This document shows positions 1 through 64,000 of a stretch of 64,000 nucleotides of DNA, piece by piece. The stretch lies in assembly GCA_030592645.1 (NCBI GenBank), contig JAUVIR010000003.1:9279-73278 (forward strand), in the 5' to 3' direction. Made by a program: the position numbers and the translations under genes. Numbering within the stretch: position 1 is the first letter of the stretch; each line of letters opens with the position of its first letter. Origin of the DNA: Candidatus Fermentibacterota bacterium (GTDB taxonomy: Bacteria > Fermentibacterota > Fermentibacteria > Fermentibacterales > JCC-6). The notes under the pieces are model-generated. The model made no database searches, had not been told where the DNA came from, and saw nothing but the letters and a program-made list of their open reading frames with translations.

Positions 1-357
1 GCAGTGCGCCCTCCCCACAAGTGCCGGAATCAGGGTTGAATCGTAAACAAGTGAAGTCTGAAAATAGACAAGTGCTTCTTCCGTATTGTCTGTACAGGAC
101 CTTCCGAGCGCTCCCCAGGCCATGGCCGAACAGGAATCCAGTTCTACCGCTTTCCCGGCGTACTCCGATGCTTCATCGTGGTGCCCGAGAACGCTTGCGG
201 AAAATGCAAGGGCAGCCCATGCGTCCGAGCTTGCCGAATCGTCCGCAACGGCAGCCTCCGCCTGAGTGTAAGCGTCTTCCCAGTTGCCCGAAGAATAGTC
301 TTCCTGCCACCCGGTCAGGTGGATAGATGCAAGTACCGCTAGTAGAATGCAGTGCAT
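1..357 (-). CDS. Secreted TPR-like protein, partial (runs off window start)
   Basis: Not in ORF track; manual translation from ATG at 357 gives MHCILLAVLASIHLTGWQEDYSSGNWEDAYTQAEAAVADDSASSDAWAALAFSASVLGHHDEASEYAGKAVELDSCSAMAWGALG..., open to base 1, TPR-like pattern; starts just after the uppP stop. Confidence 0.75.
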   Translation of the reverse strand, partial: MHCILLAVLASIHLTGWQEDYSSGNWEDAYTQAEAAVADDSASSDAWAALAFSASVLGHHDEASEYAGKAVELDSCSAMAWGALGRSCTDNTEEALVYFQTSLVYDSTLIPALVGRAHC

Positions 358-358
358 C

Positions 359-1138
359 TCAGCCTCCCGCCAGAGAAACAGTCAGACCGCCGAGCCCCAG
401 GAGCCAGCAATACCAGGCGAAAATGGAGAATTTACCCTCTCTCAGAAATTTCAGCAGTACCCGCAGAGCGAGATAACCGGTAAGCGCGGAGATCACAAAT
501 CCGGTGATCATAAAAGAAGTATCTATACCGCCCGATCCGGCGTCCCCGAGTTTCAGGATTGCGGCACCGGCAATAGCGGGAATCGAGAGCATGAAAGAGA
601 AGCGGGCAGCCTTCTCTTTTTTAATCCCTTTGAGAAGACCTGTAGAAATGGTGAATCCTGATCGTGATATCCCCGGAAGCAGAGCGATTGCCTGGGAAAT
701 TCCTACAATGAAGCTTCCAGTAATGGTGGGGTTATCCCTGTCTCCGCTTTTCATGAACCTGGTGCTGAACAGGACGCAGCCTGTTACAAGCAGCATCACC
801 GATACCAGGACAGGGCTGTTAAAAGCTCTCTCGATGGAATCCGAAAGGAAAAACCCGGCCAGCGCAGCTGGAATGGAACCGATGATAAGCAGACCCGCCA
901 GGACAAGGGATTCTCTTTGTTTCCGAAACAGACCGGATACCAGCTCCGTAAGGTCTTTTCTGTATACAGCCAGTACCGCCATGAGTGTCCCCAGATGAAC
1001 CACGATCTCGAAAGTCATATCCCCTTCAGGGACGTTCATTATCATCCCTGCCAGAGCTAGATGACCAGAGCTTGAAACGGGAAGAAATTCGGTAAGCCCC
1101 TGGATGACTGCCAGCACAATGACGGCTAAAAGCGTCAC
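359..1138 (-). CDS. uppP: Undecaprenyl-diphosphate phosphatase (BacA/UppP)
   Basis: QGLTEFLPVSSSGHL and LLPGISRSG motifs; multiple TM helices. Confidence 0.97.
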   Translation of the reverse strand: MTLLAVIVLAVIQGLTEFLPVSSSGHLALAGMIMNVPEGDMTFEIVVHLGTLMAVLAVYRKDLTELVSGLFRKQRESLVLAGLLIIGSIPAALAGFFLSDSIERAFNSPVLVSVMLLVTGCVLFSTRFMKSGDRDNPTITGSFIVGISQAIALLPGISRSGFTISTGLLKGIKKEKAARFSFMLSIPAIAGAAILKLGDAGSGGIDTSFMITGFVISALTGYLALRVLLKFLREGKFSIFAWYCWLLGLGGLTVSLAGG

Positions 1139-2325
1139 TGTTCCAGAAATTCCCTGTGAAGCGCCCTCAGTGCTTCATCCCTCTTCCGAAGATGAACCAG
1201 CGCTGAAATGGTGGCGTGCGAGTCGACCGTCTGGAGCATATCGATGCCAGCCCGGTCAAGGGCAGAGGAGAACCTTGCCATAACACCTTGTATCCCATGC
1301 ATACCGGCTCCCACAATGGAAACCTTCGCGCAGGGAGATACTGTCTCGAAAACTATTCCGTTGCCGCCGAGGACTTCCGAAACCACTTTTTCATCCTCCA
1401 GCGAAACTGTGAACATGGCTGCCGCACTGAAAACACTGAACATATCCATCGATACGCCTGCAGCTGCGACAAGTCCGAAAGCGCGTGAATAGAATTCATG
1501 CATCGAATCGCTCTCTTCCGTGCTTATCCTGAACTGAACCGCATCAGATCCCGATGCCACCCCTGTTATGTACCTGCCGCTTCTGATGAAAAATGGTTCT
1601 ATCTCCGTTACCTTCTCCCCTGTACGATGAGACTTCACGCTTATCCTGATGCCGGCATCGCCTGCTATTTCTGAAGCTCTCGGATGCACTATCTCCGCCC
1701 CCTGCCAGGCCAGCTGCCGGAGGTCCTCAGCGCTTATCCTGTCTACCTTCAGAGCTCGTGGAACACTTTGCGGGTCTGCTGTGTATACCGAATCGATCTT
1801 TTTGAAGAGCATCAGCTCGCCTGCCCCGAGGGCTGCGGCTATCGCTGTCGCTGTGATATCACTGCCACCTCTTCCAAGTGTGGAGATCGTTCGATTGCTG
1901 CTCATTCCCTGGAAGCCGGCCACAACGACACAATCGTTCTCTTTCAGGGATGCATTGAGGTATTCTTTTTCGACCAGTTCGAGATCGGCACCGCAGTGCT
2001 GCTCATCGGTTCGCAGCCCGGCATTCCAGCCGGTTATAGCAGATGCTGCGATTCCCCTCTGCCTGAGCATATCCGCAAAAACAGCCGCTGATATTACTTC
2101 TCCGCATGCCATAAGACAGGATCTTTCATGCGGGATGGGAGCTGAAACAAGTTCCAGAAGGGTATCCGTTGAATATGGATCCCCTTTTCTACCCATTGCG
2201 GAAACCACAACAACAGCTTTTCGGTACGATGCAAGCTCGCTTATGCAGAGATCTACCGATCTTTGTCTGTCCTCCGCGATTGAAAGGCATGTTCCACCGA
2301 ACTTAATGACACAGAGGTCGTTCAC
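1135..2325 (-). CDS. dapG: Aspartate kinase, DapG-like, with C-terminal ACT domains
   Basis: KFGGT, VVVSAMGRKGDPYSTDTLL, TLGRGGSD, VYTADP, IVHPRA, KVSIVGAGM. Confidence 0.88.
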   Translation of the reverse strand: MNDLCVIKFGGTCLSIAEDRQRSVDLCISELASYRKAVVVVSAMGRKGDPYSTDTLLELVSAPIPHERSCLMACGEVISAAVFADMLRQRGIAASAITGWNAGLRTDEQHCGADLELVEKEYLNASLKENDCVVVAGFQGMSSNRTISTLGRGGSDITATAIAAALGAGELMLFKKIDSVYTADPQSVPRALKVDRISAEDLRQLAWQGAEIVHPRASEIAGDAGIRISVKSHRTGEKVTEIEPFFIRSGRYITGVASGSDAVQFRISTEESDSMHEFYSRAFGLVAAAGVSMDMFSVFSAAAMFTVSLEDEKVVSEVLGGNGIVFETVSPCAKVSIVGAGMHGIQGVMARFSSALDRAGIDMLQTVDSHATISALVHLRKRDEALRALHREFLEQ

Positions 2326-3377
2326 TTGTTACCCCCCTTTACTGATGCCATGACGAGTTCCATGAATTCCTTCCCGGTATCGTTCCAGTCGTTCATATTC
2401 TCGGCAAACATACGGCTTTTTTCTCCCATCTGCAGCCTCAGATCACTGTCCCTGATAAGGTTCTTAACAGCATCAGCAAGTTCCCCGGCGTTTCGGGGAT
2501 CCGTAAGAATTCCGCTCTCACCATCACGGACCAGTTCGGGTATGGCAGCGACATCCGAAGCGATTACAGGTAGTCCGTACCACATCCCATCGAGGATCGA
2601 CATGCCGAATGCTTCCCAGCTGGCGGGATGAACAAGAATATCCGCCTTCCGGTAAGCGATTACAAGATCATCGTGCGAAAGCTCCCCTGAAATCCTTATG
2701 GAATCTGAAAGGTTTTCTTCCTTTATCAAATCCAGAACGCCTGCTGAGTACTCTGCGTCAGATTCAGTACTTCCTGCGAATTGGGCTTCGAAGCTTCCAG
2801 GCTCAAGACGGGCGCAAGCCTTAACCAGCAGATGCTGAGCCTTCCTTGGAGAAATACTGCCCACGCAGAGTAATCTGACAGGTCCGTCCCGCAGGGAACG
2901 ATCCGGCAGAGGCCTCGGGTCTTTCTCAAAACCGGGGTTTATCATCATGATCCGTTCCGATGGAATTCCCATGTCTTCTATTGCTTCGGTGGTGTTTCTG
3001 CTGTTCGTCCATATCTTTCGCGCCATTGAAAGGAGCCATCTTACATACACTCTATACATGAATGACTTGAGTTTATTCCGAAGGTCCATCCATTCAAGAT
3101 GATGCATGAGGTACAGAACGGGTATACCTGCGAATGTGCTCATAAGGCGGAGCAGCGGCACATATTGATAACTCTTGCTCACAATTACAAGATCAGGCTT
3201 CTTCTTCCGGATCTCTCTGCAGATGTATCTGGACGCACTGAACCATTTCAAAGGAAGGCCGGATGGTACAGTTGTGAAGTGGATTACCTCCACTGTGACA
3301 CCATGGGACCTGAGGTATGCAGCCATTCTGAAGTTGAAACCGTAACCTCCAGAATGGAAATCCTTTTTGCCGAGCAT
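2322..3377 (-). CDS. Glycosyltransferase family 4 (GT-B)
   Basis: CVGSISPRKAQ, ADILVHPASWEAFGMSILDGM, GLPVIASD; start uncertain. Confidence 0.9.
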   Translation of the reverse strand: MLGKKDFHSGGYGFNFRMAAYLRSHGVTVEVIHFTTVPSGLPLKWFSASRYICREIRKKKPDLVIVSKSYQYVPLLRLMSTFAGIPVLYLMHHLEWMDLRNKLKSFMYRVYVRWLLSMARKIWTNSRNTTEAIEDMGIPSERIMMINPGFEKDPRPLPDRSLRDGPVRLLCVGSISPRKAQHLLVKACARLEPGSFEAQFAGSTESDAEYSAGVLDLIKEENLSDSIRISGELSHDDLVIAYRKADILVHPASWEAFGMSILDGMWYGLPVIASDVAAIPELVRDGESGILTDPRNAGELADAVKNLIRDSDLRLQMGEKSRMFAENMNDWNDTGKEFMELVMASVKGGNK

Positions 3378-3536
3378 AACGAAGACAACACTGCAGGGAA
3401 TGAGCGTATCCTTTCAAATGTGTGATATCCTGAATGCTTCCTGAAAACCAAGTATACTGCCCCCAAGGCCACACTGTCATAATGTATCAAAGTAAAACCT
3501 CCTTAATTGCCGAGCAGCAAATCCCAGACACAGGGA

Positions 3537-3576
3537 TTGACGATTTCTGAATACACTATATTATTGAATATATTCA
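3537..3576 (+). promoter_or_regulatory. Putative sigma70 promoter with adjacent palindrome (candidate TetR operator)
   Basis: TTGACG 3537-3542, 16 bp, TATTAT 3559-3564; perfect palindrome TGAATATATTCA 3565-3576; RBS GGAGG 3582-3586. Confidence 0.6.
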
Positions 3577-3592
3577 TATTTGGAGGTTGTTC

Positions 3593-4207
3593 ATGGGACT
3601 TAGGGAGATAAAGAAGGAGCGCGCTCGAAGGGCGATACTGGAGACAGCCAGAGAGATGTTCTTCAGCCACGGTTTTAATGGAACCACAATAGAGGCAATT
3701 GCCCGGAAGGCTGAAGTAGCGGTTGGCACCGTTTACAATTACTTCGATTCGAAGAGTACCCTGATCCTGGCAATTACCGCCGAGGACACATCAACGCTTC
3801 TGGACAGGAAGTTTCAGATCCGTGAATCCTGTACGGGATGTGAAAGTGTGAAGCTTTACATAAATACTCTTATGGAGAACCTCTCCATGTATCCGAAGAG
3901 ACTTCTGCGGGAATTGATGCGGGAAGGCTGGCGCACTGATACTACCCTGAGCAAAGGGTTTATCAACCAGGATCTTACACTTCTGGACGGCCTTGCCGGA
4001 GTACTCCGGGAGCTAGGTGCAAAGCAGAAGATCGAACCCGCCACGGATATCGAACACGCATCACTGGCTATATACGGAATCATCACTACCGCCCTGATGT
4101 GGTACGCCTCCGACGAGGAAAGAACCTCAATACAAATGCTTGAATCCCTTGAGAAAATGCTTGAGATCCTGTTCCGGGGTCTGAACTCCGAAGGGAGAGA
4201 TCGATGA
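3593..4207 (+). CDS. TetR/AcrR family regulator
   Basis: ILETAREMF..GFNGTTIEAIARKAEVAVGTVYNYFDSK HTH; start moved to ATG 3593 after GGAGG. Confidence 0.95.
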   Translation: MGLREIKKERARRAILETAREMFFSHGFNGTTIEAIARKAEVAVGTVYNYFDSKSTLILAITAEDTSTLLDRKFQIRESCTGCESVKLYINTLMENLSMYPKRLLRELMREGWRTDTTLSKGFINQDLTLLDGLAGVLRELGAKQKIEPATDIEHASLAIYGIITTALMWYASDEERTSIQMLESLEKMLEILFRGLNSEGRDR

Positions 4208-4968
4208 AATCATTTCTTCTACTTCTGTGCCTCTCAATCATCCCGGGCATTATCAGCAGCGGGCTCTGCCAGCCGCCGATAGATGAACTGGTGCATTCGC
4301 TGGATCAGCTTTACAGAAGCGATGACAGTTACGCTGAAATGTCGATGCATATTGTAACTCCGCACTGGGAAAGAATACTGACGATGAAGGCATGGTCTCA
4401 TGGAATTGATAAGACCTTCATCAGGATACTCTCCCCGGCAAGGGAAGCTGGAATGGCATCCCTCAGGATTGGTGCCGAAATGTGGAATTACCTTCCAAAC
4501 ACCAGCAGCACCGTGAGGATACCGCCATCAATGATGGCCGGTTCATGGATGGGATCTGACATCACGAACAACGATATAGTCCGAGAAATCACATACGTGA
4601 ATGATTACACATACTCTTACACGACAGATACGACCCTGACCGATGCTCAGACGGATGGTGTTGTGTACATCGAACTGTTTCCGAAATCGTCCACTGCTGT
4701 AGTCTGGTCCAGCATCGTGTTCGCAGTCAGAATCGAAGATACAATGCCTCTGTGGGAAAAATACTACGACAGCCATGGAGATCTGATCAAAACAGTGACC
4801 TACTCGGATGTGCAGGAAATGGACGGCAGAACAATCCCCGCACAGATGCAGGTTATCCCGGCAGACAAAGAGGGGCAGAGCACAACCATCACCTGGTCTC
4901 ATGCTGAATTCAACCGTGGTCTGGACAGTAGCATCTTTTCACTGAGCAACCTGCAGTCCAGCGACTGA
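4204..4968 (+). CDS. LolA-like 'outer membrane lipoprotein-sorting' protein
   Basis: Signal peptide; KTFIRILSPAREAG, MWNYLP, SMMAGSWMGSDITNND, IFSLSNL. Confidence 0.85.
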   Translation: MKSFLLLLCLSIIPGIISSGLCQPPIDELVHSLDQLYRSDDSYAEMSMHIVTPHWERILTMKAWSHGIDKTFIRILSPAREAGMASLRIGAEMWNYLPNTSSTVRIPPSMMAGSWMGSDITNNDIVREITYVNDYTYSYTTDTTLTDAQTDGVVYIELFPKSSTAVVWSSIVFAVRIEDTMPLWEKYYDSHGDLIKTVTYSDVQEMDGRTIPAQMQVIPADKEGQSTTITWSHAEFNRGLDSSIFSLSNLQSSD

Positions 4969-4969
4969 T

Positions 4970-6235
4970 ATGCTTCTGAAGCTCGCCTGGAGAAATGTTT
5001 TCCGGCAGAAAAGACGGACTATCCTGACCCTTCTGACCATGACCGGCGGTTTCTTTCTCTCTTCCTTTTCAATAGGGTGGATGGACGGCTCGTACAGCAG
5101 CATAATTATGTTCTTCACAAACAATAGGACCGGTCAGATCCAGGTTCACCGCGAAGGTTATCTGGAAGACCCGTCCATCTATTCGACGATCAGCGATTAT
5201 CAAACGGTGGGAGCCTTCCTGGATTCAATCCCGGGGGTCAGAGGATGGGCACCCAGGATATACTCCGGAGCTCTCCTTGCTGTCAGACCCCGGAGGCCTG
5301 GTTCAGGTAACGTATTCTCGAATTCAGCGGCTGCTTCTGTAATTGGTATTGACCCTGCAATGGAGGAGGCAGCCACAAATTTCTCCGATAGAATAGTGAG
5401 CGGAGAAATGTTGACGGCTTCCGCGGCTGACACTTCCTACACCGCCACCGGCCGGATCGTACTTGGAAAAGAACTCTCCATAATTCTTGAGGCTTCAGTT
5501 GGTGATTCCCTTGTCATGCTGACGCAGGCCGCAGACGGCAGCAGCGCTGACCGGATGTACGTTATCTGCGGCATAGTAAGCACCGGCAATGCAGATATCG
5601 ATAGAAATACATGCTATATAACCCTGTCCGATGCCCAGATCCTTTTCGCCCTTGAGGGTAAAGCGCACGAGATAGCGGTCATGACCGCTTCGCTGGGTAC
5701 AGTCGATGAACTCACATTGGATATTTCGGCAGGGCTTTCCGGAAGAGATCTTGAAACCGATTCCTGGAAAACATTCGCCAGGGAATTCTACAACGGCATG
5801 AAGGCCGATGAGGACAGCCTGAAAGTAACGATCTTCATTATTGTACTTGTAGCCGCCATGGGAGTGCTCAATACAATTCTCATGATGGTTCTCGAACGAA
5901 GGCGGGAATTCGGTGTAATGAAAGCTCTTGGAACAAGACCGGGCTTCATTATCAGAATGATCGTACTGGAAGCGAACATCATGGGTATCATAAGCGTGAT
6001 TGCGGGCGGAATCCTCAGTACGGCCGCTCTATTCTACTTTTCAGAACATGGCCTGGTTATGGATCCGCCCCTGGATTACGGAGGTACCGTCTTCCGTGAA
6101 ATGATAGCATCAATAACACCGGAATGCTACTGGATCCCCGCCATTTGTGTGATCATTACAGCCTCGACCGTCAGTTTCATCCCTGCGCTGAAGGCTGCCC
6201 ACACAAAAGCCGCAAAAACTCTGAGGAAGGTCTGA
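4970..6235 (+). CDS. ABC permease, LolC/E-FtsX/MacB type
   Basis: LAWRNVFRQKRRT; NTILMMVLERRREFGVMKALG; large periplasmic loop. Confidence 0.93.
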   Translation: MLLKLAWRNVFRQKRRTILTLLTMTGGFFLSSFSIGWMDGSYSSIIMFFTNNRTGQIQVHREGYLEDPSIYSTISDYQTVGAFLDSIPGVRGWAPRIYSGALLAVRPRRPGSGNVFSNSAAASVIGIDPAMEEAATNFSDRIVSGEMLTASAADTSYTATGRIVLGKELSIILEASVGDSLVMLTQAADGSSADRMYVICGIVSTGNADIDRNTCYITLSDAQILFALEGKAHEIAVMTASLGTVDELTLDISAGLSGRDLETDSWKTFAREFYNGMKADEDSLKVTIFIIVLVAAMGVLNTILMMVLERRREFGVMKALGTRPGFIIRMIVLEANIMGIISVIAGGILSTAALFYFSEHGLVMDPPLDYGGTVFREMIASITPECYWIPAICVIITASTVSFIPALKAAHTKAAKTLRKV

Positions 6236-6236
6236 T

Positions 6237-7460
6237 ATGTTCATCAGGCTTGTAAAGTTCGCCTGGAAGATCATCTGCAGGAATCGCAGGAGAACTGTGA
6301 TCACCGGGCTCGCAGTCGGGCTTGGCCTCGGCTCAATGATTTTCACGGAAGCTCTGATGCAGGGAATGAGCGCGCACATGATAGATACAACAACCGAATC
6401 GTGGATGGGGGACGCTCAGATCCATAGAAATGGTTTTCTCGACACCCGGAACATCAACCTGATAATCAAAAGACCCGATTCCACACTTTCCATGCTTGAA
6501 CTGGATTCAACGGTCACCTCCTGCACACCAAGGATACTCTCCCCCGCCTCGGCAACATCAACAACAGAACTGAAACCGGTTACCCTGATCGGCGTTGACA
6601 TTGAAACAGACCCGGAAGTGACTATGCTGGAAGCCGCGATAGATTCGGGATACTACCTGAGCGGGGACAGCACAGAACTCATTATCGGATACAAACTGGC
6701 ATTGGACCTGAACGCAGGGCTTGGAGATGTAATAGTTATCACCGTTGCACAGGCCGGCAGCGGGCTTTCGAGCAGTATGTTCTTCGTCTCGGGTATATGC
6801 CATTTCGGCAATGACAATCTCGACAGGTATTCCGCTTTCGTGAATCTCTCTGCCGCAGGAAGGATGCTCGGTATACAGGGGGAAATCCATGAAATCGCTG
6901 TCAAATTCCCACAGGCGGAAATGGGAGCAGATACTTCCCTTGGATTCTGGAACAAATTCTCGGTTTTCGGCAACACTGCCCTGGGGTGGCCGGACCTGGC
7001 ACCGCAAATCGGCTCTCTGCTCAGCATGGTTGATGTAAGTATGTCAATAATGGCTGCGATTCTTTTCGGTCTGGTCGTTTTCGGAATAGTAAATTCCCTG
7101 TTCATGTCCGTATATGAGCGGATGTACGAATTCGGGGTTATGAAGGCCGTAGGAACAAGAACGGGAACAATAACCGTCATGGTGATCCTTGAAGCTTTCT
7201 GGATAGCGGTCATCAGTACTGTAATAGGAATTGCCATCGGCCTGCTGATAATATGGATAACCTCAAAGACAGGCATTAACTTCGGGGATATGGAAGTATC
7301 GGGTGTCACGATTAACAAACCGATATTCCCGGTACTGACCCTCGGCCGGGTATGGATATATCCCCTTTCCACTCTGATTCTCACTACAGCTGCAGGAATC
7401 TATCCGGGGATTCACGCCGGCAGGCTGAACCCGGCGGAGGCGATGCGAAAAAGTTTATAG
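6237..7460 (+). CDS. ABC permease, LolC/E-FtsX/MacB type
   Basis: RNRRRTVIT; NSLFMSVYERMYEFGVMKAVG; C-terminal LNPAEAMR. Confidence 0.93.
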   Translation: MFIRLVKFAWKIICRNRRRTVITGLAVGLGLGSMIFTEALMQGMSAHMIDTTTESWMGDAQIHRNGFLDTRNINLIIKRPDSTLSMLELDSTVTSCTPRILSPASATSTTELKPVTLIGVDIETDPEVTMLEAAIDSGYYLSGDSTELIIGYKLALDLNAGLGDVIVITVAQAGSGLSSSMFFVSGICHFGNDNLDRYSAFVNLSAAGRMLGIQGEIHEIAVKFPQAEMGADTSLGFWNKFSVFGNTALGWPDLAPQIGSLLSMVDVSMSIMAAILFGLVVFGIVNSLFMSVYERMYEFGVMKAVGTRTGTITVMVILEAFWIAVISTVIGIAIGLLIIWITSKTGINFGDMEVSGVTINKPIFPVLTLGRVWIYPLSTLILTTAAGIYPGIHAGRLNPAEAMRKSL

Positions 7461-7475
7461 ATCATGGAGATGTAT

Positions 7476-8180
7476 ATGACTGATAATAATGTGATAGTTG
7501 CAAAGGGCATTGTTAAGACCTACGATGATTCCGGAGTCCCGGTTCATGCGGTAAGGGGTATAGACTACACCCTTGAGAAGGGTGAATTCACCGCCATAAT
7601 CGGTCCATCCGGTTCGGGAAAAACGACCTTTCTGAATGTTCTCGCCGGACTCGATACACCCACAGAGGGTAAGGTATGGCTCTCCGGGAATCTGATATCC
7701 GATATGAGCGGAAAGGAGCTCTCAGACTTCAGAAGGGATCATATAGGTTTCATTTTCCAGGCTTACAACCTGTTCCCGGTACTCACCGTAGAGGAGAATG
7801 TTGAATACGTAATGCTGCTTCAGGGTGTTCCTCATGCAGAACGTCACAACAGGGTTATGAACATTCTGGAGAAAGTGGGTATCGCCGAATACGCCGGCAG
7901 GCTCCCCATGCAGCTTTCAGGCGGTCAGCAGCAAAGGGTGGCTGTAGCCAGAGCGATGGTCTCCCGTCCCTCCCTCGTCATCGCCGATGAGCCCACCGCA
8001 AACCTGGATTCAAAAACCAGCGGTGCTCTTCTTGATATGATGCGGCAGCTGAACGAGGATACGGGCATGACCTTCCTCTTCTCAACCCACGATGAGATTG
8101 TAATGAGAAGGGCAAGAAAGATAGTTATTCTGCGGGACGGAAAAATCGACGGAAAAGCATCCCCGGAAGAGATCAAGTGA
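7476..8180 (+). CDS. ABC ATPase, LolD-like
   Basis: GPSGSGKTT, IGFIFQAYNL, LSGGQQQRVAVARA, ADEPTANLD, STHD. Confidence 0.96.
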   Translation: MTDNNVIVAKGIVKTYDDSGVPVHAVRGIDYTLEKGEFTAIIGPSGSGKTTFLNVLAGLDTPTEGKVWLSGNLISDMSGKELSDFRRDHIGFIFQAYNLFPVLTVEENVEYVMLLQGVPHAERHNRVMNILEKVGIAEYAGRLPMQLSGGQQQRVAVARAMVSRPSLVIADEPTANLDSKTSGALLDMMRQLNEDTGMTFLFSTHDEIVMRRARKIVILRDGKIDGKASPEEIK

Positions 8181-9367
8181 AACTATCCGTCACCGGTCTG
8201 CTCCTTCTGACACTTTTTGCAGGAACAACCGCAAGGGCTGCTGAATTGTTCGGCACTCTGAAGCCGAAGTTTTCAATAACGGATCAACCTATTCCCGATT
8301 CTTCCTTAACATATACATTCCAGGTGCCCCTGATGCTCATGGTTCGTCACAGGGCAGGCAGTCTGAATTTTAACGCCGCCTGGATACTCTCTCCTTCGGG
8401 CGGGAATCCGGCACTCAGCGGGGAAAATGATGTTCAGGTTTTCAGGCTTGCAGACCCGGAAACCAGAATATTCCCTTCCTCATGGAACGGTGATGAATCT
8501 TTCAGCATCCTTCAGGATATCGACAGGCTGAACGTCAGGCTGAGAGTTTCAGGAGCAGCACTGACAATCGGAAGACAGGCAGTTTACTGGGGTGTAGCAA
8601 AATCCGTCAGCCCGACTGATTTCATCGCCCCCTTCCAGTACGGTACCCAGGATACGGAGTACAGAATCGGTGTAGATGCAGCAAGAGCAGTTGTGTCCAT
8701 CGGCATAATGTCCGAGCTGGATGCGGGTTACCTTTTCGGGAAGGATGCGGAATTTTCAAACAGCGGCTGCTGGCTTCGTGGCAGATTCTACTTATTCAAG
8801 ACCGATGCAACCCTTCTTGCAGCCTGCTTCAGGGAGAACCTCATGATTGGCGCAAGCCTGAACCGCTCTCTTGGAGGTGGAACTGGATGGGTGGAATGCG
8901 CCTTCGTATCAACAGAGTTCTTCTCAGACAATCCCGGTGAAGATACCTACTGGAGCCTTTCAACAGGATACGACAGGAGCTGGCTGAACGCTGCATTGTA
9001 CGGATTTCTGGAATACCATTTCAGCTCCCCGGGAACCGATGATCCGGAGAACTATCCCATAGCCCCAGCGGGCAGCGCCTTCGGGAGCGGCGGCATCTAC
9101 CTCCTGGGGAAACACTATATAAGCCCGGGGGCAAGCTGGAGTGTAACACCACTTCTTAACTTCACAGGTCAAGCGCTTGTCAACCTTACCGACGGGTCTG
9201 CTTTCCTTTCTGTAACCTCAGAATACAGCACTTCTCAGAATACCGTTATAAATGCCGGATTATCCCGGGGGCTGGGAAGCATTACAAATGATGCTGCAGG
9301 AGATGCAGGCTCCGAATTCGGAACCTGGCCAGCACATTATTCCCTTTCAGCAGGCTACTATTTCTGA
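8177..9367 (+). CDS. Putative outer-membrane beta-barrel protein
   Basis: Signal peptide; LTIGRQAVYWG, alternating beta strands, terminal YYF; GTGA overlap with ATPase stop. Confidence 0.75.
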   Translation: MKLSVTGLLLLTLFAGTTARAAELFGTLKPKFSITDQPIPDSSLTYTFQVPLMLMVRHRAGSLNFNAAWILSPSGGNPALSGENDVQVFRLADPETRIFPSSWNGDESFSILQDIDRLNVRLRVSGAALTIGRQAVYWGVAKSVSPTDFIAPFQYGTQDTEYRIGVDAARAVVSIGIMSELDAGYLFGKDAEFSNSGCWLRGRFYLFKTDATLLAACFRENLMIGASLNRSLGGGTGWVECAFVSTEFFSDNPGEDTYWSLSTGYDRSWLNAALYGFLEYHFSSPGTDDPENYPIAPAGSAFGSGGIYLLGKHYISPGASWSVTPLLNFTGQALVNLTDGSAFLSVTSEYSTSQNTVINAGLSRGLGSITNDAAGDAGSEFGTWPAHYSLSAGYYF

Positions 9368-9379
9368 TAAGTGAGTTTA

Positions 9380-9408
9380 TCCTGAGCGAGCGTTCGCGAG
9401 TCGAAGGG
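9380..9408 (+). repeat. REP-like element of the CCTGAGCG...GTCGAAGG type
   Basis: TCCTGAGCGAGCGTTCGCGAGTCGAAGGG resembles a recurrent extragenic repeat family (from recall); single copy in window. Confidence 0.55.
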
Positions 9409-9427
9409 AATCCACTCAGGGGTACCA
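9408..9427 (+). repeat. tRNA 3'-end fragment copy 1 (att-like)
   Basis: GAATCCACTCAGGGGTACCA, identical to 10222-10241. Confidence 0.85.
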
Positions 9428-9492
9428 AATAGAAAGCACCGCAGCACCGGAACCACTTTGACATTTATCATAGCCTGGAGTAATAATATAAG

Positions 9493-10041
9493 ATGCTAAA
9501 ATATTTTCTGATTCTCCAACTTCTGACTTCAGTTCCGGTTTTCTGTGGTGAGTTGCGATTCGGACCTAGACTAGGTTTACTTATGCCAGACAGAATCAAC
9601 GATTCACGCACTAATCCCGGTACAGGATTGTACTGGGGCATTTCTGTTGAATATGCATTTACCCCCTTATTTGCTGTAGATTTTACAACTGGTGCAGCTC
9701 TCGGAATGGGTGAACCGAGAGGGATTCCTATTCCCTGCCTTCCGAGTTTTTCGAATGAAGATGCTGATTATTATGCAACTAACCTAACTCTATCTGTTAA
9801 TCCTGCTGCTCTCAGCCTTGCTGCCGGTATCGCTTACTATTACATCAGAATGGACTGGGACCAGACTCTGATCGGGGAGAACACTGAATGGAAAACAATC
9901 GAGCTGAACAAGCTAGGATATTGTTTCTCAATTGGAATTGAACCCATCAGGAATGTCAGTATAGATTTTACCTTCAATTATCCCGATCTCGAACATATCT
10001 GGGGTGTTTTAAGCATCACGACGATGCCTTTTAAGTTATGA
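9493..10041 (+). CDS. Small secreted protein, probable outer-membrane beta-barrel
   Basis: Signal peptide; amphipathic strands FGPRLGLLMP, GLYWGISVEYAF, YCFSIGIE; AT-richer than flanks. Confidence 0.65.
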   Translation: MLKYFLILQLLTSVPVFCGELRFGPRLGLLMPDRINDSRTNPGTGLYWGISVEYAFTPLFAVDFTTGAALGMGEPRGIPIPCLPSFSNEDADYYATNLTLSVNPAALSLAAGIAYYYIRMDWDQTLIGENTEWKTIELNKLGYCFSIGIEPIRNVSIDFTFNYPDLEHIWGVLSITTMPFKL

Positions 10042-10217
10042 GTTCAAAGTAGCGTTATAGTCATTTATTTGGTTCACCGAATTTCTGATTATTAGATTTC
10101 AGGGATTAGGTATGGACGCTGCAGCAACTGCTTCTCGTCAAAACCGACTTGACTTGCATGCCTATCAATGAATACTCAATTTCAACATTATGAACTCAAA
10201 CTTCTGCAAAGGTGAAA

Positions 10218-10241
10218 GTTCGAATCCACTCAGGGGTACCA
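10218..10241 (+). repeat. tRNA 3'-end fragment copy 2 (att-like)
   Basis: GTTCGAATCCACTCAGGGGTACCA = T-loop, T-stem 3' strand, acceptor 3' strand, discriminator A, CCA; no tRNA 5' half upstream. Confidence 0.88.
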
Positions 10242-10392
10242 GTCCCTCCAGTTTTACGAGTGATCAAATATGCTGTAGATTGTTTCCATTGTCTAATGTT
10301 TGAATATTATGATATTGATTCGGATTAGTGACGCGAAAAAGTATAATGGTGTATTTTAATACAGGCCATCTACCATCATTGCGGGGGAAACA

Positions 10393-11682
10393 ATGGAGAT
10401 TATCTTTGTTCTATTATCACTTAGCACCTTAACTACTACTGAACTATCAGAATGTGAATATATATTTGATACATTCTCATGTGAATCCACAATTATCTCA
10501 CCATTTGAATTCTTCACTCATAATAATGATAGTGGAGTACCCTTCGTGTGGCGCGCGCAATTCACACCTGATAATAGATATAGGATTCTGGTATTCGATG
10601 AGAATGAACTGCTGATAATTGAGGGAATTGATGATAGCTTAGAATCCGATAGTGAATATACTATTAATAGAATAGTATTTGAGAATTATCCTGATGGGAA
10701 CCATCTTAGACATCCCTTATACTCACAAAACCTTGAGTATGCATTATTTACAGGTAAAGATACTATTGATGTTTATACACATTACCTGGTAAACACAGTG
10801 ACTTGTGAGATTGACACTCTTCCATTCTCTTCACCTGGATGCGCAAGACCATCGAATGATGGCAGTCTAGCGACACTGTGCTTTACTGTACCCCCATTGG
10901 GCATGATCCCAGAAGAGTTTGCCTGGCCTTGTGTGAAACTCTCCAGATTCAATCAAATTACTGGTCAATTCGATTCTACAATTATTTTGTCAGATGTAAG
11001 CTTTCCACGTGTATCAAGGAATCACGATAGACTATTAGTTTTCTATTTCGATGGTACTATCAGTAACATTGAGGCTTATGATGAGCAGGTAAACAGGAAT
11101 TGGAGCATTTTTGAAGATGGATATGAACAGCTATATTTAGCTTCTACTACTTTTATCAGAAGGTGTGGATCCGCATTAAGGGGGTATCTACTAAGTTCCG
11201 GTGAGGTGATTTGGGAGGACAATTCCATTGATTACAGCGATACTTGGTTCAGAAAAGTAAAGATATCAATGGATGAGCATACAATTGGATTACAATTCAC
11301 TGGAATTGCTGATAGCCAACACTCTAGCAACGGATCAGTATTTCTTCTTCAGCATATGCCTGATTCGCAATCTGTAACTATTTCTAGTCTTACAGACATT
11401 TATGGAGAGCTCGGTAGTATTCAACTGTGTTCAGTTTCCGATAATGGAAGGTTACTCTTCTCTTATCACCCAGATCGAATGAATCCTAGTTTAAGGAAAT
11501 ACATAATTACAGATGAGTCATGCGTACCCATATGGCATTCATCAGATTCTGTTGTATTCACTAGTGAGGCGGTGTTCTCTCAATATGGAGATAGGATTAT
11601 TTATGAAAGGAAAGATGATAAGCTAGTAATATCGAATATACAGCAGATCTCTATTGATGATTCTGTGGATATTCATCATTGA
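10393..11682 (+). CDS. Secreted beta-rich (propeller-like) hypothetical protein
   Basis: 429 aa, hydrophobic N-terminus, blade-like motifs FTPDNRY, SNDGS, ISMDEH, VSDNGR, FSQYGD; AT-rich. Confidence 0.7.
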   Translation: MEIIFVLLSLSTLTTTELSECEYIFDTFSCESTIISPFEFFTHNNDSGVPFVWRAQFTPDNRYRILVFDENELLIIEGIDDSLESDSEYTINRIVFENYPDGNHLRHPLYSQNLEYALFTGKDTIDVYTHYLVNTVTCEIDTLPFSSPGCARPSNDGSLATLCFTVPPLGMIPEEFAWPCVKLSRFNQITGQFDSTIILSDVSFPRVSRNHDRLLVFYFDGTISNIEAYDEQVNRNWSIFEDGYEQLYLASTTFIRRCGSALRGYLLSSGEVIWEDNSIDYSDTWFRKVKISMDEHTIGLQFTGIADSQHSSNGSVFLLQHMPDSQSVTISSLTDIYGELGSIQLCSVSDNGRLLFSYHPDRMNPSLRKYIITDESCVPIWHSSDSVVFTSEAVFSQYGDRIIYERKDDKLVISNIQQISIDDSVDIHH

Positions 11683-11756
11683 TAGCTGAGTAGATTTAGT
11701 CCTTCATTGTAAGGAATCTGTAAGTGTAACCTTCCACAATAGAAGTTCTAAGAGTG

Positions 11757-11773
11757 TCCACTACGGGGTACCA
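11757..11773 (+). repeat. tRNA 3'-end fragment copy 3 (degenerate)
   Basis: TCCACTACGGGGTACCA, 15/17 match to copies 1 and 2 (CA swapped to AC). Confidence 0.75.
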
Positions 11774-11820
11774 AAAGGGACGGAGGTAATTGGAAAATCT
11801 AATTACCTCCGTCCCTTTTT
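11773..11820 (+). terminator. Intrinsic terminator, probably bidirectional
   Basis: Perfect 19-bp inverted repeat AAAAGGGACGGAGGTAATT (11773-11791) / AATTACCTCCGTCCCTTTT (11801-11819). Confidence 0.9.
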
Positions 11821-11892
11821 CGTTACAGTGTTCAACATCAATTGACATCCTGCCTTCTACCTATGATTCTTGAACGATTGGAGGGGTATTAT

Positions 11893-13719
11893 ATGTATAA
11901 AAGAATCCTGACTCTTGTAATTCTCGGTTCCTTAAACCTTGCATATGCTGATTCCGCGGTTCAGACTGATTGGTCTGGTGGTTCAGAAGTAGCGGGACCT
12001 GTACTAGAGTTGAGTGATCAGTTTGATAACGAAACAGATATCAGGTGGAACAGCGATCTGGGCGATATAGAACTCCACAAGGAATTTTTCCAGCACACAA
12101 TTAGTTCATATTTTAATTCATACTCCGTCTACTCGGCAGATATTGATGGTGATGGAGATATGGACGTTCTTGCCGCTTTGTTTCAATCAAGTAACGTCAG
12201 CTGGTTTGACAACATCGATGGTTCGGGAACATCCTGGATTGAGCATCTTATTGCAGAAGATCATATCTACATTATTTCCGTATACTCTGAAGACGTTGAT
12301 TCCGATGGCGATATGGATATCATCGGTGCCGCACTCCATGATGATGAGATCTTGTGGTGGGAGAATATCGACGGCTCTGGTACATCCTGGACAGAGCATA
12401 TCATTACAGGAACCTACGACGGTGCCAGCTGTGTACACTCAGTGGATATAGATAATGATGGAGATAAGGACGTAATCAGTGCTGCACGATATGCCGACGA
12501 TATCACCTGGTGGGAGAACATCGATGGTTCGGGAACATCGTGGACAGAGCATACTGTCGATGGAAATTATGATGGTGCCGAAATGGTTTACTCCGATGAC
12601 ATTGACGGTGACGGAGACATGGACATCCTTGGTACCGCATTCGAGGGGGATAAAGTTGTCTGGTGGGAAAACATGAACGGTTCGGGTACAAGCTGGACCG
12701 CACATATCATTGATGAAAATTATGACGGGGCCTGCGCAGTTAATACTGAGGATATAGATGGTGACGGAGATAAGGACGTTCTGAGCACTGCGTTTGAATC
12801 AGGAGAAGCGACATGGTGGGAGAATTGCGATGGCTCTGGTACATCCTGGATTGAGCATACGGTCAATGATGATTTTGCCGGTGCGCGTTCAATATGTGCC
12901 GGGGATATAGACGAAGACGGAGACATGGACATCTTTGGTGCGGCTTTACTGGACTGTGAAATAGCCTTCTGGGAAAATCTCGACGGTTCCGCTACATCCT
13001 GGGCAGAGTATACAGTTGATCGTGCTATCTATTGTGGTAACTCCGTTTGCCTTGCAGATATCGATGGGGACAGCACTCTGGAGATTCTAGGAACACTTGC
13101 ACCCACGGGTATCTGCTGGTGGGAAGCTAATGGTTATTCTCTCACTGGTATTCTTGAATCCAGTGTTCTCGATGTGCAGGCGGAGCCCTCATGGGATTAT
13201 ATCCAGTGGAATTCGGAAACTCCTGCAGGAACATCCGTCTCATTCCAGGTCAGATCATCCGATGATCACGCAAATATGGGAGACTGGTCAGACACCATCT
13301 TCACTCCCTGCAGTCTGGTGGGCATCTTAGTTGATAGTGAACGGTATGTTCAGTACAGGATACTTCTAGAAACAATTACAAACATTTCCACCCCGACACT
13401 CAACGATATCACTATCAGCTGGAATCTGTTAGGAATCAATGAAACTGCAGGGCCGATTCCTCAAGTACCGGAACTGCTTCCCATAGCACCTAATCCATCT
13501 GCAGGATCACCAATGATCAGGTTCGGGTTACCCGAACCAGCTTTCGTTGGTATTTGTATCTTCGACCTTTCGGGCAGGCTCGTCAGTGAGGTCAGTGGAG
13601 ATGAGTACTCCCCCGGGTATCACGAAGTTCTACTTGCAGACCTGAATTCCGGGATCTACTTCTGCAGGATGATCACAGGAGACTTCACAGCAACGCTACG
13701 ATTTATTGTTGTAGAGTAA
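11893..13719 (+). CDS. FG-GAP/VCBS repeat protein with T9SS type A-like C-terminal domain
   Basis: Signal peptide; about seven ~50-aa repeats DIDGDGDMDV...WWENIDGSGTSWTEH; C-terminal PNPS..IFDLSGRLV..GIYFCRM. Confidence 0.9.
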   Translation: MYKRILTLVILGSLNLAYADSAVQTDWSGGSEVAGPVLELSDQFDNETDIRWNSDLGDIELHKEFFQHTISSYFNSYSVYSADIDGDGDMDVLAALFQSSNVSWFDNIDGSGTSWIEHLIAEDHIYIISVYSEDVDSDGDMDIIGAALHDDEILWWENIDGSGTSWTEHIITGTYDGASCVHSVDIDNDGDKDVISAARYADDITWWENIDGSGTSWTEHTVDGNYDGAEMVYSDDIDGDGDMDILGTAFEGDKVVWWENMNGSGTSWTAHIIDENYDGACAVNTEDIDGDGDKDVLSTAFESGEATWWENCDGSGTSWIEHTVNDDFAGARSICAGDIDEDGDMDIFGAALLDCEIAFWENLDGSATSWAEYTVDRAIYCGNSVCLADIDGDSTLEILGTLAPTGICWWEANGYSLTGILESSVLDVQAEPSWDYIQWNSETPAGTSVSFQVRSSDDHANMGDWSDTIFTPCSLVGILVDSERYVQYRILLETITNISTPTLNDITISWNLLGINETAGPIPQVPELLPIAPNPSAGSPMIRFGLPEPAFVGICIFDLSGRLVSEVSGDEYSPGYHEVLLADLNSGIYFCRMITGDFTATLRFIVVE

Positions 13720-13804
13720 CTGTAGAAATCGATATTCTGAAATGATAAGGCTATTGTACAGTACCCTGCAGACCTTTATCTTCGGGAGTACTGGGAGGTA
13801 TCGA

Positions 13805-14728
13805 ATGAAAACTGTCCGGATTGTTTCACTGATTATTCTATTGACCGCAGCAAATTCCACGTTTGGCGGTTCTCTTCCATTTTCCCGTTCCGGTCTGATC
13901 GATATCCCCACAGCTTCCATGCTTCTGCACACGCAGATCAAGCTGGGAGGTGCAGCCACAGCGTTCAGCTACCAGAATGCGGACAGCACTACTGAAAATG
14001 ATTTTGCCGTAGGAGCCCATCTTGAATTCGGTCTTTTCGGCAGGGTTCAGTTAGGGATCACTTGGCTTGGAGATGCCGGGATCTCCGGCAATGTCCGGGT
14101 ACTTGCCATCCACGAAAGTACGACTATCCCCGCGATTGCATTCGGATGCCAGAATATCACGGGAGAAAAGAATTACGAATTCTTCCGGGATTCGCAGGAC
14201 AGTCTTTACAGATATGAGGAATCACAAAATTTCTCCGCATACATGGTGTTAACAAAAAGCCTTGATTACTTCTCCCGAATACCTGTCTGCCTTCATCTGG
14301 GTTACGGCATTGGAAGGTTCAGGCAGGGTGAAAATTCGGATTTTGACGGAATATCAAACCCTGTAAGAGGTCTTTTCGGCGGAATTGACTACCATCCCAC
14401 CAGAAATGTATCGCTCATGCTGGAATGGGACGGAAGAGATGCCAACTTAGGCGCATCATTCACGATGAACCCGAATGTCCGCTTCCTTGGAGCAATTGCG
14501 GAACTTGAACAGCTTGCAATGAGTAACAGAGATCTCTCGGATGTCATGCAGAATGTCAAATTCAGCCTCGGAGTGGAAATCACATTAGGCCCAATCCTCA
14601 ACGCTGTCACTCTCCAATCCTTCAGTGAACTGACCCAGCGTGAAACCGATGATCTTCTCCTTAAGCTTGAGGCAATTAGATCGCATGCCAGGGAAGATAT
14701 CGAAGAACTTAAGCACGATGTTCCCTAA
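13805..14728 (+). CDS. YjbH-like outer-membrane beta-barrel protein
   Basis: Signal peptide; SGLIDIPTA, PAIAFG, LHLGYG, GLFGGI, LMLEWDGRDANLG. Confidence 0.7.
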   Translation: MKTVRIVSLIILLTAANSTFGGSLPFSRSGLIDIPTASMLLHTQIKLGGAATAFSYQNADSTTENDFAVGAHLEFGLFGRVQLGITWLGDAGISGNVRVLAIHESTTIPAIAFGCQNITGEKNYEFFRDSQDSLYRYEESQNFSAYMVLTKSLDYFSRIPVCLHLGYGIGRFRQGENSDFDGISNPVRGLFGGIDYHPTRNVSLMLEWDGRDANLGASFTMNPNVRFLGAIAELEQLAMSNRDLSDVMQNVKFSLGVEITLGPILNAVTLQSFSELTQRETDDLLLKLEAIRSHAREDIEELKHDVP

Positions 14729-14774
14729 ATAAAGGTAGAATGAGCTGTTCCGCTAAGATATCACGGGAGGTCCA

Positions 14775-16565
14775 GTGACCGGTAAGAAGACAAATCCCGA
14801 CAATACAGGATTGCTTAAGGCGCTTGAAGCGGAGAAGGCATACCTTGAGATGCTGTTCGAGGGTCTGCAGGAGGGGATCGTCATGGTTGACAGCCACGGG
14901 ATCATCCAGCGTGTCAACAGGGAATTCGAAAGGCTGTTCGGTTACTCCTCGGATGAAGCCGTCGGGCAGAGCATCGATGATCTCGTCGCTCCGGGGGATT
15001 TGAATCAGGAAGCCAGAGGTATCACATCCTCTGTTGTTACCGGTCACAAACAGATCCTGGAGACAAAGAGGCATGCCAAAGATGGAAGTGTCCTCAGTGT
15101 TTCGGTTCTTGCATCGCCGATATCGGTGGGTGACTCCGTGGTGGGTTACTATGGAATTTACCGTGACATCGCAGACAGGAAGGAAGCCGAAGCCGATCTC
15201 AGGCGCCAGAAAGCACATCTGGAGCAGTTATTCGAAAGTGCTCAAGAGGGCATTGTAATGGTCGCAAACGATGGCATTGTTCTCAACGGTAACGGTGAGT
15301 TCCTCAGAATGTTCGGCTACGAATTGGAAGAGATCAAGGGCAGAAATATCGATGACATAATAACATCGGAGGACTGTCATGAGGAAGCGTTAGACATAAC
15401 AGACAGAGTCAGCAGCGGGTTGAAAGTATCTTTTGAGACCGTTCGAACGCGTAAGGATGGTACGAAGATCGAGGTCTCGTTACTTGCTTCCCCCATAGTT
15501 ATCGACGACTTTCAGGTCGCATTCTACGGTATCTACCGGGACATCACTGAAAGGAAGAGGGCAACCGAAAGGCTCAACAGGTCAAGACGGAGAATAGAGA
15601 GTTTGCACGGCATAGCCAGAAACCTTGAAAAGTCCGATTCCGAGAATATGGTTTACAATTACGTTATCTCCGCAGCCTGCATGATACTGGATTTTTCTGC
15701 ATGCTCGATCTCGCTGATCAGAAAGGACAAGCTCGTTCCGCTCTTCTTCTCCACACCTGACCTCGCGGAGCTGCACCAGGAGAGCTTCCTGCCCGGTGAG
15801 GGCCTTGCGGGAAGGTCCTATCTGCAGCATAAAACTCTCGTTGAGCAGCGCGATGCCTCTCTGGGTCAGCCGGTCCTGCAGATCGATAATCCTTCTTATT
15901 TCCCGCTTATAGGATCGCCGGTGGGAACATCAGGTGTCTTCACGGGATTCGGGAAGGGTTCTGATCATATTGAGGATGAGCAGGCCAATCTCCTCGAATT
16001 GCTGCTGGGCCATGCTTCAGAGGCTGTCAACAGGATACGGCTTCACCGGGAGCTCAGAGCCCAGGCAATTCATGACCCGCTGACCGGTGTCCACAACAGA
16101 CTCTACTTCGATGAAGCAATAGAGAGGGAAGTAGAGAGAGCCAGAAGGTATAACCACTCCATCGGGATCGTCATGATCGATATTGATAACTTTAAGGAAG
16201 TGAACGATCGGTTCGGCCATCAGAAAGGCGACGAGGTCCTATGCGCCGTAGCGGGGAAGCTGCAGGAAGTGGTCCGGAAAGCCGATAGTGTAATTCGGTA
16301 CGGTGGTGACGAGTTCCTGCTGATCCTCCCGGAAACAGGGGGAGGGACCTGTCAGATCGTCGAGCGGCTGCGTGCCGACTTAAACGATCTTCCGGAGATC
16401 AGTTCCATCGTGAATTTTCCCGTTACACTATCGATCGGTTCTGCAATCTGGGAACCGGGGGAGGATATCTCCATACACAGGATTCTTATGAAAGCGGACG
16501 ATCTCATGTACCAGGGCAAGAAGAAACACCCTGGATCGGAGAATGAGAATCAGGATCATCATTGA
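14775..16565 (+). CDS. Diguanylate cyclase, PAS-PAS-GAF-GGDEF
   Basis: Two PAS/PAC repeats; HDPLTGVHNR, DIDNFKEVNDRFGHQKGD, RYGGDEF with upstream RKAD I-site. Confidence 0.95.
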   Translation: MTGKKTNPDNTGLLKALEAEKAYLEMLFEGLQEGIVMVDSHGIIQRVNREFERLFGYSSDEAVGQSIDDLVAPGDLNQEARGITSSVVTGHKQILETKRHAKDGSVLSVSVLASPISVGDSVVGYYGIYRDIADRKEAEADLRRQKAHLEQLFESAQEGIVMVANDGIVLNGNGEFLRMFGYELEEIKGRNIDDIITSEDCHEEALDITDRVSSGLKVSFETVRTRKDGTKIEVSLLASPIVIDDFQVAFYGIYRDITERKRATERLNRSRRRIESLHGIARNLEKSDSENMVYNYVISAACMILDFSACSISLIRKDKLVPLFFSTPDLAELHQESFLPGEGLAGRSYLQHKTLVEQRDASLGQPVLQIDNPSYFPLIGSPVGTSGVFTGFGKGSDHIEDEQANLLELLLGHASEAVNRIRLHRELRAQAIHDPLTGVHNRLYFDEAIEREVERARRYNHSIGIVMIDIDNFKEVNDRFGHQKGDEVLCAVAGKLQEVVRKADSVIRYGGDEFLLILPETGGGTCQIVERLRADLNDLPEISSIVNFPVTLSIGSAIWEPGEDISIHRILMKADDLMYQGKKKHPGSENENQDHH

Positions 16566-16586
16566 GATACTGCATTTATACTGTTC

Positions 16587-18233
16587 TCAGATGAACCTGT
16601 ACAAACCCTTCAATTTTCTTCTCTCAAGAACGTTTCCTGCTGAAGTCTGAACTTCCATAAGGCTATCGTTTGCGGTAATGCGCCTCACTTCTGCATCAAG
16701 TACTCTCAGCAGATAGTACACCCCCGAATCAAACTGAAGCTGTCTATCTATTCTGGATACCGGTTCTGGAGATAGAAGTTCTTTCTCCATCATCCAGGTG
16801 GATGAAAGCAGTCTTCCAGCCGAGAACAGAGCACACCTTTTACTCTCTGAGAATGCTGGTTTCCATAACAGGGATGACCAGCCCAGCTGGCAGAACCATG
16901 CCCCCCTCCGCAGATCTCTGACCCCGGATGCAAGCAGCCATTCAAAGTAATTCTTCACCCCCGCAGCATCGATGGTTTCCGGCGGGCCGCTCTCCTCATC
17001 ATCTTCATCAGGCTCAATACTCTTCTCATCTATATGCCGTAACCATGCGGTAAGGCCTGATGAGAGAATATCGCTGACGGTAACGGGAGAACCGGGAAGG
17101 AGCTCATCCCTGAACATTGAAAACCCGGATTCCAGTGCTCCATTTTCTAAAGGCAGATACCCCGGACCCGGCAGCTCAGCTGGCACTTTGCCCTCATCAT
17201 TTATCCAGAGCCGCAATTTGCTTAGCAGCAGCGCGGGTGAGTTATCCGGCACAGGCCCCCACACGAAACCGCCTCCGGGGGCTGTTGAACAGGAAGATAG
17301 ATCTTCCGAGAGAAATAGAACCCCTCTGCCTCTTTCTCTTAGCGCAACATTGTATGGAGGATCGAATTTTCTGATAGTCTCGAATTCCAGGAGAGCCGCC
17401 TCAAGCGGGGTTTCACACTCATCGGTGGATACATCGTGAACCTGGGATACAAGTTCAAGTGTCTTCTCATCAGCTTTCCTTCTGGTGAAATAACTGTTGA
17501 CCCGTCTCTTCAGGGATAACGCTTTGCCTGCATACAGAACCTTTCCCTCTTTTGAGAGAAGACGATATACACCTGGTGTATCCGGCAGGGAAAGCCTGGT
17601 ATCCTTCGGCATGGGGTAGTCCCAGCTCCCGATTCGGGTCGCAGGCGGCTTAAGAAGAAATTCATTCAGCTGCGAAAGCTGCATGATGCCCTTTCCGTTA
17701 AGCTCTGACACAAGACTGGCCCAGATCAGTGATGTTGCCCGAACATGTTCGGCAGCCCTCTTCTTCTCATCCATGGAATACCCCAGGTATCCGGCAACGG
17801 CCCGGAGCCCTTTCCTCGGGAGGCCGGGATAGAGTCTTCTCGCTATTTCCCGTGTACAGAGGATCCTCGATATCTGCTCATCCGGGAGATATGTCGAGAA
17901 GAGATGATCGATCCATCGCTGTTCAAAAACAGCAAAATGAGCAACCGGGACAGCATTTCTGAAAACCGGCAGCAGGAGTTTTGCAAGTTCCCGCTGCTCA
18001 ATACCGTCACCCGGCAATACTGATGAAATGCCCGTCATTCTGGAAATGCGGCCTGGTAACGTCTCTTCTTCGGGAAGTGAAACAAGAAAGGAATGTATCT
18101 CCGGTTCGCGCTCCACAATACCTGATGGGAGGACCGCCCACGCTATCTCCAGCAGGGACCCTTTCGCTGGTGTCGCTCCCGTGGTCTGGCAGTCGAGGAT
18201 CACAACCGGCAGGCGGGCTAGATCATTTTCCAT
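16587..18233 (-). CDS. DnaQ-like (atypical DEDDh) exonuclease domain fused to UvrC-type GIY-YIG nuclease
   Basis: ILDCQTTG, VAHFAVFE, LCTREIARRLYP; LPDTPGVYRL..VLYAGKALSLKRRVNSYF, EAALLE, PPYN. Confidence 0.85.
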   Translation of the reverse strand: MENDLARLPVVILDCQTTGATPAKGSLLEIAWAVLPSGIVEREPEIHSFLVSLPEEETLPGRISRMTGISSVLPGDGIEQRELAKLLLPVFRNAVPVAHFAVFEQRWIDHLFSTYLPDEQISRILCTREIARRLYPGLPRKGLRAVAGYLGYSMDEKKRAAEHVRATSLIWASLVSELNGKGIMQLSQLNEFLLKPPATRIGSWDYPMPKDTRLSLPDTPGVYRLLSKEGKVLYAGKALSLKRRVNSYFTRRKADEKTLELVSQVHDVSTDECETPLEAALLEFETIRKFDPPYNVALRERGRGVLFLSEDLSSCSTAPGGGFVWGPVPDNSPALLLSKLRLWINDEGKVPAELPGPGYLPLENGALESGFSMFRDELLPGSPVTVSDILSSGLTAWLRHIDEKSIEPDEDDEESGPPETIDAAGVKNYFEWLLASGVRDLRRGAWFCQLGWSSLLWKPAFSESKRCALFSAGRLLSSTWMMEKELLSPEPVSRIDRQLQFDSGVYYLLRVLDAEVRRITANDSLMEVQTSAGNVLERRKLKGLYRFI

Positions 18234-18239
18234 TCCAGA

Positions 18240-18737
18240 TCATAATTCCGGATCTCTTTCGAAGAACTCGCTGGCCCACTGAAAATCACAACCGGCGTTA
18301 ATGGCTGCATTTTTATCGGCATCACGGTCACCTACGAAAAGAACGTTCTCCGGGGAAACCCCGTAAAGCTTCATCAGACGGATAAGCATTTCAGGGTCTG
18401 GCTTCCTGCAGCCGCAGCCGGTATGCGGAATGTGAGGGCACATCTCTATGGTACCTTCTGCAGGGCTGAACCCGAAAGCTTCCCTGAACGTATCCTCAAG
18501 TAGTTTCATGGCTGTGCTCTCCGGGAAGTAACCAACACCCACACCCCCCTGGTTGCTGGCGATACCGTACCCGACACCGGGTTCCTCTCCGGGATTAACC
18601 CAGTCGAACGGGGCCAGCTTCTCGATCACACCTGGATAGAGCTCCCATTCTCCGGCTCTGTTCGGGCAGGGCTGCCCCTCAACCGTACAGTATCTGAGCG
18701 TTCCATCGGCATCAAAGATTATCAGGCTGTGTTTCAT
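18240..18737 (-). CDS. HAD-IIIA phosphatase, GmhB/HisB-N-like
   Basis: IFDADGTL, ASNQGGV, CPH..CGCRKP, FVGDRDAD. Confidence 0.88.
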   Translation of the reverse strand: MKHSLIIFDADGTLRYCTVEGQPCPNRAGEWELYPGVIEKLAPFDWVNPGEEPGVGYGIASNQGGVGVGYFPESTAMKLLEDTFREAFGFSPAEGTIEMCPHIPHTGCGCRKPDPEMLIRLMKLYGVSPENVLFVGDRDADKNAAINAGCDFQWASEFFERDPEL

Positions 18738-21700
18738 TTATCTGTTTCTCCCCTGCTGCTTCCATGCCATCTGTCCAGTTTCACGTAGAGGCTGGGCAGG
18801 ACGATAAGAGTTAAGAGTGTGGCGACCGCAAGGCCTCCCGCTACTGTTCGAGCCATTGGAGCCCACATTACTGAACTTTCAGTAGCCCCTATCGCAAGCG
18901 GCATAAGGGCAAGAATGGTCGTTATCGCGGTCATGAGTATGGGGCGCATTCTTTTCCTTCCAGCAAGAATAATGGCATCCCTGGATGACAGTCCTTTTTT
19001 CCTTCGAAGCTGGTTTGCGTAATCGATAAACACAATACCGTTATTCACAACTATCCCTGTAAGCATCAGCAGGCCTACCAGTGCAGTAAGCCCTATGGTT
19101 GTCCCGGTCAGGAACAGAGTCCAGATAACTCCGATCATAGCAAGCGGAACTTCGATTATGATGATGAAAGGTTCCAGCAGCGACTCAAACTGGGAAGCCA
19201 TGATCATATAAACGAGGATTATTGCAACTCCGATCGCTATTGCCATAGTTCCGAACGCTTCGCCCCTTTCCTTGATATCACCAAGTATTTCGAACCTGTG
19301 ACCGCTGAGATTCAGTGTGTCCATCATAACTTCAACATCGGCCGCAACTTCCCCAAGTGCTCTATCTGATATCCTGCAGCTGACCTCCACCGTCCTCGTT
19401 CTGTTCCTTCTGCCTATCTCCTGGGGAGCCAGTGTACTATGAAAGCTGCCCCATGCATCCAGCGGCATCCCATACGCGATAATACCCGACAGGGCTTCAA
19501 TGCTCGATCTTCTATTCTCCGCGTAACGAAGGTTAACATCGTACTCCTGATTGTTTTCCGTATAGGTCGTGGCATCCAGCCCCAGAATACCGACTGTGAC
19601 CTCCGATCCTATAGCAACGGGGGACTTTCCTCTGAGGAAGAGCACATTCTCATCAGGTTCGAAGTCTATCTGCATCTGCTGGTTCTCCAGCGAGGATGAG
19701 ATATCGACCGTTCCGGGAATTCGCTCCATTTCCGATTTGACCAGTTCCCCTATATCTCGAAGCTCTGAAAGATCATTTCCGTAGATAACTATGCTTACCG
19801 GTAATTCATTCCCGATAGGCATTCCGCTTGTAAGACTGTATTCGATACCGGGTATTTCGGTCAGCAGATCACGTATCGCTGTATCGTAATACTCAATATT
19901 TCTGGATCGCTCGCTCTCTCTGATGAAATACAGGCTTAACTCTCCGTTTGCCGAGGAAGAAGAACCGAACAGGGCACCCATGCCCTCCTGCTTGCCTACA
20001 TTCAGGTAGGAATTCTCCAGGTCGCCCGGCTCGATAAGCTCGATAATTCTGCCTTCGATCGAAACCAGCAGACTGTCCGTGAATTCAAGACCGGTTCCCG
20101 GGGCCAGGCCTATACTGATTTCTATGAGACCTTCCTTCGGTTCCGGAAGAAAAGTCTTTGGAATGAATCTCATCACAAAAATCGATGATACGAACATGAT
20201 GATCACAGGTATGAAAACGAACCTGGAATGTCCGATGAACCAGCTGATGGCTCTGGAGTACCGTTCTTCCATTCTTTCCAGCCAGCGCTGAATCTTCGTA
20301 GACAGCGAACGCTCTTTGTGCTGCTTTATCAGGTTCGCAGACCTCGAGGCCAGCAGAGGTATGAGGGATTGGGAAACAAACAGTGATATGAACAGGGCAG
20401 CTGCGATTGTAAGGCTCAGATCCCTGAATAGCTGCCCGGTCATCCCCGGTACGAACAGCATCGGGATGAATACGGCAACGGTCGTAAGGGTTGATGCTGT
20501 AACCGCCATTCCAACCTGCTTGGCACCATGCTCGGCTGCTTCTGCCTGTCCTTCTCCTTCCCTTCGCCATCTGTGAATGTTCTCAAGAACGACCACCGAA
20601 TTATCAACTATCATTCCGATTGATATGCTTAGCCCTGCCAGTGACATGATGTTAAGGCTAACTCCAAGCAGGTACATCACAGCAAATGACGCCACAAATG
20701 AAAGCGGCATGGAGAGGCTGATTATTCCCGCGTTGGATACAGATCCTAAGAAGAATGTGAGTACCGCAGCAGCAAGTATAATCGCCTGTACCGCAGTCAG
20801 CATCAGGTCCTTCATAGAGCCGGTAATGAACCTTTCCTGGTTGTAGATTATCTCTGTATTCAGGGTACCCGCGTACTCCTCCGAAACTTCAATAATTGCG
20901 GATTCAAGTCTGTTACAGGCATTCACCGTATTGGCATCGGAACTCTTCCTGAAAACCAGAAGGATCGCTTCCCCCTGATTGAGGTGGGTGTATTCTGTCT
21001 GCTCCGCATGGCCATCAATGATCAAAGCTACTTCTTCAAGCCTCACGTTCCGGCCATTCTGATCCCCTATCACCAGTTCCCTGATGCTCTGCAGATTATT
21101 AAAGCCGGACTTCACACTGACTGCGAACTCCATATTGCCATCGCGGATATCGCCCCCCGGCTGGTCTCCTCCGACAGAGCCCAGAGCGCCATATACTCGT
21201 GAAATGGGAATTCCAGTCTCGGCAAGCAGGACAGGATCGACCTCGATATTAATCTGTCTGACCTGCCCTCCGCTGATAGTGACGGAGGAGATGCCCTCGA
21301 CCCTTCCGAGTCTTGGTGAGATATCCTCATCAACAAGATTTCTTATCTGAGTACCGTTCATGATATCGCTGCTGAAAGTCACCATTATCAGTGGTTTCAT
21401 GCTGGATTCCATTGCCATTATGATTGGATCCGTAGCTCCGTCCGGAAGCTGGCTTTTCACCCTGTCAACCGCGTCACTGATATCAATTTCCGCCTGATCA
21501 ATATCGGCGCTGTTCTTAAGCTCAAGCGTAATCATACTGACGCCGTTTTTAGAAACGGAAACAACCGTTTCAACACCCTCAACTCCGGAGACCGCGTCTT
21601 CAATTATCTCAGTTACAAGCCCTTCAACTTCTGAAGGTCCCGCCCCTGGAAGTATTGTTACTACGGAGATCTGCCCAAGGTCAACTTTTGGAAAGTAATC

Positions 21701-21802
21701 GATGCCAAGCTGTGTTACCGCGAACAGACCTGCACCCGCCATCACTACGAAAATCATCAGGAAAGTAACTTTTCTTCTTATGGCAAGTCCTGGAAGGCTC
21801 AT
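18734..21802 (-). CDS. RND efflux permease (AcrB/AcrD/AcrF family)
   Basis: IGMIVDNSVVVLENI, STLTTVAVFIP, ASQFES, GIVVNNGIV, RMRPILMTA; ATGA-coupled to MFP. Confidence 0.96.
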   Translation of the reverse strand: MSLPGLAIRRKVTFLMIFVVMAGAGLFAVTQLGIDYFPKVDLGQISVVTILPGAGPSEVEGLVTEIIEDAVSGVEGVETVVSVSKNGVSMITLELKNSADIDQAEIDISDAVDRVKSQLPDGATDPIIMAMESSMKPLIMVTFSSDIMNGTQIRNLVDEDISPRLGRVEGISSVTISGGQVRQINIEVDPVLLAETGIPISRVYGALGSVGGDQPGGDIRDGNMEFAVSVKSGFNNLQSIRELVIGDQNGRNVRLEEVALIIDGHAEQTEYTHLNQGEAILLVFRKSSDANTVNACNRLESAIIEVSEEYAGTLNTEIIYNQERFITGSMKDLMLTAVQAIILAAAVLTFFLGSVSNAGIISLSMPLSFVASFAVMYLLGVSLNIMSLAGLSISIGMIVDNSVVVLENIHRWRREGEGQAEAAEHGAKQVGMAVTASTLTTVAVFIPMLFVPGMTGQLFRDLSLTIAAALFISLFVSQSLIPLLASRSANLIKQHKERSLSTKIQRWLERMEERYSRAISWFIGHSRFVFIPVIIMFVSSIFVMRFIPKTFLPEPKEGLIEISIGLAPGTGLEFTDSLLVSIEGRIIELIEPGDLENSYLNVGKQEGMGALFGSSSSANGELSLYFIRESERSRNIEYYDTAIRDLLTEIPGIEYSLTSGMPIGNELPVSIVIYGNDLSELRDIGELVKSEMERIPGTVDISSSLENQQMQIDFEPDENVLFLRGKSPVAIGSEVTVGILGLDATTYTENNQEYDVNLRYAENRRSSIEALSGIIAYGMPLDAWGSFHSTLAPQEIGRRNRTRTVEVSCRISDRALGEVAADVEVMMDTLNLSGHRFEILGDIKERGEAFGTMAIAIGVAIILVYMIMASQFESLLEPFIIIIEVPLAMIGVIWTLFLTGTTIGLTALVGLLMLTGIVVNNGIVFIDYANQLRRKKGLSSRDAIILAGRKRMRPILMTAITTILALMPLAIGATESSVMWAPMARTVAGGLAVATLLTLIVLPSLYVKLDRWHGSSRGETDK

Positions 21803-22860
21803 CGCTGCACCACCCATACTGGTGAACCATCAGCAACAAGATGATGACCGAGAAGAATGACCGAGTCTCCCGGTTCCACCCCCATAGTTATTTCAAAATA
21901 CGTTCCGTTAATAATTCCGATTTCAACCTGGTTGATCCTGGCGATACCGTTACTAACCACTGCTGCTTCCCACGTGGATTCATCTCTATGAAGCAGCACC
22001 CGAAGAGGAAGGACGATTGTACCCTCCGAGGTTTCAAGCCCGATGGTTGCGATACCGGTCATCCCCGAGCGGAGCCTGCCGGAACTGTCATGAAACTGAA
22101 CCATTACTGAAATCAGTCCAGATAAGGGATCAATAGAGGACGAGAAGGATATAACTTCCCCGGAAAATAGCTCTTCGGGGTAATGGGAAGTTGCAAAGAT
22201 CACAGGCAACCCTTCAGCCAGATATTGAAAATGCCGCTCTGCAATCAGTAATTCTGACGAAACGACACCTCCGGCCGCTATTGAGATGAGAGGTCCTGAA
22301 GAAAGGTTGCCCTCCCTTGCCCAGACCCTGGTAACGGTTCCCTTGAACGGCGCCAGTATCTTTCCGCTCTCCTCTCTACTGCTTGCGTTTTCGTATCCGG
22401 CAAGAGCCTGTCTTACTGCCGCTTCTGCAGCCGCTGATGCGGCTATTGCCATTTCGTATTCAGTTTCGCTTACAGCTCCATCCAGCCTGAGCCGATCAGC
22501 TCTCTGAAGGTTGGTTCTGGCGTTTGATGCCGCTGTTCGCGCTGCCGTAATCTGTGCTGAGGAAGCGGAAACAGCACTGCTGTACTGCTGATCTGTTGAA
22601 AGCTCAACAAGGATATCACCCTCCTGAACTTCATCGCCTTCACTGACGAGAACATCCAGAATTCTTCCGGGGTTCAACGCTGTGATCAACGCTTCGCTGC
22701 CCGATTCGAGCCTGCATGCAGCAACTACTGTTGAACTTATCACCTGTTGTTCCGCCACCATTACAGTTACCGGGATAGGCTTTTCAGCCATTATCTCCGG
22801 CTGTCCGCAGGAGATCAGTAATAAGAAAGCGGGCAGAAGGAGAGCTGTAAATCTTTTCAT
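21799..22860 (-). CDS. RND membrane fusion protein (lipoprotein)
   Basis: Lipobox LISC; lipoyl halves VSEGDEVQEGDILVEL and ILAPFKGTV; LRSGM. Confidence 0.93.
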   Translation of the reverse strand: MKRFTALLLPAFLLLISCGQPEIMAEKPIPVTVMVAEQQVISSTVVAACRLESGSEALITALNPGRILDVLVSEGDEVQEGDILVELSTDQQYSSAVSASSAQITAARTAASNARTNLQRADRLRLDGAVSETEYEMAIAASAAAEAAVRQALAGYENASSREESGKILAPFKGTVTRVWAREGNLSSGPLISIAAGGVVSSELLIAERHFQYLAEGLPVIFATSHYPEELFSGEVISFSSSIDPLSGLISVMVQFHDSSGRLRSGMTGIATIGLETSEGTIVLPLRVLLHRDESTWEAAVVSNGIARINQVEIGIINGTYFEITMGVEPGDSVILLGHHLVADGSPVWVVQR

Positions 22861-23456
22861 TTCGTCCCTGCAATTCCGTCCAGAAGTATTTTTCCGGCTG
22901 CTTCAATAAACTTTTCATTCATTTCATCCTCTTTCAAATCTTCGCCAAGCCATGCTGATATCTTACTTCGTGAAAGGAACCACATTTCGCAGATGGCCAT
23001 GAAGCAGATAACGAACATTCTGGGGTCTATATCATCCCTGAATACACCCTTTTTCTGGAGTTCGTTTAGTTTTTCAATTACTTCTCTCCTCATTTCCAGA
23101 GGAGGGTCCATGGGGAATGTCTGCTCTGCATTGAGCCATGCAAGCATCCGCACGAACTGCGGGTTATCCCTCAGGAATTCAAAATAGGTGGTGTGGTTCT
23201 TCCTGCTCCTTACTGCCCTCAAACCCTCTGAAGAAATGGATGACACCATCTCTATCATCCGTTCGGGTAATTTTGCCTGGGATACCCTTCTTTGAATAAC
23301 TTCGTCCCATAATTCCCTTTTGGATGAGAAGTAATGATAAAGAAGGCTTTTCGCCACATCAGCCTGCTCCGCGATACTTTTCATGGAGGAGCCGGAAAAC
23401 CCGCTGTTAACGAAAATCTCCTCGGCGGCATTCAGTATATTGTCCCTTGTAGTCAT
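22857..23456 (-). CDS. TetR/AcrR family regulator
   Basis: ILNAAEEIF..GFSGSSMKSIAEQADVAKSLLYHYFSSK. Confidence 0.95.
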   Translation of the reverse strand: MTTRDNILNAAEEIFVNSGFSGSSMKSIAEQADVAKSLLYHYFSSKRELWDEVIQRRVSQAKLPERMIEMVSSISSEGLRAVRSRKNHTTYFEFLRDNPQFVRMLAWLNAEQTFPMDPPLEMRREVIEKLNELQKKGVFRDDIDPRMFVICFMAICEMWFLSRSKISAWLGEDLKEDEMNEKFIEAAGKILLDGIAGTK

Positions 23457-23476
23457 AAATCACCTGTTTCCGTTTG

Positions 23477-23523
23477 ACTGACCGTTCGGTCAGTAAAGAT
23501 ACAAAGGAATTTCTGTATGTCAA
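23477..23523 (-). promoter_or_regulatory. TetR operator and promoter of the efflux operon
   Basis: Inverted repeat ACTGACCG-TT-CGGTCAGT 23477-23494; minus-strand TTGACA (23523-23518), 16 bp, TATCTT directly before it. Confidence 0.8.
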
Positions 23524-23550
23524 TGTTCGGAGATCCGGATTTACATGAAT

Positions 23551-24939
23551 TCAGATATGCTGTGTCTGCCTGAGCTCCGGATGTTCGGCAAGGTAATCAA
23601 GATAGACCCGAGGGGATGCCATTTCAGGAAGGATTCCCTGATGAACCAGTTCTTCAAGATTGCCGAGGATCACTCCAATTCCACTGGATGATTCCACATC
23701 TGCCCTTTTCATAAGTACTTTCCCGAGATCCCGGGGAAGCACCCGCCTGCTTGTATCAGGCGAAAGTCTGCGCAGTCTTTCCCGCAGTTCCGCCATCCTC
23801 GCGGCACCGTTTGAAGAATAGGGTTCGGCATGTGCGGCGATATCAGCTTGCGCAAGGTCCAGCAGAGGTTCCAGGTATTCTCCGGATTCCGCGGCAAGCT
23901 TTCTCACGGCCCTGTCGGACCATTCGCTCGAATAGAGTACAGGCCTCATGTGATTCTTCACGAGGAAGGATAGACACTTCTTCTCCTTTTTTGAAAACCT
24001 GAAACTTTCAGCTGTCTCATTCACACGATCAGAGCCGATCTTCTCATGACCGTAGAAATGCGTATTTCCCTCTTCGTCTACGGTTCTGCTGGAAGGTTTT
24101 CCAATGTCGTGCAGAAGGGCTGCCCACCGAAGGCAGGCTGAATCACCATTCGTGTTCATCACAACATCAAGTGTGTGCTCCCAGATATCACCGTAGTGAG
24201 CTTTGCCCTGCGGCATTCCGTTGAGAATGAACATTTCGCGAAAACGCGGGATCATGTCCTGAAGAATTTCCGTATCCCTCATCATCTGCAGAACTCTTGC
24301 AACTTCTTCACCATTTTCAGCTGTAAGCAGGGAGTTCATTTCCATTTTCCAGCGTTCCCGCGATATATCCATGATGCGGTGATGCTCTTTCCCTATCGCT
24401 TCGAGCGTCTTTTTCTCGATCGAAAAACCGAGGCGGCAGGCGAATCGGAACGCCCGGAGCATTCGGAGCGGATCTTCACTGAAGGTCTCTTCCGGATTCA
24501 GAGGAGTCCTGATGACTTTCCCCTTCAAATCTATCCTGCCGCCCAGGGGATCGATAATGGCTCCCTTTTCATCCATGGCGATTGCGTTCACAGTGAAATC
24601 ACGCCTTACAAGATCCTCTTCAAGATTACTTCCAAAGACAACATCGGGATGACGGGAGCCCTTGCGGTAACTCTCCTCACACCTGTATGTGGTTATCTGT
24701 ATTTCAATCGGTCCTGAATCGGTTTTTATGACAGCAGCAACGGTACCGAATTCCATCCCGATGGGAATAGCGCGGAAGCTGTTCGATTCAAGTATATCTT
24801 TTGTAACCTCAGGCCTGGCGCTGGTGGCAAAATCGTAGTCTTCGGTTTCCCTTCCCAGAAGTCTGTCCCTCACATAACCGCCCACGAGAAACAGTTCTTC
24901 GCCGTTCTCCGCGAAAAGTCTGAAAAGCATTTCAAGCAC
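23551..24939 (-). CDS. cca: CCA tRNA nucleotidyltransferase with HD domain
   Basis: LVGGYVRD, DYDFAT, EDLVRRDFTVNA, EDPLRMLRAFRF, SRER, LLHDIGK. Confidence 0.92.
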   Translation of the reverse strand: MLEMLFRLFAENGEELFLVGGYVRDRLLGRETEDYDFATSARPEVTKDILESNSFRAIPIGMEFGTVAAVIKTDSGPIEIQITTYRCEESYRKGSRHPDVVFGSNLEEDLVRRDFTVNAIAMDEKGAIIDPLGGRIDLKGKVIRTPLNPEETFSEDPLRMLRAFRFACRLGFSIEKKTLEAIGKEHHRIMDISRERWKMEMNSLLTAENGEEVARVLQMMRDTEILQDMIPRFREMFILNGMPQGKAHYGDIWEHTLDVVMNTNGDSACLRWAALLHDIGKPSSRTVDEEGNTHFYGHEKIGSDRVNETAESFRFSKKEKKCLSFLVKNHMRPVLYSSEWSDRAVRKLAAESGEYLEPLLDLAQADIAAHAEPYSSNGAARMAELRERLRRLSPDTSRRVLPRDLGKVLMKRADVESSSGIGVILGNLEELVHQGILPEMASPRVYLDYLAEHPELRQTQHI

Positions 24940-25040
24940 TTGCCATCACCCCTGTCGGAAACAGATACATGAATCCCCTGTCAGTCTATCCGGATTATAC
25001 GAAATTTGATTATCTTCCGCAGAATACGAAAGGAGATAAT

Positions 25041-25997
25041 TTGGCATTACCTGCAACAGCCTGGAGACAGATCAGAGAGGCCGCGGGGGTCAGTTTCATC
25101 CTTTTCCGTATAATGGTCCCTGTTGTCATCGCAGTAAAAATCCTCAGTGAACTGGGTCTGGTAAAATACATAGCTACAGCCTTCGAACCCGTGATGAGCC
25201 TGGTGGGCCTGCCCGGTGAGATGGGGCTTGTATGGGCAACCGCTGTTGTCACCAACATGTACGGCGGGATCGTGATATTCGCCTCGATCGCCCCCGGTCT
25301 TCACATGTCAACAGCCCAGATAACTGTTATTGCCTGCATGATACTTGTGGCTCACTCCATGGCGGTCGAGACCACCATCGCCAGAAAAACAGGCGTACGC
25401 ATACGCTTCATGATACCTTTCCGGATACTGTGCGCGCTTCTTTTTGGATTCATCCTCAACAGTATCTACACTCTGGGAGGCTTTCTGCAGGAAGAGGGTC
25501 ATATCCTCTGGGAAGCATCATCGGGCGGTAACAGCCTGGGTTCATGGGCTTTCGCTCAATTGCAGAACCTTGCTGTAATTTTCCTTATCGTACTTGTGCT
25601 TATCATCCTGATGAAGATCCTGGACAGGCTTGGTATTACAAAGGTCATGAATACATTGCTTGAACCTGTTCTGACTTCGATGGGCATAGGTAAATCCGCC
25701 AGTACCGTAACCATACTGGGGATGGTTCTGGGAATTTCCTATGGAGGCGGACTGATCATCCGTGATGTTAATTCGGGGAAACTCTCCAGCAGGGATGTTT
25801 TCTTCTCCATATCCCTGATGGGGCTTTCACACGCCATTGTCGAGGATACTCTTCTTATGATGTCCCTGGGAGGAAACGTCACAGGCCTTCTTTTCGGCAG
25901 AATAGCTTTTACATGGATAGTAATTTCATGTCTTGTGCGTTTTGTCAGAAAAATGCCCGATTCTGCTTTCTACAGATATTTCTTCAGAAAGAGTTAG
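25041..25997 (+). CDS. Nucleoside-recognition Gate-domain membrane protein
   Basis: FEPVMSLVGLPG, TNMYGG, LGISYGGGLI, HAIVEDTLL; many TM helices; TTG start after AAGGAG. Confidence 0.75.
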   Translation: MALPATAWRQIREAAGVSFILFRIMVPVVIAVKILSELGLVKYIATAFEPVMSLVGLPGEMGLVWATAVVTNMYGGIVIFASIAPGLHMSTAQITVIACMILVAHSMAVETTIARKTGVRIRFMIPFRILCALLFGFILNSIYTLGGFLQEEGHILWEASSGGNSLGSWAFAQLQNLAVIFLIVLVLIILMKILDRLGITKVMNTLLEPVLTSMGIGKSASTVTILGMVLGISYGGGLIIRDVNSGKLSSRDVFFSISLMGLSHAIVEDTLLMMSLGGNVTGLLFGRIAFTWIVISCLVRFVRKMPDSAFYRYFFRKS

Positions 25998-26644
25998 AAT
26001 GAAGTCTTGATCATTCCCCAGGTGGATTGTTCAAGACGGACAGAGGGATAGTTAAGAATGCTGAACAGGTATATGTCCCACTCAATGTTTGCCTCAGCAG
26101 CTATTCCTCCCCACCAATAACTTTCAACAAGCCCCTTGAATGTAAATGAAAGTGTATCTCCTGCCCAAACATCGGAAAGTGATATGTAGACAGAGCCACT
26201 GTCTATCAAACTGTACCACGCTCTAGTATCCAAAAGTTTTCCATTGCTAGAATCACTATTTAGATTAATTTTCCCACCACATGAGTCGACTATTTCCCAA
26301 AGCTCAATTGCATGTGGTGGACTTGAACTATACATATTAAGGGTTGATGTGCTTCTAGCCCAATCTGTTGGCCAACCAGAAGAACCGCCATGACCCCACC
26401 AGTAATGATCGAAGACAAGAACCAGGGAATCAGCAGACAGGGGGACAACAAAATCAGGTGAGATGAGGCTATCTTCTATGCTGTTGCCCATTCCGTCACA
26501 CATTAAATCAAGAAAAATACTCTCTTCAGTGTATTCCCAGAAGGGACCGGCAATCCAATCACCTGATGTTGATGAAAAATCAACGGTCCAGAGAGTATCC
26601 ACGGATTGGGGGACTAGACACAAGATGAAGAATAGCATATTCAT
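25994..26644 (-). CDS. Secreted hypothetical protein with C-terminal TWGxIK-type motif
   Basis: Short signal peptide, beta-rich body (DSLISP..LVFDHYW), ends LEQSTWGMIKTSF. Confidence 0.8.
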   Translation of the reverse strand: MNMLFFILCLVPQSVDTLWTVDFSSTSGDWIAGPFWEYTEESIFLDLMCDGMGNSIEDSLISPDFVVPLSADSLVLVFDHYWWGHGGSSGWPTDWARSTSTLNMYSSSPPHAIELWEIVDSCGGKINLNSDSSNGKLLDTRAWYSLIDSGSVYISLSDVWAGDTLSFTFKGLVESYWWGGIAAEANIEWDIYLFSILNYPSVRLEQSTWGMIKTSF

Positions 26645-26704
26645 TATTTATCACCTATATTATTCTAAGGCAATAATTAAACCGTGTCAAGGAAGGAGTC
26701 TGAT

Positions 26705-28024
26705 ATGCTTACTTTGCTTGTAAGAACAGCGCTTCTCGTTGCCCTGGCAACTTTGGGGATAGAGAACTGGTTCTTCCTGGATGATGATATGCCTCGATAT
26801 GACGAGTTTCGGATAATGGAGCTTGTTCTTTCAGGTGATAATCCCGTAGTGGTTGGATTTGTTGATGATTACAATCCCACAGACCACAACCGACTGTTTA
26901 CCATGCGTGAGTATGAACTAGAGAACGATTTATGGAGCAGAATATGGTATTTCAATTACGATGGTGGTCAGTGGGACGATGATGGATACGCAATAACAAG
27001 TTACAGAACAGATGATAATCCCCCCGAAGAGCGCTTTCTTGGTGTAGGCTTTCACCAGGTTGATCTTCCTTATGCTACACAAAGCACGCGTGAAGCGGGA
27101 CTTGTTGTACTTCTGGATGATAACGGTGACACGATCTGTGCACCTTTTACTTTCAGGGAAGACTGGAGTAATGTAGCTTGCTGAGATGTGGTTTACATAG
27201 GAGATCTGGATCAAGAGGAAGAGGTATATGCAACCTGTGGCTGGTACTTTGACAATGAAGAGACTCCGGTAATGCATGCTCTCGTTGAAATTGCTTATGG
27301 TAACACTGAAGTAGAGGTGATAGAGGACTCCGATATTAGCGGGGTTTGGGCAAATATCATTTACGATTCTTCTGAGGAGCTTCTTGTACTGGGGGGATTC
27401 CAAGAGGATGATGTGGATGGATACGGAAATATCAGGTTGGGCTGTATCGACCTGACAAGTACACCCTATGAGATCGATGAACAGGATGACTGGGGCTCAG
27501 GCACCTACGAGCTTCTTGATGGACCTCTGGTTTTCGTGGATGACGGTCTCTATATACTTTTTGGTAACGGCATAGATGTAACCCCTGATCCTGATATTAG
27601 GTCAGTGGCTGCAACATTCTGGGAATGGGATTCTGGTTCATTTCCCTCTCTTGATTTAGAAGATTGGGAACTGTATACAAATGACGACGAATTCGATGAT
27701 TATGAGGATATTGGTGTGTTTGCAGCAACTTACGATTATTCATCTGACCCGGAACGAGTGATAATGATTTTGAATGCTGTTACGGATGGTTTCTCAGAAG
27801 ATCCTTACATTCTTGTGGCAAGTATTGAAGTAGATCCAGTAAATCATACTCTTGGAGACATGACAATGATCGCTGAGCTTGAAGTAACACCTGAATTAGG
27901 CTATACGGTAGAAGCCGGTGACTTCGTATTTACAGACATTAGTCCAGTTGAAGGCATCGGTGGTGGTTCTGCGAATTCTGCATCTGTTCAGAAATTCTGG
28001 ATATTCAGGATCGAGGATAATTGA
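26705..28024 (+). pseudogene. Acidic secreted beta-rich protein split by one in-frame TGA (nonsense allele, error or read-through)
   Basis: ORFs 26684-27184 and 27188-28024 share a frame: GCT TGC TGA GAT GTG; RBS AAGGAG and signal peptide only on the first part; joined length 439 codons. Confidence 0.7.
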
Positions 28025-28062
28025 GATTGCTTTAGCATAATAGAATTGGAATCAGCTTAATA

Positions 28063-28458
28063 ATGCAATACGGAGAAACGGAAAGCGGGAGCTCAGGCAG
28101 ACCGGTTAAGGGTCCGAAAACGAGCGCCGGTGCCTGCAGATTTGCAGCAGGCGGCATTCGACTGGCCCCCGGAGAGGAACCTGCAAAAGCTCTGAAGGAG
28201 CTGGTCCGTCATTGCAGAATGCGCAAAGCCAGCCACGTAAGCTGGGCATGCAGGCTTACAACGGATGGAAAAATATCCGAGATGAAAGGTGACGGGGGCG
28301 AAAGCGGCGCGGGAAATATCATTCTGGACGTGCTGCGTAAATCCTCTGCCGAGAATATTCTTATAGCGGTTGCCAGATGGTACGGAGGGAAACACCTTGG
28401 CGGATTGCGCTTCCGTATTTACAGGAAGCTCACTTCGGAGATGCTGGAAACACTTTAG
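28063..28458 (+). CDS. YigZ/IMPACT family protein (N-terminal domain only)
   Basis: KASHVSWA, DGGESGAG, VARWYGGKHLG. Confidence 0.85.
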   Translation: MQYGETESGSSGRPVKGPKTSAGACRFAAGGIRLAPGEEPAKALKELVRHCRMRKASHVSWACRLTTDGKISEMKGDGGESGAGNIILDVLRKSSAENILIAVARWYGGKHLGGLRFRIYRKLTSEMLETL

Positions 28459-29014
28459 CCCCAAGTCTGCAGAGATCCCCGCCGGTGAGGAAAGCCTGCC
28501 TCATAAGCTCTTCATCCTCCATCACTTCTTCAGCGCTTTCCAGAGCACACACCTGGACGGTTTCGATGATATCAAGTCCCGCCATACCCCACGCTTCCTT
28601 CATGCTGTCTATCTGATTGAGGAACAGCTCCGGTTTCTCGGCGCCCTGGGTAACGACGAAAACGGTTTTCTTCCGACCAAGCCTGCTCTTGAATCCCTCT
28701 CCTATAAGGCTGAAAAGTCTGTCTGTGAAAGCCTTCATCTGGGCAGTCATATAGTAGAAGTAAATGGGTGTACCCAGAATAATACTATCCGCTTTTCTAA
28801 GTTCCTCGAAGAGAGGTCTCATATCATCATCAAGAACACATACACCCGTTTTCCGGCACTTCATGCATGCATGACAGCCCATGATGTGAAGCAGCCCGAT
28901 ATGAAATACAGAGGTATCGGCTCCAGCATCTTCCGCGCCGCGGAGAACCTGCCTTACTACAGCATCGGTAACACCATCAGGTCTTGGACTTCCAATAAAT
29001 GCGGCAACTTTCAT
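28430..29014 (-). CDS. Iron-sulfur flavoprotein / flavodoxin family
   Basis: GSPR, GCHACMKC..C..DDM, LGTPIYF, MKAFTDRL. Confidence 0.9.
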   Translation of the reverse strand: MKVAAFIGSPRPDGVTDAVVRQVLRGAEDAGADTSVFHIGLLHIMGCHACMKCRKTGVCVLDDDMRPLFEELRKADSIILGTPIYFYYMTAQMKAFTDRLFSLIGEGFKSRLGRKKTVFVVTQGAEKPELFLNQIDSMKEAWGMAGLDIIETVQVCALESAEEVMEDEELMRQAFLTGGDLCRLGAKVFPASPK

Positions 29015-29025
29015 ATTGTCCCCTC

Positions 29026-30258
29026 TTAATAATCCCAGTCGATTCTGGGAGTTGGGAGCCTGAATATTCTGTCCAGTTTTCGAATCAGCTCCTCCGGTCC
29101 GCAAAGCTCATCAGTTACACAAAGTCCCGATGCCGGTCTGGTTCCGATCCACATCCTTGAGAATGCGCCAACAGAAGCTTCCAGCATGGGAAGAGAGCTG
29201 TCACACCCTTTCTTCGCATAGGATTCGGTTCCCAGTGAAACTACATAGCTGCCGGATATTCCGTGCCATGGAGCATCCTGCTCAAGATAATTCTCAATAG
29301 GATCCTTCAATCTGAGATTGAAACTGACGGGCTCTCCGGGAAGAATGGTTCCCGAAAGGCACTTTTCAAGGTTGCATATTCGGATCTGCCAGTATGCCAT
29401 CGCTTTGCTTGCGGCTTCGTATTTGGATCTTTCTGTTTTCCTGAAATTCCTGAAGGGAGTTTTGAGAAGATCCTGCATCTGGATAGCTGCAGGCTCGTTG
29501 AGTTTTACAAGATGAACCTGATCACCCAGATTCCGTACAAGACCCAGAAGCTCCAGGAACTGGAAGTGATTCCTGAAACACATCCAGTTGATCGTGTAGG
29601 GGCCGTGCTCACCCTCTGCGGGTCCGCACCAGAAATGATGTGAGAGCAGTTCGTTTTCAGCGTCCATGTATCCGAGACCGAAAGCGTTTTTGCTCCACTG
29701 CATCTCGGCTCTGGTCATCTCTTCCCGCATAAGGGAGGTATTTCCGTGAACAAGCATTCTCTTCAGTCTGGATCTGTGAACCAGCTCCCAGTCATCCTTC
29801 GTAAGACGGACAGGCGGAGGAGGATTTACATCAATATCCAGAGAGGCAGGATCAAATCCCGCATAGGTCTCGTAAGGTCCAGTTCCGAATCCAAGTTTAT
29901 CGTAGTATCCCTGATCGAATATTCCCAGCCCTGCGATAAATGCTCCTTCTGCAGCATCAAGGGCTACCAGCTCTGCGGTTAATTTTCCCGCAAGTCCCCG
30001 TCTTCTACCGACATAACTTGTTGTAACTCCGCATACGGCACAAAGGGGGAGATCCCTATCAAGATATCTGAGGGAGCCGGGTGTGGAGATAACCAATGCC
30101 TCAGTGTTTCCATTGAGTTCACCTACAAGAGCACGGCTGCCCTGCAGAAAGATATCCATGGCTTTTTCATGTTCTTCACTCTCAACCCAGCCAACTTCCC
30201 GCCATATTCTGTGGCAGGCTTCCTTATCTCTATTCGGATCGAATTTTCTGTGAATCAT
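29026..30258 (-). CDS. Eis-like GNAT acetyltransferase with SCP2-like C-terminus
   Basis: VCGVTTS..GRRRGLAGKL, GYYDKLGF, LEASVGAFSRMWIG. Confidence 0.8.
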   Translation of the reverse strand: MIHRKFDPNRDKEACHRIWREVGWVESEEHEKAMDIFLQGSRALVGELNGNTEALVISTPGSLRYLDRDLPLCAVCGVTTSYVGRRRGLAGKLTAELVALDAAEGAFIAGLGIFDQGYYDKLGFGTGPYETYAGFDPASLDIDVNPPPPVRLTKDDWELVHRSRLKRMLVHGNTSLMREEMTRAEMQWSKNAFGLGYMDAENELLSHHFWCGPAEGEHGPYTINWMCFRNHFQFLELLGLVRNLGDQVHLVKLNEPAAIQMQDLLKTPFRNFRKTERSKYEAASKAMAYWQIRICNLEKCLSGTILPGEPVSFNLRLKDPIENYLEQDAPWHGISGSYVVSLGTESYAKKGCDSSLPMLEASVGAFSRMWIGTRPASGLCVTDELCGPEELIRKLDRIFRLPTPRIDWDY

Positions 30259-30296
30259 GATTAATCAGTTTTCCATTCAGTGATGGACGCATATAA

Positions 30297-31535
30297 TCAG
30301 GATGGTCTGTGATAACCCTTTTTTCTTTTCCGCCCGGGAAATAGCTGGCTTCTCGAGATCTTCAGTACATTTTTCCAGAATGGACCGGTAGTGGAATCGT
30401 CCAGAAGCTGTTTCGTGTAAGTGATAACGGCAATCCATAGAAGGGAAAGGAAGAAGGCCAGTGCGGTGTACCGGATAACCATTTTGCCTCTCTTGGGGTA
30501 GGATCTAAGAGCGGAGGGAACGGCGGGAACCAGTATTTCCAATGTAGGGCTATCCTTCGCTTCCTCAAGTTTAAGGGATTCGAGTTCCTGTCTGAGCATC
30601 AGGTAGATTGCCCGTCTGGTTTCGAGGTTGATTGCGATGTTTTCGTATTCCTTGAGCATGGCAGGCATACTGTCCATCCCCGGGAAGTAGCTGATGCTGT
30701 CCCCGGCAGCTTTACCCATCATACTGCTTCTGAGGAACGCAACCTTCCTGGCTATCTCCAGATACGCTGTGCTGGATGATGACATTGTACCGCTGACACC
30801 GGCAAGTTCAGCTTCTGCAAGGATCAGCTCAGTCTCAAGGGTACCCAGCATGTCCATGGACAGAACACCCTGATGTTCGGGAAACAGCAATCCGGTTTCC
30901 GCGCGGAATTGCTCCATTCTATCCTGCGCTATAAGAAGGGATTCCTCAGCCGCGCTTAGAAATTCTTCTGCTGCCAGTCTGCTTCTCCGGGCTCTGCTGG
31001 TAATTATCGTTGACAGCTCCTCATTGGAGAATGCTATGATGTCGTTCACGATAGCAGCTGCATTTTCCCTGCTGTCAGCTTCCATTGATACAACAAAAAA
31101 CCCTTCGGGAGAAAGGAAGACGGAAGCCTTCTTCCTGAACTCCAGCAGAGCATCGTCCATCGTTGGGACTTTCATGTCCGCCAGAAGGTCATACTTGAAA
31201 ATTATCCGTTCACAAACCGCTCTGGAGGTAACAACCTGGAAAACAAGGTTGATATCAAGCGCAGTTGGCCCCATGTTCATCATGCTTCCGATACCGGACA
31301 GCTGATCGGGCAGGAGATCACCTGCAAGTCCGGCCAGCCCCGCAAGACCCATGGATGTCTGCTGGCCGCCGGGGACAACGGTAATTGCAGAAGCGGTCCA
31401 GTACTGTTTTCTTGTCAGTGCCCATACTGCCGAGGCGAGAGCCACCACAAGACAGAGCACCGCTATTCTGCGCAGGTTCGAGGCAATGGAGCGAATCCAC
31501 TTGCCCGAGAAGGAGTTCTCTATGTTTTTTTCCAT
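30297..31535 (-). CDS. Polysaccharide co-polymerase (Wzz/GumC-like, no kinase domain)
   Basis: Two terminal TM helices, coiled-coil periplasmic region, AVPSALRSYPKR before last TM. Confidence 0.85.
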   Translation of the reverse strand: MEKNIENSFSGKWIRSIASNLRRIAVLCLVVALASAVWALTRKQYWTASAITVVPGGQQTSMGLAGLAGLAGDLLPDQLSGIGSMMNMGPTALDINLVFQVVTSRAVCERIIFKYDLLADMKVPTMDDALLEFRKKASVFLSPEGFFVVSMEADSRENAAAIVNDIIAFSNEELSTIITSRARRSRLAAEEFLSAAEESLLIAQDRMEQFRAETGLLFPEHQGVLSMDMLGTLETELILAEAELAGVSGTMSSSSTAYLEIARKVAFLRSSMMGKAAGDSISYFPGMDSMPAMLKEYENIAINLETRRAIYLMLRQELESLKLEEAKDSPTLEILVPAVPSALRSYPKRGKMVIRYTALAFFLSLLWIAVITYTKQLLDDSTTGPFWKNVLKISRSQLFPGRKRKKGYHRPS

Positions 31536-31544
31536 AAATACATT

Positions 31545-32684
31545 CTAGTTACTGATCGCATAAACTGTTATACCAATCGAAATTACCGAAGTTATCAGCG
31601 AAATCAGAACCGCATTCTTGTTGAACCAGTTGTAGTTCACGTTCACAACATCTCCGGGCATAAGACGAGCGTCTTCAATAATCCCGTCAATCTCATGATC
31701 CTGACCGTTCCTATGAACAGATATCCCGCTTCCTGCAGTACTGATCGCACCGCCAGCCGTGACAATATAATCCCGGACAGTGCTCTCGGGATTGTAAGGC
31801 ACTGAGCCCGGAACACCTACCGCACCGCCAACTGTAATCGAATCCCGCAGAGAAACAAAGATTATTGTATCACCTGGAAGAAGCCAGGTACTTATGAAAC
31901 CCTGCTCCTGATCCCACACCGGTATCATGGTTTCGTCTCTGATTATTCTGCATTCGGAGAGTCTGATATTGCCCGATACTCCACCCATTCTGCCAAGAAG
32001 GGATTCGAAATCCTCCTCCGGCTGGAGTTCACGCGTCTCCAGAACATTAGCGGTACTCAGAAGATAAACGGGGTTCACACAGACATCGATGATAATACCT
32101 GCGTTATTGGTAAGAAACGGATCGGAAACGTAAGATACGCTGCCCGGGTGGATATTGAGATCGATATCAAGCGTATCTCCGGAATCCGAATACATTGCTC
32201 CCCTGCGTGACCCAAAGGATGAAATACCGCCTGCCGCAAAAACAGCATCGGATACCCTGTTCAATGCTGTAAGCTGGTAGGTGCCCGGTTCGTTAACCAT
32301 ACCCCCCACGTTGATCCGCAGCACCCGCGGTTCTGAAAGGGATAACGTAACGCGGATTGACGGATAATAACCGGCTGCTTTTCTCTGGAGGGAGTGCTGA
32401 GCTTCATCTATTGTTATACCGTTCACGCTTACAGCGCCTATTCCGGATACCGATAGATATCCATCTCCCCCTACAGTACACTGAATCCAGGGGTAAACAC
32501 CGGCGCTCAGCAGAATCTGGCTGGACCCGCCTTCCACAACAACAGATACGATGTCTCCGGGACCAAGAACGTAGGAGCTTCTGTCCGCCAGTTCAAGAAC
32601 GGACGATTCGGGGTACGGAATATCCTGTGGAGAGAGCGGCGAGGGTACGGTTCCAAAGGCTATAATCATAACTGTAATCAGCAT
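31545..32684 (-). CDS. Polysaccharide export protein (Wza/KpsD-like, SLBB repeats)
   Basis: YVLGPGDIV, VGGMVNEPGTY, DAVFAAGG, VGGAVGVPG, LMPGD. Confidence 0.88.
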   Translation of the reverse strand: MLITVMIIAFGTVPSPLSPQDIPYPESSVLELADRSSYVLGPGDIVSVVVEGGSSQILLSAGVYPWIQCTVGGDGYLSVSGIGAVSVNGITIDEAQHSLQRKAAGYYPSIRVTLSLSEPRVLRINVGGMVNEPGTYQLTALNRVSDAVFAAGGISSFGSRRGAMYSDSGDTLDIDLNIHPGSVSYVSDPFLTNNAGIIIDVCVNPVYLLSTANVLETRELQPEEDFESLLGRMGGVSGNIRLSECRIIRDETMIPVWDQEQGFISTWLLPGDTIIFVSLRDSITVGGAVGVPGSVPYNPESTVRDYIVTAGGAISTAGSGISVHRNGQDHEIDGIIEDARLMPGDVVNVNYNWFNKNAVLISLITSVISIGITVYAISN

Positions 32685-32730
32685 ACTAAACCTGTTTCCA
32701 GTACATGACAGCCTTCATTATCAAATCCGT

Positions 32731-33672
32731 TCACTGTAATACCCTCAGTTTCTCTCTGAAATACTCGATGGTTTCAGCCATGCCTTTCTCGAGCCCGATA
32801 GTCGGTTCCCATCCGAGTTTTTCACCCGCCAGAGAAATATCAGGCTTTCTGACTTTTGGATCGTCCTCCGGCAGCTCCATGTGAACTATGGAACTTCGCG
32901 TATCAATACGCTCCAGCACAAATTCCGCGAAATCCATAATAGTCATTTCCTCCGGATTACCTATGTTCACGGGACCGGGAAAATCCGATTCCATTAATCG
33001 AACAAGGCCATCCACCGTATCGGTAACATAACAGAAACTCCGGGTCTGGCGGCCGTTTCCGAATACTGTAAGATTCCTGTCGGATAAAGCCTGAGAAATA
33101 AATGCAGGCACTACACGCCCGTCATCAGCCCGCATCCTCGGGCCGTAAGTATTAAAAATTCTGGCAACCTTCGTGTTAAGTCCATGAAACCTTCTGTATG
33201 CAAAGGTTATGGCTTCTGCAAATCTTTTAGCTTCATCGTATACGCCCCTCGGACCAACCGGATTAACATTGCCCCAGTAATCCTCACTCTGTGGATGAAC
33301 GAGGGGGTCTCCGTAAACCTCACTTGTTGAAGCAAGAAGAAACCCTGCTTCCTTGACAAGCGCCAGACCAAGGGTTTTATGAGTTCCGAGGGAACCCACC
33401 TTCAGGGTCTGTATCGGATAAGTCAGGTAATCTATAGGGCTTGCGGGGGAAGCAAGATGGAAAACAAAATCAAGCCTTCCCTGCACAAAGATGTAGTTGG
33501 TTACGTCGTGGTGGATGAAAGAGAAATCTTTCCTGCCGGCAAGATGCGCGATGTTGTCCGTTGTGCCTGTAAGCAGGTTGTCCATGGCCAGAACTTCGTG
33601 CCCGTCCGAAAGAAGCCTTTCGCAAAGGTGGCTGCCTATGAACCCTGCACCGCCGGTTACAAGGATCCTCAT
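32731..33672 (-). CDS. UDP-glucuronate decarboxylase (UDP-xylose synthase) family SDR
   Basis: [56 protein letters not shown]. Confidence 0.93.
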
Positions 33673-34694
33673 TTGCTCTCCCTGGAATTTGTCAATCTGT
33701 CATGATACATGGAAAGGTAGTACTCCCTGAATTCACCGGACTTCACTTTCTGCCACCATACACTGTTCCTGCTGTACCAGTCTACGGTTTTTCTGAGGCC
33801 TTCCCCGAAGCCTGTGGAGGCCTTCCAACCGATCTCCTTCTCGATAAGACTGACATTCAGTGCGTACCTTCTATCATGACCGGGGCGGTCTTCAATGTAT
33901 CTGACAAGGCTTTTATCGGCACCAGTGATCTCCGGTATGGAGGAGGTAACTTCCCTGTTGTTGTATTCCTGTCCCGCTCCGATGTTGTATATCCTGCCCG
34001 GCTCAGATTTTTCCACAACCATGATCAGCGCGTTACAGTTATCCTCAACGAACAGCCAGTCTCTCCTGTTAAGGCCGTCTCCATAAAGGGGAAGAGGCTC
34101 GCCGGTCATGGCATTGGTTATGAAAAGCGGGATAAGCTTTTCCGGGTACTGGAAGGGACCGTAGTTATTGGATGCCCTGGTTACGGTTACCGGAACCCCG
34201 TACGTAGTCCAGTAGCTCATAGCCAGAAGTTCGCCTCCGGCTTTCGAAGCAGCGTAAGGGCTTCTGGGCGCAAGCTGATCAGTTTCCAGGGAATTTCCCT
34301 GCTCTACACTGCCGTACACCTCATCCGTTGAGATCTGCAGGAAGAGCTGCCTCTTTTCCTTTCTGAATTCTTCAAGAAGAACTCTTACTCCCTCGATATC
34401 AGTCCGTACGAATGAGGAGGCATCATCAATGGATCTGTCCACATGGGTTTCAGCTGCGAAATTAACTACGGTATCGCATCCTTCCATCGCTTGTGATACG
34501 GCCTTTTCATCGCAGATATCTCCCAGAACAAAGGTGAATCGAGGGTCGGTCTCCAGATCTTCCAGGTTCTCTCTCCTGCCTGCGTATGTCAGTTTATCGA
34601 GAACGGTAACTTCCCAGTCAGGCTTGTTCTTAAGTGCCATTCTGGTGAAGTTGCTCCCGATGAAGCCGGCTCCCCCTGTAACCAGTAATCTCAT
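33669..34694 (-). CDS. rfbB: dTDP-glucose 4,6-dehydratase
   Basis: [54 protein letters not shown]. Confidence 0.96.
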
Positions 34695-35425
34695 ATCGGG
34701 TCTCCCCTGCGAAGTTCTCTTGCCATGATTCCCGCCTGAAGCAGACCATCGATACTGCATCCGGAATCTGCCCACCATCCGCAGATGATCTGGGCATGAA
34801 GCTTGTTCAGATTCAGGTAAGCGTTGTTGATATCCGTTACTTCAAGTTCACCCCTGGCAGATGGCTCAAGGCTGTCTATTACCTCAAATACAAAACTATC
34901 ATACATATAAACACCTATCACGGCATAACTGCTTTTGGGTCTCTTCGGTTTTTCCTCGATCGATATCACCCTGGTGCCGTCCAGTTCCGCAACACCGTAA
35001 TCACTCGGATTATCAACTGTTTTCAGGAGAATTCTAGCGCCCTCTTTCTGATCTTTAAAGGAGGCTATTATGGAAGCCAGGGAATCCTCAAGGATATTAT
35101 CACCAAGGATAACGACGAATTTATCGCCCCCTATGAAGGTTCTTGTAAGGCCTATGGCTTCGGCAATTCCCCCCTCATTAACCTGGTAGGCATAGTTGAG
35201 TGTATTTAGCCCGAATTCCGATCCATCCCCCAGCAACCTCAGGAAATCACCGGCGCTGTCTCCTCCGGTAACCAGCATAACATCCTTTATACCAGCTTCA
35301 GCAAGCTTCTGAATCGGATAGAAGATCATCGGCTGATCGTAGACCGGCAGAAGATGTTTGTTGGTTATACTTGTCAATGGTCGCAGCCGGGTACCAAGTC
35401 CGCCTGCCAGCACTACACCTTTCAT
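34691..35425 (-). CDS. rfbA: Glucose-1-phosphate thymidylyltransferase (short SpsI-like form)
   Basis: LAGGLGTRLRPLT, NKHLLPVYD, ILGDN, EEKP, SARGELEVTD. Confidence 0.92.
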   Translation of the reverse strand: MKGVVLAGGLGTRLRPLTSITNKHLLPVYDQPMIFYPIQKLAEAGIKDVMLVTGGDSAGDFLRLLGDGSEFGLNTLNYAYQVNEGGIAEAIGLTRTFIGGDKFVVILGDNILEDSLASIIASFKDQKEGARILLKTVDNPSDYGVAELDGTRVISIEEKPKRPKSSYAVIGVYMYDSFVFEVIDSLEPSARGELEVTDINNAYLNLNKLHAQIICGWWADSGCSIDGLLQAGIMARELRRGDPI

Positions 35426-35456
35426 ATTTATCCTCTTCCGATTCTGGGAACCTGTT

Positions 35457-37631
35457 CTAGCGTACAATTGCCAGCTTTATGAATCTGTGATCACCATTCT
35501 GTGATATCCGGATTATATAAGTCCCGGATGCCGTGAGTTCTCCATCCATGTCATATCCATCCCAGGAGAATGTATTCCTGTGCTGTGACAGGGACTCATA
35601 AACAAGTTCTCCAGTCAGGTCAAATAGATGGACATCAAACAGCTCATCCTCAAGTCCTGCTACACCGAGAACCTGTCCATCTCCCGGTATGAAGGGATTC
35701 GGATAGACAGTAGCGGTTTCCATGGTACCGCTCATACCCTGTTCAAGGGTGAGTTTCCACAAACCGTGATCGGTTACAATGTAAAGAAGTCCATTGTCAT
35801 AATCGCATGAAGCGTTTCGGATATCAAGGGACTGGAGAGGTGAATTGATGGTATTGTACTCCTCGATGGTTCCGTCCGGATACATTCTGAATAGTCCCTC
35901 GCCTGATGCCGCCCACAGGCAGGATAGATTATCAAAACAGAGCATGGATACATTGCCTGCGATCTGCTCTACATCAGTGATGGTCTCGCTATTGATATTC
36001 AGATACACAAGTCCCCCTGTTGTCCCGATATAGAGCTTTCCATTCCTTGAGACCGCAAGAGCCTGAATATCCTCCGAAGGCAGACCGTCGCCGGTTCCGA
36101 TAGACATCAGAACCTGTCCAGTCTGGATATTCGCATTTACAAGTCCCTCCTTGCTGCCCATCCAGGCAATAAGCGGTGATGATGTTACCTCTACCGATCT
36201 TACGTCTCCGGATGGCAGTCCATCGGGTGGTCCAAATGTCCTCCAGGATGCTGTTTCTGTCTGCCCCGGCGTCCAGGACAGTCTACATACTCCACTGGGT
36301 TCGGATGGCGTCGACCAGAATGCCTCCTGGGCAAACCATACTTCTCCTGTCGGGGATATTGCCATCTCCGTTATCTGATCGTTCAGCAGTCCGCTGTTCT
36401 GCATATTCAGGTTAAGGAAAACATCATCGCTTCGCTCCGGTGTCCCGTTCCAGTCAAGCCAGGTGACTCCATAATGCCAGGGAGCAATGAATACGCCGCC
36501 GGAATGGTCTGCCAGGCAGGCAAATAGCTGACCTGGACTCGATAGTTCGTTCGCGAAACCGACCCATCCATATTCACTGTAAACCGCAGCACCCATTGTG
36601 TTGCTTGTCACCCAGACATCTGACCTTGAATCCACATCAACTGCGTAGAGATCGTTTGATGGGGTGCCCTGAGGCAGTGAGGATTTCCAGGAGTTCAGCG
36701 TTCCCAGACCGACACCATTGCCGCTGGCTCTGTCAACCGCATATACCGAGTGCTGTCCGATTGCAAGTTGACCGCCCGGGAGCCAGCTGATAGCCTCGAT
36801 CACCTGACCTTCCAGGCCAACTGATCCGGATGTCCAGAGTGATCCATCGTAAATTGCGACATTCCCGTCGCCCCCCACTGCAAGCTCTCCATTGGATTCT
36901 GCAAGAGAAACCGGATAGCTGCCTGGATAAGAGCTGTCCAGCCTCCAGTCCAGGCCGGGTGCCAGGTAGTAAAGAGCATCAGTAGAAGCCGCCCAGACAG
37001 TATCGCCTGCAACCAGAATATCCTGTACAATTATGTTCGCTACGACAGGGTAGTTCAACCAGGAGTCGGGTTGTCCGGGGTAATGACCCGACCGAAGCAA
37101 GACCAGGCCATCAGCGGTTCCAACAAAGAGTCCCGAATCAATACTTGCAACACAATTTACGACATCCGAAGGCAGTCCGCCGCCTGTAGTAAATTCTGTC
37201 CAGACCTCGAAATATCCGAATTCTCTGCTGCACAGTCCTTCTGTGGTGCCGGCCCAGATGGTAGTGTCAGGAAGAATGCAGTTGATGACAAGTGATATCG
37301 GCAATCCCTCAAGCTGTCCGTAATGCTGTATCCCGCCCGAAGCCAGGCCCACATCAATACCGCCTCCGTATGTCCCTATCCAGAGGTTCCCGAAAGAATC
37401 CCTTGCAAGACACCTCGCGTCACTGTGTGCAAGCTTTCCCGGACTGGTCCAGGTGGAATCCCAGACGATAGAGCCGGATTCGATCGAACCGAAGATAACA
37501 CCACCGCTGGTTGCGCCGGTCACAGAAGAACTCTCTATCAGAATATCACTGACTCCCCCGAAATGCGTATAGTGGTCCCAATCGGAAATTCTGCCAGTCA
37601 GGCTGATAAAGAACATTATCAGCAGGGTCAT
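35457..37631 (-). CDS. PorZ-like double beta-propeller protein with T9SS-type C-terminal domain
   Basis: Propeller repeats (LWIGTYGGG, GLPSDVV, GLPSGDVR, GLPSEDIQ); CTD VYPNPF..FDLTGELV..WDG..ASGTY..KLAIVR. Confidence 0.8.
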   Translation of the reverse strand: MTLLIMFFISLTGRISDWDHYTHFGGVSDILIESSSVTGATSGGVIFGSIESGSIVWDSTWTSPGKLAHSDARCLARDSFGNLWIGTYGGGIDVGLASGGIQHYGQLEGLPISLVINCILPDTTIWAGTTEGLCSREFGYFEVWTEFTTGGGLPSDVVNCVASIDSGLFVGTADGLVLLRSGHYPGQPDSWLNYPVVANIIVQDILVAGDTVWAASTDALYYLAPGLDWRLDSSYPGSYPVSLAESNGELAVGGDGNVAIYDGSLWTSGSVGLEGQVIEAISWLPGGQLAIGQHSVYAVDRASGNGVGLGTLNSWKSSLPQGTPSNDLYAVDVDSRSDVWVTSNTMGAAVYSEYGWVGFANELSSPGQLFACLADHSGGVFIAPWHYGVTWLDWNGTPERSDDVFLNLNMQNSGLLNDQITEMAISPTGEVWFAQEAFWSTPSEPSGVCRLSWTPGQTETASWRTFGPPDGLPSGDVRSVEVTSSPLIAWMGSKEGLVNANIQTGQVLMSIGTGDGLPSEDIQALAVSRNGKLYIGTTGGLVYLNINSETITDVEQIAGNVSMLCFDNLSCLWAASGEGLFRMYPDGTIEEYNTINSPLQSLDIRNASCDYDNGLLYIVTDHGLWKLTLEQGMSGTMETATVYPNPFIPGDGQVLGVAGLEDELFDVHLFDLTGELVYESLSQHRNTFSWDGYDMDGELTASGTYIIRISQNGDHRFIKLAIVR

Positions 37632-38578
37632 ATTCTTGCCTCCCACCATGAGAATAGTTTTCGAAGACCCTCTTTTCTGTCAACTTCGGGTTTCCATCCC
37701 GCCAGGGATCGAAGCCTCGACGGATCACCCACCTGGAATTCAACATCCGCGGGTCTGAAAAGATCTGGGTCTGTTTTAATTTTTATATCCATTCCTGAGA
37801 TTTCAATAAGCATGCTTACCATGTCAGCGATGCTGATGCCTGCACCAGTGCAGACATTATATACACTTCCCGGCCGGCCCAGGCTCAGAATGCACCTGTA
37901 GGCTCGTACCACATCGGTTACATACAGGTAGTCCCTTACCGGGCTGAGGTTTCCGACACGAATAATGTTGTTCCCGCTCCGACGCGTATCGAGGATTCTT
38001 CTGCAGAATGATGGCAGTGCAAAATCCCTGGATTGTCCCGGACCGAAATGGGGGAATGAGCGGGCAATAACAATATCAAGGTCGTAACTCCGGGCGAATT
38101 GAAGAGCTGCGATTTCAGCTGCAGCCTTGGTTGTTCCGTAAGGGTTCCTGGGACCTATTTCGCAGTTTTCGGAAATCAGATCATCTGTTGACTTGTACAC
38201 CTCTGATGAGCTTACCAGAAGCATCCTAGCCTTTGGACATTCTGAAATCATGTACTCAAGGACAGACAGGGTTCCCATGAGATTGATCTGATAAACCCTG
38301 TGCACTTCTTTCAGGGATTCTGAAACTGAACTCATTGCCGCCAGATGTATGATGTACCGCACGAATCCAAGTTCTGCAGGCGGCGTGGAGGGAAGACTCC
38401 AGCTGATCCTGGTAACCCCCTCGGGAGCTTCGAAATCCGTGTTTACGTCTGCAGCGAAATCACCCTCACCCATGCCGAGTTCCTTCATAAGATGATAACC
38501 CGCAAAACCCGCTGCACCGGTTACAAGGATTGGTCCGGGCTCGGGGCTGATATTTCCACTTTGTTGCATATCCGGCAT
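37628..38578 (-). CDS. NDP-sugar SDR, GDP-4-keto-6-deoxymannose reductase (Rmd)-like
   Basis: TGAAGFAG, HLAAMSSV, SSSEVY, PYGTTK, FPHFGPGQ, VGNLSPVRDY. Confidence 0.8.
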   Translation of the reverse strand: MPDMQQSGNISPEPGPILVTGAAGFAGYHLMKELGMGEGDFAADVNTDFEAPEGVTRISWSLPSTPPAELGFVRYIIHLAAMSSVSESLKEVHRVYQINLMGTLSVLEYMISECPKARMLLVSSSEVYKSTDDLISENCEIGPRNPYGTTKAAAEIAALQFARSYDLDIVIARSFPHFGPGQSRDFALPSFCRRILDTRRSGNNIIRVGNLSPVRDYLYVTDVVRAYRCILSLGRPGSVYNVCTGAGISIADMVSMLIEISGMDIKIKTDPDLFRPADVEFQVGDPSRLRSLAGWKPEVDRKEGLRKLFSWWEARI

Positions 38579-38581
38579 TAT

Positions 38582-39508
38582 TCAATTCCTCCGGCCAAGG
38601 TACCGGATCTCCTCTTCGAGCAGCACTCCGCTGCAGGCGAGGACGGATTCCCGGACAATACCAATAAGCTCCGCTATATCATCGGATGTTGCTTTTCCAG
38701 TATTAATAATAAAATTTGCATGCCTTCTGGAAACCTCTGCTCCGCCGACAGCTCTCCCTTTCAATCCAGCGTCTTCAATAAGCCTGCCGGGAGAGATCCC
38801 TTCATCGGGTTTTTTAAACACACTTCCCGCGTTGGGGTACTGTAGAGGAAATTTCTCTCTGCGAAGCGAAAGGATTCTCTTCCCTTCAGACCGGAGGAGG
38901 GCAGGATCACCTGGCTCAAGCGACATTTCCACACCTGTAATAATCGTTCTCTCTTCCTGAAATCTGCTTGATCTGTATCCAAAACAGCATTCTCTGGTCG
39001 GCACTGTACTCACAGAGCCTCTGTAATCTAATACCGTAACACTTTTCAGAGAATCAGCAATTGAATTTCCGTACGCACCTGCATTCATGAATACGGCGCC
39101 GCCCAGTGTTCCTGGAATACCGATAGCGAATGCAAGCCCCGATGCTCCTCTGCTGCAGGCAGCCCCTGACAGCGACGGCAGGTGAACACCTCCGCCGATT
39201 TTGAGATCCCAGCCCTTTTCGGAGCGATGCCATGCGGTCCGGGCCAGCCCCCCCGAGAGCCTGATAACCACCTCTGTGCAGCCAGCGTCTGAAGCCAGCA
39301 CATTCGATCCCAGACCCAGGATGAACCAGGGAATCCCTTCAGAGAATGTCAGACCAAGCAGGTCGGCAAGCATCCCTGCAGAAGTTACGGTTATCGAGAC
39401 AGCCGGTCCTCCGGTTCGCCATGCAGTCAGTTCTTTCAGCTGCAGAACATTAACATCCCCGGGGAAATGCTCACTGAGCATACCCAGAGCAGATTCAATG
39501 CTATTCAA
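38582..39508 (-). CDS. murB: UDP-N-acetylenolpyruvoylglucosamine reductase
   Basis: GSNVL, GIPGTLGGAVFMNAGAYG, FGYRSS, NAGSVFK, HANFIIN, LEEEI. Confidence 0.95.
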   Translation of the reverse strand: MNSIESALGMLSEHFPGDVNVLQLKELTAWRTGGPAVSITVTSAGMLADLLGLTFSEGIPWFILGLGSNVLASDAGCTEVVIRLSGGLARTAWHRSEKGWDLKIGGGVHLPSLSGAACSRGASGLAFAIGIPGTLGGAVFMNAGAYGNSIADSLKSVTVLDYRGSVSTVPTRECCFGYRSSRFQEERTIITGVEMSLEPGDPALLRSEGKRILSLRREKFPLQYPNAGSVFKKPDEGISPGRLIEDAGLKGRAVGGAEVSRRHANFIINTGKATSDDIAELIGIVRESVLACSGVLLEEEIRYLGRRN

Positions 39509-40436
39509 AATTCCTGCCTGACAATCCCAGCAGGCACCCGCCTACTGAAAGGTAAGTAAAGAGAAAAGAGGGTTTTCCAAATTTTTCCATCCACCTCAGA
39601 ACGCATCTGTATACAGGGGGAAGAAGGGTCAGCCTGACCAGCACTCTTACAGAAAATGTCAAAGGGTTTCGCGGCTTTGAGAAAACCGGCTTAATCCAGC
39701 TGCTTCCCAGTAGGCCTTCCGCTTCGGGGATTTTCTCTAGAGTGTATTTCAATCCCGAGCCACCGTACTCAACCATTTTCCTTGAATGTTCACGGACAGT
39801 GACAGTGTCAAGATGGTACACCTTCAGATCCGGATCCCAGTGCAGGGATACCCCCTTTTCTGCAAGCCTGAATCCGAATTCGGTATCCTCTCCTCCGTAG
39901 TGGTCAATCGCCGGATCGAATCCGGAGGTTTCGCGGAGAAGTGATGTGGGCAGGCTGACATTGCCTGTCACAAAGTATTTTGGAGGAAAGAAACGGGCAG
40001 TCCTGGCGCCCATGCCCCTTGTGTCGAACCACCGCTGCCAGGGGGAAGCGTCTTTCATCCAGCTGTTGACCCTGGCTCCCATAATCACATCCCCTGCATT
40101 CCTGCGGTGCTTTTCAATGTGTTTCAACAGGATGTCTTCTGGAAACCTTATATCAGCATCCGAAAGGAACGATACAGGCGCGGTGGCAGCCTGCCAGCCG
40201 GAGTTTCTCGCAATCGGTCTGTTGCCGCCGCTTTCTGTATGGATTATCTCGACCCGTACCGTGTCTGGGAAACTCAGGTCGAAATCATCCTCTACGGGAA
40301 TACTGCTCCCGTCATCTATTATTATCAGCTCCCAGCTGATTCCTCCCGTATCCTGTTTTCGAAGACTCTTGAGACATTCGCGAAAATCATCACCGCCATC
40401 TTTCACAGGGATCTGAAGGGATATCTCAGGCTTCAT
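39501..40436 (-). CDS. Glycosyltransferase family 2
   Basis: IIIDDGS, ARNSG, DAD, GFD..YGGEDTEFGFRL. Confidence 0.92.
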   Translation of the reverse strand: MKPEISLQIPVKDGGDDFRECLKSLRKQDTGGISWELIIIDDGSSIPVEDDFDLSFPDTVRVEIIHTESGGNRPIARNSGWQAATAPVSFLSDADIRFPEDILLKHIEKHRRNAGDVIMGARVNSWMKDASPWQRWFDTRGMGARTARFFPPKYFVTGNVSLPTSLLRETSGFDPAIDHYGGEDTEFGFRLAEKGVSLHWDPDLKVYHLDTVTVREHSRKMVEYGGSGLKYTLEKIPEAEGLLGSSWIKPVFSKPRNPLTFSVRVLVRLTLLPPVYRCVLRWMEKFGKPSFLFTYLSVGGCLLGLSGRNFE

Positions 40437-41862
40437 CAGAAGAATTTCCCTCCAGGCGGGTACCCATTAACCTGAGATATCCTACTCCCAGAACGGTTAC
40501 GAGCGTGGCCGCAATAACGATTATCATTCTGATGCCTGGATTCAGGTTTGCCATGGGTCCGAAAGCGATAGGGGGCAGGACAGTCAGTACGACTACAAAG
40601 AAACTTATGGGAAACACCTTTCTTCCAAGCCAGAAAAGACTGAGGGCCATGAACAGGTTCGTCCCGAGTGTTGCAAATGCAGCGCCCATTGCTCCGGCAA
40701 CAGGTATCAGACGGAAGTTGAATCCTATGTTCAGCATCGCTCCGAAGAGGGTCATACCGGCAATGTATTTGGTCTGCCCTGTCAGCAGACACCCTGTCTG
40801 GGAAATGAGAAAAAGCCCGTAAAGCGCTACCGATCCTGCAAGGGTCGGAAGGACCCGTGCTGCCGGAAGGAACTGCCCGCCGCCTACAAGCGGAACTATC
40901 CAGGGAGAGGACATCGCCAGGATCAGAGAACCCCAGTTCACAAGCAGCATGAAAAGCAGCCCTGCTCTTCCCAGTTCCGCCAGCGTGCCGCCGGTTCTTT
41001 TCTTTCTGAAGATGAACCGCTTCCAGGCCATATTGAAACCCAGTATCATAGGCATGAGAACAAGGCAGGCTCTGCTTGCCCATTCGTAATATCCGCTCTG
41101 GGTCATATCGGGAAGAATACTTCTCAGCATGAACATATCGGCTGAAGAGAGAATTATCATGGAAAGCGTGGCCGGAATAAGCGGAAGACTGAATCTCAGA
41201 ATTTCTTTTGTAAGCCCCTCCGGGCTCTTCAGTTTTTTCGAGTCCGCGGTTTTCTGCAGCATCAGTATTATCGCAGTAACAGCTATCAGGAAGGAGGGCG
41301 CCCATCTTGCGGTCATGAACGATGGTATCGTATCCATAGATCCGGAATAAAGCAGAAGAGCCAGAAGGCCCAGAGCCATCACTCCTCTTATCAGCTGGAG
41401 TATCAGATACCTTCCCGCAAGGCCATCGGCCCTCGGAATGGAAAGAGCTATCTGAACGTACGCAATACTGGTTCCCAGAAGAATGGCGTGAAGCAGGTAA
41501 TCCGGATACTGCAGTTTCAGGAAGGATTTCAGAAAACCCTGCAGAAGCAGAACTGCCCCTACCATCACTATAGTGGGTATTATCGGGAATGTTATCCCTC
41601 TTATCAGAACGGCACGGTGCTGCGTTGTTCTATGCCAGGATCTGATGAGCGCAGTTGGAAGCCCCAGGACTACAATACCGGCAATGGCTTCGGCAAGTAT
41701 TCTCAATATGCCCAGTTCCCCTGCAGCGTCTGCTGTAAGATACCGGGACATGAACGGCAGGAATGCCACCTGAACCAGCCCGCTGAAGATCATTGCAACA
41801 GCGTAAAATGCGGATTCCCTTGAAAGGTCTCTGCTATGCGCAGATATGGATTGATCAGCCAT
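40426..41862 (-). CDS. Wzx-type oligosaccharide flippase
   Basis: About 12-14 TM helices; LRFSLPLIP, ADMFML, LIPVAGAMGAAFAT. Confidence 0.9.
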   Translation of the reverse strand: MADQSISAHSRDLSRESAFYAVAMIFSGLVQVAFLPFMSRYLTADAAGELGILRILAEAIAGIVVLGLPTALIRSWHRTTQHRAVLIRGITFPIIPTIVMVGAVLLLQGFLKSFLKLQYPDYLLHAILLGTSIAYVQIALSIPRADGLAGRYLILQLIRGVMALGLLALLLYSGSMDTIPSFMTARWAPSFLIAVTAIILMLQKTADSKKLKSPEGLTKEILRFSLPLIPATLSMIILSSADMFMLRSILPDMTQSGYYEWASRACLVLMPMILGFNMAWKRFIFRKKRTGGTLAELGRAGLLFMLLVNWGSLILAMSSPWIVPLVGGGQFLPAARVLPTLAGSVALYGLFLISQTGCLLTGQTKYIAGMTLFGAMLNIGFNFRLIPVAGAMGAAFATLGTNLFMALSLFWLGRKVFPISFFVVVLTVLPPIAFGPMANLNPGIRMIIVIAATLVTVLGVGYLRLMGTRLEGNSSDEA

Positions 41863-42940
41863 CGCAGGGTTCCGCCCATCCAAGATCCCGGTATATCCTG
41901 TGCAGTTCCCGGGCAACCGAGAGCCAGTGATGCTTTTTCCTGATCCATGGCGGGCCTGCTACCGCATGCTTCTCCCTGAGTTCACGATCAAGAACAAGCT
42001 CTCTGAGGTCTCTTTTCAAAGTATCCGGGGTTGTAAGAAAGAATGGATGATCCGGAATGAACTCCTGATATGCGCGGCTTAAATTAGTTACCGTGGCAAT
42101 GCCCATTGAAAGGCTCTCAAGAGAATTCACTCCGTAGCCCATATCCCCGCTGGCAACCTGATCGATAGCAATATGACATGAGGCTTTCATTTGCAGTGCC
42201 CGGGCATTCGTCATGTTCTCGATCAGGACAAGTTCGACAGGTATCTCTTTCGAAAGGTCCTCCACGGCGCTTATTATCTCTTCTGTGCCTTTTACCGACC
42301 TGATCCTGGGTGCATGACAGATACGTACCTTCCCGGGGGACGGGGAAGCCGGAGGCATGGCATTCTGGTCAAAGGGCAGAAAGAGATAATCTACTTCGCG
42401 ATATCTCTGGAAGAGGTCGAACTCACAGGTAAGGTTCAGATCCGTAACATCCCATACGGGTCTAATCGCTCCCCTCATTCTCAGGTCCAGACCGTGATAA
42501 TAGCATACTATCTTCTTACCTGCCTTCTTAAGGGCGGTTACATCCCTGCCGTCTCTATAGAAGCTCATTCCGCCTTCAAGGTGGTATATGTCAAAATCCC
42601 ACAATCCATATTCCTCTGCAGCCCTGTTGATAATCGGTTTCCATACCATATCCCTGAACCTGAGCATCAGGTTTTCGATCGTTCCGGGATTCCAGAAGAT
42701 CCGCTCTGTTGTTCCGGTGTAGGGAACCTGCAGGCTTCCAGCCTTTACCAGTTTCTTGAGCGAAAGCAGCCAGTCCATGGGACCGACAAAAGGGAGGTTC
42801 AGGCATATATCTTCCTCGTACAGGTTGGCAGCCCTGTAAAAAGTGACAAGCCGGCTTTCATGGCCAAGCTCTACATGTCCACGGACGAAAAGGTCGATAG
42901 TTCCAGTATAGTTCTGCGGTGAAAGATGAAGGATCTTCAT
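41855..42940 (-). CDS. GT-B glycosyltransferase-like protein
   Basis: MKILHL start (ATGA-coupled), YHGLDLR, HAPRIRSVKGT, IDQ..YGVNSLESLSMG. Confidence 0.8.
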   Translation of the reverse strand: MKILHLSPQNYTGTIDLFVRGHVELGHESRLVTFYRAANLYEEDICLNLPFVGPMDWLLSLKKLVKAGSLQVPYTGTTERIFWNPGTIENLMLRFRDMVWKPIINRAAEEYGLWDFDIYHLEGGMSFYRDGRDVTALKKAGKKIVCYYHGLDLRMRGAIRPVWDVTDLNLTCEFDLFQRYREVDYLFLPFDQNAMPPASPSPGKVRICHAPRIRSVKGTEEIISAVEDLSKEIPVELVLIENMTNARALQMKASCHIAIDQVASGDMGYGVNSLESLSMGIATVTNLSRAYQEFIPDHPFFLTTPDTLKRDLRELVLDRELREKHAVAGPPWIRKKHHWLSVARELHRIYRDLGWAEPCDG

Positions 42941-44229
42941 GCTGCAATCTTCCCTGCACGCCGGCTTTTCTTCAGAACAGATATTCCGGTCGCTGCCAGT
43001 ACCGATGCGGCTATTGTCTGAGCAAGAACCCCTATCCAGATTGATATCCCGGCAGATGCTGCAGCAGTTGCCCCGAAAAGATCCGGGACCCCGGCGGCAA
43101 AATTTCTGAATGCTGAAATAAGCGGAGAGGAGGACCATGTCCAGAGTACTGCCTGCCGGGAAGGTTCATCGAAAAGGTCAGCACCGCTGGTCTGCTCAAG
43201 CAGGCAGGGATTACTCCAGAAGGCGGGAATGCAGACGATAACACCAAGTATGGCAATTGCAGGAAAAAGTTTCCCACCCGCACCCCTGAAGGAAAGCGGG
43301 AGAAGCAGAAACGGCAGTGTCGTAAAAAGAAACCTGGGGCCCCATCCTGTGCCGCCGGACCAGTCGTGAAGCATTCCATGGAAAATGAGAGAGAGAACAA
43401 AAGGGGTCCAGAGTCTCCAGTCCTTCTGAAAATACAGCGCGAAGATACAGAGCGGAGCATAGAATAGAAGCCCCTTGCCCGGACTGAGCAGAAGTCCTGG
43501 TATACCACCTTTGAAGGGCTCAAAAGCAATTGCGGGATCCTGCCCATGGCCGTCAAGGAATGGATTTCCAAACCGGTACCAGTTCAGGAAGAGTATAAGA
43601 AGAAGAAAGGGAACGAGCCCGCTCAGGAGTTTTTTCATGCTCTTCCAGTCATTCGCGAACAGAGGAAGAAGAAGCACGCTGTCAGCTCTCACAAGGATGG
43701 CAAAACCGAGACAGAGACCGGCTGCCAGCGATCGATCGCTGAGGAAAAAATAGAAGCCTGCCATGGCTGCGGCAGCAGCAGCAGTGACATCGAAAGTCAT
43801 TCTTCCGTAAACAAGGACCATTCCGCAGATGGCAATACCTATGAATCGCATGACGGGTACATCGGAGTACTTTGCGACGGCAGAAGCGTACCAGAATCCG
43901 ATCAGCGCAAGGCTGAAACCTGCGTTCAGAAGAGCCATCACCAGCTTGCCGCCATTCAATCCAAATAATTGTCCTGCAACTGCGGCGGGAATAAGGAGGA
44001 TCGAGAACCCTGCGCCATGCGGGACGAAAAGACCGGGTCTGGCACCCTGAACTACCCAGCCGAAATCCCCCGAAACTGTCATGAATGGTCTCTGACCTGT
44101 AAATGAACCGGCAACATCATACTGGGCAAGCACATCCGTTGTGTACATTCTGCCGCCGAAAACAAGTGCGAGCAATGCTGCCCATAGCAGGATCAGAGCA
44201 CGAAGACGGGATTTATGAAGTTGTTCCAC
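42937..44229 (-). CDS. Integral membrane GT-C-like glycosyltransferase
   Basis: Acidic first loop YTTD, multiple TM helices, NWYRFGNP, GLLLSPGKGLLFYAP, WGPRFL. Confidence 0.7.
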   Translation of the reverse strand: MEQLHKSRLRALILLWAALLALVFGGRMYTTDVLAQYDVAGSFTGQRPFMTVSGDFGWVVQGARPGLFVPHGAGFSILLIPAAVAGQLFGLNGGKLVMALLNAGFSLALIGFWYASAVAKYSDVPVMRFIGIAICGMVLVYGRMTFDVTAAAAAAMAGFYFFLSDRSLAAGLCLGFAILVRADSVLLLPLFANDWKSMKKLLSGLVPFLLLILFLNWYRFGNPFLDGHGQDPAIAFEPFKGGIPGLLLSPGKGLLFYAPLCIFALYFQKDWRLWTPFVLSLIFHGMLHDWSGGTGWGPRFLFTTLPFLLLPLSFRGAGGKLFPAIAILGVIVCIPAFWSNPCLLEQTSGADLFDEPSRQAVLWTWSSSPLISAFRNFAAGVPDLFGATAAASAGISIWIGVLAQTIAASVLAATGISVLKKSRRAGKIAA

Positions 44230-45197
44230 TAAACGGTTCCGAACAGTGTGTTTCTGAAAATGCCTCTCGCTGAAAAGGATTCCTTGAACCTGCAGAGGCC
44301 ATGGTTAATATCCATGTTAAGGGTAAAAGTACCAAGATCCATATAATGATACCCCATCTGCTTGGCCCATCTTATAACTTCCATGTAGACCAGATTGACC
44401 GGCCGCAGTGCCTGGTGCTCCTGGTCATGGGAGATATAGAAAGCAAGAGTGACCCTTGGATTGCAGTGGAACATAACCATTCCTGCAAGAACTTCTCCGC
44501 CCTCCATAGCGATAAATTGTGTGATATGGTCTTTCCCCAGAAGGGTTCGGAGCCTCTCCAGCTCCTCAAGCGAATGGGTGGGTTTAACATTATGACGCTG
44601 CTGAAGATTGGATTCCAGCACATGATAAAAAAGTGAGAAATCCGGGTTTTCTTCAACTGTTACACCACTCTTGACCGCTTTCCTTACTCCTCTCAAGGCG
44701 GATGAACGAAAGCCAAGCCTGAGTTCCTCTCCCAGTCTGCTGAGGTCTATCACCGCTGTCAGCTCCCTCTTCCTGTATTCAAATCCACGTTTGATAAGGG
44801 AGAACTCCAGATAGTTATGTGGCCTGCGGTAATAGACTGTTGGAGGAGGGGTCAGTTCGATACCGCGGAAGCCCTGAGACCTGCAATAGGATATGAGTTC
44901 GTCTACTATTCCTTCGATCTTGCTCAGGCCGAGCGAATCGTTGAATACCGGACCGCCGTAGGAGGCTCCCGGATAGGATCTGAACCATGTCCCATCCTCC
45001 CTGTCAGCCAGCGCACCGGGGATTATGGATTCGGTACCGTTTTTGCTTTCAATGATAAGGTGATGGTTCCTGAATCTGCCTTCCGGATGATAATCCAGAA
45101 AATCGGGAGAATGGAAAATTGTGCCATTGTTGGAGCGGAGGACGAAATTAGTCCATTCCTCTCTGTCGCGGGGCTCGACCTGCCTTATTGTAATCAT
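44229..45197 (-). CDS. FemAB-like GNAT acyl/aminoacyl transferase
   Basis: GTIFHSPDFLDYH, SYPGASYGG, RGVRKAVKSGV, MDLG, GLCRFKESF. Confidence 0.82.
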   Translation of the reverse strand: MITIRQVEPRDREEWTNFVLRSNNGTIFHSPDFLDYHPEGRFRNHHLIIESKNGTESIIPGALADREDGTWFRSYPGASYGGPVFNDSLGLSKIEGIVDELISYCRSQGFRGIELTPPPTVYYRRPHNYLEFSLIKRGFEYRKRELTAVIDLSRLGEELRLGFRSSALRGVRKAVKSGVTVEENPDFSLFYHVLESNLQQRHNVKPTHSLEELERLRTLLGKDHITQFIAMEGGEVLAGMVMFHCNPRVTLAFYISHDQEHQALRPVNLVYMEVIRWAKQMGYHYMDLGTFTLNMDINHGLCRFKESFSARGIFRNTLFGTV

Positions 45198-47437
45198 CTT
45201 ACTACCGCAACCTTGCATCTGATAACATTACTATCCCTCTCAACAAGTACTAAATAAACGCCGCTGGCAACTGAAGCTCCATTCAGTGACCCATCCCAGG
45301 TCCAATCCTCCCAGCTGTCCGCCGTAACGGAACCCAGGTATTCTCCCGTCAGTGAGAAGAATTTTACATCTATCCGTTCATCTGACCCGGACCATGCCAT
45401 GTACAGTTCTTCCTCTGCAGGAAGGTAAGGCTGCGGATAGAATATCAGATCCGTGTTCTCGAAAGGACTGTGCTGCGTAATAATCGACCAGAGCCCGACA
45501 GCTGAAGAGAAGAAAACAGTTCCGTCCTCAGGGTTTATTGAGCTGAATTCATTTTCCATTCTGTTTGTTGAAATGTATATCGAATTCGAGCGGGTGAATT
45601 CGGTTACATCTCCATCCTCAACACTGTAAATGGCAGATTCAGTCATACACCAGATCACTCCGTTGCTGTCTACCTGCATAGCCTTGACCGACCCTGATAC
45701 TCCGGCAATATCGACAAACTGGTTGCCGTTCCATCGGCTTATACCGTTCCCGGTTCCAGCCAGGATATCCCCCCCTGCATCCCTTGCGAAGCAGAAAACC
45801 TGGTTCGATTGCAGTCCCCAGGAGGTGCTGTATGCCTGTCCGTATCCAGGATACCATGTATCGGAGGATTTATCCATAGGGTCTCCTGAGTGTACAAGAA
45901 GCTGACACCCTCCCTCCGATGCAAACGATATCCACAGGCTGTCACTTCCGCACGGAAACAGTGTCTGTATATTTTTGCTGGAGAGGCCGTCGCTCTCTTC
46001 CCTTGCAGTCCACTGGAGGGTTCCCTCTTCGGGTTCACCGGAAACGGCTAGGATACCACTGGGCTCATCGGGTGTCTCCCAGAACGCCTCCTGTGCCACC
46101 AGAAGGGCTCCACTTTGAGATGTCAGCATTATGACCTGGTTATTAAGGAGGGGCGCCACAATCTGGACTACATCGGGGGAGATATCCGGAAGCGAATCGG
46201 ATACGTAAGTTATTGTCGTGTCATCATCCATGGAGTAGGTACCCCTGTCCTCTATCCATGTAAGCCCCCAGTGATAACTTGATGTCCAGATCCCCGAGCA
46301 GCCGGTCTTTGCTGCGGAGTAGGTTCGGAGAGAACGGGGCATATTGATAGTAAGCATATGGAAAGCTCTCCAGCCGCTGTCAGGATAGAACGCTAAAAGA
46401 CCTAAATGATGACTGCCGATGTAAACTCTCTCTTCATCCCAGGCCATCTGATAGCAGTTCGGGGTGGCCATGCCGGGCACCGGGATATTTATCCAGGTTC
46501 CATTATCAAGATAGCCAAGTCCATTACCTGTGTCTTTGCAGCACTCAGCCCAGGAACCGAAACCGCACCATATTTCCCCGGAACCACCGCTCAGACATGA
46601 AGCATAGCTTGCCTCCGGATACCCGGATCCGTAAAGCTCCCAGGATCCGCCACTGTACAGCATGACCTTATTGCTTGCCGCGATGAGACCATCATCATTA
46701 ACAAGTAAACCGGTAACAACCGAATCGGTACTGGCGGAATAGTCCAGCAGCCGTATCCAGCTTTCGCCCATCATTTGAGAAACTCCGCCGGAGCCGTATC
46801 CGAATATGGAATCGATGGATGCAATGTAAATGTCATCTATTCCAAGAGTCAGTGTTGAATCCTCATAGCTTGTCCAGGAGTCGGGATTAAAAATACTTCC
46901 GCTCAGATCAAGAGAATACACCCCTCTGTCTGTTGCCAGGTATAGAGTATTCCCTATACCGCTTACATCTGTCACCTCGGTGGCTGTGAAAGCCCCTCCT
47001 GTAAGATCGGAATCTATTGTAAGAAAACCATCGGCATTTCCACGCGCGAGTCCCCCGTCGGAACCGGCCCAGACATATCCCCCGCCGGTATAAACGGAAT
47101 TTACGTATCCGGAACCCGGAATACCCTCATATACGGAAAATACCTTCCATGGATCATCCCCCTGCCTTAGAGCCAGACCGCCTCCCCCTGTAGCTACCCA
47201 CAGAAGAGAATCATCAAAACATAGATCTGTAGCGGATATCCAGGGCATATCAGGATATGAAACGCTGTCCAGCCATCCGCCTGCAGGATCGTAATGGATG
47301 ATCCCGCCGGCAGTCGCACACCAGACAGTACCGTCATCGCCTGGCACAATAGAGAATATGTAGGACTGGGAGGTTTCAAAACCCCAGTTGAACGAAACAC
47401 TGCCAATGATTGTCAGAGCAAGGTATGATGCTATCAT
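45194..47437 (-). CDS. PorZ-like double beta-propeller protein with T9SS-type C-terminal domain (second paralog)
   Basis: VWCATAGG, LWVATGGGG, GLSSKNIQ, GLQSNQV; CTD FYPQPY..FSLTGE..WDG..ASGVY..KVAVVR. Confidence 0.8.
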   Translation of the reverse strand: MIASYLALTIIGSVSFNWGFETSQSYIFSIVPGDDGTVWCATAGGIIHYDPAGGWLDSVSYPDMPWISATDLCFDDSLLWVATGGGGLALRQGDDPWKVFSVYEGIPGSGYVNSVYTGGGYVWAGSDGGLARGNADGFLTIDSDLTGGAFTATEVTDVSGIGNTLYLATDRGVYSLDLSGSIFNPDSWTSYEDSTLTLGIDDIYIASIDSIFGYGSGGVSQMMGESWIRLLDYSASTDSVVTGLLVNDDGLIAASNKVMLYSGGSWELYGSGYPEASYASCLSGGSGEIWCGFGSWAECCKDTGNGLGYLDNGTWINIPVPGMATPNCYQMAWDEERVYIGSHHLGLLAFYPDSGWRAFHMLTINMPRSLRTYSAAKTGCSGIWTSSYHWGLTWIEDRGTYSMDDDTTITYVSDSLPDISPDVVQIVAPLLNNQVIMLTSQSGALLVAQEAFWETPDEPSGILAVSGEPEEGTLQWTAREESDGLSSKNIQTLFPCGSDSLWISFASEGGCQLLVHSGDPMDKSSDTWYPGYGQAYSTSWGLQSNQVFCFARDAGGDILAGTGNGISRWNGNQFVDIAGVSGSVKAMQVDSNGVIWCMTESAIYSVEDGDVTEFTRSNSIYISTNRMENEFSSINPEDGTVFFSSAVGLWSIITQHSPFENTDLIFYPQPYLPAEEELYMAWSGSDERIDVKFFSLTGEYLGSVTADSWEDWTWDGSLNGASVASGVYLVLVERDSNVIRCKVAVVR

Positions 47438-47452
47438 ATCAGTGAAAACTCC

Positions 47453-48160
47453 TCAGAACAGCCATGGAAAACGAAGATGCCATACCATCCAGACAGCTTC
47501 CCATACGATGCTTTTAGTCATTTTAGAGGTGCCCGCATGCCTGTCGACAAAGATTATTGGAACCTCCTTGACCGAACAGCCTGCATTAAAAAGCTTGTAA
47601 GTAACTTCTATCTGAAACGAATAACCGTCCGATTTAATGCCAGAGAGATCAAGTTTCGCAAGAGCTTCCCTTCTGAATGCCTTGAATCCGCCGGTGGCGT
47701 CTTCCAGAGGAAGTCCGGTTATCAATTTTGTATACTTATTGGCAAACCAGGAGAGAAGAAGCCTCGAGAGAGGCCAGTTCACCACGTTGACACCGCTGCA
47801 GTACCGGGAGCCTATTGCAAGGTCGTATTCTTCAAGGGCATCGATCAGTTCCACAACCTTTTCGGGTTTGTGTGAGAAATCTGCATCCATCTGGACAACA
47901 GGATCTAATTCATCTCTCTCAAGTGCCCACCCGAAACCTGCAATGTATGCCTGTCCAAGGCCTGCCTTTACCGGACGGCTTAAAAGGTGAACTCTGCCCG
48001 TTGACTCGAATTCCAGAACCGCATCTCCTGTTCCATCAGGGCTATTATCGTCTACCACAAGTACATCAGGTTTTACAGGCAGGTCAAGGAGAATCGGTAT
48101 CAGCTTTCTGATATTCTCAAGCTCGTTGTATGTAGGTACCACAATCAAAGGTGTTTTCAA
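47453..48160 (-). CDS. Polyprenol-phosphate mannose synthase-like GT2
   Basis: VPTYNELEN, VVDDNSPDGTG, GLGQAY, QMDADFSH, GSRY, DATGGF; TTG start after GGAGGT. Confidence 0.93.
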   Translation of the reverse strand: MKTPLIVVPTYNELENIRKLIPILLDLPVKPDVLVVDDNSPDGTGDAVLEFESTGRVHLLSRPVKAGLGQAYIAGFGWALERDELDPVVQMDADFSHKPEKVVELIDALEEYDLAIGSRYCSGVNVVNWPLSRLLLSWFANKYTKLITGLPLEDATGGFKAFRREALAKLDLSGIKSDGYSFQIEVTYKLFNAGCSVKEVPIIFVDRHAGTSKMTKSIVWEAVWMVWHLRFPWLF

Positions 48161-48246
48161 AAGACCTCCACTTTCTATATTCGGTTTAATATAATTATTC
48201 ATTGCAGCACAGGTACAGTATATTCAATTCAATCCGGATGGAGATC

Positions 48247-49287
48247 ATGACACACAGATTAAAAATCATAATTATTCTTGTTACATTGTTTTGTACACTT
48301 CCTCTGCACGCATGGAAGGTATTTCCGTTACTCAGCTACAGCTCAACTTCCGGTGTTCTCATAGGTGGTGTAGTCAGTAATAACATGATATCTCCGTTTG
48401 AGCCCTTTGGTTTCAACGCAATGGCTTACATGTACACAGATGGAAGCATATTCGCAGAACCAAAACTTCTGTTTCCCGCAGGCAGGGGTCTTGTAACCCT
48501 CAGCTCAAGTTATAGAGTAAGGAAGAAGGTCAAATTCTTCGGCTGGGGCAACGGAGGCGATAACGAGCTTTATACAGAGTACAATGCCGAAATACAGGAT
48601 TTCTCCGGTTCCTATAATTTCACTCCACTGTCAGGTCTTGTCATATCCGGCGGACTGCTCTGCAGACATTCCACTGTATACAACAGATCCGACGAGCAAC
48701 TCTGGAGCCAGTCACCGACGGGTGAGTATGGCTCTATCTGGACTGCTGGTCCTTTCCTTAAGGGGAACTGGTCCATCCCTGTTCTTATAAACGGTTATGT
48801 ATCCGCCGGATACGATATACAGCGGGGCAGTGATATCTCATATTCGAGCGCAGAATGCGCACTGGCAGTATTCGCACCCATTGGCAGCTCAACTACCCCG
48901 GCATTCAGAATGAAGGTTGAAAGACACATCGGAACGGCTTCCACACCTTTTTCGTTCCTGCCCTCCCAAGGAGGCAGTTCAGGTCTCAGAGGATACAGTG
49001 ATGCAAGATTCGGAGGGAATTGGGCTCTGCTGGGTAACCTGGAGCTGAGGCAGAAGATATTCTCATTATCGATTGATGAGAACAACGCAATGGACTTCTC
49101 CCTTGTTCTGTTCGGGGATGCCGGCCAGGTGGCTGATCACCTGGGCGAGTGCCAATGGAACCGATTCCACCTGGATGGAGGTGCGGGGATGAGGATATCT
49201 CTACCGGGAGGAGGATCTCTGAGGGTAGATTTCGCCAAGTCCCCAGAGGGGCTGGGTATACAGATGGGGCTCGGAGAACTGTTCTAA
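48247..49287 (+). CDS. Omp85/BamA-family barrel-only protein
   Basis: Signal peptide; GG..LRGY...RFGG, NLELR, FGDAG, LRVDFA, terminal ELF; too short for POTRA domains. Confidence 0.8.
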   Translation: MTHRLKIIIILVTLFCTLPLHAWKVFPLLSYSSTSGVLIGGVVSNNMISPFEPFGFNAMAYMYTDGSIFAEPKLLFPAGRGLVTLSSSYRVRKKVKFFGWGNGGDNELYTEYNAEIQDFSGSYNFTPLSGLVISGGLLCRHSTVYNRSDEQLWSQSPTGEYGSIWTAGPFLKGNWSIPVLINGYVSAGYDIQRGSDISYSSAECALAVFAPIGSSTTPAFRMKVERHIGTASTPFSFLPSQGGSSGLRGYSDARFGGNWALLGNLELRQKIFSLSIDENNAMDFSLVLFGDAGQVADHLGECQWNRFHLDGGAGMRISLPGGGSLRVDFAKSPEGLGIQMGLGELF

Positions 49288-49311
49288 CAAATACTACGAA
49301 AGGTATTGCTG

Positions 49312-50532
49312 ATGAATCACGCATTTTTGAAAAAACTTCCCAAGACAGATCTTCACCTGCATCTGGACGGTTCTATACGATTATCAACTCTTATTGAACT
49401 GGCGAGGGAATCCGGTGTTGAGCTTCCCTCATACACCGAGGAGGGTCTGAGAGAGACCGTATTCAAGGATAGTTACAAAGACCTGAACGAATACCTCACT
49501 GGCTTCGCTTATACAACTGCAGTCATGAAAACCAGGGAACAGCTTGAGCGGATCAGCTACGAAGTCGCGGTTGATAATCAGCAGGAGGGCGTAAGGTACA
49601 TAGAAGTAAGATTCGCCCCGCAGCTTCACGCGTCCGATGACATGGATATCATCGACTGCATCCGGGCGGTTAACGATGGTCTTCTCCGCGCAAAGAATGA
49701 ATTCAACAACCGCAGGGAAGTGATAGATGGCCTTGAGCCTCCCTTTCACTACGCGATCATCTCCTGCGCAATGAGGTTCTTCACTCCTGCATTCTCCGAA
49801 TGGTACAGAAGATTTTTCGAAATGCATAGTTTCTCGGACAGAGAAACAGTGTTCGCCCTTGCATCTCTGGAGCTCGAAGAAGCGGTTGCCAGAGCAAGAT
49901 GGGAAGAGGACCTTCCTGCGGTTGGTATAGATCTTGCCGGTTCGGAGGCAGGCTGGCCTGCACTTAATCACCTCGAAGCATTCACGAAAGCAAAGGGACA
50001 TTTCCTCAGAAAAACGGTCCATGCCGGTGAGGCGTACGGGCCGGAAAGTATTTACCAGGCGATAACCGATCTTTACGCCGAGCGGATCGGTCACGGACTT
50101 ACGCTTCTCAATCCTTCTGCAGTAAAATCCAGGTATATCAGTGACCCTGTGAAATACGTGGATGCATTGGCAAGCTACATAGCGGACAGAAGAATAACTG
50201 TCGAAGTCTGCCTTACTTCGAACCAGCAGACGGATCCCGCTTTTCGGGATCTTTCCAACCATCCGTTCAAAAAAATGATGGAGAAGAAATTATCTGTAAC
50301 CATCTGCACCGATAACAGAACCATATCCAATACAACTGTCACGAAGGAGCTGCATAAAGCGGTAAATACCTTTAATCTCACAAGATACGACCTCAGGAAT
50401 ATTCTGGTTTACGGTTTCAAGAGAAGCTTCTTCCCCGGAAGGTACGATGAGAAAAGGCATTACGTACGCCAGTGCATGGAATACTTCGAGAAGATAGAAC
50501 GGGAGTATTTCCAGGAAGAGAACGTTCAATGA
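49312..50532 (+). CDS. add: Adenosine/adenine deaminase family protein
   Basis: LPKTDLHLHLDGS, DLAGSE, TVHAGE, RIGHG, EVCLTSN, CTDN. Confidence 0.92.
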   Translation: MNHAFLKKLPKTDLHLHLDGSIRLSTLIELARESGVELPSYTEEGLRETVFKDSYKDLNEYLTGFAYTTAVMKTREQLERISYEVAVDNQQEGVRYIEVRFAPQLHASDDMDIIDCIRAVNDGLLRAKNEFNNRREVIDGLEPPFHYAIISCAMRFFTPAFSEWYRRFFEMHSFSDRETVFALASLELEEAVARARWEEDLPAVGIDLAGSEAGWPALNHLEAFTKAKGHFLRKTVHAGEAYGPESIYQAITDLYAERIGHGLTLLNPSAVKSRYISDPVKYVDALASYIADRRITVEVCLTSNQQTDPAFRDLSNHPFKKMMEKKLSVTICTDNRTISNTTVTKELHKAVNTFNLTRYDLRNILVYGFKRSFFPGRYDEKRHYVRQCMEYFEKIEREYFQEENVQ

Positions 50533-51500
50533 ACAGCATTCCCCTCTGGAAGCTTATCGGAGAGTCCATCCGTTCGAATGCTCCGTGTGCACTGCTCCTG
50601 ACAGTTGAAACAAGGGGAAGCGGTCCGGGCAGACCGGGAGCTGCCATGGCGGTTACGAAAAGCGGTTCAACTCAGGGAACTGTTGGCGGCGGTGTGATGG
50701 AACACAAGCTGACCTTCAGAGCGCATAAGATGCTGGAAGATGCTGTCACTTCACCCGAACTGGCAATCTACGATCATGTAAACGGGAACGATAACAACGG
50801 AAGAGGGACTCCCTCCGGCATGATCTGTTCAGGTTCTCAGACAACTGCGATTTTTCCCATGCAGCCGGGTATGCTTGAAACTGTAAACCTGATAATCAGC
50901 ATTCTTGAAAACAGGAGGACAGGTACTTTGTACCTCTCAGGTACAGGTTTGACCGTAACGGACTCCCCCGCACAGGAAACAGATGAGTTTTTAATGACCG
51001 GAGTGGATGACTGGGAATACACCGGACCCCTGGGGTATCGAGACACCGCGTTTATAATCGGGGGCGGACATGTGGGGCAGTCGCTTGCAAACCTTCTTCA
51101 GGGGCTGTCCTGGAACCCGGTGATAATAGATGAAAGGGAAAGGAATTCCTTCGAGAATCCTCCTTCCTGCAGATGGATAACTGCTCCCTGCAGCGAAGCG
51201 CACAGCTGCATACCGGATGGCTGCCGCAGCTGGGCGGTTATCATGACTCCTTTTCACACTGCAGATGCTGCAGTACTGGAAAGTCTCGCCGGTAAAAACC
51301 TGAAATATGTCGGCATGATGGCAAGCAGTTCAAAGAAAGCAAAAATCTATTCGGAGCTTCTTCTGAAGGGAGTTCCCGAGGATTATCTTGACAGCGTCCG
51401 CTGCCCCATTGGAATGGCTATTGGAAGCCGTACACCGGAGGAAATCGCTGTAAGCATAGCCGCCCAGCTGATTGAGATAAAAAACAGGGGCCGGACCTAA
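50529..51500 (+). CDS. XdhC/CoxI molybdoenzyme maturation factor
   Basis: GSGPGRPGA, GTVGGG, GMICSG, GGGHV, YVGMMAS, PIGMAIGSRTPEEIAVSI. Confidence 0.9.
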   Translation: MNSIPLWKLIGESIRSNAPCALLLTVETRGSGPGRPGAAMAVTKSGSTQGTVGGGVMEHKLTFRAHKMLEDAVTSPELAIYDHVNGNDNNGRGTPSGMICSGSQTTAIFPMQPGMLETVNLIISILENRRTGTLYLSGTGLTVTDSPAQETDEFLMTGVDDWEYTGPLGYRDTAFIIGGGHVGQSLANLLQGLSWNPVIIDERERNSFENPPSCRWITAPCSEAHSCIPDGCRSWAVIMTPFHTADAAVLESLAGKNLKYVGMMASSSKKAKIYSELLLKGVPEDYLDSVRCPIGMAIGSRTPEEIAVSIAAQLIEIKNRGRT

Positions 51501-51622
51501 CATCTAAACATTTTGTCTGTTTAATTATCGGGGTCGTATCTTGAATTTTGGCATTTGATTTGTTAAGACATTGACGAATGTCAAAATTCAAGATACGACC
51601 CCGATAACTGAGGCCCGACCCC
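51487..51622. repeat. Nested palindrome, REPIN/MITE-like, between convergent genes
   Basis: 33-bp arms 51525-51557 and 51575-51607 (31/33 complementary); outer arms GGGGCCGGACCT 51487-51498 and AGGCCCGACCCC 51611-51622 (10/12). Confidence 0.8.
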
Positions 51623-51629
51623 TTTGCCT

Positions 51630-52340
51630 TTACTTCTCGGAGAACTGACCCTTGCCGACTCCGCAGACAGGGCATACCCAGTCATCCGGAATATCTTCAA
51701 AAGCGGTTCCGGGCTCGATGCCTCCATCAGGATCACCCTTTTCCGGGTCATAAACATAGCCGCAGATATTGCATACGTATTTCTTCATTGCACTCTCTTC
51801 CTTTCGTTCCTGTTCACTTTCCACATCCTGAGACGCAGGTTTATAAGATGGAGCGGTCGGAGGTGTTTTTCCGCGGAGCACTTCCTGGTAATACGAGTAT
51901 GTCATAGGGGTTCCCTCACCTGTGATCCCGCAGTCAGTTACCTCTCCTATGAACACTGTGTGTGTATCCACATCAATACTGTTACATATCTCAAGGTCTA
52001 TGTATGCCAGTATGTTTGCTTCGGGCATCGGACAGCCGGAGGGGGCAAGAGTGTACGGTATTGCGGCAAATTTGTCTACATCTCTTCCGCTTTTAAATCC
52101 GAAATTGCCTATGAAGGTCATGTCCGCCTCTTCGCTGAGCACACCGATGCAGCACTTTCCGGTTCTGCTTATCAACTCATGAGTGAATTCAGCTTTGCTT
52201 ATTGAGACTGCGACCTTCACAGGATCGGCTGTTACCTGAAAAACCGTATTCGATATCTGACCGTTCAGCTTATCTCCCGAGCGGGATCCCACAACGTACA
52301 GACCGTATGTAATCGTAAAAAGAGGAGTAGTATCCATCAT
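51630..52340 (-). CDS. hrb: High-molecular-weight rubredoxin (flavin reductase plus rubredoxin)
   Basis: [34 protein letters not shown]; [17 protein letters not shown]. Confidence 0.92.
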
Positions 52341-53551
52341 TCCAAACCTCCGCAGATTTCCTTGACTCGAAGCCCTACTCTTCGCCCCAGATTCACCGAT
52401 TCCTCAAGTACCTGCTCATCGGGCACGTAGACTGTTCGAAGTCCTTCGGAGACGAGCTCAACTTTCATACCCTCAAGCAGACCGTTCAATTCCTTAACCG
52501 CTTCACCGCTCCAGCCGTAGGAGCCGAACGCGGCACCAACAAGATTTCCGGGTTTCAGTCCGCCCATATAGTTCATACATTCGGCAACGGAGGGAAATAT
52601 TCTTCCGTTGATGGTCGGGCTTCCTACGATAAGCGCGGACGCTTCGAGAACTTCAGCGGCAATATCGCTAATATGAGAAGCTCTCAGCGGCATCAATACG
52701 CTGCTGATACCTTCCCGCGAGAGGCCTTCTATAACTGCCTCGGCCATGGAGCGTGTGCTGTTCCACATGGTATCGTAAATTACAACTGCCTTCGGGCGCG
52801 GTTTCCTCTGAGCCCATGAGGCCCATTTTCCAAGTATCCAGTCAATGCTGCTCCTCCATACCGGACCATGGTCCGGGCACAGGAGATCAATTTCAAGTTC
52901 CATTTTCCCCAGGTTACCAACAAGAGCAGTGACCAGGGGAGAGAACGGCAATAGAATGTTCGCGTAGTACTTCCTGGCTTCCGCCTCAAGAACACTAAGA
53001 GGGAGTTCATCATCGAAACGTTCCGTCGATGCCAGATGCATCCCGAAGCCATCCTGACTGAAAAGGACTTTCTCCTCGGAAAGGTAGGATACCATACTGT
53101 CCGGCCAGTGGAGCATGCGTGTTTCTATGATATCAATTGTCATGTTTCCAAGGTCAATACTCTCTCCGGTCTTCACAACTTCTATGGGATCTTCTTCCCA
53201 GTGAAAGTGAGCGGCAAGGGCCCGGGAACCCATGGGCGAAGCGTACACCTTGTCCGGCTTGACCGCGGCCATTGTCTGCTGCAGCGATCCAGTATGATCA
53301 AGTTCGGAATGGTTGCTGACGATTATTTCTATTGTTGAAGGATCAATCACGGAAGATATCCTCATCATCATCTCTTCAAAAAAAGGCTTCTTCACGGTAT
53401 CTATCAGCGTGACCTTCTCTGAGAGAATTAGATATGCATTGTAGGTTGTACCTCTTCCCGTGCTGTATCCATGAAAATCACGTATCGCCCAGTCAATTGC
53501 TCCAACCCAGTATACATTCTCCGTCAGTTTGACGGCTTTGAACACATCCAT
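52337..53551 (-). CDS. fprA: Flavodiiron protein (A-type flavoprotein)
   Basis: [49 protein letters not shown]. Confidence 0.96.
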
Positions 53552-53583
53552 CTTATCTCCTTGAACGTTATCCCGGCGGGCTT

Positions 53584-54084
53584 CTATCTGGCATTCAGTC
53601 TGGTTCTCTGTTTCTCCAGGTATGCTATATGACCTATCTCTTCATCAATAATATCGTAAATTCTGTCCTTGCCCAGCCTTGGGGAGACCAGCCTTTCAAG
53701 ACCCAGGAAGAAAAGAAGAGAATCCTTCTCGAACTGAATTGCAAGATCAATGATCTCTCCGGTACTCTTATCCTCTTCGAACTTTGCCTGATATTCACCC
53801 GTCTGCTGCCTGAACACATGATTATCGGCCATGGCTTTCAGGTACAGTGCAGCTTCGCAATACGGATCAATAGCTGTTTGTCTCTTTTCATCCTTGCCCA
53901 GATCATTCCTCATGGATGCGAAGAGAGCTTCATGTCCCTTCTCCCATTCAGACAGGTCCAGAAGGAGCCTGGAAACCTCAAAATCATCTACAACTTCCGA
54001 AGCTTTCCTGTAGAACTCCTGCCCGTTATGTTCAATCTGCTCGGCCATTTTTAGGACTTCTTCGGCGTTGAACTGGTCTCCCAT
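53584..54084 (-). CDS. Ferritin-like (rubrerythrin-domain-only) protein
   Basis: EQIEHNGQEFY, EKGH, EKDS, EEIGH. Confidence 0.85.
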   Translation of the reverse strand: MGDQFNAEEVLKMAEQIEHNGQEFYRKASEVVDDFEVSRLLLDLSEWEKGHEALFASMRNDLGKDEKRQTAIDPYCEAALYLKAMADNHVFRQQTGEYQAKFEEDKSTGEIIDLAIQFEKDSLLFFLGLERLVSPRLGKDRIYDIIDEEIGHIAYLEKQRTRLNAR

Positions 54085-54094
54085 TTTGCTTCTC

Positions 54095-54610
54095 CTACTC
54101 TCCGCTGCCCGCAGCGGTATTGAATACCCTCTGTCCTAGTTCATTGTCTATCATGAACCTGCCGCCGCCCGAATCACCGATCAGCTTCAGTTTTCTGACT
54201 ACTTCTCCAGCGGAAGCTTCCTCTTCGACCTGCTCTGCAACGTACCACTGCAGGAAGTTATCGGTCATATGATCATTCTCTTCCCTTGCCAGTGTCACAA
54301 GATTGTTGATCATGGAAGATACTTTTCTCTCGTGATCAAGGGCAGCCTCGAAAGTATCGAGAACTGACTTCCATTCAACAGGAGGTTTCCCGATGGCATC
54401 CAGTATTACCCTGCCGCCCCGTTCATTCACGTACTTCATGAATTTGTCAGCGTGAACCAGCTCCTCCTGTGCCTGCGAGTTCATCCACTTCGCGGCGCCG
54501 CTCATATCAACCGATTCGAAATACATCCCCATCGCCACATAAAGGTATGAAGAATACAGTTCCGCATTGATCTGACGGTTGATCGCATTCTGAATATTTT
54601 CGCTTAGCAT
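54095..54610 (-). CDS. ftnA: Ferritin
   Basis: QINAELYSSYLY, EELVHA, HERKV, FLQWYVAEQVEEE. Confidence 0.95.
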   Translation of the reverse strand: MLSENIQNAINRQINAELYSSYLYVAMGMYFESVDMSGAAKWMNSQAQEELVHADKFMKYVNERGGRVILDAIGKPPVEWKSVLDTFEAALDHERKVSSMINNLVTLAREENDHMTDNFLQWYVAEQVEEEASAGEVVRKLKLIGDSGGGRFMIDNELGQRVFNTAAGSGE

Positions 54611-54612
54611 AT

Positions 54613-54990
54613 CTATCCCTTCCAGAGACCGTGAATGCTGCAGTATTCCCTTGCAGATACTGCACCGAGATCGCCGGTACTGAATTCAGCAACGGGATCC
54701 ATTCCAGGTTTCAGGTAAGCTCTGAAGATATTGTCTCCCGAGATAAGTTCTATCCATTCTATGTAGTGTTCATCGGCCATGGGATGAAGAGTTGAACCCA
54801 CAGTAACTCTGTAGCCGCCGCCGATCTTCTCGATAACCGGCACATGCTTCTCCGTTGCCATATCGGCACTCTTCTCGTCCATTTTTACCATCGGTTCGCC
54901 GCAGCACACAAGCGCTCCGGCCCCTCCGTGAGTCATCTCAACAATATTCCCGCACATCTCGCACTTGTATATTTCCATCCGTTCAGTCAT
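54613..54990 (-). CDS. dfx: Desulfoferrodoxin (2Fe superoxide reductase)
   Basis: CEMCGN..CC, EKHVP, HPM..EHYIEWI, CSIHG. Confidence 0.96.
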
Positions 54991-55004
54991 TTCGGTAACT
55001 CCTT

Positions 55005-55460
55005 CTAGTCCTCTTTAAGTACGTGATCGTCATATTCTATTTCAAAGCGTAGCTTATGGTTGGCTTCCTGATTGGCAAGCCCTTTCAGAAGATCTCTTAC
55101 CGCCGGGTCGGAAGCCACTCCAGCAAGAAGCGTATACATCTGATACGCAGCCTTTTCCTTTTTCATCGCGAGAATAAGAGCATCCTGATAATCCATGCCG
55201 CCTGTCGGGGCAACATCTACCAGGATCTCTCCCAGTCCCAGATCCACAACAGCTGCAGTCGGAAGGAACTCGAGACTTCCCATCTTGATGTTTTCAAGTT
55301 TGTTCTTGTGCTGAAGCTCCTCTTCACTGAACTCGAGGAACATCCTGCGAACGGCAGAACTGTTAACCTGTTCTGCCAGATTCGTGTAGAAATCGGCTGC
55401 TGCCTGTTCCTCGCCTATTGCGAAATCCAGTATTTCTTCAGTTGAGTTGAATTCCCTCAT
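55005..55460 (-). CDS. Ferritin-like (rubrerythrin-domain-only) protein
   Basis: [28 protein letters not shown]. Confidence 0.85.
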
Positions 55461-55469
55461 TATTATCAC

Positions 55470-56042
55470 CTACCAGTTCTCTGCAAGAAGCTCAAAATGT
55501 GCCTGAGGATGTGCGCAGGCGGGACAGAGATTGGGTGCTTCCCTGCCTTCATGGATGTATCCGCAGTTCTGGCAGCGCCAGATAACGATATTGTCCTTAA
55601 CGAACACTTTTCCATCGTTGATATTCTTCATCAGCTCGAGGTACCTTTTCTCGTGCTGTTTCTCTGCGACAGCGATGGCTTCAAAGATAACTGCTATGGT
55701 GTCGAATCCCTCGGAGCGGGCTATCTCGGCAAATCCGGGATACATCACAGTGTGCTCGTGATTCTCGCCCGATGCAGAAGCCTTGAGGTTCTCTTCCGTT
55801 GAACCGATCTTTCCTGCGGGATAGGAATCGGTGATCTCAATCTCTCCGCCTTCAAGAAGCTTGAAAAGCCGTTTCGCGTGCTCCTTCTCCTGGTTCGCGG
55901 TTTCCTCGAAGATCTTCGAGATCTGTACATAACCGTCCTTTTTCGCCTGGGAAGCGAAGTAGGTGTACCTGTTCCTTGCCTGAGATTCCCCGGCGAATGC
56001 CTTGAGGATATTCTTCTCTGTTTTCGTTCCTTTGATACTCAT
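55470..56042 (-). CDS. rbr: Rubrerythrin
   Basis: AFAGESQARNRY, EKEHA, GENHE, EKQHE; CQNCG..CPACAH. Confidence 0.97.
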   Translation of the reverse strand: MSIKGTKTEKNILKAFAGESQARNRYTYFASQAKKDGYVQISKIFEETANQEKEHAKRLFKLLEGGEIEITDSYPAGKIGSTEENLKASASGENHEHTVMYPGFAEIARSEGFDTIAVIFEAIAVAEKQHEKRYLELMKNINDGKVFVKDNIVIWRCQNCGYIHEGREAPNLCPACAHPQAHFELLAENW

Positions 56043-56455
56043 TGCAACTTCTCCTTTTCCAATTGTTCAGCACATTCGGGACATATTCCTAATATATTCA
56101 TATGTACTTCCAGCACAATAAAGTTCGAAACAGTTTCCGGATCCAGCGTATCGATATTCAGTGGATTTACGTGCACATCACAAACCCGCCCGCAGACAGT
56201 GCATTCAATGTGGTTATGCTCGCAAGTATTATGATCGTAATGGATTTCCGAACCAGCTCCCTTGACAGCTTTAATCTTTCCCTGATCTACAAGTATTCCC
56301 AGATTTCTGTAAACGGTACTGAGACTTGTTCTGGGCAGCACCTGCCTTACAGCAGAGTAGATCTGAACCGCTGTAGGATGACACCCCAGTTCCGCAACCG
56401 ACTGGAGTATCACTCTTTTCTGCGTCGTATTCCTTCGCGGCTGTACCTGGGGCAT
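56039..56455 (-). CDS. perR: Fur-family peroxide stress regulator
   Basis: HPTA, SLSTVYRNL, HNHIECTVCG, GICPEC; first gene of the rbr/dfx operon. Confidence 0.85.
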   Translation of the reverse strand: MPQVQPRRNTTQKRVILQSVAELGCHPTAVQIYSAVRQVLPRTSLSTVYRNLGILVDQGKIKAVKGAGSEIHYDHNTCEHNHIECTVCGRVCDVHVNPLNIDTLDPETVSNFIVLEVHMNILGICPECAEQLEKEKLQ

Positions 56456-56471
56456 TCTATCTCCTATTCGT

Positions 56472-56515
56472 AATAAGAACTATTCCTATTATAGAGAACT
56501 ATTCTGGATTGTCAA
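56472..56515 (-). promoter_or_regulatory. Consensus sigma70 promoter overlapped by a PerR/Fur-type box
   Basis: Minus-strand TTGACA (56515-56510), 16 bp, TATAAT (56493-56488); 19-bp quasi-palindrome AATAAGAACTATTCCTATT 56472-56490. Confidence 0.85.
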
Positions 56516-56520
56516 GTCCA

Positions 56521-56553
56521 AAAAGACCCCGCCCCCTTTCGGGAGACGGGGTC
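56521..56553 (-). terminator. Intrinsic terminator after the 1387-aa gene
   Basis: Minus strand GACCCCGTCTCCC-GAAA-GGGGGCGGGGTC-TTTT. Confidence 0.85.
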
Positions 56554-56606
56554 ATTTAACAACACTACGTTAAGAATCAGTTCTCAACGTTTGATGATTA
56601 TTATCT

Positions 56607-59600
56607 TTAGTCTCTCCTCACGACAAAACTGCCGGTACTGACCTGTGAACCGATGCTGCATTGAAGAAGGTATACTCCGTTGGGTACCGGTGTTCTATCT
56701 CCTGTATAACCGTCCCAGTGAAGAACGCTCCCCGATTCAGAATAACCGCTCCAGATCATACGGCCGGAAACATCGTAAATCCTTATCTCAGCTTCTTCGC
56801 TGCGCTCAGCAACAGGAATTGCGAACATCCAACCTTCATTCTCATCGCTGCGGGTGATCTCAACAGATGAGACTGTATCCAGAACTCCCCTGCTCCCGTA
56901 AACACTGATCTCAGAAAGACCGGAAGCTCCGCATATCCGTATGTAACGAACAGCTTGGGTACTGCTACGTGAATCAGTTGTGAATGGATAGAATATCCTA
57001 TCAGAACCTGCAACTTCAATTTGAAGAGAAAGTTCAACAACAGAGGCTGCTTCAAGTACTCGAATGGATTCATCTGTGCGTGCACTTGCATCAGAAGAAA
57101 TGATTGACACTCTATCCGACATGATAGACGTTACAGTACATTCCTCACCAAGATCGATGACAACCACGTCAGCTCCCGGTGACGGCGAGTAGCAAACTTC
57201 TACCGAACCATCTGTCAGGCAGCCGGGGTTACCGGTTGAAGGAACAGCATAATCTGCTGCTGTTGGGAGCGTTTCAGTCGTTCTCTCCTGTGCTGATGCT
57301 ATTCCAACATGAGATGATTCTTCCGTTATCTCCGGTTCAGATGCCTGCATCCCGGATGCTTGAAGAATCGTCGTTATAACCCTCGCGGCTGAAAACTCCT
57401 CAACAACCGAACAGCCAAGGGATATTACATCAAGAACTTCGGTGTGAAGATGAACAGCGTTGCTTAGATCCGATCTATTTGTGCCATCGTGTGCTGTCAG
57501 CTCGTATTTTACACGAGGATAGCCAACCGTGCCATAATCATCGGTATATGTGGTTACTCCTGCATGAACCCTGCCGCAGATGAATGGCAGAGAATATGGA
57601 GGAAAACCTCGCCATATCTCATAGTAAATAACATCTGTAGGTTCTTCCGGGTTCTGGCTGTAGAAGTCGTTCACAGATAGATCCCATGTCAGTAAAACCG
57701 TTCCGTCAGTATGCTCTCCCTGAAGATTGGTCGGGGGAGAAGGTATGGTATTGTCCGCTTCAAAGCACCCCGTATGCCAGCTGTCATGCTGGAACTGACG
57801 CCACGGCATCTCTGCCGGGAAAGTACCTGCTCCCAGATCATAGCAATAAATTAGAGGATCGATGTCATCGGCTAGTATCATCTCAAGGCTGTTGTCATCG
57901 TCAATGTTGCCTATGGCTACCTGACCATAGATTCCACTTCCGCAGACTACTGGATAACCGCTGCAGATACTGCCATCACTGTTGATGGCGTAGAGATATC
58001 CATCACCCGTCCCTACTATTATCTCAAGATCAGAATCTCCATCAATGTCAGCAATCGAAGGTGCTGCAGGAACACCTTCAACGGTCACAGGGAATCCGGG
58101 AAGAGGATCGTACTGGCTCCCGCCGCTGAAATCCTCACCTGACCAGCAATTGACTGTTCCACTATTATCAACTGCTACTACATCAAGAATGCCATCATCG
58201 TTCATATCTCCGATAGCAACCGGATTTCTGACCATGCTGCCAACATTCCAGACGTGTTCCTCATCCAATGTGTTGCCGTTCAAAACCAGGACTTTGCGGT
58301 TGCTTGTTCCAGCAATTCCTGTTCCGATTATTATCTCATTCACTCCATCGTTGTCGATGTCAGCCACTACAGGGGAAGCCCAGAACCAGCAATTGTAGTA
58401 AGCAGGTGGTACAACATCCGAACCATCAGCAGCATCAAGAAGATAAACTGCGCTGTTTAAAGACTTTGATCCGCCTGAATCTCCTGTCGCCCAACCTTCA
58501 ACAGTACATACAACTATCTCACTGCCGGATATTGCAGGTGTGCTGGCTACCGATGAACCACCGAGACCCGGCTCAAGATTCCTCGCCCAGGTTCTTAAAC
58601 CTCCCGTGTGTTCATACAGATACACCGTGGCATCAAGTGATACCGAACCGGATAGATGACGACAGAGAACCATTTCAGGATAACCATCTCCATCAACATC
58701 TCCTATCGCAGGAGAAGACTTGCTTGGGTAATAACCAGGGATCATCGGTGGATCTCCCATTTCAACTGGCCAGTCACTTGGGAACTCATTCAGGTCACTT
58801 CCTGTAGCTACATCCCTCGCATTACATCCATAGTCATAAACGGAAAGAACATCAAGATCACCGTCACCATCAAGATCAACTATAGACGGGCAGGCGTAAA
58901 CATTGATACTGCCCCACCCGCCTGATTGCATCGGCCAGTTGCTGTTCAAGCTACTGCCATCATCATCAAGAATATGGACAAAACCATCCCTACTCTGAAT
59001 AACAACATCAAGATCACCGTCACCATCAAGATCGGCAAGCACCGGTGAACCCAATACATTATCGTGAAGGGTTACAGGCCAGCCGGGCTGAATGCCGAAT
59101 GCTATCCCGAAACCGTGATGATCATCGGTATACTCATCATCACCCGGCCCAGAAGGAGGATCCGGATCTGCGATGGATGGATCGAGCAGACCGATATCAC
59201 TTATATCCTTGGCTTTTATCTCCATGGTCAGCCAGCCGGAATAACCTTCAACCGGTACATCAACGGTTCCATGCCAGGTATCAAAATAACCATCAGGCTG
59301 GTTTGTGGATGTCCATTCCGGAGTAGATGGAGTAGCTGTCAGGTAAGGTTCATCAGGCTTTGTAAACCTTACATTTGAAGTGACTGTAGTACTCATCGGT
59401 CCTGAATAGATTATCTCAATATCCATGGTTGAACCGGGTTGGAACGTAGTATTGGTATAAATGCTTTTATAAGGCGCAAAACCTTCAGTAGGGTATGTTG
59501 CTACCCATTCGGCATGCCAGATATCCTGATCTGTGACTGCGTCGGTAAGATGCACTTCCTGGGCGATCTCCTTGGTGTTGTGGAGTTCACAATCTATTGA

Positions 59601-60770
59601 AATCTCCTGTATTTTATTAGTATCCCAAGCGTAGGCTGTTACATCAATACGATACGGACCATCACGTGTTACCATATCCAGAGGATGATATGATTCACCG
59701 GTTCCTTCTGCATTAAGCGCAGTGTTCCAGCAGCTTTCCTCTATATTGTTAATGCCATCCCAGTCCACGGCGTCGCCGCAGTTGGTGATACATACTGCAT
59801 CACCATAACTTACTGGAGGATCTGGAAATAACTCATCCAGCTTGTAAAATCTGAAGTAAAACTGCTGATACTTCTCATAATCGTCCATAGCCCCTACGTT
59901 TCCCTCAAAGCTTACAACACGTCGATTGAAGACTATTTCATCAGCATCGGTAGTCTTCCCCAGTTTTACACAATCCCATTCAATTCTATAGGGTGCAACA
60001 GGATTCGCAGCCGGATCTTGCGTTCCAACCTCTCCACTTGTAATTAGTGAAAAACCCTGAATAATATCAACAGAACCTTGAAGCTCATCCGCTGATAGAG
60101 TATCTCCATAAAAGTCATCGATGATGCCCCAGGCATCCCATTCTGCAATCGGTAAGTCTGCAAGGAAATAGCACCAGGGATGTTCACTCGTACCAGGCTG
60201 TGGTATGAAGTGCCAGAAAGAAGCCTCTAAAGGAGGTAGAAGCCATTCAAGAGGATTGCCTAATCCTTCAGGTGCACCGCTTGCTTCAGTCCATTCAGGA
60301 TATGACCTCTGGAAATGAAGGTGAGGGGTGTAATCAGTCATACTTTCCTGAAAAACCCCACCTATTTCAGCATCAGCATCGATAGGATTACCTTCGGTAA
60401 TATTTGGTCGTAGATCCTCTATATGTAAATATGCCCAGCCTTCATCCGCGATCAGTGTTTCGCAGATAATGACTAACCACTGCCCTGGTTGATCGGGAAT
60501 TTGCATTACCTCGGTAATCCAACCTTGCTCTACTGCATAAACTATCTCCTCATCACCAGGATTAGTCTGATCTGTCAGATGAAGATCAATTCCAGAGTGG
60601 AAATTACCATATTCATTTGAAGGGGATGCATCTTCCCATGCAATGTTAGCGTGACCATAATCTCCATCAATCTTATGCGTTTGATCGAACGGTACCAGTG
60701 GCCAGCCAATACTCATAGAAACACTCGTAATTATCAATAGAGATGCTAATAGAATTCTCATTCTACTCAC
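56607..60770 (-). CDS. Large secreted protein: M23 peptidase-like domain, FG-GAP propeller, Fn3-like domain, FlgD-Ig/T9SS-type CTD
   Basis: Signal peptide; FHSGIDL, VYAV, YLHI, PHLHF; DLDGDGDLD-type repeats with PGWPV/PGFPV; PSPPTNL..LTW; IYDVSGR..WDG..NGVY. Confidence 0.85.
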   Translation of the reverse strand: MSRMRILLASLLIITSVSMSIGWPLVPFDQTHKIDGDYGHANIAWEDASPSNEYGNFHSGIDLHLTDQTNPGDEEIVYAVEQGWITEVMQIPDQPGQWLVIICETLIADEGWAYLHIEDLRPNITEGNPIDADAEIGGVFQESMTDYTPHLHFQRSYPEWTEASGAPEGLGNPLEWLLPPLEASFWHFIPQPGTSEHPWCYFLADLPIAEWDAWGIIDDFYGDTLSADELQGSVDIIQGFSLITSGEVGTQDPAANPVAPYRIEWDCVKLGKTTDADEIVFNRRVVSFEGNVGAMDDYEKYQQFYFRFYKLDELFPDPPVSYGDAVCITNCGDAVDWDGINNIEESCWNTALNAEGTGESYHPLDMVTRDGPYRIDVTAYAWDTNKIQEISIDCELHNTKEIAQEVHLTDAVTDQDIWHAEWVATYPTEGFAPYKSIYTNTTFQPGSTMDIEIIYSGPMSTTVTSNVRFTKPDEPYLTATPSTPEWTSTNQPDGYFDTWHGTVDVPVEGYSGWLTMEIKAKDISDIGLLDPSIADPDPPSGPGDDEYTDDHHGFGIAFGIQPGWPVTLHDNVLGSPVLADLDGDGDLDVVIQSRDGFVHILDDDGSSLNSNWPMQSGGWGSINVYACPSIVDLDGDGDLDVLSVYDYGCNARDVATGSDLNEFPSDWPVEMGDPPMIPGYYPSKSSPAIGDVDGDGYPEMVLCRHLSGSVSLDATVYLYEHTGGLRTWARNLEPGLGGSSVASTPAISGSEIVVCTVEGWATGDSGGSKSLNSAVYLLDAADGSDVVPPAYYNCWFWASPVVADIDNDGVNEIIIGTGIAGTSNRKVLVLNGNTLDEEHVWNVGSMVRNPVAIGDMNDDGILDVVAVDNSGTVNCWSGEDFSGGSQYDPLPGFPVTVEGVPAAPSIADIDGDSDLEIIVGTGDGYLYAINSDGSICSGYPVVCGSGIYGQVAIGNIDDDNSLEMILADDIDPLIYCYDLGAGTFPAEMPWRQFQHDSWHTGCFEADNTIPSPPTNLQGEHTDGTVLLTWDLSVNDFYSQNPEEPTDVIYYEIWRGFPPYSLPFICGRVHAGVTTYTDDYGTVGYPRVKYELTAHDGTNRSDLSNAVHLHTEVLDVISLGCSVVEEFSAARVITTILQASGMQASEPEITEESSHVGIASAQERTTETLPTAADYAVPSTGNPGCLTDGSVEVCYSPSPGADVVVIDLGEECTVTSIMSDRVSIISSDASARTDESIRVLEAASVVELSLQIEVAGSDRIFYPFTTDSRSSTQAVRYIRICGASGLSEISVYGSRGVLDTVSSVEITRSDENEGWMFAIPVAERSEEAEIRIYDVSGRMIWSGYSESGSVLHWDGYTGDRTPVPNGVYLLQCSIGSQVSTGSFVVRRD
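58848..59033 (+). repeat. Exact 30-bp intragenic direct repeat
   Basis: AACATCAAGATCACCGTCACCATCAAGATC at 58848-58877 and 59004-59033, encoding DLDGDGDLDV on the minus strand. Confidence 0.9.
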
Positions 60771-62055
60771 CTCTATTAATACGATTTACTATCAGTGGAA
60801 TGCTCTGTTGATTGTAGTAAATAGATGAATATGATACAGCAAATGATCCATTTAACGATAGTATAGCTGTATTCCTTGTGGTATCAATAATAATAGGATC
60901 TGATTCATCGATACTGTATAGATGCATTTCATATACTGCAGGAGTCCCCGAACCACTGCTACAAATCATCAGCACTGCTATCAACTGAGCGGAGTTGTCA
61001 CAATTAGTGAAGGAGTTATTTCTGAAATCTTCTATGAGTTCAATTGACCATACCTCACTCAGATTCTCACAATCAAATATCAAAGGTCGCTCATAACCAC
61101 CGATACACAGATATCTCTCATTTGGAGTAACACAGAGATAATGTCCCATGATATCATCTTCAAACTGATAGAGAAGTTCCCCTGTTACTCCATCCAGAAG
61201 AAATAGTCCGGGATGCGGAGAAGGATACTGAGCATATGCAATATATTTGCCGTTGGCTGATACAGCTGGAGGGGTATTAGACGGGTGCGTACTGGTTTCA
61301 AATCTGCTTCTTATGTTCCCATTTCTGTCCAGTATCCATAATATTCCACCCTCTTCTGGGTATTCAGTTGAATCCGTTGGAAGGTATGATGCAGCTACTA
61401 TTGTATTGCCATCACTGCTTATTGCGTAGTTCCCTTGATTTGAGTATCCAATCTTGATTTCCTTGAAGGAACCATCAGGGTACAGAATACATACATTAGT
61501 AGCTCTAGAAGTTGCGGTAACTATTCCTTCTAATTGAACATCAGAACATGTTACTCCAATTGCCCCATCCCTTGAAAGTCTTATCTCTCTGTCAACCATC
61601 GCAAGCTGCCCGATTGCCTCACCAAAACGGTTAACAATGTATCCGGGTTCTGATCTGACATGTGTTGGCATATCGGGACTGTCATAAATAAAGGGTTCTC
61701 CTATCGGATTCACTATGAAGTTCTCACGCCAGTAATCCTCACCTGGTATAATCCAATCCGCTTCTATATGAACAGGATTGCCCTCTTCATCGAAGAACAG
61801 GTGAAGATCCTGGGCGATGACCGCCCTCACTCTGCAGTCCAGCCAGTACCTGTCCTCTTCCGGAATACTCTCATCACTTAAGATCTCATCAAGCCACGGC
61901 ATTGGATAGCCATCTCTTAAGGCAGCTTCGAGCTCTTCGGTGGTTTCAGCGCGGAATACTTCAACAATTTCAATACCTGAAGAACCGTAATCAGTATTAT
62001 CTGCAGCCATGATTGCTGCAACAACAAACATCAGCACCATTATCAATGCTCTCAT
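60763..62055 (-). CDS. Secreted protein with helical N-terminus and WD40/YVTN-like propeller C-terminus
   Basis: Signal peptide; LSRDG, ISSDGN, VSANGKY, VTPNERY, LSLNGS blade motifs; 8-bp overlap with the next gene. Confidence 0.8.
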   Translation of the reverse strand: MRALIMVLMFVVAAIMAADNTDYGSSGIEIVEVFRAETTEELEAALRDGYPMPWLDEILSDESIPEEDRYWLDCRVRAVIAQDLHLFFDEEGNPVHIEADWIIPGEDYWRENFIVNPIGEPFIYDSPDMPTHVRSEPGYIVNRFGEAIGQLAMVDREIRLSRDGAIGVTCSDVQLEGIVTATSRATNVCILYPDGSFKEIKIGYSNQGNYAISSDGNTIVAASYLPTDSTEYPEEGGILWILDRNGNIRSRFETSTHPSNTPPAVSANGKYIAYAQYPSPHPGLFLLDGVTGELLYQFEDDIMGHYLCVTPNERYLCIGGYERPLIFDCENLSEVWSIELIEDFRNNSFTNCDNSAQLIAVLMICSSGSGTPAVYEMHLYSIDESDPIIIDTTRNTAILSLNGSFAVSYSSIYYNQQSIPLIVNRINRGE

Positions 62056-62132
62056 TATTGACCCCTGTCTATGAGTTCATAAGGATTATCTCTTAACAAT
62101 TGATGGATATGGCGGAGGACGGATCGGTGAGT

Positions 62133-62162
62133 AATGTAGGGTTACCCCCCCCCCAGCTACAA
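62133..62162 (-). promoter_or_regulatory. Putative promoter with a G10 tract in the spacer
   Basis: Minus strand TTGTAG-CTGGGGGGGGGGTAACCC(18)-TACATT; C10 at 62145-62154 on plus. Confidence 0.45.
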
Positions 62163-62557
62163 TAAACAGCGCTTTCTTTGTATTGTGTTTCATTGAACCG
62201 GTTGGATTGTTTATCAGATAGATTGAAGTGATTTGTAGTGTCCGCAGATATTGAAGTTATTGTTTTGATCTGTTTCTGATTGAATCGTGAATACGAATCA
62301 GATATTTTCATTCAAGAATTATAATTAGCTGCTTCATTAAATCAAGTGCTCACAAAAGAACTATTATAGATGGTAGTAAACCTTCTGCAGAGTACTTGAA
62401 TGGAATTGGAAGTTCATTGTTGGTGTATGAAATGTTGTAGAATGATACTCTGACGTATCGAAGGTTGGCACATCTATCGTTTGCATATTCGAAGCGATTG
62501 GTCAATATCTATGTGTATAGTGCTGAAATTTACGTTCCACTGAGGCGGAGGGTTAAT

Positions 62558-63790
62558 ATGGGTAGTTTTTTATCGATTCTTCTGGCAACGGTACTGATGT
62601 CATTTCTAAGTACGTGTTCCTCAGCGGAAACACCTCGGATAACTGAACCGGATGTAAATGAGGAGGATCTCCGGGAGCTTTCATCAGGAAACAGTTCCTT
62701 TGCATTCGATCTATACAGAGCACTTGGAGAGGAAGAGGGCAACATCTTCTTTTCCCCCTACAGCATTTCAGCGGCACTTGCTATGACCTATGCCGGTGCA
62801 GAGGGTACTACTGAAGCGGATATGGCTGAAGTACTGAGATTCACACTTCCGGAGAATCGTCTTCATCCTGCTTTCAACCTCGCTGATCAGGGACTCACAG
62901 CATTGTCAGAAGAAGACAGCTCGTTCAGCCTCCACATAGTGAATGCTCTCTGGGGACAGACAGGATACGAGTTCCTGCCCGAATTCCTTGGTGTGCTTGC
63001 CGCAAATTATGGTGCAGATATGAGGCTCCTGGATTTCTCGGAAGATGCTGAACTCTGCCGCGAGATCATTAACGAATGGGTTGTGGAACAGACCGAAGGG
63101 GAAATCGAAAATCTTATTCCTCAGAATCTGCTTACAAGCGCCACAACACTTGTACTCACAAATGCCATCTATTTCAAAGCGCAGTGGCTCCTCCCATTCG
63201 ATGCAATGGGAACCCATGATCGGGATTTCACCCTGATAGATGGAGAACTGATCACGGTTAGAATGATGAATCAGGCTGAACATTTTCAGGTGGCAACCGG
63301 GGACGGTTACATGGCGGCCGAATTGCCGTACAGTAACAGAAGAGCATCCATGCTTGTTATCGTTCCTGATCAGAACTGCTTCTTTGAGGTTGAAGAACGC
63401 CTTGGGAACGTTTTTATCGCAGAGATCACGGACAATCTTACCGACGAAAACCTTCATCTCTGTATGCCGAAATTTGAAACAGTTTCCGCATTCCAGCTTG
63501 AAAATGTTCTCTCCGATATGGGTATGGCATCCGCTTTTGGGATGTCAGCCGATTTCTCAGGAATGGACGGGACTCTCTCACTCTACATAGCAAGTGTAAT
63601 TCACAAAGCCTTCGTCTGTGTAGACGAGAGCGGTACGGAAGCCGCGGCTGCGACTGCTGTTCTGATGCAGAAAGAGAATGGGGAATCATCGGTTGAATTC
63701 ATTGTAGACCGTCCCTTCATATACCTCATCAGAGACCGGGGCACAGGTACGATACTCTTTATCGGCCGCATTCAAAATCCCCTTGAATAG
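62558..63790 (+). CDS. Serpin (secreted, possibly lipoprotein)
   Basis: NIFFSPYSIS, INEWV, LVLTNAIYFKAQW, PKF, VDESGTEAAAAT, DRPFIYLI; start after CGGAGG; LSTC possible lipobox. Confidence 0.96.
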   Translation: MGSFLSILLATVLMSFLSTCSSAETPRITEPDVNEEDLRELSSGNSSFAFDLYRALGEEEGNIFFSPYSISAALAMTYAGAEGTTEADMAEVLRFTLPENRLHPAFNLADQGLTALSEEDSSFSLHIVNALWGQTGYEFLPEFLGVLAANYGADMRLLDFSEDAELCREIINEWVVEQTEGEIENLIPQNLLTSATTLVLTNAIYFKAQWLLPFDAMGTHDRDFTLIDGELITVRMMNQAEHFQVATGDGYMAAELPYSNRRASMLVIVPDQNCFFEVEERLGNVFIAEITDNLTDENLHLCMPKFETVSAFQLENVLSDMGMASAFGMSADFSGMDGTLSLYIASVIHKAFVCVDESGTEAAAATAVLMQKENGESSVEFIVDRPFIYLIRDRGTGTILFIGRIQNPLE

Positions 63791-63869
63791 GATTGCGGGG
63801 ACGGAACAATCACGATTCTGCGGCATTTGACACCCGATATGACACTAGTATTTTTCTTGCATGTTTAAA

Positions 63870-64000
63870 ATGTCTGCTGATTCAATTCTGCGTAGAGAAC
63901 CGGTTATTCTACTGGCAATTCTGCTGCTCGCTGTTATTCTGCGACTCCCTGTACTTGTGCGGAATCCCATTCCTGCGGGGGACGGTGTAGCATCCAACCT
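63870..64000 (+). CDS. Membrane protein N-terminus, probable GT-C/ArnT-type glycosyltransferase, partial
   Basis: Manual translation MSADSILRREPVILLAILLLAVILRLPVLVRNPIPAGDGVASN..., open to window end; TM helix-LR followed by GD loop. Confidence 0.55.
   Translation, partial: MSADSILRREPVILLAILLLAVILRLPVLVRNPIPAGDGVASN

Follow-up and report, generated by a model that had tools for sequence, protein, structure and literature searches.

The row of AT-rich genes between two conserved genes of the window (the whole stretch of DNA analysed, 64,000 nucleotides) can be understood as non-autonomous islets that large serine recombinases (LSRs) stacked at a secondary attachment site; this is the reading we favour, with rather better than even confidence. 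The repeats between the units would be recombination sites of ~25-31 bp derived from the T-loop-to-CCA end of tRNA-Arg, and the foreign units would have been inserted side by side between a transporter-linked gene and a YjbH-like gene.

The array and its counterparts in relatives

The window's three repeats are co-oriented on the + strand and bound two AT-rich one-gene units, with an FG-GAP gene following as a third unit. The features are these ('scaffold' denotes a structured element treated in the next section):

8177..9367, +, conserved left-boundary gene, 396 aa, stop codon adjoining the array (ORF list; Pfam: no family)
9370..9407, +, truncated scaffold (GTGAGTTTATCCTGAGCGAGCG...GAGTCGAAGG), 5' part missing (genus-wide pattern search)
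9408..9427, +, site copy 1, tRNA-like tail GAATCCACTCAGGGGTACCA (exact repeat search)
9428..10216, +, unit 1; ORF 9493-10041, 182 aa, orphan, hydrophobic N-terminus (ORF list; homology in relatives)
10217..10241, +, site copy 2, AGTTCGAATCCACTCAGGGGTACCA, the true T-loop form, 'class B' (repeat search)
10242..11743, +, unit 2; ORF 10393-11682, 429 aa, orphan, GC ~0.34-0.41 (ORF list, GC)
11744..11773, +, site copy 3, AGTTCTAAGAGTGTCCACTACGGGGTACCA, the genus-wide 'class C' site (site-family search)
11774..11820, no strand assigned, perfect palindromic hairpin with a T run after it; a dispersed palindromic repeat (genome repeat count)
11821..13741, +, unit 3; encodes an FG-GAP repeat protein that ends in a T9SS sorting tail (Pfam, NCBIfam)
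13742..14728, +, conserved right-boundary gene, YjbH-like (Pfam)

The layout agrees with what a preliminary description had reported. GAATCCACTCAGGGGTACCA is found as an exact 20-mer (20/20) on the + strand at 9408-9427 and 10222-10241 and nowhere else in the window, and none of 100 shuffles produced a match; copy 2 is the longer, reaching further upstream as AGTTCGAATCC (10217-10241). Copy 3, TCCACTACGGGGTACCA (11757-11773), is a 15/17 match to copies 1 and 2, lies within a longer conserved site, AGTTCTAAGAGTGTCCACTACGGGGTACCA (11744-11773), and adjoins the hairpin. The repeat spacings, and so the unit lengths, are 814 and ~1532 bp; each unit has one + strand ORF, and GC is low (0.34-0.45 over 9200-12000, against ~0.47-0.55 in the flanks). 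The window was also said to be devoid of integrase and tRNA: ARAGORN found no tRNA in it, and profile searches for Phage_integrase (PF00589) and Resolvase gave no match on the array's contig. With no recombinase in the window, any such enzyme must act in trans.

The hairpin has arms at 11777-11791 and 11801-11815, lengthened by A/T pairs to a stem of ~18-19 bp, with a T run after it. It had been taken for an old terminator pushed downstream by insertion; it is instead a palindromic repeat that this genome (G000) has at 15 places or more, two of them directly after tRNA-Leu genes. It fits a REP/REPIN-type dispersed repeat family, and the repeat can also act as a terminator. Contigs from public sequencing runs break at this repeat, and those of run X1 have a depth spike there, which fits a multi-copy sequence. 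Part of the stretch is held by 20 public runs. The contigs of four, a kind of evidence in which rare forms cannot appear, were searched for joints that skip a unit, and none was found, nor any junction of an excised or circular form; the only joints lie inside the FG-GAP repeats.

The left-boundary gene is the last in an FtsX/FtsX/ABC transporter operon (Pfam neighbours FtsX, MacB_PCD and ABC_tran). It is 83-89% identical in five relatives (G003, G004, G011, G012 and G015), where homology stops at window position 9365-9372; on the right, homology restarts at ~13725-13750 in G003, G011 and G015. What lies between differs among relatives at this one locus. G011, another species, has ~50 bp and no site, an empty site; G003 has ~900 bp with one different gene; in G015 a tRNA-Arg-like site directly after the stop codon is followed by a 15-kb AT-rich island, and in G004 such a site is followed by the contig end; G034 and G036 carry different multi-unit arrays behind a tRNA-Arg-like site. 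A site directly follows the left gene's stop codon in five of the eight relatives examined. Copy 1 stands on a truncated scaffold rather than being the class B site that relatives have at the same position, and from this we infer that the left junction of the G000 array has been remodelled.

The units themselves are found elsewhere to different degrees. Unit 1 lies at a different locus in G003 (93% identity, both boundaries kept) and at a third in G004 (87% identity, only the downstream boundary in common). Its homology between G000 and G003 begins right after ...GGGGTACCA and stops at ...GGTGAAAGTTC; comparison of the three genomes places the crossover no more closely than between GTTC and GGGGTACCA. 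The claim that the repeats delimit discrete non-autonomous units is borne out; unit 1 is site-bounded at different loci in G000 and G003. Unit 2 had no DNA match in any of the 30 relatives searched. Unit 3 (likely start ATG 11893, stop 13719) has no site downstream of it within the window; it is absent from the empty site of G011, and its homologues are site-flanked in other genomes (L098:204-2078, L085:7169-8992, L099:841-2526).

A site family, its scaffold and the parent tRNA

Of 26 genomes searched in the genus, 22 contain the ~30-bp site, with 115 matches in all against 10 for the reversed control. Its consensus is AGTTCKAARNGNNTCCACYACGGGGTACCA; among 55 aligned sites the core is at least ~90% conserved at most of ~31 positions, and the flanks are unconserved. 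Within an array the sites all face the same way (53 to 0, counted at 21 loci). They bound units of ~0.5-6.5 kb, most of them single genes of 0.5-2.5 kb, and tandem 'empty' 68-nt linker units exist as well; of the 32 inter-site gaps, nine measure 39-40 nt and two 73-77 nt, 18 fall in the range 0.5-2.5 kb, and three are larger. Arrays are present at several chromosomal loci, including non-tRNA loci, with genes on either strand. Genus-wide, their cargo includes toxin-antitoxin pairs, Fic, GNAT, CotH and one IS110 transposase, which is not specifically surface cargo; the earlier idea of a surface-protein capture system does not hold at this scale. No tyrosine or serine recombinase was found among 67 array ORFs scanned. 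The IS110 element was weighed as the mover, and is read as a passenger: there is one transposase, inside one unit (L092), and none in G000. A by-eye check for dif-like or LSR-like dyad symmetry within the site gave nothing consistent.

The parent tRNA was sought with ARAGORN, on the window and the whole genome, and by pattern search in the 26 genomes. The real gene nearest to the site is a tRNA-Arg(CCG) at G000:C64 ending GGTTCGAATCCCGTCGGGGGTACCA, as the preliminary guess of an arginine acceptor ('possibly Arg') would have it. No tRNA of the 26 genomes ends in CCACTCAGGGGTACCA, and the pattern GGTTCGAATCCACTNNGGGG found only the window's own copy and two non-tRNA fragments with one mismatch each. 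The proposal of a tRNA 3' end therefore stands as to origin, in that tRNA-Arg(CCG) is closest, and fails as to the exact end, which is on no tRNA in the 26 genomes; derivation of the repeats from a tRNA-Arg 3' end is supported by this sequence comparison. Other loci do have a tRNA at the head of the array: tRNA-Arg(CCG) at G000:C64, G015:C63 and G010:C56, and tRNA-Arg(TCT) at G016:C31 and G031:C14. At the head of the window's array ARAGORN found no intact tRNA, and the array begins where a protein gene ends, at its stop codon. Because no tRNA heads it and the site abuts a conserved gene's stop codon, the array looks like one at a secondary, non-tRNA attachment site.

Copy 3 had been regarded as the oldest and most degenerate, next to the terminator. 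Its 17-mer is identical at three places in G000 and is also present in many relatives; it belongs to a separate and well conserved class of site and is no decayed version of copies 1 and 2, so no age order can be inferred. Class C, the commonest site, matches no tRNA of the genus.

The scaffold is structured, ~75 nt long and genus-wide, with two stems that carry compensatory changes; its pattern matched 112 times, again in 22 of 26 genomes, and the reversed control not at all. Elsewhere it lies downstream of tRNA genes, joined to a copy of the neighbouring tRNA's own 3' end. An Rfam search of window positions 9000-12200 and nine loci returned tRNAs and chance hits only, with no family for site, scaffold or hairpin. 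A hammerhead or other ribozyme was weighed by inspection and abandoned in view of the Rfam result; that scaffold and tail form a guide-RNA-like element was considered. A genus-wide structured element of ~75 nt with tRNA-specific tails and no Rfam match is hereby brought to notice.

Recombinases and competing accounts of the array

Profiles for LSRs gave 26 matches, in 10 of the 26 genomes, and the five LSRs scanned all have Resolvase, Recombinase and Zn_ribbon_recom domains. At 14 loci examined, eight LSR genes directly adjoin the 3' end of a convergent tRNA gene (Gln, Glu, Ser or Arg) and three abut a tRNA-Arg-like site without a tRNA, including G015:C177, which is the window's own locus; adjoining a tRNA end or site is thus the rule (11/14). 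One more lies within ~300 nt of a tRNA-Arg, and two are near neither. In relatives an LSR stands beside attL (G015:C177, G032:C19, G031:C14, G004:C35), while the window has none. The islands at G032:C19 and G031:C14 begin with an LSR and end with class C sites, and at G015:C14 the order is tRNA-Glu, an LSR pair, ~29 kb, then AGTTCGAA-N13-GGGTCGCCA. From these placements the likely enzyme is an LSR; the proposal of an integrase acting in trans survives in its second half, no recombinase being in the window, and probably not in its first, a tRNA-targeting tyrosine integrase.

In the scenario we favour, the sites would be attachment sites of LSRs that target tRNA 3' ends; autonomous islands would have the LSR gene at their left end, on the reverse strand and abutting tRNA or site. 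An autonomous element would bring a tRNA 3' end of its own; integration at a non-tRNA secondary site would leave a 'tRNA end' without its tRNA; further integrations, with loss of recombinase genes, would yield a stack of non-autonomous units, able to move only if an LSR were supplied in trans. The assembled 93% of G000 holds no intact LSR, only one 97-aa Recombinase-domain fragment, and the array is therefore probably stranded at present. LSRs are not, to our knowledge, known to recombine two identical sites; mobilisation of single units in trans is for this reason conjecture. There is no LSR match in 16 of the 26 genomes, and no Recombinase domain in 15; many genomes without an LSR match still carry sites (G003, G007 and G016, for example). 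Sequence like the LSR-side arm, an LSR-tail scar, follows only 3 of 72 sites.

A bolder version, which we consider rather doubtful, supposes a working, integron-like gene exchange via LSRs, with units cut and re-inserted in trans among tRNA and non-tRNA docking sites across the genus, and with the scaffold functional in target choice rather than a scar. If LSRs are indeed responsible, tRNA genes and tRNA-like secondary sites would be LSR targets in an uncultured sediment phylum; single-gene stacks with the behaviour of integron arrays would be the work of LSRs, a different enzyme family; and a trade route for surface proteins, toxin-antitoxin pairs and defence genes would exist among streamlined uncultured bacteria. 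The natural pairs of LSR and short site supplied here are directly testable.

The presence of integron integrase also tracks site number among genomes, which counts against LSRs and leads to another account: cassettes moved by a tyrosine recombinase in trans (integron integrase or Xer-like), the ~30-bp site being an analogue of attC or dif. G000 does encode an integron integrase (C14:27393-28616; TIGR02249, 327.7 bits against a cut-off of 265), with a truncated second copy; IntI is present in most site-rich genomes, and most genomes without it have 0-1 good sites, a correlation confounded by relatedness and genome completeness. The cargo, too, is like that of chromosomal integrons (toxin-antitoxin pairs, GNAT, orphans), but array genes lie on either strand. 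An inverted TTAGAAC...GTTCTAA pair is found at 16 of 72 sites; the upstream partner is missing at the other 56, and the 16 are mostly the 68-nt linker unit. Folding like that of attC was accordingly rejected as a general feature (inverted 7-mer at 16/72, ~5 expected, nearly all in the 68-nt linker). The sites had been called integron-like, yet they are not attC: three arrays next to intI (G015:C169, G012:C72, G007:C67), examined as true integrons of the genus, contain none of the tRNA-like sites, and that of G015:C169, read base by base, has classical attC (ATAAC...GTTAT). Nor were the tyrosine integrases predicted near other copies encountered: where a contig carries a tyrosine recombinase gene as well as sites, no site is less than ~9 kb from it. 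We regard this account as improbable. Somewhat less so, but still unlikely, is that the units are remnants of large islands left by serial integration and decay, reshuffled later only by homologous recombination or deletion and never singly mobile. The absence of recombinases from window and arrays fits this, as does the left junction of G000, which with its truncated scaffold looks deleted; unit 1 is about as similar between genomes as the core is (93% against 89% in G003, 87% against 84% in G004), which fits long vertical residence, and the contigs obtained in three studies have the units at 100% identity and without any variant junction. Against it, decay would have eroded the site core along with its flanks, and the core is conserved (at least ~90% at most of ~31 positions); units of 39-40 nt recur in tandem; unit 1 occupies three loci, both ends being defined by sites in G000 and G003; arrays lie at several non-tRNA loci; and the 67 array ORFs include no integrase fragment.

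Finally, the site might be a REP- or MITE-like dispersed element inserted between resident genes, the 'cassettes' being ordinary genes. G000 is rich in dispersed palindromic repeats, and the 68-nt unit occurs in tandem. But the sites, unlike REP/REPIN elements, are non-palindromic, co-oriented (53 to 0) and bound variable DNA; they are linked to tRNA-Arg and LSR genes; the insert is AT-rich; and gene content between sites is wholly different among genomes at one locus, with one relative empty. This we consider very improbable.

Comparison with known systems

By analogy we read the array as resembling SCC composites and the ssrA islands of Dehalococcoides, and not an integron. As in both, units are bounded by co-oriented direct repeats (three copies in the window; 53 to 0 across 21 loci). 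In the SCC and SCCmec elements of staphylococci, Ccr LSRs insert at the 3' end of a conserved gene, rlmH, and direct repeats bound each element; composites form tandem arrays that include recombinase-less elements movable in trans. Insertion at a 3' end, direct repeats and tandem recombinase-less elements are common to these composites and the present array; SCC/SCCmec differs in its target, which is not tRNA-like, its larger elements, and its other cargo and host phylum.

The paper on the Dehalococcoides ssrA islands (McMurdie et al. 2011, PMC3146451), which also names SCC/SCCmec, describes tandem islands with ~20-bp direct repeats of the tmRNA 3' end, a reverse-strand LSR of ~530 aa beside attL, and 15 units that lack an integration module; such units are read by its authors as cis-mobilizable elements. 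The tandem repeats of a tRNA-like end, the reverse-strand LSR, the module-less units, the low-GC strain-specific cargo and a conserved motif on the element side, immediately before each repeat, are shared with the present arrays (PMC3146451). The islands there have a single tmRNA target, whereas here tRNA-Arg, Gln, Glu and Ser genes and non-tRNA secondary sites serve; the arrays here, at several places on the chromosome, consist mostly of one-gene units of 0.5-2.5 kb, the class C site matches no genus tRNA, and 'empty' 68-nt units occur in tandem.

Tycheposons of Prochlorococcus (10.1101/2020.12.28.424599) are stacked at tRNA genes with partial tRNA copies between them and degenerate remnants, carry niche cargo, and use tyrosine or large serine recombinases. 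They have their own integrase and replication modules and an intact tRNA; here most units have neither module, and the array has no tRNA. For Islander-type elements, no PF00589 match was found on the array contig or beside any site-bearing array. With chromosomal integrons the array shares rows of small orphan or toxin-antitoxin units, a conserved site between them, variability among relatives and a recombinase outside the units; unlike integrons, it has no adjacent intI or attI and no folded attC, and genes lie on either strand. The intI genes of G000 are only on other contigs, C14 and C26, and the genus also has true integrons, whose sites are different ones, of the classical attC kind.

Direct repeats and the tRNA-like site

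One-gene, AT-rich units bounded by direct repeats, as reported in the preliminary description, are borne out. The window contains exactly two exact copies of the 20-mer GAATCCACTCAGGGGTACCA, starting at 9408 and 10222 of its + strand, and 0/100 shuffles of the window contain it; a third copy, at 11757-11773, is identical at 15/17 positions, with a perfect hairpin and T run directly 3'. The ORF listing gives each interval a single + strand ORF (182 aa and 429 aa), and GC content is 0.34-0.45 across 9200-12000 vs about 0.5 in the surroundings. Both ORFs are orphans, with three relatives apiece among 5.8 billion proteins. The reported lack of an integrase or intact tRNA also holds: ARAGORN finds no tRNA gene in the window, and a profile search finds no Phage_integrase or Resolvase match on its contig. 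The cassette finding is real, and larger than was first reported.

Features of the locus (window positions)
8177..9367: left-boundary gene (conserved 396-aa protein)
9370-9407: 3' part of a ~75-nt 'scaffold' element
9408, + strand: site copy 1, a tRNA-like tail joined to this truncated scaffold copy
9428..10216: unit 1
10217-10241, + strand: site copy 2 (class B)
10242..11743: unit 2
11744-11773: site copy 3 (class C)
11774-11820: hairpin (GGGACGGAGGTAATT...AATTACCTCCGTCCC)
11821..13741: unit 3, with the FG-GAP gene at 11842-13719
13742..14728: right-boundary gene (YjbH-like)

The real gene most similar to the repeats in the window's own genome, G000 (73 contigs, 93% complete, 34 tRNA genes), is tRNA-Arg(CCG) on contig C64, with the end GGTTCGAATCCCGTCGGGGGTACCA; in three genomes this gene is followed by a 'linker' of ~39 nt and then a second site, GTTCGAAATACCTCCACTACGGGGTACCA. 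The proposed derivation of the repeats from a tRNA stands as regards this nearest gene, but a tRNA with the window's exact end was found in none of the 26 genomes of the genus searched. Class B sites are true T-loop-to-CCA copies; class C sites have the longer form AGTTCKAARNGNNTCCACYACGGGGTACCA.

The site family is genus-wide. Its 17-mer core (up to 2 mismatches) has 115 matches in 22/26 genomes, vs 10 for the reversed control. Site orientation was counted over 21 loci pieced together from retrieved sequence: all 53 sites point the same way, with 0 on the opposite strand. The 32 inter-site gaps are of 39-40 nt (the linker; n = 9), 73-77 nt (n = 2), 0.5-2.5 kb (n = 18) or larger (n = 3). When 55 class C sites are aligned, a block of ~31 nt is conserved and the flanks are not. 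A unit carries between one and three genes, which may lie on either strand. Among 67 of the 129 listed array ORFs, which were scanned for cargo, are AbiEi/AbiEii, HicAB, MazF, RES, nucleotidyltransferases, Fic, KAP NTPase, GNAT and CotH, along with a single IS110 transposase, numerous orphans, and FG-GAP and PQQ-propeller proteins that have T9SS tails; these 67 include no tyrosine or serine recombinase.

Tandem 68-nt units, made of a site and the ~39-nt linker (GATTTCAGAATTTAGAACTC...), occur at C64:47697-47764 of G000, in the sequence stretches L088, L089, L092 and L094, and in others; they contain an inverted TTAGAAC/GTTCKAA pair, and one follows tRNA-Arg(CCG) in three genomes. A repeated motif, AAACAGTGCCACCCACC..., follows 4/72 sites (relatives L067, L083, L086 and L091).

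Variable content at one locus

The array units are inserted DNA rather than resident genes. The locus, bounded on the left by the 8177-9367 gene and on the right by the YjbH-like one at 13742, was compared in eight relatives, and its content varies.

The same locus in relatives
G011: near-empty, about 50 bp, without a site
G003: a single unrelated gene, GC-rich, in about 900 bp
G012: synteny broken, with other genes present
G004: class B site at the stop codon; contig end beyond
G015: class B site at the stop codon; 15-kb AT-rich island beyond
G034 and G036: in each, a multi-unit array of other content behind such a site at the stop codon
G017: left gene only compared; homologous

By this comparison, the FG-GAP gene also belongs to the variable stretch; its homologues elsewhere are site-flanked units. 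Unit 1 recurs in G003 (93% identity), upstream of rex and behind a decayed tRNA-Arg pseudogene, and in G004 (87% identity), beside phoU; between G000 and G003 the homology begins directly after GGGGTACCA and stops at GGTGAAAGTTC. The pseudogene, missed by ARAGORN, lies at G000:C33:2105-2190 and on G003:C133 (reverse complement 270-350). The array that it heads upstream of rex differs between the two genomes: in G000 it consists of one unit with an NYN domain, in G003 of two to three other units, among them the window's unit 1. Public-run contigs from three studies contain identical units at 100% identity; no unit-skipping joints were found in these contigs.

Candidate recombinases

It is rather probable that the array is a variant of the islands, poor in recombinases, that lie in tandem at tRNA-like attachment sites; large serine recombinases (LSRs) are its most likely drivers. 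At the window's own locus, the 15-kb island of G015 begins with a reverse-strand LSR gene (~535 aa; Resolvase, Recombinase and Zn_ribbon_recom domains) that abuts the class B site. A search with this protein gave 26 matches in 10/26 genomes. Of 14 LSR loci examined, eight directly adjoin a convergent tRNA at its 3' end (three Glu, two Gln, two Ser and one Arg-TCT). Another is about 265 nt away from tRNA-Arg(TCT), three border on a tRNA-Arg-like site that has no tRNA, and two show neither arrangement. A 2014 paper describes serine integrases as not known to target tRNA genes. Islands G032:C19 and G031:C14 have an LSR at one end and class C sites at the other; the far end of the tRNA-Glu island on G015:C14 reads AGTTCGAA-N13-GGGTCGCCA, the class C format with a Glu tail. 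Integration, at a secondary site, of an element carrying its own tRNA 3' end would explain how a 'tRNA end' comes to touch the stop codon of a protein gene.

LSR matches are lacking in many site-bearing genomes among the 26, and an LSR-side arm follows only 3/72 sites. In G000 the only serine-recombinase trace is a 97-aa Recombinase-domain fragment (C45:16994-17185, - strand), ~1.2 kb past tRNA-Ser(GCT) and its scaffold.

The rival would be a tyrosine recombinase, such as the integron integrase, IntI. G000 encodes XerC-like, XerD-like and third Xer-like recombinases, one integron integrase (C14:27393-28616, - strand, at a contig end) and a truncated second one (C26:17389-18561, - strand); IntI presence, too, tracks site number across genomes, but this correlation is confounded by relatedness. 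True integron arrays next to intI hold no tRNA-like sites in three relatives (L050, L049, L053), and therefore the genus has two separate cassette systems; the one array examined base by base, on G015:C169, has classical attC sites. The inverted partner is absent from 56/72 tRNA-like sites, and a search around other copies of the site found no tyrosine recombinase near any array. The integron likeness first proposed fits the look of the array, not its mechanism or family; judged from sequence, LSRs would fit better than tyrosine recombinases as the enzyme of the tRNA-like sites.

SCC composites are alike in working. So are tycheposon stacks at tRNA genes (10.1101/2020.12.28.424599). The closest published case is the Dehalococcoides ssrA islands (PMC3146451): there the reverse-strand LSR adjoins attL, the tandem arrays have 20-bp repeats taken from the tmRNA 3' end, and 15 units have no integration module. 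A literature search, partly at abstract level, found no paper on LSR-linked single-gene stacks at tRNA-like sites, and none on mobile elements of Fermentibacterota.

In the relatives' stretches L110, L111, L112, L114, L116, L117, L120 and L122, the LSR gene has a 3' end that adjoins or overlaps that of a convergent tRNA gene (Gln, Glu, Ser or Arg). In the integrated state, the LSR frame of G015 (L021:4776-6503, - strand) stays open across the attachment site and continues for ~60 codons antisense to the gene next door, so that integration alters the C-terminus of the enzyme.

Scaffold element and hairpin repeat

The scaffold pattern GGTGAGTTTAYMCTGAGCGAG has 112 matches in 22/26 genomes (reversed control, 0), usually 60-140 nt 3' of a tRNA gene, and is always fused to a copy of the neighbouring tRNA's own end, from T-loop to CCA; the tails are of at least eight kinds. 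A hairpin is supported by RNAalifold, and two stems show compensatory changes (for example, pairs that read CG in 20 sequences/UA in 5, CG 20/AU 8 and CG 13/UA 10); by eye, there is also pairing between a 5' arm and the first part of the tail. No Rfam family matches. The scaffold could represent a structured RNA, a miniature non-coding element, or the arm on the element side of a different integrase lineage.

The perfect terminator originally noted after copy 3 is indeed a perfect hairpin with a T run, but it belongs to a palindromic repeat dispersed over the genome, of which two copies lie just after tRNA-Leu genes and two come after an array's final site.

Copies in G000
Scaffold: C1:14896-14960; C45:15682-15745; C36:16685-16760 (-); C71 end/C33 end; C29:32955
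Hairpin: C10:35211; C21:15959 and 17087; C25:35912 and 37120; C27:35570; C31:26066; C33:3244; C34:7082; C36:14354; C42:10064; C49:18743; C52:42327; C61:45246

The ends of C71 and C33 (32720-32950, reverse complement) overlap at the tRNA-Gln(CTG) terminator/scaffold, so these contigs join; the G000 assembly breaks at these repeats.
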